Part shown: positions 1 through 64,000 of the stretch, piece by piece
Layout: every line of letters begins with the position of its first letter
How positions within the stretch are numbered: position 1 is the stretch's first letter
From: Escherichia phage vB_EcoM-Pr121LW
Length of the DNA: 64,000 nucleotides
Sequence record: MH752840.1
Strand: one strand, 5' to 3'
Made by a program: the position numbers and the translations under genes
The notes under the pieces: generated by a model
Databases searched by the model: none
Told to the model about the DNA's origin: nothing
What the model saw: only the letters and a program-made list of their open reading frames with translations

Positions 1-528
1 GACAAGTTTTTCTCCTCTTTGTCAAGTGCTGCATGAAAAATTTACAATCTTGTATGGTAGCATTTTTGCGGCCCTGTTTACATTCAGCGATGTATGTATA
101 AGCCTTGTTGTGTGGGCGTTTAGACGTCTAGACGGTCAGAAGTCCGCAGGTCAATATCTAATCTATCGGCTGCTAACTATATCCCACACAAATAGTAAGA
201 AATATAATTGTTATATGCGTAAACAGTAACTCATGTTATCAATCCCTGTATGTATCGCCAGTGGTGCGCATAATGGGTATTATGTTAAATTGCCCGTAAT
301 GATAACAGTTCTCACAATGATAGGTATTCTCATTCACTCCCACAAGAGAGGTTGCAAATGTTGTGCCATTGTGTGAACGGCCTCGCCTATTAATTTGCCT
401 CACTGCCCCGATATTTGAGAATTGTTATAAGAATGAGAAGTATTCCCATTTCGTCCGCCTGGCAGCACTCCTGTAGGACAAGCACAAAATCGTGGCATAA
501 CTGGACCTGTTCAGATATTTCTGGCTGG

Positions 529-1047
529 CTCTTCAGGTCTGTGTGGGAAAAGCCAACCTCTCCGGCGGCGGGGAGGGGGTCAATTAAAAAATTTACGGGG
601 TGTATGAAGCGCTCTTCAGGCAAGGCATGTATTATTGGATTAAACCCTCTTCAGGCAATGATATTTGTGGGCGTGATATTTGCTGGAAAGCTAGATATGA
701 CGGGACTCTCGGCGGGGCAGGGGTAGTACAGACAGGGAAAATATGGAGGATGTTGGTGGGTAAATTGATCAAGCAGGCAGGGTATGGAATATGTTACAGG
801 TATGTTAAATATGGAGGGTGAATATCTGTAGGATTTATGTGTAAAATCAAAGACTTAAGTGGTGTTGTGGTATTTTCTATAAATAATTCAAGTTTAATAG
901 GGAATATTTGTCAGAAAGGCAGGTTCAGGTTATCTAAAGTAGTATTTCAGATGCATGTTTACAGAAGCAGGTAACCCCCCTCCCCCTTCGGCTACCATTC
1001 ACCTTTTCCTCTGACTGGTACTTAAACACTTATTCAGACTCTTCAGG
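529..1047. repeat. Four copies of CTCTTCAGG (529-537, 612-620, 647-655, 1039-1047) plus G/C homopolymer-rich tracts in a ~1.4 kb region with no convincing ORF
   Basis: Direct reading; the 9-mer recurs four times; GGGGAGGGGG-like tract at 569-578 and CCCCCCTCCCCC at 977-988. Confidence 0.4.
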
Positions 1048-1397
1048 TTATCACCCATATATCATATGGCAGTGACTGGTGTCCTCCGGCCCCTCTTTCG
1101 TCACCCGTCCGCTTCGCCATGCTAATGCCATAGCCAAATGTTCGGTTGTTCACCCTGTTCACTCAGGTGTATCTCCATACCCCTTCAAACCGAAGAGAAC
1201 AGAAAACCCGAATTACTCGGTAAAAGAAAAGAGAAGAACTTAATTTTATCAGGATAGGCAAGAATGTCAAGGCATGACTGCTCACTAAACAAGCAAACAG
1301 TCATGTGTGGGAGGTAAGTGATTGTGGTGGTAGGAAATTTAGTTGAAAGATGTGTTATAGGTGCTTCCAGCACTTTAGCCTGGCAGCTAATTGTGTG

Positions 1398-1613
1398 TCA
1401 GTCCAGCGGTTCATCCTCTACTTCACTGAAATCGATGTTCATGGTCTCCTCCCAACCATCAATCTCAGCACCAGAGTAGAGATCTTTAGGACTTACTCCC
1501 AAAGCCTCAGCAACAGAGTCCATATTTAACACCTCTGGCAGGTATGATTCATCGAATTCAAGGTAAATCAGGCCACGAGTGTTGTCAGCTCCACCAAATA
1601 TTTCTATCTTCAT
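1398..1613 (-). CDS. hypothetical small acidic protein (start taken at internal MKIEIF; track ORF extends to 1679)
   Basis: ORF on minus strand; MKIEI N-terminus and acidic C-terminus like neighbouring small-protein family. Confidence 0.35.
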   Translation of the reverse strand: MKIEIFGGADNTRGLIYLEFDESYLPEVLNMDSVAEALGVSPKDLYSGAEIDGWEETMNIDFSEVEDEPLD

Positions 1614-1733
1614 GAAATCTCCTCTGGAAATGAGAATGTGAACAGGGTTTATACGTCCCAATGCACAGGAATTATGCACGTTTGCCTCTTCAGGCCATGC
1701 TTTAGCATGAGGAACCTGTGTGGGCTCGGTGCT

Positions 1734-2039
1734 TCACAGTCTACCACCCCTGAACTCTTCGTGCTCAGGCATAATAGAGAACCAGATATCTACGATGTCT
1801 TCCCACGTTAAGTCATCAGCCTCAGGATCTACCTGGAGCGAAGATGGAGAATCTTCAGAATCGAAGTTTTCCTCTTTAACTGGCTCAGCCAAGGGACATA
1901 TAGTCACTCCTTTGGATGTCTCTTCAGATGCATGTGTGTTTATCATGTTCCACCCGTGAGTATTCCTGCAACAGCCGCTATGGACGTAATGATCATCAGG
2001 ATCACCACCAAAACTTCGGACAATGTTTTCATTGTGCAC
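1734..2039 (-). CDS. hypothetical protein
   Basis: ORF in minus-strand gene block; acidic composition. Confidence 0.25.
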   Translation of the reverse strand: MHNENIVRSFGGDPDDHYVHSGCCRNTHGWNMINTHASEETSKGVTICPLAEPVKEENFDSEDSPSSLQVDPEADDLTWEDIVDIWFSIMPEHEEFRGGRL

Positions 2040-2306
2040 TCCATATTCTCCAGACTATGTGTGGATACTATCATGAGAGAGGTAATGTGTCAACAGAAAT
2101 GCCGCGAGGGTTTGGTTAAAATCCGAGCGTATGGTGATTTTGGTCAAAACGGACGTGCGTTCTCGCTACGCTCGAAATATAGAGTTGTTAGTAGGAAGCT
2201 CTTAAACGCTCTGTAATGAGATTATCTGTCCAAGGTATGCAATCGTGCACTAAATAAAGAAAAGGACGCCACAGAGCGTCCTAGGTGTCTTAAATTTGAT
2301 ATTTTG

Positions 2307-2618
2307 CTATACCCATGAGGGCTTATCAAGGTTGGAGTAGCTGAAAGGTGTCAAAAGGTGATTGTCAAAATCTCTCAAACTATCCAAATCTTTTTCCTCG
2401 TCCTGACACCATCTGTGCCTACATTTATTGTTGTAGTGCATAGAATGCATAGCGTTCTGCAACTTAACAGGCACAAGTGACTCAGGGGTAGATAGTATTG
2501 TTGGGTATGCCAGAACCACCTCAAACAGTGGAAACACATCGAAACTGAAGTCTACCTCTGCAGAGGTTGATGGCATGTAGGAGTATTTAGCCGCCTTTGT
2601 AGACATAATCCACCTCAC
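2307..2618 (-). CDS. hypothetical protein
   Basis: ORF; stop overlaps start of upstream gene. Confidence 0.35.
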   Translation of the reverse strand: MRWIMSTKAAKYSYMPSTSAEVDFSFDVFPLFEVVLAYPTILSTPESLVPVKLQNAMHSMHYNNKCRHRWCQDEEKDLDSLRDFDNHLLTPFSYSNLDKPSWV

Positions 2619-2941
2619 ACAGGTTTGATAATACCTTTACCGAATAACTCTTCGTATCTAATCTTATCCGGATCCCACTCCTGGATAATTTCGAAGACAA
2701 TATCCAACCCTGGAATAATCACTTCTCCAGTGTCAAGTTTGGCAAGAACAAAACCGGAAGGTTGGATGGTTTCCCAGTTGCGACGATTGGAATAGAAGAC
2801 CTCGAAAATATCACCGACCTTGATCTGTTGATCAAGATGTTCAAGATTCTCTTTCATGTAGACGCAGCGGATTTTTCGTGCAGGCCATAGACCACCTGCA
2901 TCACGTTCATTCAATTCTTTTACAGTGATCGGTATACCCAT
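2615..2941 (-). CDS. hypothetical protein
   Basis: ORF with ATGA-type overlap to downstream gene. Confidence 0.4.
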   Translation of the reverse strand: MGIPITVKELNERDAGGLWPARKIRCVYMKENLEHLDQQIKVGDIFEVFYSNRRNWETIQPSGFVLAKLDTGEVIIPGLDIVFEIIQEWDPDKIRYEELFGKGIIKPV

Positions 2942-2961
2942 CTCAAATCTCCTTCATAGAT

Positions 2962-2990
2962 AGTAAAAAGAGGGGCCCAAGCCCCTCTCT
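2962..2990 (-). terminator. rho-independent terminator (minus strand)
   Basis: 8-bp stem AGAGGGGC/GCCCCTCT with 4-nt loop, followed on minus strand by TTTTTACT. Confidence 0.55.
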
Positions 2991-2996
2991 TTGTCA

Positions 2997-3302
2997 TTAT
3001 TCTACAGAGCGTTTGAACAGAATGTCTGCCTCGGACATGTGCTCAACCTCTTCTTCGATTTTAGCTCGACGTTTTTCAGCCTCATATCGAATATCGAACT
3101 CGGTAGCCACCAGAGATTTGATGAATTTAGGAGAATACAGATGATCCTGCTTCTCAACAAGAATGATATCCTTGATGGCATCTTTCAGATCTTTAATCTG
3201 AAGTTGGAGTTCCACCAGTTCTTCGATTGTTTTGCGAAGGCGATCACGCTCTGCAGTGTCAGAAGGAAGAGAGGTGAACAGTTCAACTTTAGATTTAGCC
3301 AT
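2997..3302 (-). CDS. hypothetical coiled-coil protein
   Basis: ORF; charged helical composition; followed by terminator. Confidence 0.4.
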   Translation of the reverse strand: MAKSKVELFTSLPSDTAERDRLRKTIEELVELQLQIKDLKDAIKDIILVEKQDHLYSPKFIKSLVATEFDIRYEAEKRRAKIEEEVEHMSEADILFKRSVE

Positions 3303-3330
3303 AGTAAGAGTCTCCTTATGTTGTTTTAAA

Positions 3331-3582
3331 TTAACGTTCTACAAAAATACCGTTCAGTTCAATAACCAGGAATTTCTGGTCTTCACTATCGTCTCGTGCC
3401 AGCACCTCACAGACGTATCGGTCATCCCCATCATCATCGCAGTCAAATACAAGACTGAGGACTTTATCATGATAAATCTTCGACACGACTGCCTCGTAAG
3501 TATTGCCGATTGTGAATCCAAGATAATCTCCAATGCATTTGACAACAACATGATCGCCAGCATTCAAGTCAATCTTCGTCAT
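3331..3582 (-). CDS. hypothetical protein (start at internal MTKIDL; track ORF to 3648)
   Basis: ORF; acidic tail DCDDDGDD. Confidence 0.35.
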   Translation of the reverse strand: MTKIDLNAGDHVVVKCIGDYLGFTIGNTYEAVVSKIYHDKVLSLVFDCDDDGDDRYVCEVLARDDSEDQKFLVIELNGIFVER

Positions 3583-3737
3583 TACTGCGCCCCTTTGGTA
3601 ATAATACTGTATGTAAAACTTTAACCAGAGATGTGAATAACGCCCCAAAACACACCGATAGCGCTAAAACAGACAAGGCCATCATTAAAGCTTCAGTAAA
3701 ATCAGTCACTCCTCACCTCTTGTTAGTCACTATACTG

Positions 3738-4001
3738 TCATTTATCCTTGCCGTCAAGAACTTTTTTAAATCTTTCAGGGATATCGCCTGTTCTTAGATA
3801 GCTCATGACCTCACAAGGTTCCCACTTGAATTTCTTACAAAGCAGGGCGGCTGAGATTGTTTCATTGCGAAAAGAAAGGATATTAATATCCCATTCTGAG
3901 AACCCCAACTTCCGAAGGGTAGCTACAGAAATCCTCACCGCAACCCAGCAGCAAAAACATGCAACAAACGCCACTGCTATAACCCATATCAGGATGTTCA
4001 T
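3738..4001 (-). CDS. hypothetical membrane protein (one N-terminal TM helix)
   Basis: Hydrophobic N-terminus ILIWVIAVAFVACFCCWVAV. Confidence 0.35.
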   Translation of the reverse strand: MNILIWVIAVAFVACFCCWVAVRISVATLRKLGFSEWDINILSFRNETISAALLCKKFKWEPCEVMSYLRTGDIPERFKKVLDGKDK

Positions 4002-4090
4002 ACAAGCACCTCACTGAAATACAAGACACAGTGTTAAGGTTACAGACCAGCAAATAATTAACAGTGCCGTTGCAACCTTGGCAAGATTTA

Positions 4091-4378
4091 TCATAGTGCC
4101 TCTAAGATTTCATATCCTTCGGGTCGGAATACAAGCCACTCCGTGGATCCGTTTGGTCGATACGCTTTATACAGAACAACCTGATCTCGGCACATGCACA
4201 TAGCTACATAGTTTTCATCCACACCTGCAGCCTGCATTGCAGCTTCTTCTCCGGCAACTGCTTTGCTTACAACCTCCTTAGTAGGCAGGTGTGCGATCAG
4301 CTCGTCACCATCATTAATTCCAAAATGGCTGAGTTCTCCATTGGTATCTTTAATCTTAATCTTAACCAGATCTTTCAT
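4091..4378 (-). CDS. small acidic protein, paralog family A
   Basis: MK(D/I)..K.K N-terminus, acidic C-terminus; ATGA overlap with neighbour. Confidence 0.45.
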   Translation of the reverse strand: MKDLVKIKIKDTNGELSHFGINDGDELIAHLPTKEVVSKAVAGEEAAMQAAGVDENYVAMCMCRDQVVLYKAYRPNGSTEWLVFRPEGYEILEAL

Positions 4379-4707
4379 TAGTCTTCCTCCAGGTTCAAAG
4401 GCCCTAAGATTTCATATGCCAGATTAGAAGTTACCAAAGGATCTTCTGCATCTTTAGTATTGTACCACCCATGAATAACCAGGGTCCCACTTTGTTTCAT
4501 GTCCAACTGGAACTCTTCTGCCGTTTCCTCATCCAGCTCCAAGATTTCCATAAGGTATTTGATGTTAGGAAGGTATGCAGCTGTTACAGTTCCCTCCACC
4601 AAACCTTCGGGCCAACCTACATCCGGATGACAAGTAGGAACCAAGTTGGTCAGCTTAATGGTGTACGCTTTTTCTGCACGAGCTTTCAGTAACTGGTCAA
4701 TCTTCAT
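4378..4707 (-). CDS. small acidic protein, paralog family A
   Basis: ORF, overlapping stop/start with neighbours. Confidence 0.45.
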   Translation of the reverse strand: MKIDQLLKARAEKAYTIKLTNLVPTCHPDVGWPEGLVEGTVTAAYLPNIKYLMEILELDEETAEEFQLDMKQSGTLVIHGWYNTKDAEDPLVTSNLAYEILGPLNLEED

Positions 4708-5057
4708 TATTCGTCCTCCTCTTCGGTGCCTGCTTCCAGTAATAAGTTAAGAATATCTTCTGCACAAGGCTCATAGAACTCTTGGCCTTCATTATCGATG
4801 ATTTTGTAGTCATCTCCACGAATAATCAGGGGATCACTCTCAAAATTATCAAGACCTTTAACAACGACAACACGATCGATTGCCATCATTGTAAGAACTT
4901 TATCGACATCTTCCTCTGCTACACCGTACTGCAGCAGAATGTCTTTGGTAGGAGGAACAGCATCCACCACAACACCGTTACCAAAACCTTCCGGAAGATT
5001 AGCTAAAATATCTTCCGGAACCACATTAACATCAAAACCAGTAATTTCTACTTTCAT
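4707..5057 (-). CDS. small acidic protein, paralog family A
   Basis: MKVEITGFD N-terminus, acidic tail EEEDE. Confidence 0.45.
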   Translation of the reverse strand: MKVEITGFDVNVVPEDILANLPEGFGNGVVVDAVPPTKDILLQYGVAEEDVDKVLTMMAIDRVVVVKGLDNFESDPLIIRGDDYKIIDNEGQEFYEPCAEDILNLLLEAGTEEEDE

Positions 5058-5318
5058 TTACAGCACCTCTTCGTCAACTACTTCATAAAAATGGCCTGGG
5101 ATTGCAATAGCGTTCTCACCTTCACCTACAAACACAGTTCCGTCAAGAATCAACATCATAAGAATTTCTGGAATATCCTCTTCCGGAACGTTGCCAAAAC
5201 CTTTAATCAGCTTGTAGGTTGGAAGATTTACCTCTAAGATGTCACCATCTTTAGAGCGGAAATCAACACCATCCTGAATCTCTGCCATTTCAAGGTTTTT
5301 CAGTTTAATCTTCATCAA
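5058..5318 (-). CDS. small acidic protein, paralog family A
   Basis: MMKIKLKN N-terminus, C-terminus VVDEEVL. Confidence 0.45.
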   Translation of the reverse strand: MMKIKLKNLEMAEIQDGVDFRSKDGDILEVNLPTYKLIKGFGNVPEEDIPEILMMLILDGTVFVGEGENAIAIPGHFYEVVDEEVL

Positions 5319-5394
5319 TCAGTCTCCTGTCTTGTTAAGATGAAGGTATTATTTCACACAGGGTTGGTGTTGTCAACACCTGTGTGCAAGAAAA

Positions 5395-5790
5395 TTACTG
5401 AAACAGTGCGGATAAATTACCTTCTGGTGGGAACTTATCTGCCAAAAACGGTGTTAGCACAGTAGCCTTCTGAAGATCTGGGGTCCACTCGTTGTTCAGA
5501 ACATCCCAGTAGTACGCAATGTTGCTGTGTGGGTGCCGCATTACGAACTTTTTCCCTTCGTAATCATCTGAAACCTCTACAGAAGAAATAACAACAGAAT
5601 CTTCAAGGGTTTCTTCATAGAAAGATCCGCCTTCAAATTTCCAACGAGATGCAAGAGCCCCTGCCTTGAACGCTGCAGATAAAGGACTGTCGGCAAGAAC
5701 ATACATTTCTTGCACTCTGTCGCTGCGATCTTTGCTTCTTACGTTGTATACAGTATCTGAGCTATACTCGACACGGTATAGGCTTATCAT
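5395..5790 (-). CDS. hypothetical protein, paralog of 7599-8012
   Basis: Shared HP.S...YW.....WTP motif with 7599-8012 product. Confidence 0.4.
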   Translation of the reverse strand: MISLYRVEYSSDTVYNVRSKDRSDRVQEMYVLADSPLSAAFKAGALASRWKFEGGSFYEETLEDSVVISSVEVSDDYEGKKFVMRHPHSNIAYYWDVLNNEWTPDLQKATVLTPFLADKFPPEGNLSALFQ

Positions 5791-6122
5791 TACCGCACCT
5801 CCTCAATAACTTCCACATCTGAACCAACAACAAATGCAAAAGGACAGGTTTCATGAAAGACATCCGGATCGCCGCCAAGCTTGCTAACAATTTCTCCACC
5901 ATTAATAAACACAAGCTCACCGATATTCATCAGATTGCTGAAATAGTATCCATAATGATTAAAGAATGCAGCGGGGTCAGGTAGACTAGTAGCCTCAAGC
6001 ACTACATCGGTTGAGGTTACTTTCTTATCATAACCTCTCGCCTTTTGAGATGCAAGATCTGCAGAATCCTCAGGCGACCGGAGATGCACAGGAATTGTTT
6101 CACCAATAAAGCGTACTTTCAT
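5790..6122 (-). CDS. small acidic protein, paralog family B (start at MKVRF; track ORF to 6149)
   Basis: MKVRF N-terminus and SDVEVIEE C-terminus resemble 8009-8480 paralogs. Confidence 0.4.
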   Translation of the reverse strand: MKVRFIGETIPVHLRSPEDSADLASQKARGYDKKVTSTDVVLEATSLPDPAAFFNHYGYYFSNLMNIGELVFINGGEIVSKLGGDPDVFHETCPFAFVVGSDVEVIEEVR

Positions 6123-6126
6123 ATTA

Positions 6127-6390
6127 TCACCCAACAACCATAGCTTCAAAAGGAGTCATGAACGAATAAACGGCATCATCATCTGCTTCAGGGAATGCTC
6201 CCAAAGACTTCATATCTGAGCCCTTGACAAATACAAGGTTTTGATCAAAGGCTTCTTGGGGGTCAATCCGATACATATTTCGTAAAATATCGCTTACCTC
6301 CTCATCAAGAGGTGAGTATGCTGTGCACGTTTTTCCGATCAAGCTTTGAGAATCAGGGTATCCACCTGAAGTTTTAAAATAAACAATCAT
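6127..6390 (-). CDS. hypothetical protein
   Basis: ORF in operon. Confidence 0.35.
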   Translation of the reverse strand: MIVYFKTSGGYPDSQSLIGKTCTAYSPLDEEVSDILRNMYRIDPQEAFDQNLVFVKGSDMKSLGAFPEADDDAVYSFMTPFEAMVVG

Positions 6391-6481
6391 ATAGTATCAC
6401 CTCTGGTAAGAGATTGGGACTCCTTTCCCACAAATAATTACAAATCTTCCTTAGCGAGGAAGTATGCTAATCCAAGCAGGA

Positions 6482-6751
6482 TTATTCCTCTACAATCTCA
6501 TACACATCAGGAGTTACAATCAACTCTTCTCCGTTACCCGGTGCAACAAACACCACCAAGCCTTCAGGTGTGTGCTTTTTAGCCATCTCGATAACATCTT
6601 CTCGCAGAGCTGGCTCCATCAGATCAAAACCTTCACCCAGTGCATCACGAACTACCTTCATGTAGTCCACTGGTTGTGCTTCAACGATCATGCCTTCAAC
6701 CAGTCCACAGTTTTTGTCTGCCAGCTCAGTTTTGAATAATTTAATTTTCAT
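6482..6751 (-). CDS. small acidic protein, paralog family A
   Basis: MKIKLFK N-terminus, YEIVEE C-terminus. Confidence 0.45.
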   Translation of the reverse strand: MKIKLFKTELADKNCGLVEGMIVEAQPVDYMKVVRDALGEGFDLMEPALREDVIEMAKKHTPEGLVVFVAPGNGEELIVTPDVYEIVEE

Positions 6752-6888
6752 TTAGAGGTCTCCTCAATTATTTGATATTAATAGCCGTAACCTAACACAT
6801 TAACTACAACTGCGATTGCAAACATAATTTCAAAGCATGCAATCTCTACATTTGGGACTAATTTCTTAATCACGCCCATTATAGCACC

Positions 6889-7206
6889 TCATTCTCCAAA
6901 GTCAATCTTTACTTTGCCTTTCCCCTTACCTTTCTTTCCACCGCATTTAGCCAGCTGACGTGCTGCAACATCTACCATACGGTCAGTTGCCTCGTAAGCA
7001 TCGCTACCTTTAGCTTTGGCGATAACTTCTTTCCCAGAATTGTCAAAAATAAAAGCCATAACTTCCTGGTGATCATTTTCAACTTTTACACTCACACGTG
7101 CATAGTTGGCAGATGGGTGCAAACGCTCCAGTTTGGACATTTTGTGGGAAATGAAAGACACCATACCTTCAGTGATCTCTACGTTGCCAGTGATTTCAAT
7201 TTGCAT
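6889..7206 (-). CDS. hpf: ribosome hibernation promoting factor / RaiA (ribosomal S30AE family) homolog
   Basis: MQIEITGNVEITEGM... N-terminus and spacing of KLE, VKVE, AKG.D.Y.A.D, DV.ARQL match bacterial HPF/YfiA as recalled; lysine/glycine-rich tail. Confidence 0.65.
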   Translation of the reverse strand: MQIEITGNVEITEGMVSFISHKMSKLERLHPSANYARVSVKVENDHQEVMAFIFDNSGKEVIAKAKGSDAYEATDRMVDVAARQLAKCGGKKGKGKGKVKIDFGE

Positions 7207-7290
7207 AACGTGTTCCTTTTAAGGAAGAGGGAATAACTATCTCTCTTTGAAAACAATGATACTAAATCTGAAGCGTTGTGTCAACAGTTT

Positions 7291-7581
7291 TTACAGCTTG
7301 TTGTCGATAGTTTTTAAAATATCCACTGCAAGATCTGCCATTTTACGAACATACTCTGCAAACTCAACAGGATCCTTGATCAATGAGTTCACAGGGTCAT
7401 ACCCTAAAGCGTTTAAAATGGCTACAGCATCCACAACCTTCTCATCGTTTGCGAAGATCTCACCGTCAAACTTGTAGGTCCATTTTGAGTCAATCTTGGC
7501 ATGGCAGGATTGGTCCATGCTTATTACACCATCTTTTTTAGACGATTCTGTGTTATCAGTATCCAAAACTAAATCCATCAT
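7291..7581 (-). CDS. hypothetical protein
   Basis: ORF. Confidence 0.35.
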   Translation of the reverse strand: MMDLVLDTDNTESSKKDGVISMDQSCHAKIDSKWTYKFDGEIFANDEKVVDAVAILNALGYDPVNSLIKDPVEFAEYVRKMADLAVDILKTIDNKL

Positions 7582-7598
7582 GTAAGTACTCCACTATT

Positions 7599-8012
7599 TC
7601 AGCTTATCTTTTCTTCAACAACCCCATAGCTTGGGGCAGAGTCAAGAGCTTTCTGGTTCAAAAGTGGTGTAGCAGAATCTGCAAACGGTGTCCAGGTTTT
7701 TGTTCTGGCATTCCAGTAATGCTTCACTCTGGAATCAGGATGCACTATAACAAAAACTTTTTCACTTGTCAACACATTAATTTCTTCCACACCCTTACTG
7801 ACAATTTCTCCGTCATAGCCCCCAGTCTGGTATCCTTCGTACCAGGTTCTTGCATAGGCATATCCGGCCTGCCAGCATGCAGCCTCTTCAGAGGTGGAGA
7901 CTACGTAGAAGTCTTTCTCAAATTCCGGGATACGCCCTTGCTTTACGCTCCAAGCTCCGCGAATTTTCATTGTAACTTTGAACAGTTTATTTTTCACAAC
8001 AGTCCCCATCAC
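7599..8012 (-). CDS. hypothetical protein, paralog of 5395-5790
   Basis: Shared IVHPDSRVKHYWNARTKTWTP motif. Confidence 0.4.
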   Translation of the reverse strand: MMGTVVKNKLFKVTMKIRGAWSVKQGRIPEFEKDFYVVSTSEEAACWQAGYAYARTWYEGYQTGGYDGEIVSKGVEEINVLTSEKVFVIVHPDSRVKHYWNARTKTWTPFADSATPLLNQKALDSAPSYGVVEEKIS

Positions 8013-8263
8013 AGCTCTAAAATATCTGCATCTGACCCTGCCCCAAAGGCATAATACGAGTCCTCTCCGAAATAATATTCCGGGGCACCAGCCGCTATTA
8101 GGTCTGATCCCAAGATGAAAACCACATTGTGGCCTACATAGCTGTGATTTTGCCGCACAGGATCATCCCACGGCAACTCTTCGAAGTATACAGCAGGTAC
8201 GACCTTTCCCTTCAGGAAGGATTGTCCCAAGTAGACGTTAGAGTCAAGAATTTTAACTTTCAT
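8009..8263 (-). CDS. small protein, paralog family B (DLIAAGA motif)
   Basis: MKVKILDS...DLIAAGA shared with 8253-8480 and 11907-12140. Confidence 0.45.
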   Translation of the reverse strand: MKVKILDSNVYLGQSFLKGKVVPAVYFEELPWDDPVRQNHSYVGHNVVFILGSDLIAAGAPEYYFGEDSYYAFGAGSDADILEL

Positions 8264-8480
8264 GATCGTCCTCCACTACCTCCACATCCTCCCCTAGGGC
8301 AAAGTTGTAGGTCCACTGACTGTCAAAGCATTCCTGAGATGCACCAGCGGCAATAAGATCTGCCCCTTTTATTTTTAAAAGGTCAGGGTAATCTTCGTTA
8401 GGGACAGCAGTAAACACTTTCCCTACTAAAAGCTCCTGACCAATATAGAAGCTTGAATCTAAAACTCTAACTTTCATCAA
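8253..8480 (-). CDS. small protein, paralog family B (DLIAAGA motif)
   Basis: MMKVRVLDS...ADLIAAGA. Confidence 0.45.
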   Translation of the reverse strand: MMKVRVLDSSFYIGQELLVGKVFTAVPNEDYPDLLKIKGADLIAAGASQECFDSQWTYNFALGEDVEVVEDDHES

Positions 8481-8764
8481 CGGTCTCCATCAGGTGGTTG
8501 TGGGACGTAAACACTGTTACGAATATCGTCCGCAGTATAGTAATAAGTGTCTCCAACCCTATCTCTAGCTGCAATGTACTCTGCTATACCAATAAGTGCC
8601 ATTGATTTGGTGGCGTATCTTCCCAACTCGTTAGCTCCCCAGTAGAATTTAGACCAATAGGGAATAAGACCGAACAAATATACCTTTTGACGAACTTCCC
8701 AGTAAGTGCCTTTCCCGACAAGTTTAAACTCGACTTCACCACTGTTAATCTTTTTCATTATCAA
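8477..8764 (-). CDS. hypothetical protein
   Basis: ORF with 4-nt overlaps. Confidence 0.35.
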   Translation of the reverse strand: MIMKKINSGEVEFKLVGKGTYWEVRQKVYLFGLIPYWSKFYWGANELGRYATKSMALIGIAEYIAARDRVGDTYYYTADDIRNSVYVPQPPDGDR

Positions 8765-9156
8765 TCTCCCTCCACCGTGGTCGGATTGTCAGTAAGAAAT
8801 TGAGCATTAGCTGGAGGAACACCTGACATTTTCCACACAACCATAAGTTTGTAACCAGGCACTCTATTAAGTGCAGATCGAGTAGAGTTTGTGCACGTAT
8901 ACTTTCGCTTTCCAAACCCGTTCTCCATCATAATCCAGTACCCAGTATCTTTGTCACCAGGTATTGGTAGACCACCTTCATCAACCCACTGAATGGACCA
9001 CGGCACGATGGCTACAGCTTTATATTTAAACTTTTTAAACCACTGAAAAAGTTTCATAATCCAGCCTCGCATAGACATAATCACTATAAACAGGCAAACA
9101 ATGAATCCGAATGCCACGCCACCCATAAACGTTAATATTGATGCAATCATAGTCAA
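8761..9156 (-). CDS. hypothetical membrane-anchored protein
   Basis: N-terminal hydrophobic helix IASILTFMGGVAFGFIVCLFIVIM. Confidence 0.35.
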   Translation of the reverse strand: MTMIASILTFMGGVAFGFIVCLFIVIMSMRGWIMKLFQWFKKFKYKAVAIVPWSIQWVDEGGLPIPGDKDTGYWIMMENGFGKRKYTCTNSTRSALNRVPGYKLMVVWKMSGVPPANAQFLTDNPTTVEGD

Positions 9157-9338
9157 TCAGCCTCGCTTGGCAACTCTTCTACCTTAACATGCCGAAAAGT
9201 GTTACCGTAATGGTTGATCCATGACATCAGCTCGCTTTCTTGCTCTTCCTCTGGAATGCACTCTCGAATGCTGACAAGTTTTAAGAAAACCCAATCGCAA
9301 TCTGCACCCATTCTACCAGATAGACAATAGTGCTTCAT
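9153..9338 (-). CDS. hypothetical small protein
   Basis: ORF, overlaps neighbour. Confidence 0.3.
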   Translation of the reverse strand: MKHYCLSGRMGADCDWVFLKLVSIRECIPEEEQESELMSWINHYGNTFRHVKVEELPSEAD

Positions 9339-9357
9339 AAAAACCCTCTACCTTGGT

Positions 9358-9558
9358 TTAGAATACTGCCTCTTTTAATGATCCAAGGAGCAGTAGGTGT
9401 GAAATCTGATCCACATTCATGGTAGATTCAATCTCCTCTTTTTTGAAAGGTTCTCGGCAAAACAGTACTACATTTGGGTTTTCGCTACGCACTATATAAT
9501 ACAGATCGTTCAAATCATTCTCATAGTAGGTATTAAATTTAAGAATTTTGTCACTCAT
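9358..9558 (-). CDS. hypothetical small protein
   Basis: ORF. Confidence 0.3.
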   Translation of the reverse strand: MSDKILKFNTYYENDLNDLYYIVRSENPNVVLFCREPFKKEEIESTMNVDQISHLLLLGSLKEAVF

Positions 9559-9842
9559 TTTCTAATCCTCTTCTTAGATTTTTGGGGAGAAACGCTTTCT
9601 GCAATACGAGACAAACGTTCTTCTGAAGCCTTTCCTATTCCAGGTTTTTTGAGTGGATTATCTTTATGACCACAATCCAATTGGATATTGGACACCTCTC
9701 CCACTTTGTAAGCCAATTCTAGCAAAAGGTTGTCGTCCTTGTCAAATGTTTTTACGATAAATTTTTTATCGTCCTCCTGAACCTCATATCTGGTACCTGC
9801 AGTATACAGCATGGTGCCATCAGTATAGGATATCCAGATCAT
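9555..9842 (-). CDS. hypothetical protein
   Basis: ORF. Confidence 0.35.
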   Translation of the reverse strand: MIWISYTDGTMLYTAGTRYEVQEDDKKFIVKTFDKDDNLLLELAYKVGEVSNIQLDCGHKDNPLKKPGIGKASEERLSRIAESVSPQKSKKRIRK

Positions 9843-10186
9843 TGAGCCTCCTTCTGCTGTAACAGCATTAACTCTTTGTTAGAGATCTTTACTGCTGTTT
9901 TTATTGTTCCATCTTCACGGAACCACGACCAGAACTCTACAGTGTCACCACTATCAAGCAAAGCATGCCCATGGTAAAAATCTTTGTCCTTAGACAGTTT
10001 CTCATCTATATCTGCATCAACACATTCGTGATCCATAGCGTTTTGCCTGAACGCATCGGTTATGCCAATACACGCCTTGCTCTCAAGACTGGTATATCCG
10101 ATATCTTTTAATTCAGTTTCCCAAACCCAGTACCCTATAAAAGCCACAACAGCTACCCACATTAATATCGATTTAATCTTTGGCAT
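9839..10186 (-). CDS. hypothetical membrane-anchored protein
   Basis: N-terminal TM/signal segment ILMWVAVVAFIGYWVW. Confidence 0.35.
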   Translation of the reverse strand: MPKIKSILMWVAVVAFIGYWVWETELKDIGYTSLESKACIGITDAFRQNAMDHECVDADIDEKLSKDKDFYHGHALLDSGDTVEFWSWFREDGTIKTAVKISNKELMLLQQKEAQ

Positions 10187-10246
10187 TCTCTCTACCTCTT
10201 TCTTAGTTTATTTAGTTATGGCACATCCTTTGTGCCTTATTGTGCA

Positions 10247-10708
10247 CTACTTAAACAACAGTTCAAGATAGTGCAAAATTAACAGAAGTTGAATTACGCC
10301 CAGCACAACGGCAAGTATGTTAATCTTAGAATCAAAAAACTTCTTAACTTTTACCCTAAAAGGTTCCTTAATGTCCTTTACGATCCTATCTATAGATGAC
10401 CTCATATCTCTGATTACCATCCTGAACATTAAAGACGGATGCTCCCTCTCTGTAACGGAATCGAAAACATACTCTCTTCGGTCATAAGGGCCGCCAGCTC
10501 TGCGTATTAACCTCTCCACAGATACCTCGAACGTCACACCTGTAACGTAATCATCTATAACAAGTAGTGACGGGTCTTTACTGTCAAGAGGCACCAAAGT
10601 TATCTTTCCAGATTTTGTTAAAATTTCTCCTTTTTCAAGCAAGGTATACCAATGCTCTCTGCCAAGGCTATTGAGGCACGTTTTTACATATTTAACAAAC
10701 ATCGTCAC
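10247..10708 (-). CDS. hypothetical protein (C-terminal TM helix)
   Basis: ORF; hydrophobic C-terminus. Confidence 0.35.
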   Translation of the reverse strand: MTMFVKYVKTCLNSLGREHWYTLLEKGEILTKSGKITLVPLDSKDPSLLVIDDYVTGVTFEVSVERLIRRAGGPYDRREYVFDSVTEREHPSLMFRMVIRDMRSSIDRIVKDIKEPFRVKVKKFFDSKINILAVVLGVIQLLLILHYLELLFK

Positions 10709-10908
10709 CCCTCATCGCACGTCTGATATAACCACTCTATAAAATCTTGATACCATTCACCCTCTGAGCGCTCCGTAGGCCAATAATCTTCACCCTCTCG
10801 TGCATTAAAATCTGAGTATTCAACTTTCCACTCCTTTACCAGCTCGTGGAGAAGGTTTTCAGCCTGCTCTAAAGATTTATTTTTTACCATTGCTGTCTCC
10901 TTTTTCAA
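10705..10908 (-). CDS. hypothetical small protein
   Basis: ORF. Confidence 0.3.
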   Translation of the reverse strand: MKKETAMVKNKSLEQAENLLHELVKEWKVEYSDFNAREGEDYWPTERSEGEWYQDFIEWLYQTCDEG

Positions 10909-11109
10909 GATAGTTATACATCAGAACTGCACCACCTAAGATGGTTACCAGTAACAATACCCCAGATAGCATTTCAATAAACATGGCTTGAAACACCGGA
11001 AGATCTCCCTAAATTAATGCACCATTTTAAATACATGCTCTTTTCCCATAAAGGTGCCCGGCTAAGATCTGCGTAGAACGCAATCTCTTTAAGAACAGTA
11101 TAAACAGTT

Positions 11110-11346
11110 TTAGGTGCAGTCTCCATTCCTGCTCTCCTTTTTCTCCTTACGGGTATTCTTGTAGTAATCCACCAGGCACATTATCACTATGAAGATAACA
11201 ACAGGCCAAAAAGGTGCAGCAGTGATGATAGTGATAAAATCATCAAACTTCACCCTTCGTGTGGACACGATGCATACACCTGCCAAGAATACTGCCGTTA
11301 TAACGGCTATTACCAGGTAGCCTATTAGCACAACATCTATACTCAT
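11110..11346 (-). CDS. small membrane protein with two predicted TM helices
   Basis: Two hydrophobic segments then a basic tail. Confidence 0.35.
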   Translation of the reverse strand: MSIDVVLIGYLVIAVITAVFLAGVCIVSTRRVKFDDFITIITAAPFWPVVIFIVIMCLVDYYKNTRKEKKESRNGDCT

Positions 11347-11376
11347 TAGTCCTCCCTTTGTAGGTTAAATTATATA

Positions 11377-11910
11377 CTACAGATGGTTGCTGATGGTGTC
11401 AAGAAAATTATCTCGTTCTTTCTTGGAGTTTTCACTGGTGTAGTTGAAAAACATATCTAGAATAACCTTATTGATATATTCCAGCTCCTCTGTGTTCAGG
11501 TACTTAGCAGGATCTACAATGACATCCCAAGTCTCATACAGACCACACTCATGATACCCCCAACGCTGCTCAATTGTCAAGCTGATCGGCAAAGCTTTAC
11601 CGTCACAAACAACCTTCCATCTGCAAATGCTGGTATCTGGGCGTACCTGTGCACGGTATACCTGCACAAAATCCAATTTGAATTTGAGATACTCGTCATA
11701 CAATTTAAGTACAAAGCTCTCGATTTGTGGAGACACTTTTGCAGCAAACTGTGCGTATTTGTACTTGCACTGGATAATCTTTCTGCGTTTCGCAGTTAAA
11801 TTTTTTGCAGCCAGTTGTTCTTCAGTATATCTCCATCTACGATCAACAAACGCAACAGGGTCTTTGTCCCCATAGAGGTCTTCCCAGTTAATCAGAAGCA
11901 TACCTGTCAC
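11377..11910 (-). CDS. hypothetical protein
   Basis: ORF. Confidence 0.4.
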   Translation of the reverse strand: MTGMLLINWEDLYGDKDPVAFVDRRWRYTEEQLAAKNLTAKRRKIIQCKYKYAQFAAKVSPQIESFVLKLYDEYLKFKLDFVQVYRAQVRPDTSICRWKVVCDGKALPISLTIEQRWGYHECGLYETWDVIVDPAKYLNTEELEYINKVILDMFFNYTSENSKKERDNFLDTISNHL

Positions 11911-12140
11911 TCCTCCACAACTTCAAGGCCTTTACCGCCTCGCTCTGGCAGATTACTTAAAGATAGGTAATACATATAATCAGGAGAGATCCTGCCAGAC
12001 TCTGCACCTGCAGCTAGTAAATCCTTCCCTTTAACCAGGACAACATTATCGTTTGCAGATAGTCGTTTTGCTTCCACAATTTTACCAACGCAGTCAACCA
12101 AGGAAGGGTACCCTAAATCTGTAAGAAATTTAACTTTCAT
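11907..12140 (-). CDS. small protein, paralog family B (start at MKVKF; track ORF to 12161)
   Basis: MKVKFLTD...DLLAAGA. Confidence 0.4.
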   Translation of the reverse strand: MKVKFLTDLGYPSLVDCVGKIVEAKRLSANDNVVLVKGKDLLAAGAESGRISPDYMYYLSLSNLPERGGKGLEVVEE

Positions 12141-12179
12141 GCTACCTCCTACTTCTACCATCCCTGGTAAGATAAATTA

Positions 12180-12578
12180 TTACTGAACAGAGCGCGGAGC
12201 TGGGAAGGATAACTCTTCTAAAGAGAAGATTTCATTCCCCACAATCCATGTTGCAGGATCATCTGGGTTGACTGGATAGATAATCATCACCTCGTCAGTG
12301 TTACATACCCGCTTTTTACCTGTGGAGTCATCAGCAACCAGCATGCGCGGTTCTTCAGAAATGCACAGGTAGCCTCCTCGGCCCACTGTTCCTTCCACGG
12401 GATCCTGCCCTTTGACCACAATGAATACCTTCTCTCCTGTGGAGATATTACTTTTCACACTAACAGTTTGACCAACTTTAGATGTACCGATCTTGGTGGC
12501 TTCAAACATTAAATCCCGAATTACTGTTGCATAGTTGCCGGACACTTTCTTACCTTCTTTAGTAATCTCAATCTTCAT
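12180..12578 (-). CDS. hypothetical protein
   Basis: ORF; MKIEITKEG N-terminus. Confidence 0.4.
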   Translation of the reverse strand: MKIEITKEGKKVSGNYATVIRDLMFEATKIGTSKVGQTVSVKSNISTGEKVFIVVKGQDPVEGTVGRGGYLCISEEPRMLVADDSTGKKRVCNTDEVMIIYPVNPDDPATWIVGNEIFSLEELSFPAPRSVQ

Positions 12579-12850
12579 AATCTAGGCTCCTTAAATGAAT
12601 CTATGTAATCAATTAAATCCCAAGCATCGCGATGGGCTGTCAGAGGGTATACTTCTCCGAGAGGGATCATAGCAATAAGTCTATCAAAAACCCAGTCTGG
12701 ACGCAACATTTTATGGTGATATTCCCACTCACCTTCCACAGATTTTTTCTGAGTGATCAGGATCTCTGTGTAGTGTTTCGCCTGTCTTGAGTAGATTGAA
12801 AATGACTTGTACATAAATGACCCCCTCTTGTTGAAAACAACAATACACAA
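12575..12850 (-). CDS. hypothetical protein
   Basis: ORF. Confidence 0.35.
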   Translation of the reverse strand: MCIVVFNKRGSFMYKSFSIYSRQAKHYTEILITQKKSVEGEWEYHHKMLRPDWVFDRLIAMIPLGEVYPLTAHRDAWDLIDYIDSFKEPRL

Positions 12851-13135
12851 CTACCAGGTTACTGTCAAGTAGGCAACCGTATTATTTTTCTCTGGGGAGA
12901 TGCCAACAACATCTACCTGCAGACCTCCTGCCCTTAAATCTCCAACAATGTGCGGGAAGTAATCTGAGAGATGCGAGGGTAGATTTATCGAAAATCCGCA
13001 CCCCAGAAAGCCTGCTAACGCTTTATTTTGTATCTCCCCTACAATCGCATCATAAATGGAGTTAAGCTCGTCAGGAAGCGTTACAGGACGTTTTAGCGCT
13101 AACTGGTGTAATTTGTCCTTAGCACTCATTTTCAT
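12851..13135 (-). CDS. hypothetical protein (start at MKMSAKDK)
   Basis: ORF. Confidence 0.3.
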   Translation of the reverse strand: MKMSAKDKLHQLALKRPVTLPDELNSIYDAIVGEIQNKALAGFLGCGFSINLPSHLSDYFPHIVGDLRAGGLQVDVVGISPEKNNTVAYLTVTW

Positions 13136-13665
13136 TTCAGGTCTACCTCTGGAGGTGCCAACCACATAAACGGCGGCAAGTCTAAACGGTTTTTCTTATC
13201 CCACACAAAATATGCATATGCTTGCCCGTCAGTTCTGCCATTTGATTGAAATGATGGACGCTTAGATATTGTGATCACAGTAGTAGGTGCATTATTAAGC
13301 CACCATTCAAATCTGGCTTTGCTTTCCAGAAAATTAAGACGTAAAAGCATAATAACTACGTCAGCATCTTTCAACGCCTTGTCTACGAACTCACGGGCCA
13401 GACTGTATGGTGGGTTGGTGATAATACAGTCAACATGGTTGTATTCTGTATTCAGATAGTCAACACCTTCTTGGATTTCTCCCCATGCAGATCCTAACGG
13501 CATACGGGAGTAGAACACACCTGAGGCACTATTCCTGCAAGGCTCTAAATAGGTCCAGTCCTCTGGGAACGGAATAAGGTCATACAGTCCTTCTGCACAC
13601 CACTCCGGTGTCACATACTCATCGTATGCGTTACGTTGTTCATCAGGTTTTCTAGCACAAGTCAT
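13132..13665 (-). CDS. DNA N6-adenine methyltransferase (small, NPPY class)
   Basis: IITNPPYS catalytic motif with upstream YVTPEW. Confidence 0.6.
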   Translation of the reverse strand: MTCARKPDEQRNAYDEYVTPEWCAEGLYDLIPFPEDWTYLEPCRNSASGVFYSRMPLGSAWGEIQEGVDYLNTEYNHVDCIITNPPYSLAREFVDKALKDADVVIMLLRLNFLESKARFEWWLNNAPTTVITISKRPSFQSNGRTDGQAYAYFVWDKKNRLDLPPFMWLAPPEVDLK

Positions 13666-13680
13666 GCAAATCTCCAGATC

Positions 13681-13703
13681 ATAAAAGCCCTCCGAAGAGG
13701 GCT
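13681..13703 (-). terminator. rho-independent terminator (minus strand) after ClpP-like gene
   Basis: GCCCTC-CGAA-GAGGGC hairpin followed on minus strand by TTTTAT. Confidence 0.55.
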
Positions 13704-13716
13704 TTAGAATTAATGT

Positions 13717-14766
13717 TTAAGCTTCTTCGACAATTCCTGCACCCAGGATTTTTTCATTGAGCTCTTTTGCTGTTTTAATGATATTGTCCATCAGACGCTT
13801 GCGGGTCTTGTCTTTCACCTTAACCTCTTCACCGCCGTTCAGAGTAGTCTTCAATTGAGACAGAATATCCTGAAGTTCGACGACAGAGAATCGCTGCAGA
13901 TCTTCTGAAGTAATTTCACCCAGGGCGATCCGGACGGTCTCACCACTTTCCATCTGCAGATTCAGGAACACAGTGTGAACATCGTCTTTCATACCATTTG
14001 CTTTTGCAGACTCAACAGCATGAACCAGCTCGTCCAGAGATGTGCATTGGTGAATCTCTGGCAGGCCTGCTTCGCCTAGCACACCTTCTTCATCACTTTT
14101 TGCCAAAAGCTTTTTCGGTTTCTGTCCATTCTGAATGCGCTGAATGTTTTCATCGTCCAGAATGATAGCACCAGTTCTAGATGCCAGCTCTTCTCCATCT
14201 AACCACACTTCACCGCCAGCTGTGATGGATGCGATCTCATCTTCTGTCAGCACCCCACCGTAGTATTTTTCGATCAGGCGTTCAAAACGTTTTTTCCAGT
14301 AGCTGACCTGAGTATTCATGTTCACACCGTTACCATAAGTGCCACCTTGATAGTAGTGGAACATAAATTCTGTGTCCGGAGCCACAGTACGTTCTTTGCA
14401 ACCAAGCCATAAGATTGTTCCAGCAGAGCAGCACATCCCTTCAGCATGTGCAACAACGCTTGCCTGAGACTCTCGGAATGCCTGCAGATAAGCCATTGCA
14501 ATGTGCACGCAACCCCCAGGGCTATTGATGATCACCCGAATGCTTTCTTCCGGCTGAGCCATACGGATCGTCTGCAGACGAGACATATGATCTTGTAAGT
14601 CTTCCAAATCGTCGATATAAAGAACGTGGTCAACAACAGGTGTTGGGTAGCTGTATGTTTCCATGATACCGCCCGGCATACCAAACATTTTATTACTCAT
14701 AGGTTCGAAACCGTTCTGTTTTTCTTTCATGCCGTGTACCATGGTGCTGCGAGGTGTTAAATTCAT
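13717..14766 (-). CDS. ClpP-like serine peptidase (S14 family) with ~150-aa C-terminal extension
   Basis: INSPGG oxyanion motif and GMCCSAG serine motif spaced as in ClpP; long acidic helical C-terminus. Confidence 0.6.
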   Translation of the reverse strand: MNLTPRSTMVHGMKEKQNGFEPMSNKMFGMPGGIMETYSYPTPVVDHVLYIDDLEDLQDHMSRLQTIRMAQPEESIRVIINSPGGCVHIAMAYLQAFRESQASVVAHAEGMCCSAGTILWLGCKERTVAPDTEFMFHYYQGGTYGNGVNMNTQVSYWKKRFERLIEKYYGGVLTEDEIASITAGGEVWLDGEELASRTGAIILDDENIQRIQNGQKPKKLLAKSDEEGVLGEAGLPEIHQCTSLDELVHAVESAKANGMKDDVHTVFLNLQMESGETVRIALGEITSEDLQRFSVVELQDILSQLKTTLNGGEEVKVKDKTRKRLMDNIIKTAKELNEKILGAGIVEEA

Positions 14767-14826
14767 GAGAAATCCTTAATATTGGAAGTTGAAAGCTATT
14801 TATTTAAACCTGATTCACATTTACCT

Positions 14827-15138
14827 TTATTTAGCAATCACTAGGGAATACTTACGATTGTCAGAAGCATCACAGCTCAATGATTGCCAGTCTACCACAT
14901 ACCACGTATCATTGTCAACAATTACTTTATCGCCTGTTCTGTAGCAGGTGCTGCTTTCAATAATCCGAGACTCGATAAAGAATCTGTGTCGGCGCTCACG
15001 TAGCAACGCTAAGTTGATTATATTACCACCGCTGTCCTTGATCCACACATTCTTGGATCCTTTATTTGCCAAAATTGTCTCTCCGTTATAGACAAACAGG
15101 CAGTATATTTTATTCAGTCTCTCTTGTATTGTAGCCAT
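14827..15138 (-). CDS. hypothetical protein
   Basis: ORF. Confidence 0.35.
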   Translation of the reverse strand: MATIQERLNKIYCLFVYNGETILANKGSKNVWIKDSGGNIINLALLRERRHRFFIESRIIESSTCYRTGDKVIVDNDTWYVVDWQSLSCDASDNRKYSLVIAK

Positions 15139-15168
15139 ACTATCTCCTTCTCCTTGTCTTGTCCGGTA

Positions 15169-15197
15169 ATAATATCTAAATCTTACCTGTTTGTCAA
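15169..15197 (-). promoter_or_regulatory. sigma70-like promoter (minus strand) TTGACA-17-TATTAT
   Basis: Reverse complement reads TTGACAaacaggtaagatttagaTATTAT upstream of 14827-15138. Confidence 0.45.
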
Positions 15198-15241
15198 CAA
15201 CTGTTTTAGATATCTAAGGGTGGAATAACCACCCTTCTGTA

Positions 15242-16030
15242 TTACTCGGAAACAGGGGTCCAAATATGATTTGCACGATCCTCAATAAGATTGAGTGCAA
15301 TCTGACGACCCAACCCGGAACGAACAACATCGTCTGGACTATCAAAGCTGATCATTCCAACCTCAGGATCTGGATGACGAGTAAAGAAATCCGTCACCCA
15401 TGCAAGGCCAGATTTACCAGGGATGTCACGTTGGCTATTATCGCCCATAATTACAAGGGTGGCCTGATCAGAGATCCTTGTGATAATTGACAACATTTCT
15501 TCAGGGTTAGTTTGCTGTGCCTCGTCAATCAGGACAAAGCATCGCTCATCGAAACTACGACCACGAATGCTTTCAACCTCACAAATCTCGATACGGCTGT
15601 TCTGACCGTCTCCCAGCATTGCGGCAAAAGCACCTTTGCCAACACGACGACAAATCGTGTCCATCATGCTTCGAAGATAGGGCCACAGTTTCTGCATTGC
15701 ATTTCCAGGTTTAAATCCTGAAGTCTTTCCTGTCTGAACGTAAGGACGTGCAACAATGATCTTATCAATCTCGTTCTTACGCAGAAGATCACCTGCATAG
15801 GCAGATGCCATGAATGTCTTACCAGATCCAAACACACCGTTTACAATGATAATCTTACGTGACCCTAGATAATCAAGATACTTTTGCTGCTTCTTATTCA
15901 TTGGTCGGAGAGCTGGAGCGGTGTGCTCTCTTTCGTCAGCAAATTTCTCAGCAGCCTTACGCAGGCGATCAGATTTGCGAGCCTCTCTAGCTTCATCACG
16001 CATGCGTTTTGTTTCTTTAGCTCGACCCAT
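15242..16030 (-). CDS. phoH: PhoH-like ATPase
   Basis: Walker A GVFGSGKTFMA and overall PhoH-like layout; basic N-terminus. Confidence 0.75.
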   Translation of the reverse strand: MGRAKETKRMRDEAREARKSDRLRKAAEKFADEREHTAPALRPMNKKQQKYLDYLGSRKIIIVNGVFGSGKTFMASAYAGDLLRKNEIDKIIVARPYVQTGKTSGFKPGNAMQKLWPYLRSMMDTICRRVGKGAFAAMLGDGQNSRIEICEVESIRGRSFDERCFVLIDEAQQTNPEEMLSIITRISDQATLVIMGDNSQRDIPGKSGLAWVTDFFTRHPDPEVGMISFDSPDDVVRSGLGRQIALNLIEDRANHIWTPVSE

Positions 16031-16067
16031 GTGGGACTCCTTTCAGATTGAGATGTGCCAAGTACTT

Positions 16068-16418
16068 TTACTGCAACAGTTTTTCAATAGCCGCTTCCAT
16101 GCTGCTTGCAACAGCCTGAACTCGGATATTCATCTCTTCTTGGTGGATCAGCTCCTTAAGCTCTTTAATGGTAAATTCTTTAGAGAAACCTTCCACCATA
16201 ATCTTGTGTAAGGCTTCTTGCGTGTCTACTTGCAAGAACTTTTCCAGTTTGTTGGCAGAGGCTTCTAAATCAGCCCGAATACGAGGGTCATCTGTGCGAT
16301 TCAGCATTAGGCGTAAGCCATCAAGATTAGTAGAAATAGCGTCTGCATGTTGAGTAACTAACCGTGGCAAAATGAGATCTACAAACTTATTAGCCAAATC
16401 GATACGTTCTTGTGTCAC
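16068..16418 (-). CDS. hypothetical protein (GTG start)
   Basis: ORF. Confidence 0.35.
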   Translation of the reverse strand: MTQERIDLANKFVDLILPRLVTQHADAISTNLDGLRLMLNRTDDPRIRADLEASANKLEKFLQVDTQEALHKIMVEGFSKEFTIKELKELIHQEEMNIRVQAVASSMEAAIEKLLQ

Positions 16419-16528
16419 TGTTGCACCCCCTCTTCATCCTCATGATGTTTCTTTTCCCGCTTGTGTTTTTTCTTAAGCTCAAGCGCAATTTCTTTTTTGT
16501 ACGCCTTCTTCAAGGCTTTTTTAGCCAT
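16415..16528 (-). CDS. small lysine-rich protein, 37 aa (MAKKALKKAYKKEIALELKKKHKREKKHHEDEEGVQQ)
   Basis: AGGAGG 6 nt upstream of ATG; stop overlaps GTG start of downstream gene (GTGA). Confidence 0.3.
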   Translation of the reverse strand: MAKKALKKAYKKEIALELKKKHKREKKHHEDEEGVQQ

Positions 16529-16592
16529 TTGGCACCTCCTCTGCTTTCATTTTACGATAATTATACCTATCTAAACAAAGCTTTGTCAACAG

Positions 16593-17066
16593 CTAGTCTA
16601 CCTGAACCCAACCGCCTGATACTTTTTTAAACATTCTTTGGTTATCACTGCCTCGGAACGGTTTCTTGGTTGGTAAATCTTTTACATACTTACCGTCAAT
16701 GATGATATCAGCCAGTTTAAGAACATCACTAGAGATATGGTCAAATGTGAACCCAGTATATACAAGAATAGTTTTCTTGTCACCAAATTTTTCCTTAATT
16801 TTCTCCATCAGGCTAATAATATCTGGCTCATTATAGTATGCTAAGGGTTCTCCACCCAGCAGAGAGATACCGCACACAGACGGGTTATCTAAATCTGACA
16901 AGATTTTTTGCAAGTCTTCTTCAGTAAACTCTCTCCCCTTATCTTTTGACCAAAATGCCTGATTAAAGCAACCAGGGCAAGCGTGTGGGCACCCAGATAC
17001 CCATAAGGCAGTTCTAATACCTGGCCCTTCGGTGTAAGATATTTCTGTGTATCCGACAATATTCAT
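16593..17066 (-). CDS. nrdG: anaerobic ribonucleotide reductase activating protein (radical SAM)
   Basis: CPHACPGC cysteine cluster near N-terminus; directly downstream of nrdD. Confidence 0.8.
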   Translation of the reverse strand: MNIVGYTEISYTEGPGIRTALWVSGCPHACPGCFNQAFWSKDKGREFTEEDLQKILSDLDNPSVCGISLLGGEPLAYYNEPDIISLMEKIKEKFGDKKTILVYTGFTFDHISSDVLKLADIIIDGKYVKDLPTKKPFRGSDNQRMFKKVSGGWVQVD

Positions 17067-17179
17067 AGATACTCCGCATCACATTCAGGGCAATGCCAAA
17101 TAAAATCGTCCAGTGCCTTGCACCAACGAAGATTGCAACGACAACCACACTTGCAAATTTTATAAATACCTGTAGACAT
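17063..17179 (-). CDS. small cysteine-rich protein, 38 aa (MSTGIYKICKCGCRCNLRWCKALDDFIWHCPECDAEYL), putative zinc ribbon
   Basis: GGAGG RBS; stop overlaps nrdG ATG (ATGA); 8 Cys in 38 aa; below the track length cut-off. Confidence 0.4.
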   Translation of the reverse strand: MSTGIYKICKCGCRCNLRWCKALDDFIWHCPECDAEYL

Positions 17180-17242
17180 ACTGTACCTCCTAGCTCACTG
17201 TGTGTCAATAATATGCCACATCCTTGTGGCTTTTGTCAAGTA

Positions 17243-19366
17243 TCAGCAACCACAACTTCCGTAGTGCTTAACCCGTTCTATAACTTCCGCTTGCTTACCT
17301 TTATTGTAAGGACGGGAGTTTGGACTAGACAGGTACCCGGATACACGTCTGATCACACTGATCGTTCCCTCTTCATGGTTTCCACACTCTGGGCATACAA
17401 AGCCTTTAGCTGTTGCACTGAACTCACCAGAAAAACCACACTTGAGACATTTATCCACAGGCTGGTTGATACCAAAATACATAATGTGTTTATATCCGAA
17501 ATCAACAAGAGCTTCCAAAGCATCTAAGTTGTTTTTCAGATTTGGTGTCTCTACGTATCCGATGTTGCCACCAGAGGAGATCATAGCAAAACCTTCCTCA
17601 TACTCCCACTTATCAAAAGGAGAGCTATTGATCCATACTGGCTGATGGAAACTGTTGGTGAGATATTCATGCTCGTGCTTCAACACTTCAGGATATTCAC
17701 GATCCAGACAGGTTGCAGCTTTATAGCATAGACTCTCAGAAGGGGTGCCGTACAAGCTAAACGCTAGTCTACTTTCCTTCTTGTATCGCTCACAAACATC
17801 TCTCATGTGCTGGAGTATTCCAAGAGCTAAAGCCTTGTCACCCTCCCTGCCCAAAATCTGACAGGTTTCATACACACCAATATACCCAATACTGATGGAA
17901 GCGTACCCGTCATAGAAGAGTTTATCAATACTCTCTTCAGGATCCAGGCGAGCAAGAGCGCCTTCACACCACATGATTGGGTTCTGCCCTGCCTTTGTTC
18001 CTTTTAGACGGTTAACCCTTACAAGGTGAGCCTCGTATGCAAGATCCAGGTATTCGTCAAGAACTGCAAAGAAATCAACACCTTCCGTTTTAGCTTTTGC
18101 CGCAATCATTGGCAGGTTAAGGCTAACAACGCCTAAGTTAAATCTACCAAGGTATTTCTCCTCGCCTGTTTCCAAGTCATTGTATTTGCTAAGAAAACTC
18201 CGGCAACCCATGCTCGTTACTTTACCATCTGTCGAGCCTGTCACTTTACGATTTAGTGGAACAGAAACAAAGTCAGGATAAATCCGCTCTGCAGAGCATT
18301 CCAGAGCTAATCGTTTCAAATCATAGTTAGGATCTCCAGGGTTCATGTTGACACCCTCTTCTAGGAAGAACAGCACTTTAGGGAACACAGGTGTGATACG
18401 TTCTTCACCAAGACCCATTTTGTGGACTTTCAAGTAGTTTTTGGTAATCATTCTACCAAAGACCGAGGTATCCAGTCCTAAACTTAATGTGATGAATGGA
18501 GTTTGCCCGTTGACAGAGGTTAACGTATTGATTTGATAGAGCAAAGTCTGCATGCTGTCAAATACGTCTTTATCTGTCATTTGCATTGCAACAGTCTCAG
18601 CATCTGGCAACCAATGTTCCTGGCAAAATTTAAGGTTCTTCTCATAGGTTGCTTCAGCATACTGTGCCAGATAATGATCAATATGGCTCATAGTCTGACC
18701 TCCATATTGAGCACTAGCTACTGCACTAGAGATTTGGCTAAGGATTGTTGTTGCAACCCCTATTGACTTCGGCTTACTGACATGGGCGTTGCCAATGTTG
18801 AATCCGTTTTCCAACATATCTGGATAATTTACCAAACAACAGTTTGTTAACGGACTGATCAAGTAGTCAAGATCATGCACATGGATGAAGCCTTTATTGT
18901 GCTCTTCTGAGACACGGTCTGGCAGGATCTGTGTTGATGCAAGGTGTTTGCTAAGGATGCCTGCAAGCAGGTCACGATGAGTGTGTACATGATTGGTAGG
19001 CTTATTTGCGTTTTCTTTTGTAAATTCATCACAAGTGCGATCCAAGAAGCCACTAATATCTGCAAGCAGTTTTCCACCTGCCTCTCTGTTATTATCTCTT
19101 GTCTGCCTATACTGGATGTATTCTCTGGCTGCGCATTTTAAACCCATATCCATAAGAGCGTCTTCAACAAGGATATGGATATTTTTTACAGAGATCGTGC
19201 ACTGGTCGGTTGGTAGATTGTTAGCAACAACTTCATTAACCGCGCAGGCGATCCGGTAAGCTTCTTCTTCAGTATGTCCAGACTCAAGTAAGGCGGACTC
19301 TGCCGCCTTGATCACCTTAATTCCGTTATAGACCTCTTCTCTACCGTCCCGTTTTACAACTTTCAC
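17243..19366 (-). CDS. nrdD: anaerobic ribonucleoside-triphosphate reductase (class III)
   Basis: 707 aa; C-terminal glycyl-radical region RRVSGYL and C-terminal Cys cluster. Confidence 0.9.
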   Translation of the reverse strand: MKVVKRDGREEVYNGIKVIKAAESALLESGHTEEEAYRIACAVNEVVANNLPTDQCTISVKNIHILVEDALMDMGLKCAAREYIQYRQTRDNNREAGGKLLADISGFLDRTCDEFTKENANKPTNHVHTHRDLLAGILSKHLASTQILPDRVSEEHNKGFIHVHDLDYLISPLTNCCLVNYPDMLENGFNIGNAHVSKPKSIGVATTILSQISSAVASAQYGGQTMSHIDHYLAQYAEATYEKNLKFCQEHWLPDAETVAMQMTDKDVFDSMQTLLYQINTLTSVNGQTPFITLSLGLDTSVFGRMITKNYLKVHKMGLGEERITPVFPKVLFFLEEGVNMNPGDPNYDLKRLALECSAERIYPDFVSVPLNRKVTGSTDGKVTSMGCRSFLSKYNDLETGEEKYLGRFNLGVVSLNLPMIAAKAKTEGVDFFAVLDEYLDLAYEAHLVRVNRLKGTKAGQNPIMWCEGALARLDPEESIDKLFYDGYASISIGYIGVYETCQILGREGDKALALGILQHMRDVCERYKKESRLAFSLYGTPSESLCYKAATCLDREYPEVLKHEHEYLTNSFHQPVWINSSPFDKWEYEEGFAMISSGGNIGYVETPNLKNNLDALEALVDFGYKHIMYFGINQPVDKCLKCGFSGEFSATAKGFVCPECGNHEEGTISVIRRVSGYLSSPNSRPYNKGKQAEVIERVKHYGSCGC

Positions 19367-19641
19367 TTTTTCTCTCCAAAACCATTCTTAACAAAAGAGA
19401 TGAAATCGTCGGCACCACCTACATGGACACTATCAAGATCGCTTTCTAAGAAGATCTGCGGTAACGTTCTTGGGACGATTGGACTACACTTCTCAATAAG
19501 CTCTTCTTTTGTGTATCCCTCTCCAAGTGTCTTATATACAAAAGGCAGACCTTTACTGACTGCAAATTCTTTTGCTCTTACACAATGTGGGCAGTTATCT
19601 TTACCGTAAATAATAAAGAAAAAAGATTTTTCACAGCTCAT
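19363..19641 (-). CDS. glutaredoxin/NrdH-like redoxin
   Basis: CPHC active-site motif in a ~90-aa protein between nrdB and nrdD. Confidence 0.7.
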   Translation of the reverse strand: MSCEKSFFFIIYGKDNCPHCVRAKEFAVSKGLPFVYKTLGEGYTKEELIEKCSPIVPRTLPQIFLESDLDSVHVGGADDFISFVKNGFGEKK

Positions 19642-19644
19642 ATA

Positions 19645-20733
19645 TTAAAACTCCCAAATTTCTTCTTCAGCGTCGTTAACAGTTGTGTTGACTCGGTAGT
19701 CGGTGTTCGACATTTCCTGGTTAGCCGTCTGTTGCAATGAAGGTTTCATCCACACCTGCATAAACGGTAGCGGGTCCTTTGTTGGCGGCACAAAATCTTT
19801 GTCGATGTCGTAGTAATCATAAATCGGTGAGCAGTTATAGTCAACCCATTCTTTAAGCAACGGTGAGTTAAGACCTATAATCGCTCTTCCTTCGCTGAAA
19901 ATATAGTCACTCCAACCGTACTCCTTGGTTCGTACTTCATCAAGAATCTCTTTTAACTCTCCCTTTATCTCAAGGAAGCTTTTCTCCCATGCTGGATCAT
20001 TAAGCAGGATATCAATGATGGCAAAATCACCTTTCGAATGCAGCATTTCGTCAAGCATGATTTTTTGAACAAGCTGCGCCACCTGAACAAAAATACCCTG
20101 TTCAGCTACTGCGAAAGTGCATGCAAAACTTGCAATAAACTCAATACTTTCTAGAGCTAAAAGTGCAAAAAGCGCTCTAAGAATGCATTTCCGCACAGTA
20201 TCTTCTTCAACACTAGAAGGATCCAGTCGATATTTTGCACCAATAATCTCAAGCTCTTGCATGTATTTGACAATAACTCCAGATCTGCTCAGTACGTTCT
20301 GGTTTTCCTGAATCTCTTCTATAATCTCCCGAGCATTAGGAAGGCATTGTCTAACAATCTCTGAGTAGGTTAGTGCGTGAAGAACTTCAATCTCTGACTG
20401 TTTCATCAATAGAGTGAAAAGCTCACTATTAGTGATGAATGGTGAAAAGAGGCAGATGATCGATCTTGCCGCAACGCTATCAGCCTCCCATTGCCACATC
20501 AAGGTCTGCACCATCACGTCATAAGTTGACTTGGAGCATGTTACAAAATCTGAAATAGATTGCGACAAATCCACTTCATCCTCTGCCCAGTCTTGTTCTT
20601 TTTGTTTTTTGTACAGTTCGAACAGTTGTGGATATTTTTTGTTAATAGAGTCGTACATACCCATTTGCTGTCCTAAAAACAGCGGATAGTCACCAGTTTT
20701 ATGAGCAGTGTTCTCAGCATTAAATACAGCCAT
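19645..20733 (-). CDS. nrdB: ribonucleotide reductase class I beta subunit
   Basis: 362 aa, immediately downstream of nrdA; composition and length typical of R2 subunit. Confidence 0.8.
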   Translation of the reverse strand: MAVFNAENTAHKTGDYPLFLGQQMGMYDSINKKYPQLFELYKKQKEQDWAEDEVDLSQSISDFVTCSKSTYDVMVQTLMWQWEADSVAARSIICLFSPFITNSELFTLLMKQSEIEVLHALTYSEIVRQCLPNAREIIEEIQENQNVLSRSGVIVKYMQELEIIGAKYRLDPSSVEEDTVRKCILRALFALLALESIEFIASFACTFAVAEQGIFVQVAQLVQKIMLDEMLHSKGDFAIIDILLNDPAWEKSFLEIKGELKEILDEVRTKEYGWSDYIFSEGRAIIGLNSPLLKEWVDYNCSPIYDYYDIDKDFVPPTKDPLPFMQVWMKPSLQQTANQEMSNTDYRVNTTVNDAEEEIWEF

Positions 20734-20744
20734 TATTCTACCTC

Positions 20745-20766
20745 TAAGACAGGGGCCGAAGCCCCT
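20745..20766 (-). other. nrdA-nrdB intergenic hairpin without U-tract
   Basis: AGGGGC-CGAA-GCCCCT stem-loop; on the minus strand it is followed by GTCTTAG, not a U-run. Confidence 0.35.
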
Positions 20767-20772
20767 TTAAAA

Positions 20773-23088
20773 TTACAGTGCACAGCTTTCGCAATACGGA
20801 TCTTCAACTGAACTATCTGCAATCAAAGGATAGTTCTTTCTGGTTTCATCTTCAGCCTGTTTCTTGGCATGAAGTTCCTCTGCCAAGGAGTCACCAGCAC
20901 CAACCCTGGAGTTTAAATAATACCATGTCTTCATCCCGAATTTAGTGGCACGGATAAGGTACCCTAGCTGCTCCTTCATTGAAATTTTACCATCTTTCAA
21001 CTTGGTGTAGTCTATGTATAAATCCGCGCTGATTGCCTGGCCTGTGAATTTTTGAATCACAGCATACATATCGATCATGTCGTTAGTATCAACGTCCCAA
21101 GCCGAAGTGTAATACTCTTTCAGCTCATCGTATTCAGGAACGATAAACAGCACCTGCCCTTGTGGCGACTTTTTAAAGATAATGTGCTCACGGACAGGAT
21201 AAACCCCGTTAGTGGTGTTTGTTGCCAGCGAAGAGCTTTCATTAGGCATATATGCTTCAAGAACGCTATTACGTAGCCCACCATTTTCAATGATTTCTTT
21301 ACGTAACCCTTCCCAATCCTGTTTAAGAGAAGGATCTTTCACCACGCTATCGACCTCTTTGTTATAGGTGTCGATTGGTAACCAACCTTCTGGATATTTT
21401 GTTTTATGCATCCACTCGCAGACACCACGCTCTTTTGCCAACCGTAAACTTGCCTTATGCAAGCTGTAGCTGTGAAGTTCTGCAAGATCGTGAACGAGCT
21501 GTTTACTTTCAGGAGATCCGTAAGTAACCTTGTGGCTGGCAATAAAATGTGCAACATTGGTAAGGCCAACCCCGATGGATCTGCGTTTTTTAACTGTGCT
21601 TTCCATATTTTCATACGGATATGTCATGATTTCCATAACATTGTCAATCATAAGCACCGTGTAGTATGCAACATCCTCATACTCCTCTGGAGTAACCCTT
21701 CCAGCTACAAGGGATGACAGGAAGCACAATGCAACCTCTCCATCATCAGCATCGTACTTGAAGATATTACGCATATCTGAATAGCCTTTTGTCGGGAGGG
21801 CTATTTCTGCACACAGGTTACTTGAATAGATCACATCTTTAAAAGGTGTATGTCTATTCATCTCATCTGTCCAGTATACATACAGCCTACCCACCTCAGT
21901 ACGCTGCGTGATCAGTTCAACAGCAAGATCTCTGGCTCGGATCCATGTTTTAGGAATACTGTCATCTTTAGCAATACGATCAACCTCTGCATCAAACTCC
22001 TCCATAGACATGGTGAAGATACCCTCATGCAGTTGAGGAGCGTGCTTATAAGAAACAAGAATCCAATCTAAATTCTTAGCCACACGGTTGATAAACGACC
22101 TATTAATACCGATGGAATAGTCCATGGTGTTGATTCTTTTTGAAGCAACAGTCATAGGGTTTCTCAAACGGATTAGCTCATCAATCTGCGGGTCCAGTGC
22201 AAGGAATGATACTGTTGCAGAACCGCCACGTGATTGTTGTCTGTTCTCCTTAACACCAGCATCAATACCTCGATAATACGGAATCTTACCCATATGTTTA
22301 ATAGTGTTACCACGAACACCATCGCCTGCAGATCTTGAGGATAAGTAGTAGCCGATGCCTGCTTGGTTAACCGTCATCGTGTACGCAACTTCACGTGCCA
22401 CACCAATAGATTTTGCTGTATCGTCAGCTTTTATTACACAACAAGATGCATACCCTGTCTTACCTGTGCGCAGCCCGTTTAAGTACGGTGTCGGAGCATT
22501 GATCTTTAAGTCGGACAGATAATTGTATAGTTTTACAACATCGTCGATACGACGTTCTTTCGGCATATTCTTCATGACAGCCATTGCTATCCCCATAAAC
22601 ATCATCTGGGGAGATTCAAACAGGGTGTCTTTAAGAGTATCCTTGATCCCGTATTTGTCGCGAAACTGTTTAAGGACTGCATAGCCGTAACCGAGATCTT
22701 TACTGTGGTCAATAACAGCGCCTAAAGTATTTAGCTCGGTAAAGCTATAACCCATATCCTCCCAATACCCTTTCTCAACCATGGTATTGTAAAATGATGG
22801 TAATGAAGGGATCTTTGTAAACCCTCCAAAAGCCTCTTTATAAATCTGACCAATAAGAACACGACCAGCCATACGGGAATGTGCTTCGTCTTTACGGCTA
22901 ACACAGGAGTCTATGATAGCTTGGTTAACTTCTTTGGTCGTACATCCATCATACAGTCGTTTGTATGCATCCAGTGCAATGTGTGACCAATTGCCGTTAC
23001 CGTCGTCACCGAAAATAGCTGCCTTATTTAAACGTTCTGGATCGAATGCCACTTCACATCCGTTGCTTTTAATTACCTTGGTGATCAA
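20773..23088 (-). CDS. nrdA: ribonucleotide reductase class I alpha subunit
   Basis: 771 aa; active-site SSNLCAEI motif; N-terminal ATP-cone-like region. Confidence 0.9.
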   Translation of the reverse strand: MITKVIKSNGCEVAFDPERLNKAAIFGDDGNGNWSHIALDAYKRLYDGCTTKEVNQAIIDSCVSRKDEAHSRMAGRVLIGQIYKEAFGGFTKIPSLPSFYNTMVEKGYWEDMGYSFTELNTLGAVIDHSKDLGYGYAVLKQFRDKYGIKDTLKDTLFESPQMMFMGIAMAVMKNMPKERRIDDVVKLYNYLSDLKINAPTPYLNGLRTGKTGYASCCVIKADDTAKSIGVAREVAYTMTVNQAGIGYYLSSRSAGDGVRGNTIKHMGKIPYYRGIDAGVKENRQQSRGGSATVSFLALDPQIDELIRLRNPMTVASKRINTMDYSIGINRSFINRVAKNLDWILVSYKHAPQLHEGIFTMSMEEFDAEVDRIAKDDSIPKTWIRARDLAVELITQRTEVGRLYVYWTDEMNRHTPFKDVIYSSNLCAEIALPTKGYSDMRNIFKYDADDGEVALCFLSSLVAGRVTPEEYEDVAYYTVLMIDNVMEIMTYPYENMESTVKKRRSIGVGLTNVAHFIASHKVTYGSPESKQLVHDLAELHSYSLHKASLRLAKERGVCEWMHKTKYPEGWLPIDTYNKEVDSVVKDPSLKQDWEGLRKEIIENGGLRNSVLEAYMPNESSSLATNTTNGVYPVREHIIFKKSPQGQVLFIVPEYDELKEYYTSAWDVDTNDMIDMYAVIQKFTGQAISADLYIDYTKLKDGKISMKEQLGYLIRATKFGMKTWYYLNSRVGAGDSLAEELHAKKQAEDETRKNYPLIADSSVEDPYCESCAL

Positions 23089-23336
23089 TTTGCTTCCTCC
23101 ACTTCATTAACGTATTTATCAAGGCAGGTATCAGTATCTTGCTGGATAAAGGTATCCTCTTCTACAGAGATATTTATAATTTTACCTGTATACTCGTCAT
23201 AATAAACATCATCATACATTTTAATATCGTTTGTCAGACCGTTGAACCAAAGCCAACCAACATACTCTGCCCGACTTGCAAAACCAAGATCCTTCCACTT
23301 GGAGCTATGACTCATCTTCACCACCTTAGCTTTCAA
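23085..23336 (-). CDS. hypothetical protein
   Basis: ORF, 4-nt overlap with nrdA. Confidence 0.35.
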   Translation of the reverse strand: MKAKVVKMSHSSKWKDLGFASRAEYVGWLWFNGLTNDIKMYDDVYYDEYTGKIINISVEEDTFIQQDTDTCLDKYVNEVEEAN

Positions 23337-23826
23337 TACCGAATAATTTTTCTAGGCGATGCAGATCTTCAAAATTGAAAGGTTCATCAACAATATGAAT
23401 ATCTTCAGCCTTTTCAGATTGTTTTGTATACTTTCTTACATTAACACGATCTTCTACTGGGATATCATACGGAAGATCTTGAACAAGCATTGCCTCACCA
23501 GGTGCTTTATCTACATCTAAAATATCTACACCGTTATACATTTGTGGGTATCTAAAGTCTGCACGCATGACACCAGCAAATACATCTGCCTTTCGATAAT
23601 GGGTTGGCTTATTTTTGCATCGAACGTTTTTTCCACGGAGAACATCAATATTTTTTAAATCAAAGCCTACGGCGAAGAGTGCAGCTCGGAGACCGTTTCG
23701 TGTGCGAACGTTAAACCCAGGTACTGTAGATAGGAAATCTAAAGTAACTGAAATAAATGTCTTTTTAGGAATCATAACATTACTCATATCTGTCTCCATT
23801 TCTGGCTCACCAACAAAGTGAGCCAT
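23326..23826 (-). CDS. hypothetical protein
   Basis: ORF; no recognisable motif. Confidence 0.35.
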   Translation of the reverse strand: MAHFVGEPEMETDMSNVMIPKKTFISVTLDFLSTVPGFNVRTRNGLRAALFAVGFDLKNIDVLRGKNVRCKNKPTHYRKADVFAGVMRADFRYPQMYNGVDILDVDKAPGEAMLVQDLPYDIPVEDRVNVRKYTKQSEKAEDIHIVDEPFNFEDLHRLEKLFGIES

Positions 23827-23885
23827 TATTATAGATTATCTGATAATATTAGTCAACACAAAAGTTACCTATCGCTGTGATAGGA

Positions 23886-24869
23886 TTAACCTTTCACGAA
23901 GTGGTTATTAAGCAGTTGTCTGTGCTGAACCCACCCACAAAAGTTGGCAGACCAGAATTTACCATCACGGTCTTGATGGGTTACACCTTCCTGCCAAACA
24001 CAGCTGTCTTGTGTGATTTCACATGAAGATAGATAGTAGTTTAAACGTTCCATTGCGTTATCGTGATCCATAGGTGTTGCTTGGTGCTCGTAAGGGCTTG
24101 CATGAATACGATCCCCACCAATCAATTTTTTAGCCACACTGTCTGCCTTTTCAAACGTGCTGTCAATATTTCGATAAGATACTTGTGCACAGCAACTAGC
24201 ACTAATAGACAGAGCTTCTCCAGTATCGAGAATGCAAAGCTTTCCTTCTGTGTCACGTACAGCATAGTTAAACTCGCCGTCCAAATAAACGTGCTCTACA
24301 TATGGTGTGTGCCATTGACCAGGTTTAAGGATTTCAGGAGTGCTATTCATAAGAGCATCCCACATGCAATTAGCCAACATCTGAATAGTAGGGTCCGCAT
24401 CGTGCCAGCAACGGAGATGGAAGAAATTATTCCACTCTGTGCTTGTTACAACTGTTTTCATGCGCTGAAACGGCTCCACTAAGCGGTTACATACTTGCTT
24501 ATGGTAACCCGCAAGGGCGAACTTCTCTGCATGCCAAGCTGCGTTTTTTGCAGCTTCTTTCCAAAACTCTTCAGGAGTTAACTCCATGTCAGTGTACTCT
24601 ACACGGATCTTTTGATCGTGTTCTCCACCATCTTCCATCCCCCGCTTATTTACACCGAAGCGGACGGGCATTGCCGGATTCTCCACAATCTGTTGCAGCA
24701 TCTTGCCGACAGGCACTGCACGGGAAGACATGGCGTTTCGGCTGAACACTCGGTGCGTCATAAGCTCTGAGTGAATAATTCGAGGATACTCCAGCTCAAA
24801 AGTGGTGATACGCTTACCTTTCTCGGAAATGCTGTCAGCAATGATCTTTGCAGTGCACAGTTTTAGCAT
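23886..24869 (-). CDS. thyX: flavin-dependent thymidylate synthase (ThyX)-like
   Basis: THRVFSRNAMSSRA resembles the ThyX RHRxxSxNxxSxR signature; length suits a ThyX homolog. Confidence 0.55.
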   Translation of the reverse strand: MLKLCTAKIIADSISEKGKRITTFELEYPRIIHSELMTHRVFSRNAMSSRAVPVGKMLQQIVENPAMPVRFGVNKRGMEDGGEHDQKIRVEYTDMELTPEEFWKEAAKNAAWHAEKFALAGYHKQVCNRLVEPFQRMKTVVTSTEWNNFFHLRCWHDADPTIQMLANCMWDALMNSTPEILKPGQWHTPYVEHVYLDGEFNYAVRDTEGKLCILDTGEALSISASCCAQVSYRNIDSTFEKADSVAKKLIGGDRIHASPYEHQATPMDHDNAMERLNYYLSSCEITQDSCVWQEGVTHQDRDGKFWSANFCGWVQHRQLLNNHFVKG

Positions 24870-25069
24870 TATTTAGCTCTCCTTGTTTTAATTTTGGAAA
24901 TTTCGTCTGGGCTTATGTTAGCCTTAAATGCAAGGTATCTGTTAAACATATCAGAGCACATGTCTTGGGTGATCCTGGAGGCATACACTAGCTTGCCCCC
25001 CAGATCATATACCTCCAGCCAGTCACCGTATCTGACTACAGGATCGCCACCTTTAGAACATCTGCCCAT
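24869..25069 (-). CDS. hypothetical small protein
   Basis: ORF. Confidence 0.3.
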   Translation of the reverse strand: MGRCSKGGDPVVRYGDWLEVYDLGGKLVYASRITQDMCSDMFNRYLAFKANISPDEISKIKTRRAK

Positions 25070-25070
25070 T

Positions 25071-25664
25071 TCAAATACCTTCTAAAAACTTCCCTATTTT
25101 ATACCAGCTATTAGCGGTATAGTCAACACTGACCTTTAACTCCTCGAATTGCTCATAAGGTGTGTCTTTTAGGATTTTAATAACTTCAGGTCGTGAAGCG
25201 AATTGGTTCAGGTATTCATGCCTGTCGTCAATTATAACATCTACAGCCACATTACCTTTGAAATGTGTGGCGTAGAAGCCGTGACCCTGGGTGTGATCAT
25301 CCAGATCCATAAAATCACTGGTCCAACGCTTTAAGAACCTTGATTTAGATGCCAGGTGACCTTTCTTGCATACCGAGATAAATGCGAGCTTGTGACCGCG
25401 AGCCACCAAATCTTTCATAACCTCAATAGCCCCCTCTTCAGGCTTAAGAAAGTCGTAGAGGAACGGATCACTCCAGAAATCAAAAGGTCCTATGATGTTT
25501 TCTTTGGGGCGATCAGGCCAATACTTTGACAGATCGTAATACATCAGCCCATTAGAAGGTTTAACGACTGTCTTACTGGCTGGACCATACAAACGCTCCA
25601 ACCACTCCCACCATGCTGTTCCTGAATCTACCAGTGTCAAATCTACATCAATTCCGATTAACAT
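25071..25664 (-). CDS. HAD-superfamily hydrolase, likely 5'(3')-deoxyribonucleotidase
   Basis: N-terminal IGIDVDLTL (DxDxT) motif. Confidence 0.5.
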   Translation of the reverse strand: MLIGIDVDLTLVDSGTAWWEWLERLYGPASKTVVKPSNGLMYYDLSKYWPDRPKENIIGPFDFWSDPFLYDFLKPEEGAIEVMKDLVARGHKLAFISVCKKGHLASKSRFLKRWTSDFMDLDDHTQGHGFYATHFKGNVAVDVIIDDRHEYLNQFASRPEVIKILKDTPYEQFEELKVSVDYTANSWYKIGKFLEGI

Positions 25665-26275
25665 TCTTCTTGGGCCTCTTTAGCATCAATATACTTGCAC
25701 ACAATCTCCGATGCACATTCCCAAGGTGCACCTTCAGGATTTACAACATCGAACTCAATCCCTTTTATTCCGTTATTTTCCAGACTTAGATAGGTTCTGG
25801 AATCATTTCCCCAGTCATATCCGACACGGTGAATACGGAACAACAACAGATCTCCACCTGTGCTGTATGCGTACTCACTAAGGCATGCCAGCTCCTCTTT
25901 GAATCCACCATCGGAGTAAACAACAACCCCTTTACCTTTAGGGAAATCTTTCTTCAAGGATGTGACTGCGGCCTTACCGAAAGCATCTTCACCAAAGATA
26001 GGTTTAATCAGATTTTCACTACAATGGATCATCCACTCTCGCGGAGAAACATGCTTGCCGTCTATCATTAAGAAAGGGCAAGGATCTTCTTTGTAGTGGC
26101 GGTCATAAAGTGCATTCCAGAGTTGAGGAGTTACACCAGCTGCCTTAATTGCCACACTGAAGAGCATCTCCTTAACCTCACGGTGGTGTGAGTTAGGAAT
26201 AGCTTCCAACAAGAGATCTGCAATGTGATCCTTACCACTGCTGGGTGGGGCGTTAAGAACAATAATATCCATCAA
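25658..26275 (-). CDS. P-loop nucleotide kinase, dNMP kinase-like
   Basis: N-terminal IVLNAPPSSGKDHIADLL resembles the phage dNMP kinase P-loop. Confidence 0.45.
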   Translation of the reverse strand: MMDIIVLNAPPSSGKDHIADLLLEAIPNSHHREVKEMLFSVAIKAAGVTPQLWNALYDRHYKEDPCPFLMIDGKHVSPREWMIHCSENLIKPIFGEDAFGKAAVTSLKKDFPKGKGVVVYSDGGFKEELACLSEYAYSTGGDLLLFRIHRVGYDWGNDSRTYLSLENNGIKGIEFDVVNPEGAPWECASEIVCKYIDAKEAQEEC

Positions 26276-26475
26276 AAACCTCCGTGGTATTCTTCAACTG
26301 CATCAATAATACTTTTACACTTATCTACTAGCTCGTTAGCCACTACAGCATCGTCTTCCCAAACAGCTTCCTCAATCTGATCAAGCAATGATCGCATCTT
26401 ACCCATCATTTCTGGGATAAAGTTTTCTGAAAAGCTGTCTGGAATTGTTAACTTTAGTGTCATTGTAGTCTCCAA
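26272..26475 (-). CDS. hypothetical small acidic protein
   Basis: ORF. Confidence 0.3.
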   Translation of the reverse strand: METTMTLKLTIPDSFSENFIPEMMGKMRSLLDQIEEAVWEDDAVVANELVDKCKSIIDAVEEYHGGF

Positions 26476-26490
26476 TCATACTATGCGTTA

Positions 26491-26949
26491 TTAGAAGTTT
26501 GTTTTTACACGTCCCTTTTCATCAACTTCGTTGTTAGCTAAAAGCGTTACAAAGTCTGTGAAACGGACATGAAGAACTCTTTTCTTATCAAGGTATCCTA
26601 AAGCCACCCCTGAGAAATTTAGCATCAAAGGGGCTAAAGAAGCTCTAGCGCTGAAATGCTGTTGCTCTACCCTTCCAACACCCTTAGTATAGGATGGGTT
26701 GAGATTGTAAGTTCTGAATCCAAGTTTTGTTGGGGCTTTAGAATTAAAAACAACTTTGTAGCGTTTCTTACTCAACTTATGCTCCAGGATAAGCATTCCC
26801 TTATCACCTTTGATAAGTTGAAAATCTGTAAAGTGCTCTTTTAAGACGAAAGGTAGTGCCAGTCCCATCGCCTGGCCTCTTTGTACCGCTGTCTCACCAA
26901 AAGCTTTTGCATCAGTAAGTTCTTTTGTCAAGTCTATGCTTTTGATCAT
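26491..26949 (-). CDS. hypothetical protein
   Basis: ORF. Confidence 0.35.
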   Translation of the reverse strand: MIKSIDLTKELTDAKAFGETAVQRGQAMGLALPFVLKEHFTDFQLIKGDKGMLILEHKLSKKRYKVVFNSKAPTKLGFRTYNLNPSYTKGVGRVEQQHFSARASLAPLMLNFSGVALGYLDKKRVLHVRFTDFVTLLANNEVDEKGRVKTNF

Positions 26950-27730
26950 ACCAGGTCTCCAAAATGTATTGTAGTTCTTTCTTGCCTATACTCTTCATTC
27001 CAGCAGTCTTACCTGCTTCTTCTTGAAAAGAAGAATAGCATTCAGCAAACACTCTGTCAACACCGTCAACTAAAGATTTTATGAAATACGTAGATTCTTC
27101 AGATTTTGGATCATCATCACCCAATACTTTTCCAGCGTTATACCCAACACGTCTTACACAGAAGTCGTAGTCATCCGGTGTGCTAAAAGAAAATAACTTA
27201 TTCTCTCCAATCTCTACAGGATCCCTATTGCACGCCTTTTTCTCCCAAATTTGGAAAACACATGGCACGTCGTAAGGTTTGCCATTAAGTAAAAACGAGT
27301 TCTTAGGGCACCTTTCGCTGTAGACAAGGTGCATAGACATGTCCAGTTTGTTTGCAAAAAATATTTTTTCAAATGTCCGTGGCAAGATGAAGGCTATAGC
27401 CCCGCCAAGCTCTAGCAATGATGCACAATGGTTAAAGAATTTGCAAGCTAAAGATGAATTCTTGCCAAATGGTGGGTTACCTATGAAGACATCTGCCTTA
27501 GGATGCACCTCCAAGAAGTTTGCCTGAATGCACTGTGTTGGTCCTTCAAATTCAGGATCTGGTACTAGATCGTACGACAGTATCTCTGAAAATAGTTTTG
27601 AAAAAGAACCCCTTCCAGCAGAAGGCTCAACGTATGCACAATTCCCATACTTGTCTTTTACTTTACCAACAAGATATTCTGCATACTTAGGGTTTGTGTA
27701 ATATTTGTCGTTGGACTCTTTCTTGCTCAA
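26912..27730 (-). CDS. DNA N6-adenine methyltransferase (probable TTG start; track ORF to 27760)
   Basis: EPSAGRGSF (SAM-binding motif I) and IGNPPF (motif IV); GGAGG 4 nt before TTG. Confidence 0.6.
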   Translation of the reverse strand: MSKKESNDKYYTNPKYAEYLVGKVKDKYGNCAYVEPSAGRGSFSKLFSEILSYDLVPDPEFEGPTQCIQANFLEVHPKADVFIGNPPFGKNSSLACKFFNHCASLLELGGAIAFILPRTFEKIFFANKLDMSMHLVYSERCPKNSFLLNGKPYDVPCVFQIWEKKACNRDPVEIGENKLFSFSTPDDYDFCVRRVGYNAGKVLGDDDPKSEESTYFIKSLVDGVDRVFAECYSSFQEEAGKTAGMKSIGKKELQYILETWYDQKHRLDKRTY

Positions 27731-27739
27731 AGTGCCTCC

Positions 27740-27767
27740 AAAAGGAAAAGGGAGGCGCAAGCCTCCC
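27740..27767 (-). terminator. rho-independent terminator (minus strand)
   Basis: GGGAGGC-GCAA-GCCTCCC hairpin followed on minus strand by TTTTCCTTTT. Confidence 0.5.
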
Positions 27768-27775
27768 TATAATTG

Positions 27776-28759
27776 TTAGATTATCTGAATCAGGGTGTTT
27801 TTCATTTCTTCTCTGGTACGGATGTTGTTACGGTCACGAACAACAGATCCACAACCTTCACAGCGGTATGTTTTAAATGCACTCAGCTGAGTATATGCCA
27901 AAGCTTCTTCCTCGTGAAAGTGTTCTCCACCACAGCGTGGGCAACGAACCTTTGGCTCCTCGTCTTGGTAGTACAATGACATGTTTGGGTGCTGCTTAGC
28001 AAACGGGCGAGCCAGCAAATACAGTCCTTCCAGAGACAGGATATCACCAACATTATACTCTCGCATCTGTTTAAATGCCTCAAGATCGCCATGGACACAC
28101 TTGATCCACATTTCAAATGTGTGATCAATCAGTTTCTGTCGGGCCAGTTGGAAGTATTTGCATGCATACTCCAAAGTGTTTGCATTCAAACGGAATGCCT
28201 TCTTGATCATTTTAAGGGTGTCGACCTCTTTGTAAGGGCTTGTTGGGGGCAACCCGTGAAATGCAAATCGTTGGTTGGCCCACCCGCAGTCAAAACCTGA
28301 ATTGTGGGCTACTGCGACATCGCATTTATCCAGATAATACCACAAATCCTGAATCAATTCGAGATCATTGTGAATATCTTCATCCCACATTTTGTAATCT
28401 GGAAGAGCGCAGTCAACCACACTAGGGCTGTCTAACCACTTACCTGCGAAAGTTAGCATATAGGGCATAACTTCAATACCGCAGGTTTGAATGTTGGTCT
28501 TATAGTGCCCAAAGAACCAGCCGTTTGTTGGGGATGTCTCTGTATCATACACCCAAACTTTAGCACCTTTGTGCTCTTCAAGGAAGCGCTCCGTTGCTTC
28601 TCCTACAATCTCTGACATATTATCTTGTGCACGTTTAAGCTGTAGTCGGATCCAGCTCTCACGTGACTCACGGCCTAAAAATTCACGAGCAATTTGTCTA
28701 TTAGTGTATCCCTGTTGCTTTAGTGTTAAAATTTGCTCAAGAGTTAACTTTGTCATCAT
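27776..28759 (-). CDS. DnaQ-like 3'-5' exonuclease with N-terminal HTH and C-terminal zinc ribbon
   Basis: VYDTETS (Exo I), AHNSGFDCGW (Exo II), C-terminal CPRCGG...CEGCG. Confidence 0.55.
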   Translation of the reverse strand: MMTKLTLEQILTLKQQGYTNRQIAREFLGRESRESWIRLQLKRAQDNMSEIVGEATERFLEEHKGAKVWVYDTETSPTNGWFFGHYKTNIQTCGIEVMPYMLTFAGKWLDSPSVVDCALPDYKMWDEDIHNDLELIQDLWYYLDKCDVAVAHNSGFDCGWANQRFAFHGLPPTSPYKEVDTLKMIKKAFRLNANTLEYACKYFQLARQKLIDHTFEMWIKCVHGDLEAFKQMREYNVGDILSLEGLYLLARPFAKQHPNMSLYYQDEEPKVRCPRCGGEHFHEEEALAYTQLSAFKTYRCEGCGSVVRDRNNIRTREEMKNTLIQII

Positions 28760-28771
28760 CGTTAAGATTCC

Positions 28772-28993
28772 TTAGTAAAACTGAAGAATGTCTTTTAAAG
28801 CGAAGTCACGATATTCGCCCTTGTCTACATCGAAGGCACGCATCAACCACTGCTCTTCTTTATGATACTCTGTAGAGCCAAACCATAAATTAGGCTCAGT
28901 AACGCAGCGATCTGCAACAACACCTTTCCAGTTACGGTATTTCATCCTGATCAGGACTGAGTCGCAAGGATTGAATACCTTTTTCATCCCCAT
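28772..28993 (-). CDS. hypothetical small protein
   Basis: ORF. Confidence 0.3.
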   Translation of the reverse strand: MGMKKVFNPCDSVLIRMKYRNWKGVVADRCVTEPNLWFGSTEYHKEEQWLMRAFDVDKGEYRDFALKDILQFY

Positions 28994-29537
28994 AGAAATC
29001 TCTCTCCTCAGTTTTCTTTATAAACTCCTGCATGTAGAACTCAATAGCCTCATGCTTGGTGCACTCCGGATTAATGACAAGATTGAGATCTGATTCTGCT
29101 CGTGCAATAATCGTAGCTTTAGAGCATCTCCTCAAGAACTTTGTCATATCATCTCTGTAGTTTTTGTGGAGTGGGAAGTCGCTGTAGTCTTTCTCCAAAT
29201 AGTCAGCCATCCGGCGCAACGCCTCTGATAAACTGCAATCTGTATACTCGTTACAGTATTTCATCCAGTATTTAAGCACATACCCCTCAAAGGTATTAGT
29301 GCATTGAGACAAAACACCCCTGCAACGACCAGTCAGATGATCATGATCTAAACAAGGCTTACGAAGTGGCTCGCACAAGATCGGATCAAGACCATCCTGC
29401 TCCTCTGACAATTCTTTTCGAAAGTTGGCTATGTCCTTAGAATCTTTTAACCACCCGTTATGAACTGGGGCTTTGACAGCTTTCTTTCTTATTTTACGCT
29501 TTGCGATAATCCCTCCAGATGAGCCCTGCCTATCCAA
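28932..29537 (-). CDS. recombination endonuclease VII-like
   Basis: CEPLRKPCLDHDHLTGRCRGVLSQCTN matches the Endo VII zinc/active-site signature. Confidence 0.7.
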   Translation of the reverse strand: MDRQGSSGGIIAKRKIRKKAVKAPVHNGWLKDSKDIANFRKELSEEQDGLDPILCEPLRKPCLDHDHLTGRCRGVLSQCTNTFEGYVLKYWMKYCNEYTDCSLSEALRRMADYLEKDYSDFPLHKNYRDDMTKFLRRCSKATIIARAESDLNLVINPECTKHEAIEFYMQEFIKKTEERDFYGDEKGIQSLRLSPDQDEIP

Positions 29538-30118
29538 TAAGCATCTGCGAGATCGGCCTTACCTTGTACCAAATTGATCCCGTCTAGGAACCCAGGTTCA
29601 GATACTTCGCAGGCCTTAACCATCAACTTTTTATCCATTGTAACAGGTTTCTTCACAGTATGCTCTTTACCTGTCTTTTTGTCAAGCTTTTTCTTCTCCT
29701 CAAAAGCAAGTTCTTCAGGAAGATGACTACGAGCAAACTTTTTGGCAGTTGTTGGTGTCACTGTGTGGACCTTAAACAGGCCGTCATTTGCACAATCAGC
29801 TAAGGCATCCCAAAGCATAATTTCAAGACCGTAAAACAACCCGGCCAGTTCACGTGTGGCATCCCCGCGTGATCCAAAGGAAAGCCCTTCCATAACCACG
29901 GTGTCAACTCCGTGCGTGTGGATATAATATCTGACCTGTTTGCAGATCCAGTCAATACGCTCAGCAGCTGTTGCAAAAGAAACCGTCCCTGGTTTCTTTT
30001 CTTTTGCAGATGAGCTTTGAGTTCGTAACACAACCTTATGAACAGGCTTTCCATCGTCCCATACAACGCAGGCTGTGTGGGTAAGAGACTGATCTATAGA
30101 CAGCAGTCTTTCTCTCAT
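29489..30118 (-). CDS. RuvC-like Holliday junction resolvase (phage type)
   Basis: LSIDQSLTHTACVVWDDG N-terminus, VMEGLSF, DLADAYWIGRA consistent with RNase-H-fold resolvase. Confidence 0.45.
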   Translation of the reverse strand: MRERLLSIDQSLTHTACVVWDDGKPVHKVVLRTQSSSAKEKKPGTVSFATAAERIDWICKQVRYYIHTHGVDTVVMEGLSFGSRGDATRELAGLFYGLEIMLWDALADCANDGLFKVHTVTPTTAKKFARSHLPEELAFEEKKKLDKKTGKEHTVKKPVTMDKKLMVKACEVSEPGFLDGINLVQGKADLADAYWIGRAHLEGLSQSVK

Positions 30119-30441
30119 ACTGTTTCCTCTTCATCTAGGGAATAAGCTTTGTCTTTGAACAGCACAAGAGAGCAAAGCTTAACGTCTGTTTCCACGCTGG
30201 TAAACATGCATAGCCGCTCGCCCTCAATCAGCTCACAATCCTCTTTTAACACAGCAGACCATACACGATCATCTGCGTAATCATCAGTATACAAGATGTA
30301 TGCAATAGTGTCATCTTCATACAACCGCCACATACCTGTGGCAACAATAAATGTATTTTTTGTTTTAATGGTCCCTGTTGTATGATCATCCTCAAAAACA
30401 GCTTCCATAATTGCACTATCTACAGAATTTTTAGTCATCAA
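30115..30441 (-). CDS. hypothetical protein
   Basis: ORF. Confidence 0.35.
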   Translation of the reverse strand: MMTKNSVDSAIMEAVFEDDHTTGTIKTKNTFIVATGMWRLYEDDTIAYILYTDDYADDRVWSAVLKEDCELIEGERLCMFTSVETDVKLCSLVLFKDKAYSLDEEETV

Positions 30442-31577
30442 ATTGCTCCAACATTTCTAAGAACGTTAACAAGTTTTGTTTGATCATTGAATGTTCGCTT
30501 CATATACAAACAGTCAAAAATTATACTCATCCATTGACCTACGGAAATTCTACGATCAATACCATTGAAGTCAGTATACTTAACAACACCTTTCGGGAAC
30601 CACTTCTTGTACTGATCAATAATAGCCACCCACATCTCTTTTGGAGTGCTGCACTGAGACAGCAGGTAGAATGCTGAGGCATCCCCGAACTTACCTTTAC
30701 CGATAAGTCCTTGATACGGCTTGATATTGTCAGCAGAGTCACCACACAGCATTTGGTATCCGAAGAACAGCATTCCGTAACCACCAACCTCTCCATTAGG
30801 CTTCATGAAGATGTTCCCCATACCGTTATCGATCAGCATAGGGGTTTCCCTTACAAAATCTCCCTTATCGTTTCGCATAGGATCGAACACAAGCCCCGGT
30901 AGTGTTCTTTGGTCCTTATCAATAGAGATAATAAACTTGTTGAACTTACCTGTTTTTTGGTAGTGGTTCCAACCTTCAAATTGCTGGATAGCTAACCAGT
31001 CGTCAGCCTCGATACCGTTGATCACTTGAGCATTATACTGCTTTTGGAGATACTGTCTTGCATCTCCAAGCAGCAGTGGTCGAAGGGTATTGTTACGGTT
31101 GGCTTTGTATCTTTCCGGCATTGGAAGATCTAGTCTGAAGTTACCTGTGCCTCCCAACACCCCGACACATCGCTCCTCCGGAATACCAAGATAGTTAAGA
31201 ACTGCATTTGCCTTACATTTTATTGTGTGCAAGCAGTTCTCTACTGGGTCAGGTGTTTGGATATCCAAGACATCAAAATCTTCACGTGTCCACGGAATAA
31301 ACTCCTTACCAGACTTTTTACATGCGGCTTCACGGTTGGTATTCTCAGCTTTTAACCAACCACCAACGGTGTTCTTCTGCCGACCCCAGAACTCTGTTCG
31401 TGTTTTAAACATCTTCTTACGTCCGGAGGCTTTGTGTGTTACCTCAATTGTCCTTTTTTCACAACTTGCCGCAGCTTGATATGCAACCTGGTCGAAGTCA
31501 TAATAAACTATAGCGTCAGGTTCGAGAAGATCAGCAAGACAATCTACAGATTCAATAAGTGGATATTCTCTACTCAA
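30438..31577 (-). CDS. 5'-3' exonuclease / flap endonuclease (FEN / RNase H family)
   Basis: GIEADDWLA and LCGDSADNIKPYQG (H3TH) motifs. Confidence 0.7.
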   Translation of the reverse strand: MSREYPLIESVDCLADLLEPDAIVYYDFDQVAYQAAASCEKRTIEVTHKASGRKKMFKTRTEFWGRQKNTVGGWLKAENTNREAACKKSGKEFIPWTREDFDVLDIQTPDPVENCLHTIKCKANAVLNYLGIPEERCVGVLGGTGNFRLDLPMPERYKANRNNTLRPLLLGDARQYLQKQYNAQVINGIEADDWLAIQQFEGWNHYQKTGKFNKFIISIDKDQRTLPGLVFDPMRNDKGDFVRETPMLIDNGMGNIFMKPNGEVGGYGMLFFGYQMLCGDSADNIKPYQGLIGKGKFGDASAFYLLSQCSTPKEMWVAIIDQYKKWFPKGVVKYTDFNGIDRRISVGQWMSIIFDCLYMKRTFNDQTKLVNVLRNVGAI

Positions 31578-31878
31578 AGCCCCTCCTGTTAGTTATTCTG
31601 CAAGATGGTTGGATGCTGTAATGAAATGCATCATCACTCTCTGCAATAAGTGACTCAACATCCCAATACTTTTCAAAAAGGAACGGATTAGACCCCCAGT
31701 GGTGGGTTATTTTCATCAAGGAGTCTGGTATCATATAACCACAGATCTTAATTACATCACCCGGTTGAATTGTGTTTTCATGAAGGTTTTTTGCCTTCTT
31801 CAGAATCATACCTTTGTGATTCTCGTTTGCATACAACTGGACGATATCTTTATCTTCAACAATAAAAATTTTAAGCAT
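31570..31878 (-). CDS. hypothetical protein
   Basis: ORF. Confidence 0.35.
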   Translation of the reverse strand: MLKIFIVEDKDIVQLYANENHKGMILKKAKNLHENTIQPGDVIKICGYMIPDSLMKITHHWGSNPFLFEKYWDVESLIAESDDAFHYSIQPSCRITNRRGFE

Positions 31879-31937
31879 ACCTAGTTCTCCTAGTTAATAA
31901 ATAGTTAACTGATAATATCAGATCAGAGACTCATTTG

Positions 31938-32231
31938 TCAAGACTTTTTAGTCTTTCTTGGAGAGCTTTTTGTTGATCTTTTTCTTTTGTGGTAAATTCC
32001 AAGTGCAGCATTTTCTTGGGCACACGTTTTAACGGTTTTTAGATCAGAGCTTTCAGCTTTAGGTAGATTAAGCTCCCACCAACCCAACCAGTAAAGCTCT
32101 GATTCCGACAGCTGCTCAGATTCAGACTTCCGATACAAGGCTTGCATACCTCTGATGATATCGTCCAAAGGTGTATCGAATACAAAAGCTGTCTTATCAA
32201 ATTTCTCTTTTACAGGTTTCTTAGCCATCAA
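31938..32231 (-). CDS. hypothetical protein with basic C-terminus
   Basis: ORF. Confidence 0.3.
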   Translation of the reverse strand: MMAKKPVKEKFDKTAFVFDTPLDDIIRGMQALYRKSESEQLSESELYWLGWWELNLPKAESSDLKTVKTCAQENAALGIYHKRKRSTKSSPRKTKKS

Positions 32232-32685
32232 GGTAACCCTCTATCCACGAAAAGTCAGTCTTCCATTCTGGAACTTTACTAAGCTCACGCCACTCTGCAA
32301 AGCAGTCTCGGTAATAGGCCTCCGCCATACCCTTGGTGATCTTATTCACCTTAGCTAACTGACTAACTGCCTGAGCATACTTCCCACGGATATTTGCTAA
32401 ACCAGGATGCACCGATGTGTGACAATCCGGGCACAACGCTATCAGTCCGACAAGCCGGATCACTCCCTCTTCGAAAGTGTAAAGTTCATGACACTCAACT
32501 GGATGTTTGCTGCCTTTACCTCCGCACACCTCGCAAGTGTAGTTTGCTTCTCTGTAGCACTTCTTACGGATCTTATCCCACTCACTCTTCTTCACAGCGT
32601 TTCGGAGGTTATTATACCAAGCTGTTTCTGGGATCAGTTGCACAATAAGCCTGCGTTCAGACTTCATTAAACGTCCGTCTTCCAC
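32221..32685 (-). CDS. putative HNH-family endonuclease (free-standing)
   Basis: CEVCGG...HPVECHELY...CPDCH metal-binding pattern. Confidence 0.4.
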   Translation of the reverse strand: MEDGRLMKSERRLIVQLIPETAWYNNLRNAVKKSEWDKIRKKCYREANYTCEVCGGKGSKHPVECHELYTFEEGVIRLVGLIALCPDCHTSVHPGLANIRGKYAQAVSQLAKVNKITKGMAEAYYRDCFAEWRELSKVPEWKTDFSWIEGYLDG

Positions 32686-32694
32686 GTATTCTCC

Positions 32695-32901
32695 TCATTC
32701 AAAGAAATGGGTGCGAGGACAAGATCCAGCCTCGCCTTGTTTCACAAGCTCGTAGAGCTCACCTTGACTTGTCTCATAAAGGCAAATACGTTTACCATTG
32801 TCCCGATATACATCGACAAGATACGCTGTTTCACCTGCAAACACGACACCACAGGCCAGACATGCTGCCATGAACAAAATTGCCAACAGAAAATCTTTCA
32901 T
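32695..32901 (-). CDS. small secreted or membrane protein
   Basis: N-terminal hydrophobic signal-like segment LLAILFMAACLACGVVFA. Confidence 0.35.
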   Translation of the reverse strand: MKDFLLAILFMAACLACGVVFAGETAYLVDVYRDNGKRICLYETSQGELYELVKQGEAGSCPRTHFFE

Positions 32902-32906
32902 GGTTA

Positions 32907-32935
32907 AGCCCTCCTAAACATTTTATGAGGTAACA
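32907..32935 (-). promoter_or_regulatory. sigma70-like promoter (minus strand) TTGACA-17-TATTGT
   Basis: Reverse complement TTGACAtaaccacacggacgtggTATTGT upstream of 32695-32901; shares CATAACCACAC with the region upstream of the endolysin gene. Confidence 0.4.
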
Positions 32936-32964
32936 ATACCACGTCCGTGTGGTTATGTCAATGA

Positions 32965-33435
32965 TCAATCAAGGACAACACCGCCTGCCTTTTTAAACAC
33001 CTCGATCAACTTCTCGATCTTCTGTTCATGCTGACCATATCCAGCACCAGGTAACGAAGCCCAGCGGGAACGGCATTTATGGATAGCCTCGTGGATACGC
33101 CCTTCGTCAATGTCGGCGAGAGCCTTGCACTCACGGATAAGTTGCAACGCAATCTTGTCCTGACTGGCAGGGCCAAAATCTGGCAATCCTAACTGTTCCA
33201 TGTAGTGTTTAGCAAACTTCTCCAAAACCTGGTAACGACCAGCAGCGGAGGAGGTAAGTTTAGCATTTAGCTTAACGTACACACCTGGATGCTTGCTGTA
33301 ATCGCTAAACAGCTTGCCACCAACTATGACATCGTATCCACGATCCTTAGTGGGTTGCCTACCATTATCTGTGCCTTCCGAATATGCGATCATATCCAAG
33401 AAAGCTTTTCGTTGAACATTTTTATCAAGTTTCAT
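32965..33435 (-). CDS. endolysin, lambda R-like lytic transglycosylase
   Basis: QRKAFLDMIAYSEGTDNGRQ...GYDVIVGG...AGRYQ...WASLPGAGYGQ closely follows lambda R as recalled. Confidence 0.85.
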   Translation of the reverse strand: MKLDKNVQRKAFLDMIAYSEGTDNGRQPTKDRGYDVIVGGKLFSDYSKHPGVYVKLNAKLTSSAAGRYQVLEKFAKHYMEQLGLPDFGPASQDKIALQLIRECKALADIDEGRIHEAIHKCRSRWASLPGAGYGQHEQKIEKLIEVFKKAGGVVLD

Positions 33436-33558
33436 TTTTCATACTCTCCAGTTTACTCATAACTAACACGATCAACAACACTACACAGTGTGGTTATGTA
33501 TGTGCCGATTGAAAACCATCATTCAATTGGCTACCGTTACCTACTGAACCTTCCTACA

Positions 33559-34842
33559 TCATTCAAGCACCTCCCAAGTGTCTGGGTTAACATTTCGGAC
33601 GCAGATACCGACAGGGAATTGGTAGTTGTTGTCTTCTGTCCTTGCTTGGTATTTGAAGGTGACAAACTTGCCGATCATTTCCTGCATCCTGTCATAGCTA
33701 CGCTCCTCGTGCGTGCCTTTCATCTTCATTTTAACAACAACACCTTCCTTGTCAACACAGATAAGAACACCTTCATCATTCTTATCTTTCTCAACGTCAA
33801 TAACTTTCACCTCTGCGTCGTTGAACTTTTTCCATTTCAATGCTTCAGATGTTCGCTGACCGTACTCGTATTTACCGCAGAAATTACGCATGATAGTACC
33901 TTCATATCCTTCGGACATGAATATACCAACAGATTCTTCGCAATGATCAACTGTGTACGCAAGCTCTGCGTCAACAACCTTGATATGATCAAGCATCAGA
34001 GTGGTAACGGTATCCTCTGCATCCATAAGATCCTTGCAGCGTCCAGACTCTGTTTCTGGATCCCACCACACCTTGTCGCTAGGAATATCAAAAATGTGAT
34101 ACTCCAGATCGTAGCTACAGTACCCACCGTAACGCAAATCATCACGAACAGGCTCAACATCGACAGGAATATCTACCTTGTTGAAGTTTTTGTATGTTGA
34201 TAAGCCTGCCTTAATTGCGGCATGACGGCGTTTTTTATCTGCCTCATAGTCTTTATCGATCTCGGCCTGAATCTCTTCCTGTGTGCGCCACCGTTTAGCA
34301 AGAGACACTATTTTCTGCAAAGGAAGACCATGAATGTATAGTTCCCCATCAAGTTGTTTAATACCAGTGGTAGAATGGAAAGAACGAAGTTGCTCTAAAA
34401 GCTTTCCTTGAATAGGGTAGGACTTATTACCACGGGAAATAAATTTAGGCTCACCATTTTGGAAAACAACAAGCAGACGAAGGCCATCTAACTTACGCAA
34501 GATCCAGCAAGGTAATTTAAGTGCCTTGCCACGCTTCAGGTAGTCATGCACCAGCATGGGTAAAAGGTCAACACCCTGCTCGCAATCTTCCATGTTTTCA
34601 ACATACCCCAGACGGACTTGTTTTTCCCACTTGCTGATAGCCTCAAGCTCGGCCTGTTGCTCAGCTGTAGTCTCATTGGCACGACCTACGTTCTTAGGTG
34701 TGCATACCGTCTCTTTGTACTGCAATTTACCGTCAAGCTTGCCAAACTCTACGATAACCTTTTCGCCATCAGTGAATACTTTCCACTGTTGGTAGCTGCC
34801 ATCTTTGTTCAGTGCGTACAGTGTTGTTTTGATTTGATGCAT
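33559..34842 (-). CDS. ATP-dependent DNA ligase
   Basis: KLDGLR (motif I), EGYEGTIMRN (motif IV), LKWKKF (motif V). Confidence 0.8.
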   Translation of the reverse strand: MHQIKTTLYALNKDGSYQQWKVFTDGEKVIVEFGKLDGKLQYKETVCTPKNVGRANETTAEQQAELEAISKWEKQVRLGYVENMEDCEQGVDLLPMLVHDYLKRGKALKLPCWILRKLDGLRLLVVFQNGEPKFISRGNKSYPIQGKLLEQLRSFHSTTGIKQLDGELYIHGLPLQKIVSLAKRWRTQEEIQAEIDKDYEADKKRRHAAIKAGLSTYKNFNKVDIPVDVEPVRDDLRYGGYCSYDLEYHIFDIPSDKVWWDPETESGRCKDLMDAEDTVTTLMLDHIKVVDAELAYTVDHCEESVGIFMSEGYEGTIMRNFCGKYEYGQRTSEALKWKKFNDAEVKVIDVEKDKNDEGVLICVDKEGVVVKMKMKGTHEERSYDRMQEMIGKFVTFKYQARTEDNNYQFPVGICVRNVNPDTWEVLE

Positions 34843-35111
34843 TACTCGGCCTCTTCCTTAAAAATTTTAAACATCTCTTCTTTACTCATTACCAACCAGT
34901 CTCCCATAAAGTCAACTAGCCAATCCCCCTGGTACAAGACAAGGTTACCAAAAGGCTCGACAAGCTCACACATGCGACGAAGATCTCTGGTCCGAACAGG
35001 TGACGATGTAAACACACCTGTATCAATCCACCGTTGCAGATCAGATACTGATGAAGAGCTTCCGTCAAACTGGTGGGCTTCTACAGGTTTAGCAAGATTA
35101 AATAACGGCAT
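34842..35111 (-). CDS. hypothetical protein
   Basis: ORF. Confidence 0.35.
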   Translation of the reverse strand: MPLFNLAKPVEAHQFDGSSSSVSDLQRWIDTGVFTSSPVRTRDLRRMCELVEPFGNLVLYQGDWLVDFMGDWLVMSKEEMFKIFKEEAE

Positions 35112-35406
35112 TGCAGTCCTCCTTCTGTAGTAGGTCTTTTATAGGATAAACAAGTAAGTGTGGATCGGAATAACGTATAGTCTTATTCTGCCACACTATG
35201 AACTTTATTACAACCAAATTTACAATATCTTTATCACCATGTAGCCCAACACACACATTTGTCCATATTTTGTGGTTGAAGATCTTGCTATCGATGTAGA
35301 TTTTAGTGTCAAACTTATCTTCCATTCTACCTATAAGTTTGATCAGCTCCTTCATCTGGTCGCCAAACACAGCATCTTTTTCAAGATCTCTGGAATGCTT
35401 GTACAT
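35098..35406 (-). CDS. hypothetical protein
   Basis: ORF. Confidence 0.3.
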   Translation of the reverse strand: MYKHSRDLEKDAVFGDQMKELIKLIGRMEDKFDTKIYIDSKIFNHKIWTNVCVGLHGDKDIVNLVVIKFIVWQNKTIRYSDPHLLVYPIKDLLQKEDCNAVI

Positions 35407-35468
35407 AACTAACTACCTCGCTGCATACTTTCCATAATAAGTAAAGCCGGGATTACCCGGCTATGTTG

Positions 35469-36182
35469 TCAAATAGACTCTGTTACATCCTTGAAGCTCG
35501 AAGGCTTCATGATCTTACCTTTACTGTCAAGGAATATGATAACTTTATTACCGTTGTAGAACTCTTCCTTAGCAACAAAACCTTCGTAGCGACCACCAAA
35601 ACGACGCTCAAGATCTTTAATCTCCAACTCGATGAGTTGTTCAGCAGGCATATCTGCACTGGCACCGTGTGAATGCCGTAGATGGTTGATCCGTGCAAAC
35701 TTACTGTCATTAGATTTGAGAACCTTCCGCATCATCCCACACACATCGCCGCGAAGCTGGAACAGCAAAGCTGTTGACAACTCCGCTAAGCGGTAAGCTG
35801 ACGCTCTTTGCTTGGATGTGTTTTTCGCAGCGATCAGTGTATCATAGAACTCACCAATCTTGAACTTAAGACCTCGTGGATTATCAAACAGGTTTGACCA
35901 CTTTTCGTGATTGTCATTAACAAGATAGGCGGCATAACTTGTGACAACGTGAAGATCGCAGGCCTCTTTTAACAGGTGATCTCCACCATCACCTTTCTCC
36001 AGCTCTTCCAAAACCTCATTGAACTCTTCCTCAATGAAGCTAAGCTGTAATTCGAATGGTGTGTATGATTTTTTCACTTTAGCTGCCACACGGTTCCAGT
36101 TTTCCACCCAGTTGGCAGACCAAAGGTAGTTTTCAGGCTGAGACAGTTTTTCCAGGTTGTCGATCAGTTTAGTATTCAGCAT
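35469..36182 (-). CDS. putative MazG-like nucleotide pyrophosphohydrolase
   Basis: FIEEEFNEVLEELEKGD...LLKEACDL resembles the MazG EExxE...D metal-binding helices. Confidence 0.35.
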   Translation of the reverse strand: MLNTKLIDNLEKLSQPENYLWSANWVENWNRVAAKVKKSYTPFELQLSFIEEEFNEVLEELEKGDGGDHLLKEACDLHVVTSYAAYLVNDNHEKWSNLFDNPRGLKFKIGEFYDTLIAAKNTSKQRASAYRLAELSTALLFQLRGDVCGMMRKVLKSNDSKFARINHLRHSHGASADMPAEQLIELEIKDLERRFGGRYEGFVAKEEFYNGNKVIIFLDSKGKIMKPSSFKDVTESI

Positions 36183-36195
36183 TAAAGGTCTCCTT

Positions 36196-36957
36196 TTAAA
36201 GTTCCATAAAGTTTTCTACAGTTTCAATAAATGCTTTATCAGAGAAAGCGTCAACAGCACCGTTAAACCATACAGGGATCCCGCGATCCTCATATTGATA
36301 AAGGTCGCTACGTGAAATGCCACTTCCATCTGCACTCTGCGAGTCATACTTGTTTACAATCAGCAGTTTTGTGCCTTTACAAGTAGCAGGAAACAATTCC
36401 CAGTTAAAATTAATAACTGTGTTAGAACAACCTACCAGGATCACCATATCATTGCTTGTGAGAGATGTCAACAGGTCATACATGTCTGTATACTTAGGAG
36501 CAACCTCACCGAAGAACACTACATTAGGCTTAACCCAGGTATACTTGCCTGTATCTACCTCCGTATATCCGATATTTTTAATTACATCGTTACCTTCAGC
36601 ATCTTCGTAGGTGATTTCAGGCAAATACCCGTGGACATGTAAAATATCTTCATGTTTTACACCAGCACGCTCCAGCAAATCATCTACATTGGTGGTAAGG
36701 TTGATCACACGACCAGACCAGCGGGAATACCACTCAGCGATCCGAAGATGTGCAAGGTTAGGATCAACACTGCCCAGAGCTACACGACGTGCATTGTAAA
36801 AGTCATGCACCTTATAGTAGTTCTTGGCAAAGGTGTGGATGTTGCACACCTCATCGATGCTGAAATTCTCCCACATTGCAGTGCTACCAGATCGGAAAGT
36901 GGGAATACCAGATTCAGCGCTCAAACCGGCACCGGAGATAATAATCAGTCGTCGCAT
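36196..36957 (-). CDS. Sir2/CobB-family NAD-dependent protein, lacking the zinc-binding cysteines
   Basis: GAGLSAESGIPTFR, FYNARR, NLTTNVDDLLERAG, HVHG and VVFFGE motifs in sirtuin order; no CxxC pairs. Confidence 0.7.
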   Translation of the reverse strand: MRRLIIISGAGLSAESGIPTFRSGSTAMWENFSIDEVCNIHTFAKNYYKVHDFYNARRVALGSVDPNLAHLRIAEWYSRWSGRVINLTTNVDDLLERAGVKHEDILHVHGYLPEITYEDAEGNDVIKNIGYTEVDTGKYTWVKPNVVFFGEVAPKYTDMYDLLTSLTSNDMVILVGCSNTVINFNWELFPATCKGTKLLIVNKYDSQSADGSGISRSDLYQYEDRGIPVWFNGAVDAFSDKAFIETVENFMEL

Positions 36958-36965
36958 AAGTGTCC

Positions 36966-37316
36966 TCAGTAGATGTTTTGTTTAATCTCTATTCCAAACT
37001 TCTTGAATGAGTCAGCAGCAAGCATAAATTTACGAGCTGCCGATGGATTAGAAGTATGTACGAAAATCTTCACGTTGTCAATCACTGGAGGCTTACCGAA
37101 TACAAATTTTTCCTCCAACATGGATAGGCAATCGTATCCTTCGAATACTTCTCCTAGGTCGTTGTCCATATGCCACTCAGAAACGCGTCTGTAGAGCTTT
37201 CCCTTATCGTTAATAAAATCCATAAACTCTGAGGAATTCTTCAGCCAAATAGCGTCTGGGAGTCCATAATTTGACGGATCTCTCAAATCATCCAGCCACA
37301 CAATCCACTTCTTCAT
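36966..37316 (-). CDS. hypothetical protein, possibly co-functional with the Sir2-like gene
   Basis: ORF with 4-nt overlap to RNA ligase gene. Confidence 0.35.
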   Translation of the reverse strand: MKKWIVWLDDLRDPSNYGLPDAIWLKNSSEFMDFINDKGKLYRRVSEWHMDNDLGEVFEGYDCLSMLEEKFVFGKPPVIDNVKIFVHTSNPSAARKFMLAADSFKKFGIEIKQNIY

Positions 37317-38248
37317 TGCATATAGTCCTCGTTGTGGAAATAGTAGTCCAGTATCTCACGACGCTCCTGCTCTAATAAGCAATTCCACACATCTTCTGTA
37401 TAGTTGCTACGAATAAATTTTACCATACCGTAAAACTCTTCGTCAACACGTTTAAAGATATCATCATCCCAAATCTTCCAAGCTTTACCCCTCATTACTG
37501 CCTTCCGTGCCAGATAGTATGGAGACTTGATCTTCAGCTGCAGATCATAAGGGTAGTAAGGCTTACGAATCATATACCCTTCACCTCTTGTTTCTGCAGC
37601 TAATTCTTTTGCATAGCTGAACGGAATTTCACGCACAGTGTGAGGACGTTTTGCACCAAGGTATTTGGCAATCCCATCTAAAGCTGCTTCTGGTAGCATT
37701 ATTCCAGAATCATTATATCTGCAACCTATCAAATATGCGCCATGATCTTCCTGAACAATATGCGGATCTGAAGGGTGGCAAATTTCAAACATGAATGTCA
37801 TGTTTTCATTGCCCATAACCTTCTTGATAAGATCTAAATTACCACATTGCTCCTTGATGGTTTCTTTTGCGAGGTTACAATATGGGGAATCAAGAGACCC
37901 GGTTGTTGAGAACAATAGTTCACCTTTATGAGATGATACCACACCGAGGAATCCGTTCTTTTTCTCTACCGCAGTAACAAGTTTACTGTCCGGTAGGTTG
38001 GTGGAGTTTTCTCCTAAGTTGAATACTTTTGTGAAAGGCCATGCCACAACATTCCCCTCATTGCCAACAACAATACCTCGGCACTCCAGTAAACGCGGAG
38101 ACAAATGCCACAGATCGTTGTAGAATACTTTTCTGGCATATTTATAGATCTTTAATCCAAGATCTGGATAATACCGACTGGTTACAAGACCTTTGTCTAC
38201 TAGGTCATCTGCATTAAAATACTTCATCATACGTTCCTCATTTGTCAT
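37313..38248 (-). CDS. RNA ligase (Rnl2-like nucleotidyltransferase)
   Basis: EKKNGF (motif I-like KxNG), EGYMIRKP (motif IV), LKIKSPYY (motif V). Confidence 0.5.
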   Translation of the reverse strand: MTNEERMMKYFNADDLVDKGLVTSRYYPDLGLKIYKYARKVFYNDLWHLSPRLLECRGIVVGNEGNVVAWPFTKVFNLGENSTNLPDSKLVTAVEKKNGFLGVVSSHKGELLFSTTGSLDSPYCNLAKETIKEQCGNLDLIKKVMGNENMTFMFEICHPSDPHIVQEDHGAYLIGCRYNDSGIMLPEAALDGIAKYLGAKRPHTVREIPFSYAKELAAETRGEGYMIRKPYYPYDLQLKIKSPYYLARKAVMRGKAWKIWDDDIFKRVDEEFYGMVKFIRSNYTEDVWNCLLEQERREILDYYFHNEDYMQ

Positions 38249-38291
38249 TTTGTCAGTCTATCCTGCCACACAAATAACCTAGTGTCAACAC

Positions 38292-38320
38292 TTGAAATTA
38301 ACAAAACAGTTAGGTATACT
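38292..38320 (+). promoter_or_regulatory. sigma70-like promoter TTGAAA-17-TATACT
   Basis: Hexamers at 38292-38297 and 38315-38320 in the divergent intergenic region. Confidence 0.5.
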
Positions 38321-38348
38321 ATCATTAAAATTAAAACGGAGGATTGCT

Positions 38349-38759
38349 ATGTCTAAAATGCTATATATCGTGCGTGGTCTGCCAGGGTCTGGCAAATCAA
38401 CACTGGCAAATGCGCTATCTTTAGAAGGTCTGTATCCACATTTTGAGAATGACATGTTTTGGTATGACGATGACGGCAATTACAACTGGGATGCAAGTAA
38501 AGTAACACTCGCAGCAAAATGGTGCAAAGATAACGTAGAAGATATGATGCGTATGGGATACGACCGTATCGTGGTAAGTAATACGTTTACAAAAGAAAAA
38601 CATGTGCAGGAATATGTTGACATGGCAATCAGTCATGGGTATAGTTATACCGTAATCGTGGTTGAAAACCGCCACGGTAATAAAAGCATTCATGATGTTC
38701 CAGACAAGGTTGTGGATCGTATGGAACGCCAGCTTAAAAACTGCATTAAACTTAAATGA
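38349..38759 (+). CDS. P-loop kinase, polynucleotide-kinase-like
   Basis: GGAGG RBS 6 nt before ATG; Walker A GLPGSGKST; track ORF starts at a TTG that is the promoter -35. Confidence 0.5.
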   Translation: MSKMLYIVRGLPGSGKSTLANALSLEGLYPHFENDMFWYDDDGNYNWDASKVTLAAKWCKDNVEDMMRMGYDRIVVSNTFTKEKHVQEYVDMAISHGYSYTVIVVENRHGNKSIHDVPDKVVDRMERQLKNCIKLK

Positions 38760-38766
38760 GGAATGT

Positions 38767-39321
38767 ATGAAATACTTTGTAACAAGCGATACGCACTTTC
38801 TCCACCAGCGGGTCATGGAGTTTGATTCATGTCAAAAACACAGATCTCAATATGATCACAATCTTGACAGTATGAATGCGGGAATCATCACCGAGTGGAA
38901 CTCCGTTGTGTCACCTGCAGACACTGTGTTCCACCTGGGAGATATTGCGTGCACTAATGATAAGAATATCAACAACTTACTTCCAGATATTCTAAATATG
39001 TTGAACGGACATATTATTCTTGTTCGTGGCAACCATGACACAAGGACGACTGTCAGAATTATGAAAGAGTTCGGTCATGAGGTTGTAGATTATTACGAGC
39101 TTCGCCACAACAAGAATTTGATCTGTATGAGCCATTACCAGTTTGCAAAGTGGAACAGAAAGCCTCACGGATCAGTCCAACTGTTCGGTCATGCTCACGG
39201 AACCACACAACAGTTGTTTGGCAGGCAGCTTGATGTCGGTTGGGATGTGTGGGGGAGACTCTTACCATTAGAAGAGGCATACCGTATTGCAATGAGTTTT
39301 GATATTGACAGCAGGGAGTAA
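38767..39321 (+). CDS. calcineurin-like metallophosphoesterase
   Basis: DTHF (motif I), GDIACTND (II), GNHD (III), GHAH. Confidence 0.7.
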   Translation: MKYFVTSDTHFLHQRVMEFDSCQKHRSQYDHNLDSMNAGIITEWNSVVSPADTVFHLGDIACTNDKNINNLLPDILNMLNGHIILVRGNHDTRTTVRIMKEFGHEVVDYYELRHNKNLICMSHYQFAKWNRKPHGSVQLFGHAHGTTQQLFGRQLDVGWDVWGRLLPLEEAYRIAMSFDIDSRE

Positions 39322-39368
39322 TCCCTGCTATTTTAAAGAAAATTGCCACACAAGGAGAATCAGGAGAT

Positions 39369-39719
39369 ATGAAAGATGGGGATAAGCTGCTATATCTTAA
39401 AGTCCCCCTTGAAATACTATCTATGTCAAAAGTTTTGAATGACACAACTGGGGAGGTTGTTGTTCTTGACTTGTATGACAAGATTGTATACTGCTACCTG
39501 CACAACTGGTATAAGCTTGGAGGAAATTCCCGCTTCACACCAAGCACAAGGAAAATTGCAGCAGATGTTGGGATAAAGAAAACAAAAGCAGCAGCGTGCG
39601 TTAAAACTTTAGAATGTGCAGGAGTGGTTGAAACATCCACACAAGGGAGAGGTAAAAGATGCACATTTTCCAAAGTTTTGCCACCAGAAGAAGTTATTCG
39701 AATGTCAACAACTGGTTAG
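39369..39719 (+). CDS. putative DNA-binding protein (HTH)
   Basis: TRKIAADVGIKKTKAAACVKTLECAGVVE helix-turn-helix-like segment; immediately upstream of palindrome array. Confidence 0.4.
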   Translation: MKDGDKLLYLKVPLEILSMSKVLNDTTGEVVVLDLYDKIVYCYLHNWYKLGGNSRFTPSTRKIAADVGIKKTKAAACVKTLECAGVVETSTQGRGKRCTFSKVLPPEEVIRMSTTG

Positions 39720-39794
39720 ACCAGTAAAAACTTAAATATCTGTACTATAAGGGTTTGTATGTTTTATGTTCACCATGGAACAGAAACTATTAAC

Positions 39795-39875
39795 TGTCCG
39801 TGATACGGACACCACTGTCCGTCACGCGGACACATCTGCCCGTAATACGGACACTAACTGTCCGTGATACGGACA
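39795..39875. repeat. Four phased copies of a 17-bp palindrome TGTCCG-N5-CGGACA (39795-39811, 39816-39832, 39837-39853, 39859-39875)
   Basis: Direct reading; centre-to-centre spacing 21/21/22 bp; copy 3 has one substitution (TGCCCG). Confidence 0.7.
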
Positions 39876-39914
39876 CATAAAGAATATAACTAAAATAACT
39901 AAATAATAAAAAAT

Positions 39915-40000
39915 AAAAGATCTAGTACTTATGGTACTAAGTACATATACTTAACTTATGTAGAATATACTAGATCCTAAGTACCATGTTTTAAATTTAT
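39915..40000. promoter_or_regulatory. AT-rich region with nested inverted repeats (candidate origin or regulatory site)
   Basis: AGATCTAGTA...TACTAGATC and ATGGTACTAAG...CTAAGTACCAT inverted repeats in an AT-rich stretch. Confidence 0.35.
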
Positions 40001-40019
40001 TACTTTCTATAGGTAGTGT

Positions 40020-40260
40020 CGGCCCTTCATTGGCACTCGCCTACGAGGGGCGAGATGCCGGGCCTCCATAGTGCACACATGCAGGTCTGTTAACATGTGT
40101 GGGAGCGAAGCGGCGCAGGCCAAAGGCCGAGCACTAATGTGGACCACCGACGAAAGCTTGCCAGCGCCGTAAGGAGTCGGTTGAGAGCCTCCCGCGCGAG
40201 TTTGGATAAAGTTTATGTGTGGAAACGGACAATGAGGCCCCTAAATCGCTCCACAGCCAT
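40020..40260 (+). ncRNA. GC-rich structured noncoding island (candidate structured RNA, class unknown)
   Basis: No ORF of 60 aa or more; several perfect hairpins (CTCGCC/GGCGAG, CACACATG/CATGTGTG, GGCC-AAA-GGCC); GC content well above neighbours. Confidence 0.25.
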
Positions 40261-40358
40261 ATAAACTATACCAAGTAAGGCAATCGCACCAGTTTGATAG
40301 AAAAGCTCGTTACAAAGCGATACAGCGAGTTTTTCTATAACTTGAAGAGGAGGCAGCT

Positions 40359-40937
40359 ATGAGTCCACGCAAAGATGACCGTGAAAAGATTGCAAAACGT
40401 TATCAGAATGAAGAACAGATGGAGAAAACTTTCAAGTGGAAGCCAGGTTTCCAGCGTAATCATTCTAACGCTCGTGATCGTAAGCATCCGGATAAGTGGT
40501 TAACACCGCCAAATGATGGCATGCAGGTTGGTGATGAGAAGGAGCTGTCACCTGGAAAAGATGGCAACTACATTCGCACTAAGGAAGCAGGTCCAAAGGA
40601 TGACAGCTATCTTGTAGATAAGGTTCTTGATGGTATTGATGTGGATGTTGACACTGCACGAAACCTTTTTCTTGGTTGGTATCGTACAGGGTTTTTCGAC
40701 ATCAAGGCTATTCGTCGTGTTTGCGATATTAAAAAGTCTGCCTATGATGATGACTCTCTACATCGCACTCTGAGACAATACTCAGAGAGATACGGTCATC
40801 CAGTCATCACTATTGACGATATTAACGAAGTGATGTATCATGCAGAGGTTGTTGCAGGTAGATTCGGTGATGCATATCTCGGTATTCTTTCTGCAAAAGA
40901 TGAGGTAATGTTAAATAAAATTTACTATGAACGCTGA
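40359..40937 (+). CDS. hypothetical protein
   Basis: AGGAGG RBS; ORF. Confidence 0.45.
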   Translation: MSPRKDDREKIAKRYQNEEQMEKTFKWKPGFQRNHSNARDRKHPDKWLTPPNDGMQVGDEKELSPGKDGNYIRTKEAGPKDDSYLVDKVLDGIDVDVDTARNLFLGWYRTGFFDIKAIRRVCDIKKSAYDDDSLHRTLRQYSERYGHPVITIDDINEVMYHAEVVAGRFGDAYLGILSAKDEVMLNKIYYER

Positions 40938-41136
40938 GGAGCGCTTAATGAACAACCCGGTAGCAAAGAACTGTAATAAGTTCAACAAGTCTGCAATTCA
41001 CACTGACAGGAAAAAGAGCTGGTCTCCTGACATTGACGAGGAGCTTGAGAGTTACTTTGAAGACCTGGTCACTAATGCAGATGAGGTTGCGATTAAAGAA
41101 TACGCAGACAGGAAGGATAAGGCCGGAATCTGTTGA
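40927..41136 (+). CDS. hypothetical small protein
   Basis: ORF overlapping previous stop. Confidence 0.3.
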   Translation: MNAEERLMNNPVAKNCNKFNKSAIHTDRKKSWSPDIDEELESYFEDLVTNADEVAIKEYADRKDKAGIC

Positions 41137-41212
41137 CAAAAATAGTGTTACCTGATAAGATCTGCAATATGATGTGATGCAATTTTAACTTACGAGGTCT
41201 ACAGGTAATGCT

Positions 41213-41455
41213 ATGTTTAAGGTTAAGCTCGTTTTTCGTTCCATGAATGAGGATTATTTAGAAGATGAAGGTGAATTTCGTGCACTGGATGATGCAATAG
41301 ATTTTGCCAACGACTTAGCTTGTATGAATACAGGTTATGGGCTATGCTGTTGGGATGGTGGTGTTCAGATCGGTGATAGCAAGATCTTCTACTTCTACCC
41401 TGAGCCTGATAACAAACAAATTAAGTATGTTTTATTTATTTGTGCTTTACAATGA
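41213..41455 (+). CDS. hypothetical small protein
   Basis: ORF. Confidence 0.35.
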   Translation: MFKVKLVFRSMNEDYLEDEGEFRALDDAIDFANDLACMNTGYGLCCWDGGVQIGDSKIFYFYPEPDNKQIKYVLFICALQ

Positions 41456-41479
41456 GGTTGTTTTCGTGTATCATGATGA

Positions 41480-41740
41480 ATATCCAATTTAAAGATGAAT
41501 TTGATGGCTTTATCTCCGGATGCTTTGAAACAGGGTTCGGAGAAGACTGAGTTCCCCTCAGAGGGCTTGATAGTGCACCACACTTAAAATGGTAGGGGCA
41601 GCCAGCACATGACGATGTGACCCCAGCCAACCTGTAACAAGGTCGAGCCGAAGCGCGGGTAATAGGCCTCTGGTAACCCACTTGTTGGGTCTTGCTGGTC
41701 CAGGACGCTGGACAAGTCGCAGGGAATACCACCCTGCGGC
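41480..41740 (+). ncRNA. second GC-rich structured noncoding island (candidate structured RNA)
   Basis: Only low-quality ORFs overlap; GC-rich with multiple complementary segments; ends at a consensus promoter. Confidence 0.2.
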
Positions 41741-41744
41741 GAAC

Positions 41745-41773
41745 TTGACAATCAGTATTTGCTATGATAAAAT
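41745..41773 (+). promoter_or_regulatory. sigma70-like promoter TTGACA-17-TAAAAT
   Basis: Consensus hexamers with 17-nt spacer upstream of 41802 gene. Confidence 0.55.
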
Positions 41774-41801
41774 CCACCTATCACGTGATAATGGAGGAAA
41801 C

Positions 41802-42140
41802 ATGGCGGATACAACTAAAAAGCGTCGCCGTAGAGGCAGACCTCTGAAAGAGGAGTCCAACGCCATTCAGCTAGAGAAGAACATCCTTGATATGAAGGAA
41901 TCTTTTATAGCGATGGTTCCAGAAGCTCACAAAGTTTTAAGAGAGCTGATGTTGGACCCGAAAACCAAACAAAATATTCGTCAAAGCATTGCAGAGTATG
42001 TTCTTGATAAGGCAGACCGAATGCAGGAAGAATATGATGAGATGTTTGGTGAAGAGGAAGAGGTGGTAGTAGAAGAGGCTGAAAAACCAGCACCTTTTAT
42101 GCCATTTACCACAGAAATACAACCTGTTAGCAATAGCTAA
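41802..42140 (+). CDS. hypothetical protein with basic N-terminus and acidic C-terminus (possible small terminase or DNA-binding protein)
   Basis: GGAGG RBS; MADTTKKRRRRGRPLK N-terminus. Confidence 0.4.
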   Translation: MADTTKKRRRRGRPLKEESNAIQLEKNILDMKESFIAMVPEAHKVLRELMLDPKTKQNIRQSIAEYVLDKADRMQEEYDEMFGEEEEVVVEEAEKPAPFMPFTTEIQPVSNS

Positions 42141-42149
42141 AATATTTTC

Positions 42150-42178
42150 TTGACAAACTTTGCTTAACAGTGTAATAT
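42150..42178 (+). promoter_or_regulatory. sigma70-like promoter TTGACA-17-TAATAT driving the tRNA cluster
   Basis: Consensus -35 with 17-nt spacer ~60 nt upstream of first tRNA. Confidence 0.55.
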
Positions 42179-42236
42179 TGTAAACATGGTCTCCCACCTT
42201 TTCTGGCGGCTAAGGTGTAAAAGAAAGCCACCCAGT

Positions 42237-42311
42237 GCCCTGTTAGCTTAGTGGATAAAGCAGCGGCCTTCTAAGCCGTTGACACTGGTTCGAGTCCAGT
42301 ACGGGGTGCCA
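42237..42311 (+). tRNA. tRNA-Arg (anticodon TCT)
   Basis: Manual cloverleaf: 7-bp acceptor stem, D-stem GCTT/AAGC, anticodon loop CTTCTAA, T-loop TTCGAGT, encoded CCA. Confidence 0.75.
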
Positions 42312-42442
42312 AGTTCTTTTTAATGTAGCTTACTTTAGCAGAGTAAATCTTCGGCAAGTGGCGGTAACCACTTTTACCGATACCTCATAGTTAGTGGTGA
42401 GAACACTAGCTATTTTAAAAAGAATTTAAATATTAGTATTTA

Positions 42443-42530
42443 GGTGAGTTAATTCCGTAGGGGTAGCGGGGCAGACTGTAAATCTGTTATCATTGCGATT
42501 CGGGTGGTTCGACTCCATCACTCACCACCA
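42443..42530 (+). tRNA. tRNA-Tyr (anticodon GTA), long variable arm
   Basis: Perfect 7-bp acceptor stem GGTGAGT/ACTCACC, anticodon arm GCAGA-CTGTAAA-TCTGT, T-loop TTCGACT, CCA; 88 nt. Confidence 0.7.
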
Positions 42531-42644
42531 AATTTATATTTTTAAATGCATAAATTATACAGATAATGGCATTGATATTTATCGTCGTTTATACTAGTCA
42601 CTAACTGCTCGAAAATCAGTGTCATTATCAGTATTGTTTATAAA

Positions 42645-42735
42645 AGAGGGTAGGGAGCAATGGTGCTCAAGCGGTCTTGAAAACCGTCCCGTTGAGGATG
42701 ACTCGATGATGGTTCGATTCCATTACCCTCTGCCA
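42645..42735 (+). tRNA. tRNA-Ser (anticodon TGA), long variable arm
   Basis: Perfect 7-bp acceptor stem AGAGGGT/ACCCTCT, anticodon loop CTTGAAA, T-loop TTCGATT, CCA; 91 nt. Confidence 0.7.
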
Positions 42736-42833
42736 TATTGTTGACCTTGTAATTAAGCGAAAGCCGGAAGCAGAACCGGATTATCAAATGTTACAGTCGT
42801 CATCGCCGACTAGCAACATTGTCAACATACTGA

Positions 42834-42932
42834 GCTAGGTAAGCCCTTTGGCAAGGGCGAGGATTTTTAATCCTGAAAATAGACGAGGTAGTCGTTGAAT
42901 ACATAGGTGGTTCGATTCCACCACCTAGCACC
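42834..42932 (+). tRNA. atypical tRNA-like gene (anticodon loop TTTTTAA, possibly Lys-TTT), ~30-nt extra region, no full CCA
   Basis: Acceptor GCTAGGT/ACCTAGC, D-arm GCCC-TTTGGCAA-GGGC, T-arm GGTGG-TTCGATT-CCACC are clean; anticodon stem and variable region are irregular. Confidence 0.35.
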
Positions 42933-42937
42933 TTTTT

Positions 42938-43013
42938 GCTGATGTAGCACAATTGGTAGTGCAATTGATTTGTAATCAATAGGTTGCAGGTTCAAGTCCT
43001 GCCATCAGCACCA
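42938..43013 (+). tRNA. tRNA-Thr (anticodon TGT)
   Basis: Acceptor GCTGATG/CATCAGC, D-stem GCAC/GTGC, anticodon arm ATTGA-TTTGTAA-TCAAT, T-loop TTCAAGT, CCA. Confidence 0.8.
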
Positions 43014-43014
43014 T

Positions 43015-43089
43015 GGCCCTGTAGCTGGAAGGTTCAAGCAAGCGACTCATAATCGCCAGACGGTGGTTCAATTCCACCCAGGGCCACCA
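43015..43089 (+). tRNA. tRNA-Met or tRNA-Ile2 (anticodon CAT), elongator type
   Basis: Acceptor GGCCCTG/CAGGGCC with G1-C72 pair, anticodon loop CTCATAA, T-arm GGTGG-TTCAATT-CCACC, CCA. Confidence 0.7.
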
Positions 43090-43100
43090 AATAGTAAATA

Positions 43101-43177
43101 CTCCGCGTAGCTCAGCTTGGTAGAGCGCCTGATTTGGGATCAGGAGGTCGAGTGTTCGAATCACTCCGTGGAGACCA
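43101..43177 (+). tRNA. tRNA-Pro (anticodon TGG)
   Basis: C1-G72 acceptor pair as in bacterial tRNA-Pro, D-stem GCTC/GAGC, anticodon arm CCTGA-TTTGGGA-TCAGG, T-loop TTCGAAT, CCA. Confidence 0.8.
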
Positions 43178-43223
43178 CTTTCAGTTATACTTTAAACATA
43201 TACACACAAAAGGAACCTTTAAA

Positions 43224-43493
43224 ATGTATACACTTAAAATTGTAGAGCGTGTAAATCCAACAAATACTGTAGATTTTCGTGACGATTTCAATCCTCTGGC
43301 TGTAAATCTTCGAGAGTCATATCATGAACTCAGCTGCGATGCAGTGGTGGTCTTTTTTGAAGACAACTCTGAAGGGGCGGTAGCTTGTGTTGTTGATAGT
43401 GAGCAGAAGTTTTATATTTACAGAGATGTAGATGCATACTTGATGAATGAAAATGCAGTTACTGTTAGAATCATCCACCGAGTGCCTCGATAA
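43224..43493 (+). CDS. hypothetical protein
   Basis: ATG with AGGAA RBS; followed by terminator. Confidence 0.4.
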   Translation: MYTLKIVERVNPTNTVDFRDDFNPLAVNLRESYHELSCDAVVVFFEDNSEGAVACVVDSEQKFYIYRDVDAYLMNENAVTVRIIHRVPR

Positions 43494-43548
43494 GTATTAG
43501 TCTCCTTTTAGTTAGTTTCGATCTATTTAGGTTACTAAATTTTAACCC

Positions 43549-43580
43549 GCCCCGTTAGCTGTATAGCTGCGGGGTTTTTT
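43549..43580 (+). terminator. rho-independent terminator
   Basis: CCCCG...CGGGG stem followed by TTTTTT. Confidence 0.55.
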
Positions 43581-43598
43581 CGTTTCTGGAGCCTTAAA

Positions 43599-43997
43599 AT
43601 GATTTCAGGTTTAACATGGCTTAGTAGGTATAGAGGGATCATAAAAGGTTTAGTTTTTGCAGCGGCTATAGGTACAGCTTATCTTGGGGCCGTGTATTGG
43701 TTTAACTCTAAGCTTAATGATGCCTACCAAGAGGGTGTGTCAGCAACAGAGTTAAAGTGGGAACGGATCCTTGATCAGCAACAAAAGCAGGCCGACAAAA
43801 TTAAAATGGGCCACGCAGAGGAGGTTAAAAACCTTGAAAAATCTCTTTCTGATCTGCAGGATAAATTAAATATAGCTGAGAGGGCAGGTAGAGAAAAGCA
43901 GATTATCTACCTCCAATCACCTGAAGGTAAGAAGTCAACACTCCCTGATCAGCTTATAGATATTTATAATGAGAGTATCAATCAGGAGGATCTATGA
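43599..43997 (+). CDS. i-spanin (Rz-like): N-terminal TM anchor plus coiled coil
   Basis: TM segment GLVFAAAIGTAYLGAVYWF followed by charged helical region; downstream overlapping lipoprotein gene. Confidence 0.5.
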   Translation: MISGLTWLSRYRGIIKGLVFAAAIGTAYLGAVYWFNSKLNDAYQEGVSATELKWERILDQQQKQADKIKMGHAEEVKNLEKSLSDLQDKLNIAERAGREKQIIYLQSPEGKKSTLPDQLIDIYNESINQEDL

Positions 43998-44281
43998 GAG
44001 TTGCTGCACTGTTTATTGTGTGCTTTTTATTATGCGGGTGTGCAACCAGCGTTGAGAGAGAATACAAGATTGACCCTCCTGATGTAGGAAGGTTGATTGT
44101 TAAACCCCCGGAAGGTGCCATGAAACCACCTGCTAAAGCTATGCCTTTGAAGAAAGGTGCGCCAGATGCAGTGAATTCTGGCATTATGAGGGATAATAAT
44201 CTGTCTTGTAGCAATGATAGAGCTAAATTGATCATTTTGCAAGACTATATTAGAACACTGTTTCCAAAGGAGAGAGGTTAA
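43994..44281 (+). CDS. o-spanin (Rz1-like) outer-membrane lipoprotein
   Basis: Signal peptide with lipobox-like LLCGCAT, proline-rich mature region; 4-nt overlap with previous gene. Confidence 0.5.
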   Translation: MRVAALFIVCFLLCGCATSVEREYKIDPPDVGRLIVKPPEGAMKPPAKAMPLKKGAPDAVNSGIMRDNNLSCSNDRAKLIILQDYIRTLFPKERG

Positions 44282-44706
44282 TGTCTAAGATTTACGGACC
44301 GTGTTCTGAAAAGCAGAAGATGATCCTCGAAAACGATGCAGATATTTTGGTAATCGGCGGTGCCGCAGGGTCTGGCAAGTCGTTCCTCTTGCAGTTGATG
44401 CCGCTTAAAATTATCGATGACCCCCACAGCTCTGTGGTTATGTTCCGAAGAACAACCCCACAGTTGGAAGGTGAGGGTGGACTATGGCCTAAAGCAGTAG
44501 CTATTTATAGCGATCTGCCTGAAAACATTAAGCCAAAGTTCAGAGAGAAGGATCATAAGTTCATTTTTCCACGGTTTGATCCGAACACTGGCAAGTGGGA
44601 TAGAAGCAAAAAGGGAGCTGTTGTAAAATACTGCCACATGGAGTATGTACAAGATAAGCTTAACCATCAAGGGCTTGAGTACACCATGGTTTGCTTCGAT
44701 GAGGGT
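44281..44706 (+). CDS. terminase large subunit, exon 1 (ATPase N-terminal part)
   Basis: Walker A GGAAGSGKS and Walker B MVCFDE; frame closes with TAA right at the intron start. Confidence 0.7.
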
Positions 44707-45026
44707 TAATTTGTAGCTCTCGTAAAACCTCCCTAATTGCGGGGAAATCTTTACTATTAATACCACCAACCTGTCATGGTAACATGATAGAGGCTTCGAA
44801 GAGAGATCGAAGGTATGGTAACAGTGTGTTAATTTAGATAATCCGCAGCGAAGCATCCGAGAGGATGAACGTTCAACGACTAGTCGAAAGACGTAGAATC
44901 AAGCGATTCGAAACGGGAGGGTAAGCGGTTGTTGTCGCTTATAAGATATAGTCTGGTCTGCATGGAGACATGCAGCTGCCTGAAAAATGGCGGGGCAAGA
45001 CTAGCGACCTTGCCCGAACATAGACG
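44707..45026 (+). ncRNA. group I self-splicing intron (ORF-less) in the terminase large subunit gene; boundaries approximate
   Basis: Conserved elements in order: P AATTGCGGGGAAA (~44737), Q AATCCGCAGC (~44842), R GTTCAACGACTAGTC (~44870), S AAGATATAGTC (~44940); intron begins GGT|TAATT like T4 td; no ORF inside. Confidence 0.65.
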
Positions 45027-46148
45027 ACACAATTCGAATGGGAGCAGATAGACTATCTGATGTCTCGTCTGCGATCTCAGTCAAAGTATCCATCAAGGAT
45101 GGTTATCAGCTGTAACCCTGATTCAGAACACATGCTTGCCAAACTGGTTAGATGGTGGTTGGACGATGAAGGGTATCCAGATCCGGAGAAATGTGGTAAG
45201 AAAAGATATTTTATCCGACGCGACGGTGAATTTATTTGGGGGGACTCTAAGGAGGAGTTGATAGAGAAATACACCACGGTTAACGGACTGGGTGTAGAGA
45301 TCAAGCCAAGACCGTTGTCATTCTCGTTCATAGGCGCAACAATATTCGATAATCCTGTCTGTTTGAGAGACAACCCAGAATACCTTGCTTTCCTCGAAGG
45401 TCTACCAGAGCTGGAAAAAGCTCAGCTTCTCCATGGTAACTGGTTTGCAAAGCCTGAGGGTGCAAACTATTTTCAAAGATCTTTCCTTCGTGATGCCGAT
45501 AGAGTACCCCTTGGATCAGTATCTTGCAGGGCATGGGATAAGGCAGGAACCGAGAGAACTTCTGGCAATAAATTTCCTGACTTTACTGCCAGTATTAAGG
45601 TAAGTAAAGATAGCGACGGCTTTTATTACCTGTCAGGGGATTATTGTCCTGAAAACGTGGATGACGGGAGGTATTCCACAGGTCTGGAAGGCAAGTTCTG
45701 TAAAAAGGCTGGTGAACGAGATGTGATCATCAGGAAACAGGCGCAGTTTGATGGTGATGATTGCATAATCGTATTCTCTGTGGACCCTGGTCAGGCAGGT
45801 AAGAGTGAGTTCTTAACCTCATCCAGATCCTTGCTCGCAGAAGGGTTCAGGGTTGAAGAAGACCCAATGCCTTCCAACAAGTCTAAACTGACAAGGTTCT
45901 CACCTTTTGCCAATCTTGCCCAACAAGGGATGGTGAGGATTGTAAAATCCAGTTTCCATCCTGATACTCTGGAAGCATTTCTGACCGAACTTGAAAAATT
46001 CAACGGGGAAAGATCAACATTTAACAGAAAAGACGACTGGGCTGACTGTGTAGCTTCTGCAATTAATTTCCTGGAGAAAGAGGAGGTAGCACTTCCTTGT
46101 GTGATTCCATCAATCTCATCACCTTCTATGTTCAAGCGTTTTATCTAG
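45027..46148 (+). CDS. terminase large subunit, exon 2 (nuclease domain); exon start uncertain within 45027-45060
   Basis: Frame open from 45024; 45027 follows a G and restores frame with exon 1; product size and position before the putative portal gene. Confidence 0.6.
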   Translation, partial: TQFEWEQIDYLMSRLRSQSKYPSRMVISCNPDSEHMLAKLVRWWLDDEGYPDPEKCGKKRYFIRRDGEFIWGDSKEELIEKYTTVNGLGVEIKPRPLSFSFIGATIFDNPVCLRDNPEYLAFLEGLPELEKAQLLHGNWFAKPEGANYFQRSFLRDADRVPLGSVSCRAWDKAGTERTSGNKFPDFTASIKVSKDSDGFYYLSGDYCPENVDDGRYSTGLEGKFCKKAGERDVIIRKQAQFDGDDCIIVFSVDPGQAGKSEFLTSSRSLLAEGFRVEEDPMPSNKSKLTRFSPFANLAQQGMVRIVKSSFHPDTLEAFLTELEKFNGERSTFNRKDDWADCVASAINFLEKEEVALPCVIPSISSPSMFKRFI

Positions 46149-46198
46149 GTGTTGCCAATCTTAATTAGATGTGGTAGAATAGATTAATCGGAGATACT

Positions 46199-46223
46199 AG
46201 CCCTCTAACACGAGGGCTATTTT
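46199..46223 (+). terminator. rho-independent terminator
   Basis: AGCCCTC-TAACAC-GAGGGCT hairpin followed by ATTTTG. Confidence 0.5.
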
Positions 46224-46250
46224 GTTATACTGTTTTGAGGGGTAAAGCTT

Positions 46251-47807
46251 GTGTCCAAAAAGAACCGCAGGAAACACAACGCCACAGCCAAAACTGTGAA
46301 TAAATCTGGGAACGCAGGCGCACCAACTCATAATGTTCGTATGAGTGAGATCGGTTCTGGCGCACTTTCCCAAATTATGGCAGAATCGCAATCTATGATG
46401 GTTGAGGAATTGCGTTGGCCTCAGCTGATTGCCACAGTGGAGACTATGAAATGTGATTCCACAGTTGCTACTGCCTTAGATACAAAATACGTTTTCATCA
46501 CGAAAGCATTTAATGATTTTAAGATCCTTTATAATGTTAAAAGTGAAGACTCTAAGAAAGCTGCCGAGCTTATAGAGTATTCTTTGCGTAATTTGGCAAA
46601 CCAACAAACCCTTCGGGATATTGCAAGAAGCGCAGCTACCTTTAACGAGTATGGTTTTTCACTGTTTGAGAAAGTATACCGCAGAGAGAAAGAAGGTAAA
46701 TATGCTGGGATGCTTCTTATTGATAAAATTGCATTCCGACCTCAGGCCAGTCTGTCTAGATCAGAGCCGTTTGTCTTTGACAAGAATAGTAGAACGCTGA
46801 CAGGTATTTATCAGTCACCTAATGCATTTCTAAACACTCAGAATGCACGCTGGGCTGGACCTCTTGCTGCAATGCCTTCAAAAGGCTTTAATGAGCCTGA
46901 AATTTTCATCCCTGCTAAAAAGCTTATGCTCATGACCCTGTCAGGAACAGAATCTAACCCTGCAGGTGTGTCACCTATGATAGGTTGCTACAGATCTTTC
47001 CGTGAGAAAGTTCTGATTGAAAACCTTGAGGTTGTTGGCTGTTCCAAAGACCTTGGTGGTGTACTTGAGCTGAAAATTCCTTCCAATATTTTGAACAAGG
47101 CCAGCATTGACCCGAATTCAATGGAAGGGAGAATGGTTGCAGATCTTATGCTTGACGCAGCAAACGCCCATAGTGGTGAGCAAAGTTTCTTTATACTTCC
47201 GTCTGATAGAGATAAGTCTGGTAAAGAGCTTTACTCCATGACCCTGAAGGGGGTTGACGGTATGGGTAAGCAGTATTCCACTAAAGATTTGATTGATGCC
47301 CGTAAGAAGGCGATTCTTGACCGTTTCGGTGCTGGCTTTATTAACCTCGGTAACGATAACGTTGGATCCTTCTCTCTGTCTGAGTCAAAACAGTCTATCC
47401 ATGGTCATTTTGTTCAGCGTGATATAGATATTATCACTGAAGCCTTCAATAAAGATCTTATTCCACAGCTTCTGGCATTGAATGGTATCATCCTTGAAGA
47501 TGATGATATGCCTAAACTGAAACCTGGTCTGATTGAAGAGGTGGACATGGAGAGCTTCTCCAAGTTTGTCCAGAGGATCGGTGCTGTAGGTTACTTGCCA
47601 AAAACTCCTGCAGTAATTAATAAGATTCTTGAAGTAGGTGGGTTTGATGAAAGATTTGACGAGGACATGGATCAGGAAGAGCTGATGAAGCTCTTGGGCC
47701 AGGACATCAGTAGAGCTGGTGATGGAATGGCTGCAGGATCCACTGGTAACGGCACTTCTAAGATGTCATCAACCAGAGATAATTCCATATCCAACATGGA
47801 AAATTAA
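46251..47807 (+). CDS. putative portal protein (GTG start)
   Basis: 518 aa, immediately downstream of terminase; position and size only. Confidence 0.45.
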   Translation: MSKKNRRKHNATAKTVNKSGNAGAPTHNVRMSEIGSGALSQIMAESQSMMVEELRWPQLIATVETMKCDSTVATALDTKYVFITKAFNDFKILYNVKSEDSKKAAELIEYSLRNLANQQTLRDIARSAATFNEYGFSLFEKVYRREKEGKYAGMLLIDKIAFRPQASLSRSEPFVFDKNSRTLTGIYQSPNAFLNTQNARWAGPLAAMPSKGFNEPEIFIPAKKLMLMTLSGTESNPAGVSPMIGCYRSFREKVLIENLEVVGCSKDLGGVLELKIPSNILNKASIDPNSMEGRMVADLMLDAANAHSGEQSFFILPSDRDKSGKELYSMTLKGVDGMGKQYSTKDLIDARKKAILDRFGAGFINLGNDNVGSFSLSESKQSIHGHFVQRDIDIITEAFNKDLIPQLLALNGIILEDDDMPKLKPGLIEEVDMESFSKFVQRIGAVGYLPKTPAVINKILEVGGFDERFDEDMDQEELMKLLGQDISRAGDGMAAGSTGNGTSKMSSTRDNSISNMEN

Positions 47808-47827
47808 AAATTATCAACACAGGGGGG

Positions 47828-47856
47828 TTGCAAAACCTCCTTTGGCGTGATAAAAT
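47828..47856 (+). promoter_or_regulatory. sigma70-like promoter TTGCAA-17-TAAAAT
   Basis: Hexamers with 17-nt spacer; the track TTG start at 47828 is the -35. Confidence 0.45.
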
Positions 47857-47875
47857 AATCCACATGGGGAATAAG

Positions 47876-48295
47876 ATGCCACAGGAAGAAATGATTTCCT
47901 ACGAAATCATCTACGAACCTGACACTAAAGATGCTCACGGTGAGTGGATGAGTAAAGACACCATCAAAAAGGCTAAAGATAACTGGGACGCAGCATACGC
48001 CGCAGGCCTAGTTTCTGAGAACCTTTTCCACTTGACCTCTACAGATGCTTTCACCATTGAAAAGACGTGGATTCAAGAAGAGTTTGATGTTGTAGTGATT
48101 GGCACTGAGCAGGTCATCAAGGCTGGCTCTTGGGTTGCTAAAGTTAAATACAATAATCCTGAATTATGGGAAGCTAAGAAGGCTGGCATTGTTGGTGGCC
48201 TAAGCATTCAGGCAACAGGTAATGTTGATGAAGAAACTGGTGAAATTACCAACGTAAACTTCGGGATCAGTGTTGTAGAAGAGGGCAATGAATAA
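47876..48295 (+). CDS. hypothetical head morphogenesis protein (possible prohead protease)
   Basis: GGGGA RBS then ATG (MPQEEM...); lies between portal and scaffold. Confidence 0.35.
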   Translation: MPQEEMISYEIIYEPDTKDAHGEWMSKDTIKKAKDNWDAAYAAGLVSENLFHLTSTDAFTIEKTWIQEEFDVVVIGTEQVIKAGSWVAKVKYNNPELWEAKKAGIVGGLSIQATGNVDEETGEITNVNFGISVVEEGNE

Positions 48296-49272
48296 TGTCT
48301 GAAAAAACGATTACTATTAAAGAGAAGGGGATTGCCCTGTGCCACAAGGCGCAAGGCTATAGCGCTAACAACAGACCTGTATCTCTTTTGATGAAGAGTG
48401 ATCTTAAGCCTGAGCAGTTAACAGACGATATTGTTAAGGCACTTCGTCAAGTTACTGTGGAGCTTAGTTTTGAAGAATACCTGCGTCGTTTCTTCGATAT
48501 GTGGTATGATGATGCTAAAGCACTTGCACATATGCTTGGCTTTGAGATTGAAGAAGAGGCTTGGGCTAAAGAGCATCCTGATTGGGAATGGGCGCAAGCT
48601 GACGCAGAGTCTTGTATTGCATGGCTGGAAGAGCGTTGTGATAACGTGACCATTCATAAAGCTGCAAAAGAAGGCAAGCAGCTTAGTGTGGTAGATCAGT
48701 ACAGTCTGTTAAAAACACAACAGATTTTTGAACAAGTAACCGCTGATCTCTTCGATAAAGAAGGGAACCTGATTAAGGCGGTACAGGAACCTGCTGAGGT
48801 GGATAAAACTACCGAGGTGGATGATGTTGCAAAATCCGCAAATACCGAGGAGAATCCGGTGGACGTAACCAAAACTAAAGAGTATCTGGATCTGCTGAAG
48901 CAAGTAGAAGAGCTGAAAGCAACCCAGAGTAAAGCTGAAGAAATCATCAAGGCCCAAGTTGAAGTTGAAAAAGCTAAAATGCTGACTAAGGCTCAAGCTT
49001 TAAGCTTTGTTGGTGAAGAAGATCATGCAACCCTGGTTGACTTCATGCTGGAAAAAGCTAACGAACCTATCGTAGCTATGCTGGAGAAAGCTCAAGCCAA
49101 AATTAAAGAGCTGGAAGCAGAGGTGCATAAAACCAAAGAAGAGTTTGCCACCACTGAACATGGTAATGATGGCGAACCTGTTGTGGATGATATTGCAAAA
49201 TCCGCAGAAGAAATTCTTGCTGAAAACGTTGCAAAAGCACTTGCTCGTGCACGTGCAGAATCTGCCAAATAA
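48295..49272 (+). CDS. putative scaffolding protein
   Basis: Acidic, helix-rich, coiled-coil-like; between portal and capsid genes. Confidence 0.4.
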   Translation: MSEKTITIKEKGIALCHKAQGYSANNRPVSLLMKSDLKPEQLTDDIVKALRQVTVELSFEEYLRRFFDMWYDDAKALAHMLGFEIEEEAWAKEHPDWEWAQADAESCIAWLEERCDNVTIHKAAKEGKQLSVVDQYSLLKTQQIFEQVTADLFDKEGNLIKAVQEPAEVDKTTEVDDVAKSANTEENPVDVTKTKEYLDLLKQVEELKATQSKAEEIIKAQVEVEKAKMLTKAQALSFVGEEDHATLVDFMLEKANEPIVAMLEKAQAKIKELEAEVHKTKEEFATTEHGNDGEPVVDDIAKSAEEILAENVAKALARARAESAK

Positions 49273-49292
49273 GACATTAACGGGGGAAATAA

Positions 49293-49682
49293 ATGATTAC
49301 CGCTCAATATTCTGATATCGTGCTCGGCAAAGTTGATTCTAGCGATGCTGGCTACAATTTTAAAGAGATTAAGGTAACACTGACAGAGCATCACCACGCT
49401 GGCACTGTTGTAACAAAAACAGGTACCATCGCTAACGCAGACGGTTCTGATGTGTACGGCGTTCTTGTTGACCGTGCTCTTGTCAAAGATGCTGGTACGG
49501 TTCATCTTGCAAAACCTTTAGAAGTAGGTCAATCCTATAACCTGGTTGTTGCCGTCCATGGTGTTACCTTTGCAAAAGACATGCTGTTAGGTGCAGGTGG
49601 AACTAAAGCAGACCAAAGAATTCTGGATAAGTTGGAAGCTTTAGGTAACAAAGTTCACGTCCAGACTCTTGGTGATGAGTAA
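49293..49682 (+). CDS. hypothetical head protein (possible decoration protein)
   Basis: ORF with GGGGGA RBS; strong codon bias. Confidence 0.35.
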   Translation: MITAQYSDIVLGKVDSSDAGYNFKEIKVTLTEHHHAGTVVTKTGTIANADGSDVYGVLVDRALVKDAGTVHLAKPLEVGQSYNLVVAVHGVTFAKDMLLGAGGTKADQRILDKLEALGNKVHVQTLGDE

Positions 49683-49730
49683 GCCCTAAATTGTTCGGGA
49701 AAATATTTAAGTTTTACTTTGGAGAAATAA

Positions 49731-50741
49731 ATGATTACTCGTAAAGATGAATTTGGCATTGTTGATTTAGGTGCTACTCTGGACCTTGTTCCGCGCCAAT
49801 TCCGACTGATTACCGGTATGGATCTGTTCGAAACCCGTCTCGGCACCTCAACGATTGCTCAGATCGAGCGTGTTGATGAAGTTGTAACCGACATTCCGGC
49901 ACGCCGTCGTGGTGGTGAGCGTAACTACGTTGGTAATGAACGTGCTCAGGTTAAAAACCTGAACATCCCGTTCTTCCCTCTGGACAAAGGCATCACCGCC
50001 GCAGATGTTCAGAACTTCCGTCGTTACTTCACCCCTGATGCTCCGAAAACTGTTCAGGACGTAGTAACCCGAGTTGTTCGCCGTATCCGTGTTTCCCATG
50101 AAGCACTGCGTGAGAAAGCGCTGTTCCAGGCTATTCTGGGTAAATCCTATGCACCTGGTGACGCTACCTGCCAGTATGATTACTACACTCTGTGGGGTGT
50201 GTCTCAGAAATCTGTAGAAATCGATCCAGCAAAAGCAGATCAGGACCCGATGGAAGTTCTGGAAGACGCTCGTCTGCATATCGCTCTGCAAGCTGGTGAC
50301 AACGCTGCTGGCTACCGTATCGTGGCTCTGTGCTCTCCTGAGTTCTTCAGTGCAGTCACTCACCACCCGCTGGTAGAGCTGGCATACACCTACTACGGCT
50401 CTGCTCAGGAACCTCTGCGTCGTCGTCTGGGTGCTGGCGGTCAGGACAGCGTTTATCGTGTGTTCGAACATAAAGGTATCACCTTTATCGAAGATATCTC
50501 TGGCAATATTCCTAAGAAAGAAGCTCGCATTCTGCCGATGGGTATTGATCAGATGTTCCAGCTGCACTTTGCTCCGGCAGATGATGTTAACGAAGCAAAT
50601 ACCCCAGCACAGGAACTGTATATGTGGTATAAACACTCTGCATACCTGCGTGAAGAGAAGATTGAATCTGAAACTTCTATGCTGGCAGTTAACACCCGTC
50701 CAGAGCTGGTTGTTAAAGCAACTCTGAAAGGTGGTGAATAA
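49731..50741 (+). CDS. putative major capsid protein
   Basis: 336 aa; codon usage shifts to CTG/CGT/GGT-type codons; strong terminator downstream. Confidence 0.5.
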   Translation: MITRKDEFGIVDLGATLDLVPRQFRLITGMDLFETRLGTSTIAQIERVDEVVTDIPARRRGGERNYVGNERAQVKNLNIPFFPLDKGITAADVQNFRRYFTPDAPKTVQDVVTRVVRRIRVSHEALREKALFQAILGKSYAPGDATCQYDYYTLWGVSQKSVEIDPAKADQDPMEVLEDARLHIALQAGDNAAGYRIVALCSPEFFSAVTHHPLVELAYTYYGSAQEPLRRRLGAGGQDSVYRVFEHKGITFIEDISGNIPKKEARILPMGIDQMFQLHFAPADDVNEANTPAQELYMWYKHSAYLREEKIESETSMLAVNTRPELVVKATLKGGE

Positions 50742-50765
50742 TCACTGAGGTGATTCATCCCATAT

Positions 50766-50798
50766 GGGGAGGGGGTTCTCCCCCTCCCCTTTTTATTT
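50766..50798 (+). terminator. rho-independent terminator
   Basis: Perfect 10-bp stem GGGGAGGGGG/CCCCCTCCCC with TTCT loop then TTTTT. Confidence 0.8.
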
Positions 50799-50822
50799 AT
50801 TAGGGTTTAACAGGAGTGCCCC

Positions 50823-51653
50823 GTGAAGAGAGCCGTATATCCAGTTGAGTATGATCCTCTATTAAGAGTTTTCAACAATCAGTTAAGTTTTTATCAATTT
50901 TTAGCACAATATAATCCAGAAATCAATGTTGGTTTATCAGCCCTTCTGCCACCAACAGAATTCGTTATTGGCAGTGTTCACTATCCATGTAGAACGATTG
51001 TAGACTTCTTCGAGAAGATTGCAAAACATACAGGCCTGCCAATTGATACTGGTATTTCAACTATCCGTATGGGTGTTATTCTTCTGTTCTTCACAGAAAA
51101 CCTTGATGAAAGCACTTTAACACTTCAAAGTGGTGATGTCAACATTACACTTACCCCTTCAGTGTTTAAAGAGGTAGATGCTGCTTTCAAGGTTTCCGTG
51201 GCAGAGGGCCATCTATGGGACCCTGCAGGAATGCCTAAAAAAGTGACCATAAACGATGAGCAATGCAACATTGTTTATGAAGAAGATACCCAAACTTTCA
51301 CCATTGAGTGGCCTAAGAAACGTTCTCAGGTTATAAATCTGGGTTTGACTTCTACAGTAGCACCTGAACCAGAACCTGAGCCTGAACCTGAACCAGAGCC
51401 TGAGCCGCCTGGAGAGGGTGACGGTGAAGGTCCTGCAGCAGATCCACAAGATGTGGCTGTAGCCTCTTTCGCATCTGCAGCTGTTGAGAATAAGGATGAA
51501 ATCCTTAAACAGGCCGCAGCTCTTAACAACGAAGATGACAAAAGTGGTTCAAAAGATGCACTCCAAACCTTCGCTAAAGAGTACGGTGTTACCTTAAGTA
51601 AGGCAAAAACTTTCCAAAATATGATGAAAGATTTTGAGGCTGCACTGGCATAA
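50823..51653 (+). CDS. hypothetical head-associated protein with (EP)n linker (GTG start)
   Basis: EPEPEPEPEPEPEPP encoded by GAACCTGAGCCT-type repeats at ~51366-51410. Confidence 0.4.
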   Translation: MKRAVYPVEYDPLLRVFNNQLSFYQFLAQYNPEINVGLSALLPPTEFVIGSVHYPCRTIVDFFEKIAKHTGLPIDTGISTIRMGVILLFFTENLDESTLTLQSGDVNITLTPSVFKEVDAAFKVSVAEGHLWDPAGMPKKVTINDEQCNIVYEEDTQTFTIEWPKKRSQVINLGLTSTVAPEPEPEPEPEPEPEPPGEGDGEGPAADPQDVAVASFASAAVENKDEILKQAAALNNEDDKSGSKDALQTFAKEYGVTLSKAKTFQNMMKDFEAALA

Positions 51654-51662
51654 TTTTGTTAA

Positions 51663-51697
51663 GGCCCCTTCCAAATCAGGAATGGGGCTTTATTTTT
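51663..51697 (+). terminator. putative rho-independent terminator
   Basis: GCCCC...GGGGC stem with long loop followed by TTTATTTTT. Confidence 0.4.
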
Positions 51698-51712
51698 ACG
51701 AGGTATTTTCAA

Positions 51713-52333
51713 ATGGCATGGTATGAAGATGAAGAGATTATCCCGTCCCCGCCTAACCATGATGGTGTAGTCGATACCCCAGCAGAGCCACCAAAAGAAG
51801 ATCCTGTACCTCCGGAACATGATCCAGACCAACCTCTTATTAATATTATGAGGTTGTTGCTTGGCAATGTTGATGAGGAAACCCTCCCTGATGAGGTAAT
51901 TAAAACATTCCTTGACATGGAGAAGTTAAAACTAAATTATCCGGCAGATCCTGATAAGCTTCCCCTACTTAAGTACAATGTGCTTGTGCAGCTTGTGCGG
52001 TGGCTGATGATGCAGGAAGTGTCCAGCGGTAATGCAAGTATAACTTCCCGTCTGGAAAAAATAGGTGATGAGACCATAGAGATTCGTGGTGGATCTTCCT
52101 ACGCCCAATGGAAAGATTTCCTTGATTGGCTGCTGGCACACCCAGACTATGTAGATTCTGAGCTAGATGCTTACAGCAGAATGATTATTATTGGTGGTGT
52201 TCGTGTAGATGAAGGAATTCGGGTTAAATTTAATGAAAACAGCAACGGGCCGTTCGATGTCCAGGGTATTACACCTATCAGTGGTCTAAATAACCAACCT
52301 CCTCGCCACCCAAGACGCAAACGCAGTTTTTAA
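51713..52333 (+). CDS. hypothetical structural protein (start at MAWYEDEE)
   Basis: GAGG RBS; proline/acidic-rich N-terminus. Confidence 0.4.
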   Translation: MAWYEDEEIIPSPPNHDGVVDTPAEPPKEDPVPPEHDPDQPLINIMRLLLGNVDEETLPDEVIKTFLDMEKLKLNYPADPDKLPLLKYNVLVQLVRWLMMQEVSSGNASITSRLEKIGDETIEIRGGSSYAQWKDFLDWLLAHPDYVDSELDAYSRMIIIGGVRVDEGIRVKFNENSNGPFDVQGITPISGLNNQPPRHPRRKRSF

Positions 52334-52339
52334 AAATTG

Positions 52340-52368
52340 TTGCTTTTGATGTATCTTTGTGGTAAAAT
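52340..52368 (+). promoter_or_regulatory. sigma70-like promoter TTGCTT-17-TAAAAT
   Basis: Hexamers with 17-nt spacer upstream of 52387 gene. Confidence 0.4.
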
Positions 52369-52386
52369 ACATTAGTGAGGGATATA

Positions 52387-52845
52387 ATGCTAAAGGTTAA
52401 ATGTCAAACAAGGTTCAACCTAAAGCGTTTAGATAGCTTCTACAAAGAACTTGTGAGACTTGAAAGTAAAACAATAACCTACGGCTTTTATGACGAACCT
52501 CACCCGTCAGGCTTAAATATGGCAACATTGGCAGCCATTCACAACTTTGGTTGGAACGGGCTGCCTGTTCGCAATTTCATGGAGACAGCCTTTGCATTTC
52601 ACAGCACTCAACTGCAGACCTTGACAGAAAAATTGTTGAGAGCTATGGCGAGAGGATCAAGTGCAGAGGCTATTCTTAAGCAGATGGGGGACACAGGGGC
52701 CAAAGCTATCCAGTTTGTTATTGAGGCTGGTCAGTTTAGTAATCCTACTGTTAGTGAGCAGTGGGCACAAGAAAAGGGCTTCAACGAGGCTATGCGGCAT
52801 TACGATGTGCTGCTTGAATCTGCAACCTTTAAAATCGGACAGTAA
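52387..52845 (+). CDS. hypothetical head-tail connector/neck protein
   Basis: ORF in structural module; position. Confidence 0.35.
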   Translation: MLKVKCQTRFNLKRLDSFYKELVRLESKTITYGFYDEPHPSGLNMATLAAIHNFGWNGLPVRNFMETAFAFHSTQLQTLTEKLLRAMARGSSAEAILKQMGDTGAKAIQFVIEAGQFSNPTVSEQWAQEKGFNEAMRHYDVLLESATFKIGQ

Positions 52846-52861
52846 AAATAAGGGGGGTTGA

Positions 52862-53287
52862 GTGGCAGCAGGTTATAAGCTGATAGGAAAGAACAGACTA
52901 ATACCTCGTAAAACATTCAAAGGTCGCCACAGAGTGTATAACAAAACAGTTGGTGGTCCTTTTGTCAACGAGGGGTTAGAGCTTGAGTATGAAGAGTTTG
53001 ATGTCTTAGAGTGTGTTGTGCAGCCGTTGACAGGAAGGGCAGCTAAAGATTACTCCTCTCAAATAAACCCTGAAGGTGACAGACAGTACGAGGCTTTTAC
53101 AGTTTACTCCTCAACCAAGTTGTATAGTCCGGACGAAGGAACATATGCAATGGCTGACCAAATTCAGCTGCCTGACATCCGTGGTGACTTGAAATGGTTT
53201 ACCGTTTTAAAATGCGATGCATATGTTACCTCTGGTGGTGGGAGATATAGATTTTTTGTGGTAGAAGAGCCTGAAGGAGAGAACTGA
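52862..53287 (+). CDS. hypothetical structural protein (GTG start)
   Basis: ORF in structural module. Confidence 0.35.
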   Translation: MAAGYKLIGKNRLIPRKTFKGRHRVYNKTVGGPFVNEGLELEYEEFDVLECVVQPLTGRAAKDYSSQINPEGDRQYEAFTVYSSTKLYSPDEGTYAMADQIQLPDIRGDLKWFTVLKCDAYVTSGGGRYRFFVVEEPEGEN

Positions 53288-53838
53288 TGGAAGCTTTCGA
53301 AAAAGTTTTTTCTGATCTTGAAACAACCATTGCTAAGCTCGTCAAGGTTGCCACAGGAAGAACTGTAGTTCTGGCAGAAAGCTCGACCATACCGAAGCCG
53401 GAAGGTGAGTTTGTACTTTTACAAACCTTGGCGATCAATCCCACCACTTGGGAAGATAATGAGTTTCAAGATGCGGAGGGTAATGCTTACGTCACCCACA
53501 GCTACACTGTTACTTATCTATTAACAGCTTATCGTGGCAGGGCATATGCTGCACTTAGCAGAGTATTGCAAGCAATAAACCTTCCAATGTTTTATGACAA
53601 GTATTTCCCTTTGGGATCGTGCTTTGCCTACTCTAACAATTCAACAATCTCACCTCAAAGAGTGCCGTTGAATAAGCAGACGTATGAAAATAGAGCCACT
53701 GTGATGCTGACATTTAACGTAAGGTTTGTTGAAACAGACATTGGGGCTTTTGAGGATCTTCAGGGAATTAAGGCTGAAATAACCACACACTTCCCTTCAC
53801 CCAATTCTGGTAAAGCGGTTACAGACAGTGGTCAGTAA
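53287..53838 (+). CDS. hypothetical tail completion/terminator-type protein
   Basis: Start overlaps previous stop (ATGA); position before sheath. Confidence 0.35.
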   Translation: MEAFEKVFSDLETTIAKLVKVATGRTVVLAESSTIPKPEGEFVLLQTLAINPTTWEDNEFQDAEGNAYVTHSYTVTYLLTAYRGRAYAALSRVLQAINLPMFYDKYFPLGSCFAYSNNSTISPQRVPLNKQTYENRATVMLTFNVRFVETDIGAFEDLQGIKAEITTHFPSPNSGKAVTDSGQ

Positions 53839-53910
53839 TCGTTATAATTGTGTAGTGTAATGATTACACTGCGTGTTTGATATCCGTGCACAGATATTAA
53901 GAGGAAACAA

Positions 53911-55287
53911 ATGCCATATTTAGATAAAGTGGTAGATGTTACAGTTAACCTCGGAACCCAGCCTATCGACACTGTAGGTTTCGAAACTCCCCTGTTCATC
54001 GCTATCCACAATAACTTTACTGAGCGAGCTCGCGTATATGCGGAGCTGGATCAGATGGTGGAAGATGGTTTCGCACAAGGCTCTGCAGCGTATGAGTTTG
54101 CAGCAAAAGCTTTTGGTGGTGTATTCCCTCCACAATACGTTATGATCGGCAGACAGGCCAAAGAAAAGACCACTGTAGATTTTAAAGGTATTGCTGCCGC
54201 AGCTGATACCGATGTTGTAATGACTATTGCAAAAGGTGACTACAATACTGCCTTGATAGTCCCTATCTCTGGTGGAACAGGGGCAACCCAGATCGCAGAG
54301 GCAATGAAGGAAAAAATTGAGGCTGATGATAGCTTAGACGGTATCACCGTACAGGCCGAAGAAGGTGTTATCACCATCACTGGTGATTGTACTGTTGGTT
54401 ATCATACTGGTAACTACACGATCAAAAACATTGCTAATAGTGAAAAACCTTCTACCGTGATCGACAAGATCAACGCTGAGCAGGATAATTGGTACTTCTT
54501 GTGCCATGAAGACCACACAGATATTGAAGCATGTGCTAAGTGGGCTCAGGCTAACTACAAACTGCATGTCTACTCTACTGCAGAAGATGTGACTGGCAAA
54601 GACAGCAACATTGCCACTAAACTGAAAGCTGCAAAATATGACAGTATTGGTATGTACGACCCTCGCGCCGACAAAGACTTCCCAGAGGGCGGTATTATCG
54701 GTGCTATGGCATCCAACGATCCGTCCTACGGCGACAGCTTACACTTAAAACAGATGCCTGGTGTTCTTGCACCATCCCTGACCTTGACCCAGCGCATGGC
54801 GATTTGGGAGAACAACATTAACTTCTACAGAACAATCAACGGTGTTGGTGCTTTCTGGGAAGGTAAATGTGCTTCTGGTCAGTATGCAGATGCTATCCGC
54901 TTCGCCCACTGGATTAAATTCAGATCCGAAGAGTCTATGTTTGGATACATGCATCGCCGATCTAATATGGGTCTGAGCATGAAGATGTCTGATGATGATC
55001 TTCCGGTTATCAAGTCTGTCCTGATGAACAACCCAATTAATACTGGCATTAAGAATGGTGCGATCCTGACAGGTTTCGACGAAGACAATAATGTATTCTA
55101 CGACCCGATCATCACAGTTCCTAAACGTGCAGAAATCCCAACCAATCAGTTGGCTGCTCGTGTTCTGGAAGGTGTGAAAGTAGAACTGGTGTACAATAAC
55201 GCCCTGCACTTCGTTCGTATCCGGATCAACGTCCTTCTGGACAAAGTTGGTTCTAAATCCACCAATGCTGTTGCAATGACTGAATAA
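53911..55287 (+). CDS. putative tail sheath protein
   Basis: 458 aa; strong codon bias; followed by 157-aa tube candidate, chaperones and tape measure. Confidence 0.45.
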   Translation: MPYLDKVVDVTVNLGTQPIDTVGFETPLFIAIHNNFTERARVYAELDQMVEDGFAQGSAAYEFAAKAFGGVFPPQYVMIGRQAKEKTTVDFKGIAAAADTDVVMTIAKGDYNTALIVPISGGTGATQIAEAMKEKIEADDSLDGITVQAEEGVITITGDCTVGYHTGNYTIKNIANSEKPSTVIDKINAEQDNWYFLCHEDHTDIEACAKWAQANYKLHVYSTAEDVTGKDSNIATKLKAAKYDSIGMYDPRADKDFPEGGIIGAMASNDPSYGDSLHLKQMPGVLAPSLTLTQRMAIWENNINFYRTINGVGAFWEGKCASGQYADAIRFAHWIKFRSEESMFGYMHRRSNMGLSMKMSDDDLPVIKSVLMNNPINTGIKNGAILTGFDEDNNVFYDPIITVPKRAEIPTNQLAARVLEGVKVELVYNNALHFVRIRINVLLDKVGSKSTNAVAMTE

Positions 55288-55297
55288 GGAAGCCTAG

Positions 55298-55771
55298 ATG
55301 GAAACTCAAATTTTAACTCCTTATGCGTATGACCCTAAAAAGGTCAAACTGTATCTGATGCAGCAGCGTGTCACTGGCTTCGCTGCTGACACCAAGATTG
55401 TTGTTTCAAGAAACGAAGACAACATTTATCCTCACGTCGGTGTGGATGGTGAAATGTCTGCGGCTCTGTCCCGTAACCAATCTGGTGTTATGACTGTGTC
55501 TTTGCAGAACACTTCTGTATGGAACGCTTACCTTTCTGACTGGCAGAAACAGGCATCGATTACTGGTCTGGTATTCTTCCCAGTTCTGCTGGAAGGTAGC
55601 CAGGGCCCTGGTATTTCCACAATTGGTTGGATCCAGAAACAGCCTGACCTGACTTACGGAACCGAAGTAGGTCAGCTGGACTGGGATATCGGTATTCTGG
55701 ATGCATGGCTCAACCGTGATAACATCACTGGTGCTCTTACTGGCCTCGCAGGTCTTGCAGGTATTATCTAA
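55298..55771 (+). CDS. putative tail tube protein
   Basis: 157 aa, strong codon bias, terminator downstream. Confidence 0.4.
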   Translation: METQILTPYAYDPKKVKLYLMQQRVTGFAADTKIVVSRNEDNIYPHVGVDGEMSAALSRNQSGVMTVSLQNTSVWNAYLSDWQKQASITGLVFFPVLLEGSQGPGISTIGWIQKQPDLTYGTEVGQLDWDIGILDAWLNRDNITGALTGLAGLAGII

Positions 55772-55788
55772 GGGCACACTTTAGCATA

Positions 55789-55815
55789 AGCCTCACCTTC
55801 GGGTGGGGCTTTTTG
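55789..55815 (+). terminator. rho-independent terminator
   Basis: CCTCACC-TTCG-GGTGGGG hairpin then CTTTTT. Confidence 0.65.
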
Positions 55816-55861
55816 CTTTTATGGTTTTGACACACGTTCTTGAATTGCTTGAAAGGTTAAA

Positions 55862-55890
55862 TTGACAATGCACCATAATCATGGTAAAAT
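55862..55890 (+). promoter_or_regulatory. sigma70-like promoter TTGACA-17-TAAAAT
   Basis: Consensus hexamers with 17-nt spacer upstream of tail chaperone gene. Confidence 0.5.
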
Positions 55891-55933
55891 ACACAAATAT
55901 GGTGCACAACATGACTAATAAGGATGCTATAAA

Positions 55934-56407
55934 ATGGCTATAAACTTTAGACCTACAACAGAGATTGATTTAGCAGGGCACAACTTTGTGATCACCCACT
56001 GGGGACCGATGAAAGCAATGAAAAACATGCCTAAAATCGGTAAGATTGTGGCTGTCCCGCTAGGTGCTATCGGTGGATCTATTATCTCTGGTGGTCAGAA
56101 TATGGCAGAGGTCCTTCCTACTGCTCTGGCTTACCTGTTCCAAGAACTTGATGATAGCTCTATTGAAGAGTTATTTAAAATCTTGTTCGAAGATATTACC
56201 GTAGATGGTGTGGATAAGCTTAACCCAGATGTTGTGTTTGCAGGGCATCTGCTGGAGATGATTAAGCTGGCAGGTAAGGTTCTGGAGGTTAACTACGGCT
56301 GTTTTTTCACACAAGACGGTTTAGGAAGCCTTCTGGAGATGTTACAGCAGATGGGTATGATTCAGCAGGTGAACAACCTGGATCAGACTCCGGAAGAGCA
56401 GGAATAA
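55934..56407 (+). CDS. tail assembly chaperone (zero-frame product)
   Basis: Position directly upstream of tape measure; slippery site near 3' end. Confidence 0.5.
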   Translation: MAINFRPTTEIDLAGHNFVITHWGPMKAMKNMPKIGKIVAVPLGAIGGSIISGGQNMAEVLPTALAYLFQELDDSSIEELFKILFEDITVDGVDKLNPDVVFAGHLLEMIKLAGKVLEVNYGCFFTQDGLGSLLEMLQQMGMIQQVNNLDQTPEEQE

Positions 56408-56667
56408 GCAAGGTTGTTGTGAGGGCCAGTGAGTGGGCAGCCAAGAACAGTTCACTCAACTGGTTCGACTTTCTTTGGTGCAGGGTGCTCAAGAATTTCA
56501 AAGGGGAAAATTTTGAATCGCTAAATCTTGCAGATATGGCGTATTTCCTGAAGCTCTGTGAGTATCTTGATATTGAAGAATTCCTAGATACCGTCCAAAA
56601 CAGGGAAATGGAGCGGGAGCAGAAGGCTGCCGCAGCTGCTGCGAAAGCTAAGCGCAGGAGAGGATAA
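56293..56667 (+). CDS. -1 frame extension of tail assembly chaperone (fusion via programmed frameshift at 56302-56308)
   Basis: T_TTT_TTC heptamer in the zero frame; -1 frame open from 56293 to 56667; conserved chaperone architecture. Confidence 0.45.
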   Translation, partial: LRLFFHTRRFRKPSGDVTADGYDSAGEQPGSDSGRAGISKVVVRASEWAAKNSSLNWFDFLWCRVLKNFKGENFESLNLADMAYFLKLCEYLDIEEFLDTVQNREMEREQKAAAAAAKAKRRRG

Positions 56668-56672
56668 TCTAA

Positions 56673-56708
56673 GGGCCGGATTCCTTTTCTGGGATCTGGC
56701 CCTTTTTA
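56673..56708 (+). terminator. putative rho-independent terminator
   Basis: GGGCC...GGCCC stem followed by TTTTTATT. Confidence 0.45.
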
Positions 56709-56721
56709 TTATGAGGAAACC

Positions 56722-59061
56722 ATGGCTACAAACAAAATAGTTGCCACAACAGTCAACAAGATTGGCTTTGAGATAGAGAACTCCTCCTACAAAAAAGCTG
56801 TAGAGAAAATTCGCAGTATTGGGAGGGAGTTCAGGAAACTAGGCGAGGATTTTAACTCAGCCAACCCCATGGGTAGATGGCAGGCGGTAGCTGTTAAAAC
56901 CCAGCAGACAATGCAGAGGGTTGCCAGACAGCAATCCCAGGCAAATGCTAAACTGCACAGGGAGAGCGTAACACAGGCTAAGAAAGAGGCTGCAGTAAGG
57001 GCTGCAATAGAACGTAGGGAGAATGCGAGACGTAAACAAGCTGTAGGTAATCTTACCGCTAAAAATCCAGAAATGGTTAGGATGCGTAAGTTCTATCAGC
57101 AGCAAGCTAAAGAGGCCAAAAAGGCTGCCAAATCTGCACCAGTGTCTTACGGTGGTTATAAGGCACCTAAGGCAAGAGTTCTGGCTAATGCCAAATCTTT
57201 CAAATATATCCCCGGTAACCCTAATATGGGTGGTGTGGCTTCCGACCCTAATCTTGTGAAAGCGCAGACAGCCGCTATGAATCGTTATCATAGACAGCTA
57301 AGAAGGGACGGTAAGGCTGGCATGGATAATAGGCTTATGTCGGATCGTGAGGCAAGGAGAACCCACCTCTACAACTCAGCGATAAGACTTTCTGCCAAGT
57401 ATGGTGCCGGATTCCGTGGAAGCTTGCCAGGATACTCAGAGTTAGAGTCCAGGTTTGCTCGTGGGGAGATGAAAAAGTCAACATTTAACGCCCACTTGTC
57501 AGCGCTGCAGTCTGGATTTAAAAGCGCCACCAGTCAAACGCTTACACTAGGCGATGCCATGAGAGACCTACGTAGGTCTGTTATTAATGCAACAGCTGCG
57601 TATACGGCTTTTTCTGGATTTACTGCTGTTAACAGATCCGGTCACATGATGGAGGGTGCAAGTGCTGCTCTTACTGCTGTTACTGGAGATCCAAACAAAG
57701 CCAACAGTGAGGTTGCGTTTGTCCAGCAAGAGGCTATGCGTCTTGGTTTTGATCTCAAATCTGGTCTTCAAGGTTACGCCCAGATGGCGGTAAACGCCAA
57801 AAACCAGATGACAAATCAGGAGGTTCATGAGCTGTTCTCTGCATACTCCCAGTATGCTGCTGCTTATGGTGCCGATGAGGTAAAATACCAGCGTGGTATC
57901 ATGGCAATCCAACAGATGCTAGGCAAGGGACAAGTAATGTCCGAAGAACTGAAGCAACAACTTGCTGAAGCATTGCCTGGTGCATACGAACCTTTTATCA
58001 AGGCCACCAAAGAGGCTTTTGGTCTTTCTGAACTCTCCATGGATCAGTTCATGGACATGATGAAGAAAGGTGAGGTTAAAACAGCTAAGATCATGAAGTA
58101 TGTGGCTAAGTACATGAACGAGGCATCTGCAGCTGGTTATGAAAGAATGCAGAAGTCTAACGTACTGGCAGAAAACAGACTGAAAACCTTCATCGAACTG
58201 TCTCGTCAGAAACTGTTCACCCGTTGGGCAGATGAATTGACAGAGTTCTACTACACCCTGATCCGCACAGGTGAGACTCTGCAATTTGTGTGGGATGCCT
58301 CAGGTGATTTTGTTAGCGGATTTATTAGAGGCCTTAACTGGGTTGTTGGTGAGCTAAACAACACTATAGTTAAGATCCGCCTGTTTTTCCTTGAGTGGGG
58401 CATCAAATGGGGGTTCATAACAGCTAAGACGAAGGAGTATTCCGAAGAGCTGCATGACACCTTCAGCACTGCCAAATGGGCAGGGTATGCTGCTGCCATT
58501 ATGCTGGTAGTGCACGCTCTTACAAAAGGGTTTGTCATGGCATCCATGCTTGTAAAAACTTTTAAGTTCCTTAGCACCCTGAAAGGTGCAGCTGGAGCTG
58601 CTGGCGCTGGTGCCATCACCACAGGGGGTTCTGTAGGTGGCGCAGCAGGAAAAGGTGGTGGAATAAAAGCACCAGGCATCAAAGGTACCGGTATGTTAGG
58701 CAAGTTGGGGATACTTGGGACATTATTGAGTGCTGGGGCTATGGTTAATGATCGTTTCAACCCTTTCAGTGAGAGAAATCAACAGCTGGATACTATTAGT
58801 GACATGATCCGCAAAGATATAGTATCGGGTGGCAACGGGTTTGTTAATCCTCTAGACACTTTACCTGGTGGAACCCTTCCGCTACCCGGTGGTCCTGGTT
58901 TTGCCTCTCAACTGAGAACCATGGAAATGTTACCTTTGGAGATCAGCGATGGTAAAATCACCATTTCGATAGATGAAGGTGAGTTTAGCAAAATACTTGA
59001 TGCAAAACTTGAGTGGGAGAATAGCAAAGATATTAACTTTATGTCAACAGATCTTTGGTAA
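56722..59061 (+). CDS. tail tape measure protein
   Basis: 779 aa, helix-rich, glycine-rich segment GAAGAAGAGAITTGGSVGGAAGKGGG, follows chaperone pair. Confidence 0.65.
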   Translation: MATNKIVATTVNKIGFEIENSSYKKAVEKIRSIGREFRKLGEDFNSANPMGRWQAVAVKTQQTMQRVARQQSQANAKLHRESVTQAKKEAAVRAAIERRENARRKQAVGNLTAKNPEMVRMRKFYQQQAKEAKKAAKSAPVSYGGYKAPKARVLANAKSFKYIPGNPNMGGVASDPNLVKAQTAAMNRYHRQLRRDGKAGMDNRLMSDREARRTHLYNSAIRLSAKYGAGFRGSLPGYSELESRFARGEMKKSTFNAHLSALQSGFKSATSQTLTLGDAMRDLRRSVINATAAYTAFSGFTAVNRSGHMMEGASAALTAVTGDPNKANSEVAFVQQEAMRLGFDLKSGLQGYAQMAVNAKNQMTNQEVHELFSAYSQYAAAYGADEVKYQRGIMAIQQMLGKGQVMSEELKQQLAEALPGAYEPFIKATKEAFGLSELSMDQFMDMMKKGEVKTAKIMKYVAKYMNEASAAGYERMQKSNVLAENRLKTFIELSRQKLFTRWADELTEFYYTLIRTGETLQFVWDASGDFVSGFIRGLNWVVGELNNTIVKIRLFFLEWGIKWGFITAKTKEYSEELHDTFSTAKWAGYAAAIMLVVHALTKGFVMASMLVKTFKFLSTLKGAAGAAGAGAITTGGSVGGAAGKGGGIKAPGIKGTGMLGKLGILGTLLSAGAMVNDRFNPFSERNQQLDTISDMIRKDIVSGGNGFVNPLDTLPGGTLPLPGGPGFASQLRTMEMLPLEISDGKITISIDEGEFSKILDAKLEWENSKDINFMSTDLW

Positions 59062-59068
59062 TAAACTG

Positions 59069-59095
59069 CGGGGGGCTCCGGCCCCCTTTATTTTT
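59069..59095 (+). terminator. rho-independent terminator
   Basis: GGGGGC-TCCG-GCCCCC hairpin then TTTATTTTT. Confidence 0.65.
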
Positions 59096-59102
59096 ATCGG
59101 TG

Positions 59103-59131
59103 TTGTAAAAACAGCTATTTTATGATACAAT
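59103..59131 (+). promoter_or_regulatory. sigma70-like promoter TTGTAA-17-TACAAT
   Basis: Hexamers with 17-nt spacer; track ATG at 59138 is too close to the -10. Confidence 0.4.
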
Positions 59132-59164
59132 ATCTAAATGGTATCGGAGTGTCCTGGAGAGGTT

Positions 59165-60049
59165 ATGCCAAATAATATAGTTGATGAAAAAGATCTGTAC
59201 AAGCCTCAAGAGGTTAAGTCTCCAAAGGCTGAAAAGGCTGAGCAGCAAACTGAAGGTGATGTAAAGTACACTATGTTTGTCAGCGGTCTTAACTATGGTG
59301 GTCGCAATACGGAGATGAAGGGTAAAAACTTTACTAACGATCTTGCTATTATCTTCGACCAGGTTGAGAACTATTCTTTCAAACATTCTGTTGATAAAAC
59401 TGGTTTTGCAGTGGAAGATAAATCTACCATGTCAGACCACGCTGTAATTAAAGATGGTGTATTTTCTTTTACTGGTAGGGTAAATACATCCCCACATATA
59501 ATTTATGAGCAAAACTACATTGATAGGAATACTGACTCTAAAAACCCTGCAGCATCTATGAGACCAGGCGCTGCATTGGAGGCTTTGACTGAGATTATCA
59601 ATAAGCGACAGTTGGTTTCCTTGGTTACCGAGGAGAGACTCCTTGAGAACTATATCATAACCAGCCTTTCTGCCAACAAGTCTGTTGGTGAAGGCGCTGC
59701 AATGGTGTTTGATGTGGAACTTACAGAGTTCCGCACATTCTACTTGAATAAGGTTGTTAATGCAACAGTGTACAGCAATCCTAAAAAAGTTGGGAAGACC
59801 CAGCAAAAAGGTGCTGTCAACGATTGCAAGAATGGTAGTAATGTAGGTAACAAGAGAGATACAGGGGCATTTGCAGACACTGCATCCACAAATGCTGCAG
59901 AAGAGTGGCAGCCATACAAGTCTATGATGTGGACAGATGAAAACGGTGTTACCCAGTCCGCTGCCGATTGGTACTATCAGGAATATGGAAGACCTTCCAC
60001 TATAGTTCCGTCAGAGCAGGGAAACTACGACAAAGTTAACGGAAAATAA
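59165..60049 (+). CDS. putative tail/baseplate protein (start at MPNNIVDEK)
   Basis: GGAGAGG RBS; position after tape measure. Confidence 0.4.
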   Translation: MPNNIVDEKDLYKPQEVKSPKAEKAEQQTEGDVKYTMFVSGLNYGGRNTEMKGKNFTNDLAIIFDQVENYSFKHSVDKTGFAVEDKSTMSDHAVIKDGVFSFTGRVNTSPHIIYEQNYIDRNTDSKNPAASMRPGAALEALTEIINKRQLVSLVTEERLLENYIITSLSANKSVGEGAAMVFDVELTEFRTFYLNKVVNATVYSNPKKVGKTQQKGAVNDCKNGSNVGNKRDTGAFADTASTNAAEEWQPYKSMMWTDENGVTQSAADWYYQEYGRPSTIVPSEQGNYDKVNGK

Positions 60050-60060
60050 GGGGAACAGTA

Positions 60061-60441
60061 ATGGAGCTTAAAGATTGGTGTGTAATCACTTTTGTGTGGG
60101 ACATTGATGGCTTTCCTGATCAAACCATGCGTGTTGTTTTAGATAACGAAACGTATGAAATGCGTATGCAGTGGAATGAAAGAGATGAGTCCTGGTGGCT
60201 ATCCCTTGGTCCGGTAGGGGATAGTCCTCTAGTAACCAGAAAGGTAACAGCTTGCCAAGATATTTTAGACGGTCTGCATTACAGAGACGATTTACCGAAA
60301 GGTAGATTGATGGCTTTGTCGTTTAAAGACGATCAATATTGGGGCAGGGTTGGAAGGTACAACCTTGGTGCGAGATCTGAGTTACAACTTGTGTACGGCA
60401 CCCCAGTTGATCTTTACAAGGAACAGCAAGGGTTAGACTAA
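60061..60441 (+). CDS. putative tail/baseplate protein
   Basis: ORF; position. Confidence 0.35.
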   Translation: MELKDWCVITFVWDIDGFPDQTMRVVLDNETYEMRMQWNERDESWWLSLGPVGDSPLVTRKVTACQDILDGLHYRDDLPKGRLMALSFKDDQYWGRVGRYNLGARSELQLVYGTPVDLYKEQQGLD

Positions 60442-61445
60442 TGGCAGAGTACAGACGTAGAACATGGCGATTATTGTTTGGTCGTCCTGTAGAGCACGGT
60501 GGAAAATCAAAAACCAATATTCCGAAATCTGTTGAAAAGAAAGGTGAGAGTGATTCTGGAGTCTATGAGATTAGCTCAGACACAGGCGCTGCCAACATAG
60601 AGTTCGACATACAAAAGGATAATACAAAAGAGCCAAACAAAGGTTATGTGACAGTTTACAACCTGTCTGACGATACAGTTAACTATTTGGATATGCATCA
60701 GGCTGATGCCCTTGCAGTTATGTTTGAAGCTGGCTATGATAATGAGAACCAGTTGATATTCTCCGGAACTGTGGAGTTTGTTGAAGACAGATGGGAAGGT
60801 CCGACCAGAAAAACTAAGTTCATCTTTGGGGATGGCACTGAGAACATCATTAAGTGCCAAAGCACAAGATCGTATCAGAAAGGCACACCTCTGAACTCTG
60901 TGCTTAATGACCTACTGAAGGATATGAACTTGCCAAAGGGTAGGGTTGTTGGTTTTGGAAACCAGACTTTGCAATACTCTATGGCTTTCTCTGGAAACAC
61001 TGCAGAGAACCTCCGCAGGTTTGCAAGGCTGACCAACTCAACATTCAGCGTTCAGGATGGGGCTTTGTATTGGACCAAGGTTGGAAAAAGGTTCAAGGAC
61101 TCTGTGTTTGAAATAAGTGCAGAGTCTGGGATGCACGGATCTCCTACCCCTAAAAACCCAGAACCTGCTAAAAAACGAAAAGCTAAAGCTGCTGCCAAAG
61201 GTGGTTCGACATCTAAAAAGAAAAAGAAAAACCCGAGAGAGGATGTTGGCCTTACTGTAACCACATGCCTTAACGGGGCCATTCTTCCAGAATCCACCAT
61301 TTACCTTAAAAGCAGGCAATACACAGGTTTCTATAAGGTGATCACGGTGCATCATAAAGGTACCATAGAAGGTGGTGATTACACTACAGAGCTCGGCCTT
61401 GGGGAAACAGTGGGTGGAGTTGTTGACAAAACTGAGGAGGTATAA
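60441..61445 (+). CDS. putative baseplate hub protein
   Basis: 334 aa, start overlaps previous stop; position after tape measure. Confidence 0.35.
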   Translation: MAEYRRRTWRLLFGRPVEHGGKSKTNIPKSVEKKGESDSGVYEISSDTGAANIEFDIQKDNTKEPNKGYVTVYNLSDDTVNYLDMHQADALAVMFEAGYDNENQLIFSGTVEFVEDRWEGPTRKTKFIFGDGTENIIKCQSTRSYQKGTPLNSVLNDLLKDMNLPKGRVVGFGNQTLQYSMAFSGNTAENLRRFARLTNSTFSVQDGALYWTKVGKRFKDSVFEISAESGMHGSPTPKNPEPAKKRKAKAAAKGGSTSKKKKKNPREDVGLTVTTCLNGAILPESTIYLKSRQYTGFYKVITVHHKGTIEGGDYTTELGLGETVGGVVDKTEEV

Positions 61446-62122
61446 TGGCAATAAACAGGAAAGATGCTGCTGTAAGATCCTTTATAGAAAAAATAATGAG
61501 GGACTACCACACCAGCATCAGGGCCAGAGTTGTCAGCGTAGATTACAGTATCCCCTCTGCAGCCGTGCAGCCAATAGCTGAAACCACGTTTGATGACGGA
61601 GATGTGGAGAGATACCCGCTTATCTATGACGTTCCAATTCAGGTGATGTCTGCAAACAGTGGGAAGGCAAGGTTAACACTTCCTATTAAGGCTGGAGATG
61701 TTGTAGGGCTGCAGTTTTCAGAGAGAAATGAAAACAATAACGATGATCAACAAACTCACGGCCTGTTTCCTGGGTGGGCAATCACCTCTGTTCATTCAGA
61801 CTCAAACGCTTTACAGATCGATCCTGATAACGTAGAGTTATGGAATGATAGGGTTTATTTTAAACTGACACCTTCTGGCGATTTTGAGCTTCAAACACCG
61901 GGTGGAACATTACGGTGCGACAGTAGCGGGGAGTTTTCTTTCACTAACGGTGCTGCCAATTTGCGAGCTGCTGTGGATGGAAATATCAGAATGAATGGTG
62001 CCACAATAGACCCATCTGGTAGAATTATAACTGCTGCTGGTGTGGATTTGGATTCATTCTATGCAGAATATAAAGGTCATACCCACTCTTGCCCTGATGG
62101 CGAGACAAGTGGACCGCACTAA
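61445..62122 (+). CDS. putative baseplate central spike (gpV-like)
   Basis: C-terminal HTHSCPDGETSGPH resembles the spike-tip metal-binding HxH motif; position. Confidence 0.45.
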   Translation: MAINRKDAAVRSFIEKIMRDYHTSIRARVVSVDYSIPSAAVQPIAETTFDDGDVERYPLIYDVPIQVMSANSGKARLTLPIKAGDVVGLQFSERNENNNDDQQTHGLFPGWAITSVHSDSNALQIDPDNVELWNDRVYFKLTPSGDFELQTPGGTLRCDSSGEFSFTNGAANLRAAVDGNIRMNGATIDPSGRIITAAGVDLDSFYAEYKGHTHSCPDGETSGPH

Positions 62123-62134
62123 TAGAGGGCTTTC

Positions 62135-62851
62135 ATGGCTACGCTTTATAGTGATATATTAATGGACCCACAGACAGGCGATTTGGCGATAGACAAAGGT
62201 CTTGAGTTGATAGATTCAAACCAGGTAAGTCTGCGCCAGCGCTTGTGGATGAGGTTTAATACGTGGAAGGGGAGCTGGTACTTTGACGAGTTGTTTGGCT
62301 TCCCTTATATGGACTTTCTCAGTAAGAAGGTCATGAAGACTGTTCTTGATAACAAGATTATGGAAGTGGCAAGACAAGAGCCGGATGTGCTAAACATCAT
62401 AAACTTCCAGTCTACCATGGATCGAAGATCGAGAACATACCAAGCGTTCTTTGAGGTTGTTACCAAAGAGAACGAGATTGTAAGGCTGGCTTTCGTAGGT
62501 CTTGATCAGTTTACCTACCCACAGCCTGATTCTGGGACAACCTCTCTCTGTGATGATGAAGGTTGGATTAAGTGGGCTAATAAACTGTACTATCTGATCA
62601 ACTTCAGATTGCCCAGAACCGGAGATGCCACATGGTGGAACCAGTATGCTGGTCCTGAGATGGAAAACCCGATCCCTGTAGGCTCTCTGTTGACTCAGGA
62701 TAAAGATCTGCTGATGACTGAGGCAGAACAAACCATTAACCGCAATACCTGGACGCTTGCTCCAGATGAGCGCGAATACTCTGGTGTTATTGCTACCTCC
62801 AATGATGAGGCTATTGCCAACCAGTCTGGTCGTGCTATTGATGTTAACTAA
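62135..62851 (+). CDS. putative baseplate wedge protein
   Basis: ORF; position. Confidence 0.3.
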   Translation: MATLYSDILMDPQTGDLAIDKGLELIDSNQVSLRQRLWMRFNTWKGSWYFDELFGFPYMDFLSKKVMKTVLDNKIMEVARQEPDVLNIINFQSTMDRRSRTYQAFFEVVTKENEIVRLAFVGLDQFTYPQPDSGTTSLCDDEGWIKWANKLYYLINFRLPRTGDATWWNQYAGPEMENPIPVGSLLTQDKDLLMTEAEQTINRNTWTLAPDEREYSGVIATSNDEAIANQSGRAIDVN

Positions 62852-62860
62852 GGAGAAACC

Positions 62861-63529
62861 ATGGCTGTAGCTTATCCTACAATACCAATTCCAGATCTTG
62901 AAGATGCAGAAACAGTCCTGAGTGATGACTTCTTGGTTGTCAACCAGACTGATGGGACAAGAAAGGCTAAGATTGACGATGTTGTCAACGATCTTAGCAT
63001 CACTAAGATAGTCTATTTCACAGAGGGTGGTTATCTTAAGAGTAAGAAGGACTTTGCTTATGATCCAGAAACTAAGCGCTACTACACGTGGAACGGGGAT
63101 TATCCTAAAATAATCCTCCCAGACTCCACTGTAGAGGGTGCTGGAGGTGTGTCTGCAAATGCCTGGTCTGTTTTTGGTGAGCTTGCTGCAACTTCTTCTG
63201 GCAGAATAGTTGATTACGGATCTATCGGCGGTCAGCTTGATATGGATCTTGAAGTTGCGGATACTTTTAAGGTTCGACTAACTTCAAATACCACAATCTC
63301 TTTTGAAAATCAAACAGAAGGTCTTGAAGGGGTGGCGAGAACTATAACCGTATGCATTACTCAGACCTCTGGCGGCAACAAAGTCTATTGGCCTGGTAAT
63401 GTTAAATGGTCCTACGGAAGAGATCCTATCCTAACATTTACAGCTGGTGCAACAGATATTTTCAAGTTGGAAACCTACGACAACGGGTTAACTTGGTACG
63501 GGGCACTGATTATCGCAGGAGCTATCTAA
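62861..63529 (+). CDS. putative baseplate/tail protein
   Basis: ORF; position. Confidence 0.3.
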   Translation: MAVAYPTIPIPDLEDAETVLSDDFLVVNQTDGTRKAKIDDVVNDLSITKIVYFTEGGYLKSKKDFAYDPETKRYYTWNGDYPKIILPDSTVEGAGGVSANAWSVFGELAATSSGRIVDYGSIGGQLDMDLEVADTFKVRLTSNTTISFENQTEGLEGVARTITVCITQTSGGNKVYWPGNVKWSYGRDPILTFTAGATDIFKLETYDNGLTWYGALIIAGAI

Positions 63530-63530
63530 G

Positions 63531-64000
63531 ATGCGTATTCAACATAACATTGATAACGTATTTCAGATGATTGAGGGGCACAGGAAGTGCCTCGATAACA
63601 ACACAGGTATTACCAACACCCCTACACAAAATAAGCTAGTAAACCCTGATGGTCTTATAGCTGCAGGGTGGGCAGGTAATAAGATAAATAATGATTGGGC
63701 GATGCATGAGCCCCAAGCTGTGTTGATTCTGGGATACATTGAAGCATACAGGGCATCGAAAAGCGATTTCTATCTGGATAGGGCAAAAGATGCTTGGGAA
63801 GCTTACAATAGCCATCTTCTAGGTGCATATGCAGTAGAAAGTAAAATGCAAAGATTGTCCCACTACCCTCTATCTACAGATGGGGTTCCATCACATGGTG
63901 GGTTTAAAGATGTGGTGGTGTCTTTTACCAATGGTAGAGGAAAAATCCCAGCTGGATCTCCGACATGGGGGGAATACCTGGACAAGGCATTCCAAGCGTA
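63531..64000 (+). CDS. putative tail fiber/baseplate protein, 3' end beyond window
   Basis: ATG at 63531 right after previous stop; frame open to window end; absent from track because no stop. Confidence 0.35.
   Translation, partial: MRIQHNIDNVFQMIEGHRKCLDNNTGITNTPTQNKLVNPDGLIAAGWAGNKINNDWAMHEPQAVLILGYIEAYRASKSDFYLDRAKDAWEAYNSHLLGAYAVESKMQRLSHYPLSTDGVPSHGGFKDVVVSFTNGRGKIPAGSPTWGEYLDKAFQA

Follow-up and report, generated by a model that had tools for sequence, protein, structure and literature searches.

A candidate replication origin module of rV5-like phages, with a folded GC-rich element that recurs in 13-kb plasmids

The intergenic region at 39720-40358 of the window (the whole 64,000-nucleotide stretch of Escherichia phage vB_EcoM-Pr121LW that was analyzed), together with the gene at 39369-39719, probably serves rV5-like phages as their primary origin module for replication and is built like an iteron-type origin. 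The phage belongs to the genus Vequintavirus and is rV5-like. The region is best read as an origin of the initiator-and-repeats kind, accompanied by a folded accessory element. What the sequences show directly is how the region is laid out and conserved, that protein and repeats co-vary, that the protein gp71 has homology to known proteins, and that the hairpins carry compensatory changes; from these we infer protein binding, unwinding and the start of replication. The original prediction had proposed either a replication origin or a major regulatory switch; computational evidence supports that claim and favors the origin, through the homology of gp71 to RepA, the co-variation of the cassette, the extreme AT content, the selection on hairpins and the similar layout in plasmids. 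A role in regulating transcription could coexist with that of an origin.

The features of the region are listed below, with the strand where one applies. Conservation was gauged against the third codon positions in the genes on either side, where 33% of columns are variable, and the non-coding blocks are less variable than synonymous codon positions.

39369-39719, + strand: gene of gp71 (Murica gp71, rV5 ORF79), 116 aa, winged helix-turn-helix, candidate origin-binding initiator
39720-39771: conserved spacer block
39729-39746 and 39940-39957: 18-nt inverted repeat around the array, 15 of 18 positions complementary
39772 to 39744, - strand: promoter-like site, TGAACA-17-TATAGT, 9 of 12 consensus positions
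39795-39811: palindrome 1, 17 bp, TGTCCG-N5-CGGACA
39816-39832: palindrome 2, 17 bp, same pattern
39837-39853: palindrome 3, 17 bp, one mismatch (TGCCCG)
39859-39875: palindrome 4, 17 bp, same pattern as 1 and 2
39876-40001: AT-rich block, lowest GC content of the 64 kb, candidate DNA-unwinding element
39876-39917: A-rich tract with tandem ATAACTAAA repeat, 1 of 42 columns variable (2.4%)
39918-39990: GTAC-rich part with interleaved inverted repeats, 11% of columns variable
39919-39927 and 39968-39976: inverted repeat GATCTAGTA / TACTAGATC, pairing arms
39931-39941 and 39977-39987: inverted repeat ATGGTACTAAG / CTAAGTACCAT, pairing arms
40016-40210, + strand: GC-rich structured non-coding element, 12.8% of columns variable, no codon-position bias
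40021-40025 with 40060-40064 and 40032-40041 with 40048-40059, + strand: hairpin A
40097-40106 with 40186-40196, + strand: long-range helix P1
40145-40150 with 40175-40180, + strand: hairpin P3, with the 24-nt loop GAAAGCTTGCCAGCGCCGTAAGGA
40211-40296: variable linker, 29% of columns variable
40223-40231: lone half-site AAACGGACA in the linker, not conserved
40297-40338, + strand: hairpin with a 13-bp stem before gp70, 92% complementary, 9.5% of columns variable
40359-40937, + strand: gp70, 192 aa, PHROG 12226, the first gene downstream of the region

The palindrome array and the winged-helix protein

The predicted set of four 17-bp TGTCCG-N5-CGGACA palindromes at 21-22 bp spacing was borne out. 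From start to start, the palindromes are 21, 21 and 22 bp apart, that is, two helical turns, and a search of the 64 kb that allowed up to two mismatches recovered the four array sites and a single two-mismatch site at 26553. Shuffled sequence yielded 1.0 +/- 0.9 matches to the pattern, and five or more matches were reached in 0 of 100 shuffles. The array, of 2-4 copies, is kept across 118 genomes. In an alignment of 13 Vequintavirus genomes, 10% of the array columns are variable and the copy number is four, except for three copies in A135, nimi and FFH2 and two in YN3; the arrays with fewer copies arose via clean deletions of 21, 22 or 42 bp. Immediately right of the conserved spacer block, 70% of the columns are variable over 23 bp, compared with ~14% over 39700-39771. 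The array thus provides the phased copies of a specific repeat that iteron-type origins require, and gp71 dimers presumably bind at its palindromes.

The upstream gene product, for which an HTH-like fold had been proposed, is indeed a winged helix-turn-helix protein according to profile searches and an AlphaFold2 model, which consists of one winged-helix domain with a mean pLDDT of 81. The PHROG matches of gp71 are replication-initiation families, including PHROG 12838, 'replication initiation protein', at E = 5e-80. Its scores against Pfam DUF6945 (27.4 bits, cut-off 28) and HTH_36 (PF13730; 24.5 bits, cut-off 25) are just short of the thresholds; these families match 20 and 26 of 34 relatives, respectively, and PF13730 is listed in the precomputed annotation of the gp71 cluster. 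Phage_rep_O and RepA_N of Pfam produced no match to gp71 at E up to 1. The best match among solved structures is 4RO3, the N-terminal domain of PLE RepA, both by sequence (phmmer E = 3e-6, 28-29% identity) and by fold (Foldseek E = 1.7e-5, TM 0.67), and the next fold matches are the RepA_N initiators 4PQL, 5KBJ and 4PT7, at Foldseek E of 8e-4 to 5e-3. In the Foldseek list, RepA_N structures outrank generic regulators; the profile matches to solved structures below 4RO3 are ordinary MarR/SlyA-type regulators. Among predicted viral structures, the named matches include a DUF6945 protein, a 'Replication protein' and entries named 'Replication initiator protein'. An exhaustive HMMER search returned only 8 hits, some of which, long repetitive proteins, are spurious; a search of IMG/VR by protein patterns found no wider relatives.

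No second Pfam domain was found in gp71, and with it no domain for recruiting a helicase, loader or primase. The protein accordingly lacks the C-terminal domain of the RepA_N, lambda O and Rep initiators, an observation that counts against an origin. Some gp71 relatives have acidic C-terminal tails whose last residue is aromatic (...DEAPF, ...DPDAPF, ...ESGEDF, ...DSAIPY), which resemble the tails of SSB and T7 gp2.5, and one relative is encoded ~1.4 kb upstream of a PolA gene. The neighboring genes are not of the replication type (phosphoesterase, NTPase, RNA ligase), and the polymerase and helicase genes are placed elsewhere in the genome.

Comparison with relatives exposed exchanges of the winged-helix gene along with its repeats. 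In L023/L116, gp72 and gp70 are 89% and 83% identical to their Murica counterparts and the GC-rich element is retained, and gp71 is replaced by a 143-aa winged-helix homolog, 28% identical, accompanied by an array of TGCATCAGAT-type palindromes 21-33 bp apart; gp70 is thus kept even where the winged-helix gene and the repeats have been swapped. In PVP-SE1, a distant gp71 homolog lies beside ATTCCC-N4-GGGAAT repeats spaced 24 bp apart, followed by an AT-rich tract, and in the Klebsiella phage VIK251, another distant homolog lies beside GTGCTCAWTTTGAGCAC-type repeats, 23 bp apart, and an AT-rich tract again comes after them. None of L023/L116, PVP-SE1 and VIK251 contains the gp71-type palindrome. 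Judging from these sequences, the winged-helix protein and the repeats co-vary as one cassette across relatives, so that a nearby candidate cognate initiator changes in step with the repeats, as in iteron-type origins.

The AT-rich block and the folded GC-rich element

The stretch 39877-40001 holds the lowest GC content of the window in spans of 60, 100 and 125 nt (15-19% GC, compared with 20-27% for the next lowest), and no other part of the region is as well conserved as the AT-rich block. Its composition and near-invariance match the adjacent AT-rich unwinding element of iteron-type origins. The AT-rich character and the inverted repeats had both been predicted correctly, but the pairs are interleaved rather than nested. 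Homology of the block to the tracts of PVP-SE1 and VIK251 was considered and rejected: the likeness is one of layout only, and those two tracts are clearly homologous to each other.

The two composition extremes of the window adjoin, with the block of 19% GC followed by a segment in which 40099-40198, at 66% GC, is the highest-GC 100-nt stretch of the 64 kb. This segment was originally described as full of perfect hairpins; it is GC-rich and contains several hairpins, but these are near-perfect. The description of the region as gene-free likewise calls for qualification. ORFs longer than 40 aa occur within the segment (40097-40264 on the + strand, 40007-40147 on the - strand) and some GenBank records annotate such ORFs (rV5 ORF78, BASEL-collection phages), but there is no sign of coding in them, because first, second and third codon positions have similar numbers of variable columns (10/12/10 and 5/8/5). 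A coding function of the GC-rich segment was rejected on the grounds of this lack of codon-position bias and of frameshifts in one genome (Alma); several frames are open there, as expected at 60% GC.

Between phages and the 13-kb circular plasmids of Escherichia coli described below, two-sided compensatory changes are found twice in hairpin A and three times in P3, and the P3 loop sequence is unchanged. On this pattern of substitutions, selection maintains base pairing in the hairpins of the GC-rich element. Of the 96 predicted pairs, 0 show two-sided changes within the genus, because the sequences there are too similar; the covariation became visible only after the plasmid homologs had been added. 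Two further candidates were discarded, namely a compensatory change in helix P1 of L023, which is one-sided (G-C to G.U), and a pseudoknot between CGGCGC at 40111 and GCGCCG at 40164, which cannot form consistently owing to an ATA insertion at that place in most phages. Helix P1 includes two invariant U.G pairs and, read on the + strand, needs U.G or T.G. Conserved hairpins on one strand near an unwinding element, as in priming signals, are therefore present. Downstream of the element, the linker contains a motif, CCCCTAAATCGC, that is also found in the 13-kb plasmids, and the hairpin before gp70 stops 8 nt short of the gp70 ribosome-binding site.

In the searches made, homologs of the GC-rich element were confined to Vequintavirus phages and the 13-kb E. 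coli plasmids. An 18-mer metagenome scan gave 111 matching stretches, 80 of which were taken as loci; by local blastn, the real homologs among these loci were only the rV5-like contigs L058, L116, L122 and L124 and two further contigs of the 13-kb type, L051 and L071. The element is ~200 nt long in phages and up to ~330 nt in plasmids.

A possible alternative, to which we give limited credence, is that the element at 40016-40210 functions as a structured RNA in itself, either as a small stable RNA or, within the gp71-gp70 transcript, as a cis-acting leader or a processing signal, and that it sits beside the origin only through the available intergenic space. The region is probably transcribed on the + strand, with a site resembling a promoter at 39305-39334 and none resembling a terminator detected in 39000-41000, and the folding strand appears to be the + strand as well, given the invariant U.G pairs in P1 and one stem position of the hairpin before gp70 that forms G.U on the + strand in most phages and would be a C.A mismatch on the - strand. 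The co-varying stems around an invariant 24-nt loop are also what would be seen for a recognized RNA loop, and in phages, the core folds 4-6 kcal/mol better on the + than on the - strand. In the plasmids, however, the two strands fold equally well, and the element lies upstream of the recognizable sigma-70 promoters of the operon, so that a transcript over it is not evident. Furthermore, the z-score of the fold is only about -2 for each strand, and the Rfam scan proposed in the original prediction identified no family for the region: the covariance models of Rfam 15 found nothing at the gathering score in 39700-40400, and the best hit at a permissive threshold was rli43, with 24 bits against a cut-off of 100. 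Strand evidence cannot tell RNA from DNA here, because folded single-stranded DNA also tolerates G.T pairs.

The origin reading, its competitors and the plasmids

Under the origin reading, gp71, as a stand-alone relative of the RepA_N-type DNA-binding domain, would bind as dimers to the two to four palindromes, and since these are two helical turns apart, all dimers would lie on one face of the DNA. The complex may strain and then open the adjoining, nearly invariant AT-rich block, at which the phage replication proteins (a gp4-like primase-helicase, a PIF1/RecD-like helicase and a PolA-type polymerase) would load. The GC-rich element would serve the origin as a folded single strand, read on the + strand, most likely as a priming or single-strand initiation signal or as a barrier that positions unwinding; alternatively, it might be a structured part of a transcript running through the origin.

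Other marks of replication starts were sought in the window. The cumulative GC-skew minimum lies at 38307, 1.5 kb off, and is not independent evidence, because phage skew follows transcription direction; the rV5 genome paper noted the same change in GC skew, interpreted it as reflecting changes in transcription direction only, and left the origin undefined. GATC sites (Dam/SeqA) are not enriched, with 2 in the 639 bp against 5.5 per kb window-wide, and the two one-mismatch matches to the DnaA box are at chance level (189 in 64 kb). The literature yielded no replication, origin-mapping, binding or transcriptome data for any Vequintavirus member.

That gp71 is instead a dimeric repressor or activator of transcription, with the palindromes as cooperative operators for its own gene or for the gp70-to-tRNA operon and the AT-rich and GC-rich parts as promoter or leader sequence, seems unlikely, even though several features fit such a role. 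The protein is small, with a single winged-helix domain, its profile also matches MarR/SlyA/LexA-type regulators, its sites are palindromic, and it is labeled 'putative transcriptional regulator' in GenBank. In PVP-SE1 and VIK251, the repeats lie in a divergent promoter region, immediately before the start of the winged-helix gene, a position that also fits an autoregulated repressor and as such counts against an origin. In the phage studied here, however, the array is downstream of the gp71 gene, and a simple scan, restricted to sigma-70, detected no sigma-70-like promoter on the + strand within 39720-40358. Operators of the lambda OR/OL type overlap promoters; the sole promoter-like site here, with 9 of 12 consensus positions, is on the - strand and left of the array. 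Moreover, the best characterized relative of gp71 is an initiator, and regulation of transcription would leave unexplained both the 125 bp beside the array, the most AT-rich and most conserved, and the presence of the repeats/AT/GC layout in the only large non-coding region of the plasmids. Autoregulation is common among initiators, and both roles could be combined in gp71.

These 13-kb circular E. coli plasmids, which are autonomous, contain repeats, an AT-rich tract and a homologous GC-rich element in the same order and orientation as in the phage. The repeats vary between plasmids, as does the recognition-helix region of the plasmid helix-turn-helix protein. BLASTP detected no homology between gp71 and the plasmid helix-turn-helix proteins, and gp71-type palindromes are lacking in the plasmids; 'O-like' PHROG matches were obtained only for the VIK251 homolog and, weakly, for the plasmid protein. 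Some plasmid genes are annotated as capsid, tape-measure and baseplate proteins, and the plasmids may therefore be phage satellites. Their capsid protein is ~22% identical to other large myovirus capsids, with no rV5-like phage among its matches. No description of the 13-kb elements was found in the literature. With low confidence, we propose that the GC-rich element may be a new, horizontally exchanged, origin-associated folded module, either a priming signal or an RNA recognized by its loop, common to the phages and the 13-kb elements, and that the latter could be plasmid-borne phage satellites that tap rV5-like replication by way of this module.

A function of the region in packaging or partition, or as a centromere-like site, of the ParR/parC or pac type, is highly improbable, with the shared element as a packaging signal for the 13-kb elements: arrays of short repeats with small dimeric proteins are typical of centromere-like sites, and satellites, which the plasmids may be, often copy cis-acting sites of their helpers, but partition is unnecessary for a lytic phage, gp71 does not significantly match any family of partition proteins or terminase small subunits (in the family scan, one relative weakly matches the centromere-binding SoPB_HTH, E = 0.0039), gp71-type palindromes are absent from the plasmids, and the plasmid capsid, with its ~22% identity to large-myovirus capsids, matches none from rV5-like phages.

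Significance and comparison with known systems

The rV5-like phages (Vequintavirinae) are widely isolated and have been used against E. coli O157 and other pathogens. The analysis provides a precise candidate origin, a candidate initiator with its recognition sequence, natural specificity variants, and alleles with two, three and four sites; a defined origin would be useful for phage engineering and for infection-dependent replicons. The folded GC-rich element ties lytic phages to small plasmids bearing capsid genes and hints at an exchange of origin modules or a satellite-helper relationship.

Among regulatory systems, the lambda OR/OL operators of CI and Cro are similar in that they are clustered 17-bp palindromes spaced by about two turns (~23-24 bp, compared with 21-22 bp here), to which dimers of a small HTH protein bind cooperatively, as gp71 would here. 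These operators overlap promoters, whereas none were detected on the + strand here, the folds and families of CI and Cro are unlike gp71, and the OR/OL model leaves no room for the AT-rich and GC-rich blocks beside the array.

Iterons, an AT-rich region and a GC-rich hairpin segment occur within a few hundred bp, and in the same order as here, in iteron-plasmid origins, either with accessory single-strand initiation signals (ssiA/ssiB of IncQ RSF1010, the G-site of R1) or with a GC-rich flank (RK2 oriV). No sequence similarity was detected between the GC-rich element and those known initiation signals that could be compared.

The lambda origin and the region studied here both have four dyad-symmetric sites, for the O initiator in lambda and presumably for gp71 here, beside an AT-rich tract. 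Each lambda iteron is an imperfect inverted repeat of 19 bp, and a pair of them together with the AT-rich tract suffices for origin function (PMC7466680); similarly, viable natural isolates carry 2-4 sites here. The region is also probably transcribed through, and relatives carry different specificity cassettes, as lambdoid phages do. The lambda origin, however, lies inside the O gene, whereas the sites here are downstream of the gp71 gene, and the C-terminal domain of lambda O recruits P and DnaB, whereas gp71 is a DNA-binding domain alone. The staphylococcal RepA_N initiators (pSK41, pTZ2162) have the same winged-helix fold as gp71 and act as dimers on repeated origin sites; their sequence similarity to gp71 is marginal (E about 0.8), and, in contrast to the module described here, their origin is within the rep gene and the initiator carries a host-specific C-terminal domain.

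The RepA of PLE, a phage satellite of Vibrio cholerae, has an N-terminal domain homologous to gp71. PLE RepA was shown to bind the origin repeats, semi-palindromic direct repeats situated in non-coding DNA, and it depends on the replication machinery of a lytic myovirus, an SF1B helicase among its parts (PMC7145576); rV5 too encodes a PIF1/RecD-like helicase. The repeats differ, with 6-bp arms around a 5-bp center for gp71 and 13-bp arms around a poly-A tract in PLE, and gp71 is without any C-terminal domain and is encoded by a lytic phage rather than a satellite. A stand-alone protein resembling the N-terminal part of RepA raises the question, also posed in the PLE study, of how DNA is handed over to a T7-like machinery without a recruiting domain. 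If the 13-kb elements do exploit rV5-like helpers, they would parallel the exploitation of ICP1 by PLE.

Organization and conservation of the intergenic region

Over 39300-40400 the sequence matches Escherichia phage Murica (KT001917 / NC_041871, reverse strand), whose gene names are used here, at 100% identity; a further 116 records of the genus Vequintavirus (rV5-like phages) match at 88-98%. The region studied is intergenic, with gp71 on one side and gp70 on the other. Several GenBank records tag its 21-bp repeats as "repeat_region" without interpretation, and the records of rV5 and BASEL-collection phages annotate small ORFs in its GC-rich part.

The four TGTCCG-N5-CGGACA palindromes of the original prediction are present at 39795, 39816, 39837 (one mismatch) and 39859, with spacings of 21, 21 and 22 bp. 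When up to two mismatches were allowed, the sole further match in the 64 kb was a two-mismatch site at 26553; shuffled sequence yielded 1.0 matches in the same search. An additional 18-nt inverted repeat (39729-46 / 39940-57) brackets the array, and to its right, at 39877-40001, GC content falls to its minimum for the whole 64 kb in windows of 60, 100 and 125 nt (15-19% GC). The inverted repeats predicted in this AT-rich part are real, but they are interleaved rather than nested.

Thirteen Vequintavirus genomes were aligned, with the third codon positions of gp71 and gp70 (33% of columns variable) as the neutral baseline. The non-coding region consists of conserved blocks alternating with fast-evolving linkers.

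Features of the region, with variable columns among the 13 aligned genomes
39369-39719: gp71, labeled "DNA-binding protein" by the depositors and "replication initiation protein" in RefSeq
39700-39771: end of gp71 and spacer, 14%
23 bp before the array: 70%
39795-39875: palindrome array, 10%
39876-39917: A-rich tract, 2.4%
39918-39990: inverted-repeat block, 11%
39991-40015: linker, 36%
40016-40210: GC-rich block, 12.8%
40211-40296: linker, 29%
Hairpin before gp70: 9.5%
40359-40937: gp70, hypothetical

The low variability relative to the baseline indicates purifying selection on the conserved blocks, at least as strong as that at first and second codon positions. Most of the genomes carry four palindromes, A135, nimi and FFH2 three, and YN3 two, the differences being clean deletions of whole units. 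Protein coding by the ORFs of the GC-rich block was rejected: variable columns are distributed 10/12/10 by codon position, with no bias, none of the ORFs begins with ATG, and in one genome the frames are disrupted.

Several other features were observed nearby. Left of the array, the conserved block contains a sigma-70-like site (39772-39744, - strand; TGAACA-17-TATAGT, 9/12 matches) that is directed into the 3' end of gp71 and could yield an antisense transcript. A tRNA cluster at 42237-43177 (Arg, Ser, Thr, Met and Pro by ARAGORN) includes an extra tRNA detected by Rfam only (42443-42527) and a 99-nt tRNA-like gene with an odd 4-base anticodon call (42834-42932). Feature coordinates suggest that the window is ~130 nt longer than KT001917 between tRNA-Arg and the next tRNA; if this is real, the two are not strictly identical outside 39300-40400. 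A group I intron at 44697-44975 (RF00028, 84 bits, E 6e-20) appears to interrupt a protein-coding gene.

The gp71 protein and its putative cognate repeats

The product of 39369-39719, predicted to be HTH-like, was modeled by AlphaFold2 as a winged helix-turn-helix protein (mean pLDDT 81). Its scores against Pfam DUF6945 and HTH_36 fall slightly short of the cut-offs; among PHROGs it defines 12838, "replication initiation protein". At the BLAST level gp71 is restricted to Vequintavirus; when 1.8 billion proteins were scanned exhaustively with HMMER, only a handful of distant relatives emerged. Of the solved structures, 4RO3 is the best match by both sequence (E 3e-6) and fold (Foldseek E 1.7e-5, TM 0.67, ~29% identity), followed by the staphylococcal RepA_N initiator domains 4PQL, 5KBJ and 4PT7, with generic MarR/LexA-type regulators ranking lower. 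Among predicted viral structures, the named matches include two ICP1 proteins, a DUF6945 protein, a "Replication protein" and entries called "Replication initiator protein".

The structure 4RO3 comes from the Vibrio cholerae satellite PLE and covers the N-terminal domain of its RepA. This RepA_N-type initiator recognizes semi-palindromic repeats at the PLE origin; to drive replication it depends on the lytic myovirus ICP1 being present, and it needs the SF1B helicase of that phage (PMC7145576). Unlike PLE RepA and the RepA_N initiators, gp71 lacks a second domain. Since the proteins of rV5-like phages include a PolA-type polymerase, a gp4-like primase-helicase and a PIF1/RecD-like helicase (PMC3606486), a remodelling-only initiator of the sort discussed for PLE is conceivable.

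Longer gp71 relatives (P0009, P0011 and the winged-helix protein of the IMG/VR contig L023) and a plasmid helix-turn-helix protein (L022 10595-11503, - strand) end in an acidic tail whose last residue is aromatic (...DEAPF, ...DPDAPF, ...ESGEDF, ...DSAIPY); gp71 itself has no such tail. Similar C-terminal tips recruit replication proteins in SSB and T7 gp2.5.

Relatives of the locus differ in both protein and repeats. In L023, and in metagenome contig L116, which carries the same variant, gp72 (89% amino-acid identity), gp70 (83%) and the GC-rich element are retained, and the gp71 position is occupied by a 143-aa homologue only 28% identical (E 7e-7), followed by a different array, of ATCTGATGCA..TGTATCAGAT-type palindromes at 21-33 bp spacing, and a different A-rich tract. 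In other genera of the subfamily, distant homologues lie beside their own phased repeats and then an AT-rich tract: PVP-SE1 gp098 has ATTCCC-N4-GGGAAT repeats at 24-bp spacing, and the helix-turn-helix protein of Klebsiella phage VIK251, which matches PHROG 8102 "replication initiation protein" (E 7e-36), has GTGCTCAWTTTGAGCAC-type repeats at 23-bp spacing. The gp71-type palindrome is absent from all of these loci, as would be expected if each protein and its repeats formed a specific recognition pair.

The AT-rich tracts of PVP-SE1 (L004 2780-2850) and VIK251 (L005 2590-2630) are clearly homologous (AAAACAATAAAACATAAGATCTA...) and contain clustered GATC sites, four within ~70 bp in PVP-SE1; no such clustering is seen in Murica. 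The metagenomic relative L018 encodes a 195-aa HTH_36 protein with ..AGGTACA motifs repeated in the divergent upstream intergenic region (3240-3520) and a PolA gene ~1.4 kb downstream in the same orientation.

A GC-rich element shared with 13-kb plasmids

The highest-GC 100-nt window of the 64 kb (40099-40198, 66%) lies ~100 bp right of the AT-rich block. Folding z-scores of the element are modest, about -2 on both strands, and an Rfam scan of the region gave no match. Within the genus, none of the 96 predicted pairs shows two-sided changes, variation being too low to test pairing.

When E. coli genomes and plasmids were searched by blastn, stretches homologous to the element turned up in small circular plasmids of 13.2-13.7 kb, in DNA that carries no annotation.

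Sequences with homologues of the GC-rich element
NZ_CP020521 (L022), NZ_CP178698 (L025), NZ_CP035869, CP148565: plasmids
NZ_CP043822: trimer of the 13-kb unit
L051, L071: metagenome contigs of plasmid size
Loci of the plasmid family (~13.2-13.9 kb): L022, L025, L137, L138, L024 (trimer), L051, L071

Between phages and plasmids, hairpin A changes from GGCACTCGCC/GGCGAGATGCC to GTCACTCTCC/GGAGAGATGAC (two two-sided changes) and hairpin P3 from ACCGAC/GTCGGT to GCTGCC/GGCAGC (two-sided changes in three pairs). The 24-nt P3 loop GAAAGCTTGCCAGCGCCGKAAGGA is identical in both apart from K, the sole variable position, which varies within phages too. As judged from these compensatory changes and the constant loop, the element is a secondary structure under selection with a sequence-specific loop, acting as RNA or single-stranded DNA. 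The long-range helix 40097-40106 / 40186-40196 requires two U.G or T.G pairs on the + strand, which points to + as the folding strand.

A second non-coding block (41520-41745, ~61% GC) also ranks among the richest in GC of the 64 kb, and blastn showed no similarity between it and the element; a near-consensus promoter (TTGACA-17-TAAAAT, ~41746-41774) directly follows it, upstream of gp67.

Each plasmid has one large non-coding region (2.3-2.9 kb), arranged in the order and orientation seen in the phage: plasmid-specific phased repeats, a short AT-rich tract and a GC-rich hairpin region with the shared core at its end, after which come sigma-70 promoters and an operon. The five plasmids have repeats of four different types. 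A helix-turn-helix protein of 288-303 aa is encoded in the operon; between two plasmids its identity is 63% in the segment that contains the helix-turn-helix region versus 73-97% in the other segments. Since an autonomous plasmid needs an origin, this non-coding region is the obvious candidate, and the shared layout supports the origin reading of the phage region. Plasmid genes are annotated as major capsid, tape-measure and baseplate proteins, the capsid protein being only ~22% identical to those of other large myoviruses; the plasmids may be phage satellites or miniature phage-plasmids. No description of them was found in the literature.

A candidate replication origin

The best-supported model, which we consider probable from the sequence comparisons, is that 39720-40358 and gp71 form an iteron-type replication origin. 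Dimers of gp71 would bind the phased palindromes, the complex would open the adjoining AT-rich element, and helicases and primase encoded by the phage would load there; the folded GC-rich element would be accessory, as a priming or single-strand initiation signal or as a structured part of an origin-crossing transcript. The cumulative GC-skew minimum of the window (38307) is close to the region and coincides with a switch in transcription direction. The model is weakened by the absence of a recruiting domain in gp71, its sub-threshold family scores and neighbors that are not replication genes.

It is further weakened by the position of the repeats at a promoter in other genera: in PVP-SE1 and VIK251 they are found upstream of the winged-helix gene, between divergently oriented genes, which leaves room for autoregulation. 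The main rival, an operator array or regulatory switch, draws on this arrangement and is compatible with a dual role beside an origin; we regard it as rather unlikely.

The repeats and the "replication initiation protein" label were already in database records. New are the integrated origin model for rV5-like phages, with natural specificity variants, a candidate stand-alone PLE-RepA-like initiator in a lytic phage, and a covariation-supported GC-rich element common to phages and uncharacterised capsid-gene plasmids. An origin composed of an initiator and its repeats is a well-known kind of system, and plasmid origins with adjacent initiation signals have a parallel layout. The lambda origin likewise combines four dyad-symmetric iterons with an AT-rich tract, and two of its four iterons suffice (PMC7466680).

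Follow-up and report, generated by a model that had tools for sequence, protein, structure and literature searches.

A GC-rich, non-coding island of Escherichia phage vB_EcoM-Pr121LW (MH752840.1) carries a conserved three-way RNA junction that is a distinct motif outside every Rfam 15 family. The island lies at positions 41460-41800 of the 64,000-nucleotide stretch of the phage genome that was analysed as a whole (hereafter the window). All three helices of the junction (P1, P2 and P3) covary, the motif recurs in phages as different as T4 and the rV5-likes, and we regard it as very probably a genuine family of structured RNAs. The extent of the full transcript is a more tentative matter: the plus strand from ~41481 or 41547 to 41744 possibly encodes a structured non-coding RNA of ~200-265 nt, in which hairpins are arranged around the ~50-nt junction.

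The 451 bases around the island are 95-99.8% identical to 118 phage records, nearly all of them Vequintavirus (rV5-like E. coli myoviruses), and the source phage is an rV5-like Vequintavirus. Records labelled 'Campylobacter phage' among those 118 matches represent the same virus type. The original prediction, made from the sequence without database searches, had described the island as richer in GC than its surroundings, and this is so: measured in 200-nt windows, GC content is 0.525-0.53 at 41500-41799 vs 0.36-0.42 on either side. The GC-rich part proper spans 41505-41745 (53% GC vs a background of ~40%), while 41460-41505 is AT-rich and includes a promoter-like site, and 41745-41800 holds the promoter and the ribosome-binding site of the next gene. 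The E. coli chromosome gave no match to the island, and a host origin of the GC-rich DNA was rejected accordingly.

The island had also been described as covered by open reading frames of poor composition only. It is overlapped by mechanical ORFs of 113 aa (41436-41777) and 55 aa on the minus strand and of 30 aa on the plus strand. Pfam and PHROGs returned zero matches for any ORF overlapping the island, and close relatives differ by frame-breaking indels of 1, 2 and 4 nt inside these ORFs. A real short protein-coding gene had been named as one observation that would count against the original prediction; what was found in its place are frames without protein family matches, interrupted by non-triplet indels. 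In annotated relatives the stretch is either left blank or filled with short hypothetical ORFs that vary between records. In vB_EcoM_Gotham it is flanked by two small hypothetical genes, with six clustered tRNA genes ~500 bp downstream, and the sole annotation on it is a predicted promoter. The hypothetical proteins annotated over the stretch in several GenBank records, and an ATG within the T4 element that is in frame with vs.8, would fit a short protein-coding gene or its end, for example the 113-aa ORF or an N-terminal extension of vs.8 in T4. The T4 frame, however, is closed in Bp7 and other T4-likes. The frame through the core (T-C-N-K-V-E-P-K-R-G) places three of its five variable sites at third codon positions, yet the frame is stopped just upstream and lacks a start codon, in T4 and in the window alike. 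With the empty protein searches and the indels added, a coding explanation appears extremely improbable.

The junction at 41621-41673 is the sole true match of the covariance model CM R1 in the window. One further match, at 45400-45448 (14.6 bits), was dismissed as chance because it falls within terminase exon 2 (LPELEKAQLLHGNWF). Anchored alignments gave a general layout of P1 5' strand, ACCU-GURRNA-AGGU (P2), C-N-A, P3, GGUAA and P1 3' strand, in which P3 takes the form G-X1-X2-(3-4 nt loop)-(optional bulge)-Z2-C. P1 directly abuts P2, with zero nucleotides between them, and the two helices would stack on each other. The closing pair of P1 joins the base 5' of ACCUG to the base 3' of GGUAA. 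Among 37 distinct sequences this pair is AU in 19, UA in 9, CG in 5, UG in 3 and GC in 1, with 0 unpaired, and the second pair of P3 is CG in 30, UA in 3 and GC in 2. The covariation score of this set was 0.213, compared with 0.079 +/- 0.014 for shuffled controls, and 0 of 500 shuffles scored as high. It dropped if the 3' partners were shifted by one to three columns, and pairing X2 with the next column gave a poorer fit. With 78 distinct cores the closing pair is AU in 43, UA in 19, UG and CG in 6 each and GC in 2, and X1:Z2 gains an A-U pair; two UU cases among these cores are probably within three pattern matches that were set aside as false positives.

Many members were ascertained by an exact sequence pattern, so that the apparent invariance of the core is inflated, and a sample picked by protein homology was taken for this reason; the pattern-free members are the set anchored on vs.8 and the BLAST matches only. 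In the vs.8-anchored set, L270/L285 have G-C in place of A-U as the outer P2 pair, and so, by direct reading, does the second copy of L273. The same set shows a U-A pair in P3 and CG/GC and UA/AU/CG exchanges in P1. The covarying cells come mostly from a few clades, and independent events are thus fewer than the cell counts suggest. The near-invariant unpaired bases are the GUAANA loop, CNA and GGUAA. Among them are two near-invariant pentads, UGUAA and GGUAA, with a 4-bp helix between them, the second being replaced by GAUAA in two members. Conservation of the core is far above that of the neighbouring proteins. An alternative fold, in which ACC/GGU is combined with a GGU-CNA-GCC hairpin, was rejected because X1 and X2 vary (GC, UC, CG, CA, AC), covarying within P3, while AAGGUC is invariant.

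Around the junction, the many complementary segments that the original prediction had pointed out are indeed present, but folding energy alone is modest. The plus strand of the island has a minimum free energy (MFE) of -92.9 kcal/mol (z = -1.96; 7 of 200 shuffles fold equally well), the minus strand gives z = -1.65, and members of other classes have z near zero, for which reason MFE structures were kept out of the model. The case for more-than-chance structure is therefore comparative and not energetic. Much of the comparison for the flanks comes from class D, a group of more distant Vequintavirinae-like contigs (L035, L078, L081, L083, L202, L206 and L219) that are syntenic with the window in the order 69-aa gene, 80-aa gene, island, phrog_3330 gene, tRNA-Arg and tRNA-Tyr. 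The 5' module is near-identical between the rV5-likes and class D despite diverged flanking protein genes. In hairpin Hc, class D has GGAAC/GUUCC as the outer stem and CUACG-GACG-CGUAG as the inner one, with all changes compensated and the GACG loop retained; Hc was assessed by hand, as RNAalifold mis-paired it at a one-column offset between two Vequintavirinae clades. In hairpin Hd, L070 shows two compensatory pairs (GCUCAG-GACG-CUGAGC) and L067 a G-U wobble. Hairpin H0 is found in the rV5-likes only, where a C-G pair becomes U-A in L207 and a G-U wobble in L070 and L229; class D has the RNA's own promoter at this place. The comparative search for covariation proposed with the original prediction has thus yielded three covarying junction helices and compensatory changes in the flanking hairpins.

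Two further hairpins lie 3' of the junction. The one at 41676-41690 has a class D counterpart, a CCC-AUAGA-GGG hairpin followed by CUUG. Its loop complements ACAAG (P2 loop and 3' strand), so that a tertiary pairing is possible; this loop-loop contact with P2 is a candidate spotted by eye. The GC-rich hairpin at the 3' end of the island has no U-tract, was not flagged in a terminator scan and is missing from class D. The features are listed in Table 1.

Table 1. Features of the island and its surroundings in the window
Feature	Position	Strand	Basis or remark
Promoter-like site TTTACA-17-TATCAT	41446-41474	+	consensus scan, 10/12; predicted start ~41481
Hairpin H0, CUCCGGA...UUCGGAG	41514-41542	+	MFE fold
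5' module	41547-41594	+	near-identical in rV5-likes and class D
5' module hairpin CCC(U)-CAG-(A)GGG, then CUUGAUAG	41554-41565	+	
5' module hairpin AGUG-CACCA-CACU, then UAAAAUGGUA linker	41572-41584	+	
Hairpin Hc, outer stem GGGG/CCCC	41595-41624	+	
Hc inner stem CACAU-GACG-AUGUG	41606-41619	+	
Core three-way junction, ~50 nt	41621-41673	+	CM R1, 54.7 bits, E = 3e-17
P1 5' strand	41623-41629	+	
P2, ACCU-GUAACA-AGGU	41630-41643	+	
J2/3, CGA	41644-41646	+	
P3, GCC-GAA-G(C)GC	41647-41656	+	
J3/1, GGGUAA	41657-41662	+	
P1 3' strand, U(A)GGC..CUGG	41663-41673	+	
Hairpin ACCCA-CUUGU-UGGGU	41676-41690	+	MFE fold
Hairpin Hd, CUUG..GUCCAG-GACG-CUGGAC..AAG	41691-41716	+	
GC-rich hairpin CGCAGGG-AAUACCA-CCCUGCG, island 3' end	41718-41738	+	MFE fold
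Downstream promoter TTGACA-17-TAAAAT, upstream TG	41745-41773	+	consensus scan, 11/12
tRNA cluster	42237-43177		ARAGORN and Rfam

The consensus promoter that had been placed downstream of the island proved to be a close match. It belongs to the gene at 41802-42140 (phrog_3330), after which the tRNA cluster follows, and it is the 3' limit of the island, outside the RNA. The promoter-like site at the other end is conserved in the rV5-like contigs L067 and L070 and would put a transcription start at the 5' end of an island transcript. In the class D contig L081 the RNA sits exactly between TTGACA-17-TATACT (11/12, with TG) and the promoter of the next gene, forming a unit of ~170 nt without an intrinsic terminator. 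A promoter directly follows the motif in three lineages (the window, L081 and phage Ivi), and the strand of the motif is the strand of transcription in more than 100 loci. From these promoters and this strand bias we infer that the island RNA would be expressed.

Depending on the query, the core was matched in 584-1,113 phage records, or about 1,000 of the 50,697 searched, and it is near-invariant across these virulent phages of unrelated lineages. A sensitive BLAST search with the island found the 118 rV5-likes and ~460 T4-like genomes; the latter match 41623-41666 of the window only, at 85-90% identity and mostly in unannotated DNA. The T4 core sits in the denV-vs.8 spacer, which as a query matched 1,113 phage records. 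In Bp7, Klebsiella phage KP182 and Serratia phage CBH8 the core lies just upstream of the vs.8 homologue, in phiWec190 (Phapecoctavirus) within a 500-nt gap from tRNA-Thr to tRNA-Gly, and in phage Ivi (45 kb) behind the endolysin gene; Klebsiella phage Pylas also carries it. Pattern scans of IMG/VR and of metagenomes added contigs of 46 kb, 70 kb, 120-140 kb and 360 kb, together with marine and saline samples. The carriers include T4-likes, rV5-likes, phi92-likes, several siphoviruses, a jumbo phage and marine contigs, and tandem copies of the motif are present in L039/L263 and L273. Among 185,579 bacterial and archaeal genomes (one per species) there were 104 matches to the 5' half, none of them with P3, GGUAA and P1. 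By our own estimate ~280 would be expected by chance for 16 specified bases in 596 Gb, and bacterial occurrences were rejected accordingly. As far as these collections show, the element is phage-specific.

Its identity of 86-95% across only ~40 bp in otherwise unrelated phage families might instead mark a DNA-level element of ~32-45 bp, either a hotspot of recombination or module exchange or a protein-binding site, which would have spread horizontally among coliphages with its RNA structure incidental. Mobile promoter/stem-loop cassettes exist in T4-type phages, and the sigma-70 promoter directly after the element in the three lineages named above resembles them. The compensatory changes in P1, P2 and P3, however, keep the pairing and not the sequence, and the element lies strictly on the transcription strand. 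Recent exchange among coliphages is moreover an insufficient explanation, because members occur in marine and saline metagenomes. Covariation, strand bias and indels are poorly compatible with the DNA-level and the coding explanations, and we consider the former very unlikely.

The scan against Rfam proposed with the original prediction placed the island in no known family. None of the 4,227 covariance models of Rfam 15 matched it at gathering score, none did at E<=10 when either 39900-42250 or 41475-41750 alone was searched, and none matched the motif in six related loci. Rfam 15 matches in the window are tRNAs and a group I intron, outside the island. ARAGORN and RF00005 called no tRNA or tRNA-like gene in 41460-41800. 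The ROOL and GOLLD models (RF03087, RF01998) gave no match, and the island measures ~240 nt vs 500-800 nt for those RNAs. The Rfam models for hammerhead, HDV-like, twister, twister-sister, pistol and hatchet ribozymes gave no match at E<=10. RNase P models likewise gave none on the island, and its alignment to E. coli rnpB was matched by 451 of 500 shuffles.

Resemblances shorter than a family were also considered. An RNA anti-CRISPR acting as a solitary repeat mimic was rejected, as only GAGUUCCCC (41549-41557) matches the start of the type I-E repeat of E. coli; the hairpin differs and is shorter, and class D variants (GUAUCCC) do not keep the 9-mer. Similarities to the 16S 530-loop (GCGGUAAU), to SRP Alu UGUAAU and to a tRNA-Tyr anticodon loop (a mimic reading CUGUAAN) were set aside as short coincidences or as unfit in topology. 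Searches of the literature for the core sequence, denV/vs.8 and phage tRNA-associated motifs found no description of the motif. A comparative-genomics study of 2023 lists 8,495 unnamed candidate phage RNAs (DNAVirus_1 to 8495) from IMG/VR, and its text describes no tRNA-cluster-associated three-way junction (PMC10690425). Since that catalogue draws on the same viral collection, the motif may already be one of its unnamed entries.

The motif is repeatedly found near tRNA genes. ARAGORN placed a same-strand tRNA 38-1,700 nt from the motif in ~42 of 63 non-T4-like member loci, and an opposite-strand tRNA in none of the 63; by our own count the association holds in at least 12 separate lineages. 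Distance and order are variable, from -1,678 to +1,328 nt. The motif precedes the tRNAs in the rV5-likes (+575), class D (+520), the 46-kb siphovirus-sized contigs (+207 to +363) and L077 (+139), lies between tRNAs in L005, L062, L063 and L069, and follows the last tRNA in L074 (-45), L042 (-52), L212 (-38), L226 (-60) and L248 (-46). T4-likes have their tRNA cluster ~6 kb upstream of the motif, again on its strand. The suggestion that the phage encodes a structured RNA near its tRNA cluster is supported for this island by the covarying junction, the compensatory flanking hairpins and this recurrent same-strand link.

Proximity on the same strand would also suit an element that processes tRNA transcripts, either a new self-cleaving ribozyme or a structure recognised by RNase P, E or III, by which tRNAs are released or stabilised. 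At five loci from four lineages (L212, L074, L248, L042 and L226) the structured unit starts 38-60 nt past the tRNA 3' end, and small ribozymes typically have highly conserved junction bases. The HDV-like theta ribozymes, which adjoin phage tRNAs, are a precedent (PMC10879173). The motif is like these in being a small structured RNA directly downstream of phage tRNA genes, but it lacks their nested double pseudoknot and, by our own inspection, a catalytic C at the corresponding place of the junction, and it has no Rfam ribozyme match. On the same inspection, the junction is unlike hammerhead and HDV in strand order. The wide range of distances and orders, and the T4-likes with no tRNA within ~6 kb, also speak against processing, and we hold such a role to be unlikely.

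All-against-all BLASTP of 1,625 ORFs within +/-4 kb detected no neighbour protein shared across lineages. Within the T4-likes the motif lies 60-520 nt upstream of vs.8, a small protein with a GxxGKS (P-loop-like) sequence, as read from the translation, which is missing from the window. Among vs.8 relatives in IMG/VR, with protein identities of 34-98%, the motif is upstream on the same strand in 33 of 33 loci, two of which hold tandem copies. This arrangement is the best support for a cis-acting aptamer or leader, riboswitch-like or protein-binding, that would sense a metabolite or factor and have vs.8 as its target in T4-likes and the phrog_3330 gene and the tRNAs in rV5-likes. A near-invariant junction with variable peripheral helices is typical of aptamers, and tandem copies are known from some riboswitches. 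In T4-likes and some marine members, moreover, CUGURR (P2 5' strand and loop) complements UUACA, UACAG or CUAUAG shortly after P1, forming a candidate pseudoknot with the downstream strand; it shows compensated changes in L033/L266 and L228, and the pairing is absent from the window. The position 60-520 nt before a single gene family in T4-likes fits a cis leader better than an RNA acting in trans. The coherence of the pattern ends with the T4-likes, however. Elsewhere there is no common downstream gene, the position of the motif among the tRNAs is variable and promoters intervene: in the window, L081 and Ivi, the RNA is parted from the next gene by a separate promoter. In L074 the motif comes after the last tRNA and directly before a terminator-type hairpin (12 bp, followed by a U-run), and no conserved expression platform is seen. 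A cis-acting aptamer seems rather unlikely.

The reading we prefer, tentatively, is that the RNA may act in trans by binding a partner. It would be transcribed from its own promoter, or within tRNA-cluster or early transcripts, and would work as RNA. The GUAANA loop, CNA and GGUAA would together present a surface to which a partner that is conserved from host to host could bind. Near-invariance of these loop and junction bases suggests that the partner would be the same in enterobacterial and marine hosts; candidates are a conserved macromolecule of tRNA biology or translation, tRNA itself, or a metabolite. A stable small RNA of this kind might serve as a decoy or helper for a host tRNA or translation component, a role that is conjecture. 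It would then count as one more gene of the tRNA island, much like the stable non-tRNA RNAs of the T4 tRNA cluster, and not as the leader of one gene, because its placement is variable, no downstream gene is common to its loci, one clade gives it a promoter of its own, other promoters intervene and tandem copies occur.

A free-standing tRNA-binding module, in which the two NGUAA pentads would form a T-loop-type platform stacking on the tRNA elbow, was considered by analogy. Elbow stacking of this kind would resemble that of T-box stem I and the RNase P S-domain. The double T-loop module consists of two interdigitated T-loops, marked by the conserved pentads AG..A and UG..A, with which T-box leaders, RNase P and the L1 stalk hold the tRNA elbow (PMC3664808). 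UGUAA fits UG..A and the motif is linked to tRNA genes, but its second pentad is GG..A and not AG..A, and it is built as a three-way junction in place of a bulge and an apical loop. The likeness is a resemblance only, and a tRNA-binding module of this type would appear improbable. If it were real, the RNA would capture, shield or chaperone tRNAs in infected cells, where anticodon nucleases and other tRNA-directed defences are among the possible threats. A new class of self-cleaving ribozyme, or a new class of riboswitch in T4 itself, would be a possibility of equal novelty.

Helix P2 also resembles hairpins of other RNAs. Lambda nut boxB is GCCCU-GAAAA-AGGGC, and helix H44 of 23S rRNA has the hexaloop GUAAUA at positions 1093-1098. 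P2 (ACCU-GUAAUA-AGGU) is like boxB and shares the H44 hexaloop, both loops being GNRA-like with the variable base probably extruded. Unlike these, P2 is embedded with P1 and P3 in a junction and is accompanied by no boxA, and the helix order is reversed relative to the GTPase-associated centre.

Closer in setting are the stable RNAs of T4 and the large orphan RNAs ROOL and GOLLD. The T4 tRNA cluster yields two stable non-tRNA RNAs, species 1 and 2 (rnaD/rnaC), whose function is unknown and which are released from tRNA precursors. The island RNA is likewise a small structured RNA among phage tRNA genes, but the T4 motif occupies another locus, the denV-vs.8 spacer ~6 kb from the tRNAs. ROOL and GOLLD are multimeric RNAs of 500-800 nt, found mainly in Firmicutes and in rumen and lake metagenomes. 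They are described as orphan structured RNAs of phages and prophages, often beside tRNA genes (PMC12286853). The island RNA is similarly an orphan structured phage RNA near tRNA genes; it differs in its core of ~50 nt and in its occurrence in virulent phages of enterobacteria and marine bacteria, and shares no common sequence or structure with them. The island RNA falls in no described family. Orphan structured RNAs in phage tRNA islands as such have precedents in ROOL, GOLLD and the T4 stable RNAs.

The original prediction had taken this island (island 2) together with a second one at 40020-40260 (island 1) as structured RNAs. Covariation upholds the claim for island 2; island 1 does not hold a second copy of this RNA, as the CM search showed. 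The idea that the two islands are paralogues was rejected, since MAFFT gave no meaningful alignment and CM R1 has a single true copy in the window; the 9-mer AUAGUGCAC shared by the two islands is at chance level by our own estimate. Island 1 is near-invariant among the rV5-likes save for a 21-nt indel, with two compensatory pairs in four sequences. It lies just downstream of an origin-like region that contains a gene for an initiator-type HTH protein, four inverted repeats and AT-rich palindromes. A 25/32 match of island 1 to CR-I/P4 of E. coli RNase P RNA was equalled by 15 of 500 shuffles, and the Rfam RNase P models gave no match on it.

If the assignment of island 2 is true, T4 and about a thousand sequenced phages hold an undescribed structured RNA that is confined to phages and tied to tRNA clusters. 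The covariance model can be offered to annotators for a feature that is now left blank or mis-called as hypothetical ORFs. The motif of ~50 nt is small enough for structural work and for ligand or partner screening, and its presence in T4 and the extreme conservation of its core recommend it for experiments. More and more, phage tRNA islands are seen as modules of counter-defence and translation takeover, and a conserved RNA within them is a lead that can be tested directly in T4 and the rV5-likes, both of which are genetically tractable.

In some T4-like contigs, the three-way-junction motif that forms the core of the second GC-rich island (island 2) occurs as tandem pairs upstream of vs.8, with the copies about 115 nt apart. 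In the second tandem copies the J2/3 junction is shortened to CA, and in that of L273 the outer P2 pair is G-C. A candidate pseudoknot was found in the T4 locus (L002, 1465-1600) and in other T4-likes, in which CUGURR, comprising the 5' strand of P2 plus the loop, would pair with UUACA or UACAG located 4-8 nt after P1. Compensated variants of this candidate pairing (CUGUGA/UCACA) are present in loci L033 and L266. T4-likes also have a conserved hairpin, GCC-A(A/C)GGAAU-GGC, a short distance 5' of the start codon of vs.8.

Searching the window with the covariance model of the motif gave a weak match (14.6 bits, E about 0.015) at 45400-45448 on the + strand, which shows the P1/P2/GGUAA layout of the motif. 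This site lies within the second exon (...LPELEKAQLLHGNWF...) of the apparent terminase large-subunit gene, which is split by a group I intron. It was therefore rejected as a second motif copy and is attributed to chance resemblance within a coding region. No homing endonuclease open reading frame is evident within the 279-nt intron.

Positions 41549-41557 of island 2 read GAGUUCCCC, identical to the 9-nt start of the type I-E CRISPR repeat of E. coli, and are followed by a short hairpin. Since the sister clade (class D Vequintavirinae contigs) has GUAUCCC instead, this resemblance was judged coincidental. The window also contains two unusual tRNA genes, at 42443-42527 and 42834-42932; a relative's annotation gives them as tRNA-Tyr and tRNA-Lys-TTT, respectively.

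Features located in the window and in T4-like contigs.
Feature	Position	Strand	Evidence or remark
HTH protein, 116 aa	within 39369-40010		phrog_12838 'replication initiation protein', HTH_36
Inverted repeat GTCCGTnnnACGGAC, four copies	about 39795-39880		after HTH gene
AT-rich palindromes	39900-40010		after HTH gene
Island 1, first GC-rich island	40015-40275	+	
Unusual tRNA gene	42443-42527	+	Rfam, 39 bits; not called by ARAGORN
Unusual tRNA gene, 99 nt	42834-42932	+	ARAGORN: 4-base anticodon
Apparent terminase, exon 1	44281 to about 44696		
Group I intron	44697-44975	+	Rfam RF00028, 84 bits
Apparent terminase, exon 2	ends 46148		
Tandem motif copies, L039	9019-9068 and 9133-9180		
Tandem motif copies, L273	474-523 and 587-634		

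Island 1 shows no homology to island 2. When the CR-I/P4 region of E. coli rnpB was compared to positions 40045-40075 of island 1, 25 of 32 positions matched, a score equalled by 15 of 500 shuffles, and the flanks of a long-range helix (GGGCCU/AGGCCC) are CR-V-like. The Rfam RNase P models gave no match to island 1, even at E ≤ 10. Among rV5-likes the island is almost unchanging, except for a 21-nt indel within a hairpin, and two compensatory pairs were observed in four sequences. Island 1 lies directly downstream of a region (39369-40010) with an origin-like arrangement.

Follow-up and report, generated by a model that had tools for sequence, protein, structure and literature searches.

A long-arm tRNA-like RNA in the tRNA array of an rV5-like phage and its family in other phages

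What kind of RNA is encoded by the irregular gene that lies between tRNA-Ser and tRNA-Thr in the tRNA array of Escherichia phage vB_EcoM-Pr121LW: an unusual tRNA, a tRNA-derived RNA with another task, or a pseudogene? The window analysed here is a stretch of 64,000 nucleotides from sequence record MH752840.1. Its source is an rV5-like myovirus (Vequintavirus), and its 1.15-kb tRNA region is 98–99% identical to those of ECML-10, JEP1 and other Vequintavirus genomes. An earlier note, made from the letters alone, had placed the gene at 42834-42932 inside a cluster with six flanking tRNAs. ARAGORN and Rfam return the same locus, and all six neighbours are recovered, Arg, Ser, Thr, the CAT tRNA and Pro by ARAGORN and Tyr by Rfam. 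The array and its upstream region are laid out as follows.

42150..42178, + strand: sigma-70-like promoter match TTGACA-17-TAATAT, upstream of the array (consensus scan, 10/12 matches)
42237..43177, + strand: tRNA array holding the element (ARAGORN, Rfam)
42237-42311, + strand: tRNA-Arg(TCT) (ARAGORN)
42443-42527, + strand: tRNA-Tyr (Rfam, 39 bits)
42645-42735, + strand: tRNA-Ser(TGA) (ARAGORN)
42938-43013, + strand: tRNA-Thr(TGT) (ARAGORN)
43015-43089, + strand: CAT tRNA (ARAGORN)
43101-43177, + strand: tRNA-Pro(TGG) (ARAGORN)

The putative promoter at 42150-42178 would be a likely transcription start for the whole tRNA cluster.

Fold of the element in the window

The element comprises 99 nt, 42834-42932(+). 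ARAGORN calls it 'tRNA-???' with a forced 4-base anticodon, 'atcc'. The Rfam tRNA model (RF00005) matches 42834-42930 with 37.1 bits, against a gathering score of 29, in an alignment that deletes position 26, leaves the 27:43 pair non-standard and places a 26-nt insertion ahead of the T arm. Rather than a standard tRNA with other boundaries, both programs thus retain the boundaries and the non-standard features. The acceptor stem, D arm and T arm described in the earlier note can be read directly from the sequence. With its minimum free energy of −36.8 kcal/mol (z = −4.1), the element folds better than any of 200 shuffles, and it scores 113.3 bits with the family covariance model R1 and 106.4 bits with R2. 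Its parts are the following.

42834..42932, + strand: the whole tRNA-like gene, 99 nt (ARAGORN, Rfam, family covariance models, minimum free energy)
42834..42840, + strand: 5' strand of the acceptor stem, GCTAGGT, with its partner ACCTAGC at 42923-42929 (7/7 pairs compensatory, 100% of cells paired)
42841..42842, + strand: positions 8-9, AA (from the sequence; A8 for the usual U8, and U for A14 as first D-loop base)
42843..42858, + strand: D arm, GCCC-TTTGGCAA-GGGC (covariation in 3/4 stem pairs)
42859..42875, + strand: shortened anticodon-like arm, G, AGGAT-TTTTA-ATCCT, G (covariation in 4/5 stem pairs)
42875..42881, + strand: conserved 5' linker, GAAAATA (G-(A/U)-AAA invariant or nearly so in 35 distinct main-family sequences)
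42882..42896, + strand: extra-arm hairpin, GACGA-GGTAG-TCGTT, a variable 'cassette' (hairpin predicted in nearly all members, with unrelated sequences)
42897..42905, + strand: conserved 3' linker, GAATACATA (as RNA, GAAUACAUA; AAUAC-AUA belongs to the best-conserved stretches in the family)
42906..42922, + strand: T arm, GGTGG-TTCGATT-CCACC (100% of cells paired, 3 pairs compensatory)
42930..42937, + strand: discriminator A, CC and a T5 spacer up to tRNA-Thr at 42938 (from the sequence)

As RNA, the D arm reads GCCC-UUUGGCAA-GGGC; the second G of its loop is G19 (42851), whose partner is the T-loop C56 (42913). RNAfold and RNAalifold offer an alternative D arm with a 6-bp stem and a UGGC tetraloop. 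The two U-A pairs added in this form cannot be tested by covariation because they are almost invariant (46/47).

The anticodon-like hairpin, AGGAU-UUUUA-AUCCU, is 15 nt long and sits between two G's. These G's had been described as a G-G clash in the anticodon stem, a clash that appears only when a 5-bp stem with a 7-nt loop is forced on the arm. It is no defect, because both G's stand at the usual 26/44 non-Watson–Crick pair, and with the G's so placed the stem is fully paired, with 5 bp and a 5-nt loop (or 4 bp and a 7-nt loop). An arm of only 15 nt takes one layer out of the stack that runs from D stem to loop. The nominal TTT anticodon of the earlier note is readable in the window loop, but it is lineage-specific, with TAT in Avunavirus and NCC, TCA or TCG elsewhere. 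The other two irregularities pointed out there hold: the extra ~30 nt with their own hairpin before the T arm amount to 31 nt in the window, and the CCA is incomplete, the tail being A-CC and then TTTTT. An insertion of this kind is the hallmark of the whole family.

Relatives in other phages and their annotation

Searched by BLAST, the 121-nt region has near-identical counterparts in 167 phage records and one of ~92% identity in Avunavirus. Full-length homologs in Seunavirus (GAP31, PVP-SE1, SSE-121, 4MG, GE_vB_MG, FENT2 and Csp-D17) and Mydovirus (KB57, VIK251 and NDO71) were recognised by reading the loci around short T-arm matches. A covariance model was built from five homologs and rebuilt on 29, and was applied to loci that pattern scans had picked out in IMG/VR, JGI/ENA metagenomes and species-representative genomes; its matches comprise 47 homologs, 38 of them distinct. 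The first pattern scan of viral contigs had itself yielded 47 loci, of which 9 are true by the covariance model. Copies are also present in Erwinia phage Hena1 (Henunavirus), in Stephanstirmvirinae (PD06, PHB05, ECGD1, muut and others) and in one member of the Schitoviridae, Salmonella phage UTK0002. The UTK0002 copy shares 88.5% identity with its counterpart in an Erwinia Vequintavirinae phage, and was therefore probably acquired by recent transfer. On the metagenomic phage contigs with a family copy, the arrays adjoin NAPRTase and PRPP-synthetase genes, and three low-GC contigs carry, about 2 kb from the family copy, a weaker paralog (~35 bits).

At the pattern used, no family copy was found in 5,426 complete E. 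coli genomes and 72,556 plasmids. In species-representative genomes (185,579 species, with one genome each), 20 loci match the pattern and none of them passes the covariance model. An origin from host or plasmid was considered and set aside, since neither the complete E. coli genomes nor the plasmids that were searched contain a match.

Outside the rV5-like lineage, nearly every family copy begins 1–4 nt past the CCA of the upstream tRNA, and most members encode N-CCA themselves, usually U-CCA. The 3' ends of the rV5-like and Avunavirus copies are different, with A-CC followed by U5 in the window copy and no CCA in Avunavirus. In phage JES2013, tRNA-Tyr and the element have recombined through their T arms, with loss of the 3' end of tRNA-Tyr, of tRNA-Ser and of most of the element; the element is therefore dispensable, at least under isolation conditions.

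The labels given to these genes are inconsistent. Depositors have named the rV5-like gene tRNA-Lys, tRNA-OTHER, tRNA-Pseudo, tRNA-TERM, 'tRNA-???(atcc)' or nothing at all, and in the records of the BASEL collection it is a tRNA-Lys for codon AAA. The Henunavirus copy is labelled 'tRNA-TERM' in the Hena1 and pEp_SNUABM_01 records, and the Seunavirus and Mydovirus copies are unannotated as a gene in all records opened. The six tRNAs listed in the rV5 genome paper do not include the element (PMC3606486), and the literature searched on Vequintavirinae and Hena1 contains no description of the family. Rfam has no dedicated family for it: the only matches are to the tRNA and tRNA-Sec clan, and the copies of Stephanstirmvirinae (L083), Hena1 (L065) and low-GC contig L088 pass no Rfam family at gathering thresholds. 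Matches to YrlA (25 bits) and permuted tmRNA (17.2 bits) lie at other coordinates and well below thresholds. The latter is the sole tmRNA-type match of Rfam in the region and ARAGORN calls no tmRNA, and a tmRNA was rejected as a candidate.

On these comparisons, the element belongs to a conserved family of phage tRNA-like RNAs ('long-arm' irregular tRNAs) that has so far gone undescribed. The suggestion that it is an unusual tRNA or a tRNA-derived RNA is thereby supported as to class.

A constant core with two variable tips

Across the 38 distinct sequences, 98.4% of the cells at cloverleaf pairs are standard and 18 of the 22 pairs have compensatory changes, although several lineages are close relatives, so that cell counts overstate the number of independent substitution events. 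In a control with the 3' partners slid by 1–3 columns, 31–45% of cells are paired and 1–6 pairs are compensatory. The observed covariation score is unmatched by any column shuffle, and RNAalifold independently predicts the same four helices. The acceptor stem (7 bp) and the T stem (5 bp, with a 7-nt loop UUCRANY) are paired in 100% of cells, both with compensatory changes. The elbow pair 19:56 is G:C in 29 of the distinct sequences, U:A in 9 and broken in none. A U in place of G19 is confined to nine sequences, and in all of these the T-loop C56 has become A; here UUUGUCAA is found with UUAGAUU (in DNA, TTTGTCAA always with TTAGATT). This switch from G19:C56 to U19:A56 is the strongest single piece of evidence that the RNA would adopt a true tRNA L-shape. 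The core (the first 47 and last 36 nt) is 97–100% identical where the upstream 400 nt, largely tRNA genes, are ~80% identical.

Between the anticodon-like arm and the T arm lie 31 nt in the window and 38–41 nt in most members, arranged as G(A/U)AAA.., hairpin, ..AAUAC(A/G)U(A/U). Its single-stranded linkers (GAAAA.. and ..AAUACAUA) are among the most conserved segments of the family. They have no consistent Watson–Crick complementarity to each other, and RNAfold pairs them in few members only. The hairpin they carry is swappable. GAP31, FENT2, KB57 and 4MG have cores that are 100% identical and arm hairpins that are unrelated; KB57 and VIK251 are 99% identical upstream and differ in their hairpins. 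A single hairpin type, whose 13-nt loop is NGAACUAACAGUA(C), is found again and again, in Mydovirus, Seunavirus, Henunavirus, UTK0002 and metagenomic phages. An antisense target of the extra arm within the window was looked for and rejected, with two 3-mismatch matches against 0.75 expected by chance.

The second variable site is the loop of the anticodon-like arm, which is 15 nt long in the window and 15–16 nt across members (16 in Seunavirus and Mydovirus), compared with 17 nt in a canonical tRNA. The Vequintavirus loop UUUUA corresponds to UUAUA in Avunavirus at 96–97% core identity. The loops of Seunavirus and Mydovirus have 6 nt (CAUCCA, CUUCCA, CCACCA, CAGCCA or CCUCCA), and in the three sequences with CAUCCA, CUUCCA and CCACCA the core and arm are 100% identical, the two central loop bases being the sole differences. 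The loop of GE_vB_MG is CAUCA, and the remaining lineages have AUCAA, AUCGA or AUCGC. Read with 7 nt, the widespread form is Y-A-U-C-R-A-A, which gives a UCA or UCG 'anticodon' with A33 and is probably the ancestral form. On such a reading A33 occurs in most family lineages, whereas among 340 canonical tRNAs of the same loci position 33 is U in 324 and A in 3. Variation is concentrated at two tips of the molecule, one being the middle of the anticodon-like loop and the other the extra-arm hairpin, and the core is frozen.

Within that core, position 8 is A throughout the 35 distinct main-family sequences and the D loop opens with U, a reversal of the usual U8:A14. The discriminator is A, U or C across the family (U or C in Avunavirus) and roughly tracks the nominal anticodon, with A73 beside UUU, U73 beside NCC and A73 beside UCG, a correspondence that hints at real aminoacylation identities. 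A comparison of the 5' and 3' core segments with 350 distinct tRNAs called by ARAGORN in the fetched loci does not consistently favour one isotype: GAP31 is weakly Cys-like, and others are closest to Thr, Tyr or Ser.

With canonical and class II tRNAs (RF00005), the family shares the 7/5 acceptor/T helix, the T loop UUCGAUU, G18G19 in the D loop, the G19:C56 elbow, a place in a tandem tRNA array, N-CCA in most members and a stem-loop between anticodon arm and T arm. Beyond the short arm, the A33 and the A8/U14 noted above, it is unlike a canonical tRNA in its variable region (31 nt in the window, against 4–5 nt) and in a loop sequence that is unstable among close relatives, and unlike a class II tRNA in that the extra arm stands on conserved single-stranded linkers of 7 and 9 nt, where class II has 1–2 nt. 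Judged by anticodon-arm length, variable-region architecture and anticodon stability, the family does not qualify as a canonical elongator.

The tRNA-Sec, allo-tRNAs and SelC* (PMC5389517) likewise have a long extra arm, and a 6-bp D stem with a 4-nt loop is possible in the family too. Many family members share with tRNA-Sec and allo-tRNAs the UCA 'anticodon', in the loop C-N-U-C-A-A-A, most members have U73, and the nominal anticodons of allo-tRNAs are also highly diverse, UAU included (PMC5389517). The family nevertheless has a covariation-supported acceptor/T helix of 7/5 rather than 8/5, 8/4 or 9/3, and long conserved linkers. Unlike tRNA-Sec, it has an anticodon stem of 4–5 bp (6 bp in tRNA-Sec) and a discriminator A, U or C (G73 in tRNA-Sec), and the window anticodon is UUU, though many relatives have UCA in Y-A-U-C-A-A-A loops, among them Hena1 and Stephanstirmvirinae such as PD06. 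The Rfam tRNA-Sec model (RF01852) gives at best 39.1 bits within the family (UTK0002 copy), against a gathering score of 47, and the window copy is assigned to tRNA. The hosts are different as well, Clostridia, Acidobacteria and delta-proteobacteria for the tRNA-Sec-like allo- and SelC* tRNAs and virulent enterobacterial phages for the family. Non-translational roles are also suspected for allo-tRNAs by their authors (PMC5389517).

Candidate roles

We favour the reading that the element is a functional, tRNA-processed and L-shaped RNA, which may act as a tRNA mimic or special-purpose tRNA by way of its two variable tips; on the sequence comparisons, we hold its chances of being right and of being wrong to be about equal. 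The element would be transcribed together with the tRNA array, be released by RNase P, 3'-trimming and CCA-adding enzymes in the manner of the neighbouring tRNAs, and fold into an L shape plus an additional arm. The conserved core and linkers could then engage tRNA-handling or other proteins, while the two tips would confer specificity for the partner; candidates are a defence nuclease or toxin of the host that attacks tRNAs, an aminoacyl-tRNA synthetase and a protein of the phage itself. tRNA operons are matured by RNase P, by 3' exonucleases or RNase BN/Z, and by the CCA-adding enzyme. From this known processing, the position 1–4 nt past the upstream CCA and the encoded N-CCA, we infer a tRNA-like maturation of the family. 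A core that stays frozen while the tips diversify is what one would expect of a molecule that co-evolves with a partner.

By genomic position and the lack of an assigned role, the closest analogues are the T4 species 1 and 2 RNAs (rnaC and rnaD), which are not homologous. They are small non-tRNA RNAs within or beside a phage tRNA cluster, they are matured alongside the tRNAs, and a tRNA-like T arm is visible at the 3' end of rnaC. Unlike the element, they are 119–139 nt long and are not full cloverleaves. Homology was rejected on a search with model R1 and filters off, which gives 6.4 bits (E = 2) on rnaC and nothing on rnaD. Bacillus cereus tRNA-Other is also tRNA-shaped; it has no function in translation but has a cellular phenotype (PMC3399842), and its charging is non-canonical (as cited in PMC5389517). 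It is chromosomal rather than phage-borne and of another architecture.

A working decoder is the main rival, though a less likely one. The element would then be an irregular class-II-like tRNA-Lys(UUU) in rV5-like phages, and an opal suppressor (UCA) or a Gly/Arg reader elsewhere, charged by a host synthetase, used on the ribosome and, for example, replacing host tRNA-Lys cut by PrrC-, RloC- or PARIS-type nucleases. The window loop can indeed be drawn as U32-U33-UUU-A37-A38 on a 4-bp stem, with discriminator A73, and these are LysRS identity elements. The rV5-like phages lack any other tRNA-Lys, and suppressor-like tRNAs do occur in phage tRNA arrays. The N-CCA encoded by most lineages, the intact elbow, the loose co-variation of discriminator and nominal anticodon, and the depositor labels tRNA-Lys codon AAA (BASEL) and tRNA-TERM (Hena1-type) point the same way. 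However, the stack is one layer short with its 15-nt arm; Avunavirus has UAU for UUU and a discriminator U or C at 96–97% core identity; the Seunavirus and Mydovirus loops have 6 nt; and A33 stands in most other lineages. The GAP31 array already holds a canonical tRNA-Gly(UCC) beside its NCC-type copy, and an insertion of 31–41 nt with conserved linkers and a swappable hairpin is needless for plain codon reading. Some irregular tRNAs are charged yet unused in translation (Mukai et al., PMC5389517). Ordinary codon reading by the element is, in our judgement, improbable.

The preferred reading of a tRNA mimic admits a more specific form. The rV5-like loop, U-UUUUA-A with the discriminator switched to A73, seems to have converged on the look of tRNA-Lys(UUU), and the host tRNA-Lys(UUU) is a known target of the anticodon nucleases PrrC, RloC and PARIS. 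A role as decoy or inhibitor is attractive because the rV5-like copy resembles this known target; that the whole family is a phage counter-defence RNA of this kind, a tRNA decoy or inhibitor, is nonetheless a proposal to which we give a low probability. If it is true, the frozen core would be bound by nucleases of the PrrC, RloC or PARIS kind or by acceptor-end-modifying toxins, the loop and arm cassette would be fast-evolving specificity determinants in an arms race, and the rV5-like phages would mimic tRNA-Lys(UUU).

A cis-acting module for processing or termination is a still more doubtful candidate: a tRNA-shaped handle that guides cutting by RNase P or RNase E, or else a partial terminator, with no role for the released RNA itself. 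It would fit the 1–4 nt spacing from upstream tRNAs in most lineages and the terminator-like scores of two parts of the window copy (the T arm and acceptor with U5 behind them, and the D arm with the U-run next to its 3' side), and T4 stable RNAs without a known role occupy the same kind of position. Yet any ordinary tRNA would do as an RNase P handle, and the conserved linkers, elbow, encoded CCA and diversifying tips are left unexplained; the U-runs are confined to rV5-like copies, and on this point the terminator reading was rejected.

A tRNA pseudogene, one of the options in the earlier note, or an annotation artefact, that is, a decaying duplicate with an insertion, as the tRNA-Pseudo and tRNA-OTHER labels of some depositors and the loss in JES2013 might suggest, is barely credible, because the cloverleaf and elbow are kept by compensatory substitutions across several phage genera (18/22 pairs, with a covarying tertiary pair), the core is more conserved than its flanks, and the element is retained in two subfamilies and has probably passed by transfer to a Schitoviridae phage.

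For annotation, a family model would mend the inconsistent labels in more than 150 deposited phage genomes, and would keep the gene out of the counts of Lys or suppressor tRNAs in studies of codon usage and recoding. The family is kept by therapeutic-candidate phages of E. coli, Klebsiella, Salmonella, Cronobacter and Erwinia. Whether phage 'tRNA' genes can have non-decoding roles is a question as old as the T4 species 1 and 2 RNAs, made timely by the several anti-phage systems known to target tRNAs; for such a role, the element may offer a concrete and easily deletable candidate.

Structured spacers and a group I intron around the tRNA array

Two of the spacers within the tRNA array are strongly structured. 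The 131-nt block between the arginine and tyrosine tRNA genes folds into an 11-bp closing stem with three hairpins (z = -3.8), and the spacer between the tyrosine and serine genes forms a long hairpin (z = -4.4). The 131-nt block is absent in many rV5-like genomes, where the arginine and tyrosine genes are separated by 4 nt. About 1.8 kb downstream of the array, an Rfam search of the window located a group I catalytic intron (84.1 bits vs a gathering score of 50), with ORFs at 44281-44709 and 45060-46148 on either side.

Window 42312-42442, + strand: Arg-Tyr spacer
Window 42530-42644, + strand: Tyr-Ser spacer
Window 44697-44975, + strand: group I catalytic intron, RF00028

Unusual tRNA genes in arrays that carry the element

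The element's array in Salmonella phage UTK0002 holds two more tRNA-like genes, both unannotated. The anticodon region of one is enlarged by a 22-nt insertion (37.4 bits with the Rfam tRNA model), and the other is class-II and Ser(UGA)-like (tRNA-Sec model, 30.1 bits). In KB57 and Csp-D17, the tRNA directly upstream of the element is also irregular, and is called by ARAGORN as "?" with a 2- or 4-base anticodon. Amber-suppressor-like tRNA(CUA) genes were found in metagenomic arrays bearing the element, one of which, on an 866-kb contig (L111), additionally encodes a class-I tRNA(UCA). Alongside a single family member and a ~35-bit paralog whose loop reads CCUCAAA, the highly repetitive array of this contig (also noted for L088 and L119) contains numerous tRNA genes for Gly, Val, Arg, and Met. 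The array is adjoined by an ORF in which RRXRR and HNH domains occur together (IscB-like).

L060:1168-1248 and 1338-1425: UTK0002 tRNA-like genes
L005:1351-1425: irregular upstream tRNA, KB57
L058:327-403: irregular upstream tRNA, Csp-D17
L104:7862-7934, L130:2791-2865, and L111:4613-4685: tRNA(CUA) and tRNA(UCA) genes
L111:4400-7200 and 7632-8930: highly repetitive tRNA array with adjoining ORF

Array regions of 241Ecol014PP and JES2013

Escherichia phage 241Ecol014PP (OR062943.1), a relative that is 99% identical elsewhere, matches the tRNA array region in two separate pieces. An HNH endonuclease gene is annotated beneath this match.

Escherichia phage JES2013 carries a chimeric gene, in which the 5' part of tRNA-Tyr is joined to the 3' acceptor strand of the element.

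L156:640-740: chimeric gene, JES2013

This chimera is the product of recombination between the similar T arms of tRNA-Tyr and the element, an event that removed the 3' end of tRNA-Tyr, tRNA-Ser, and most of the element.
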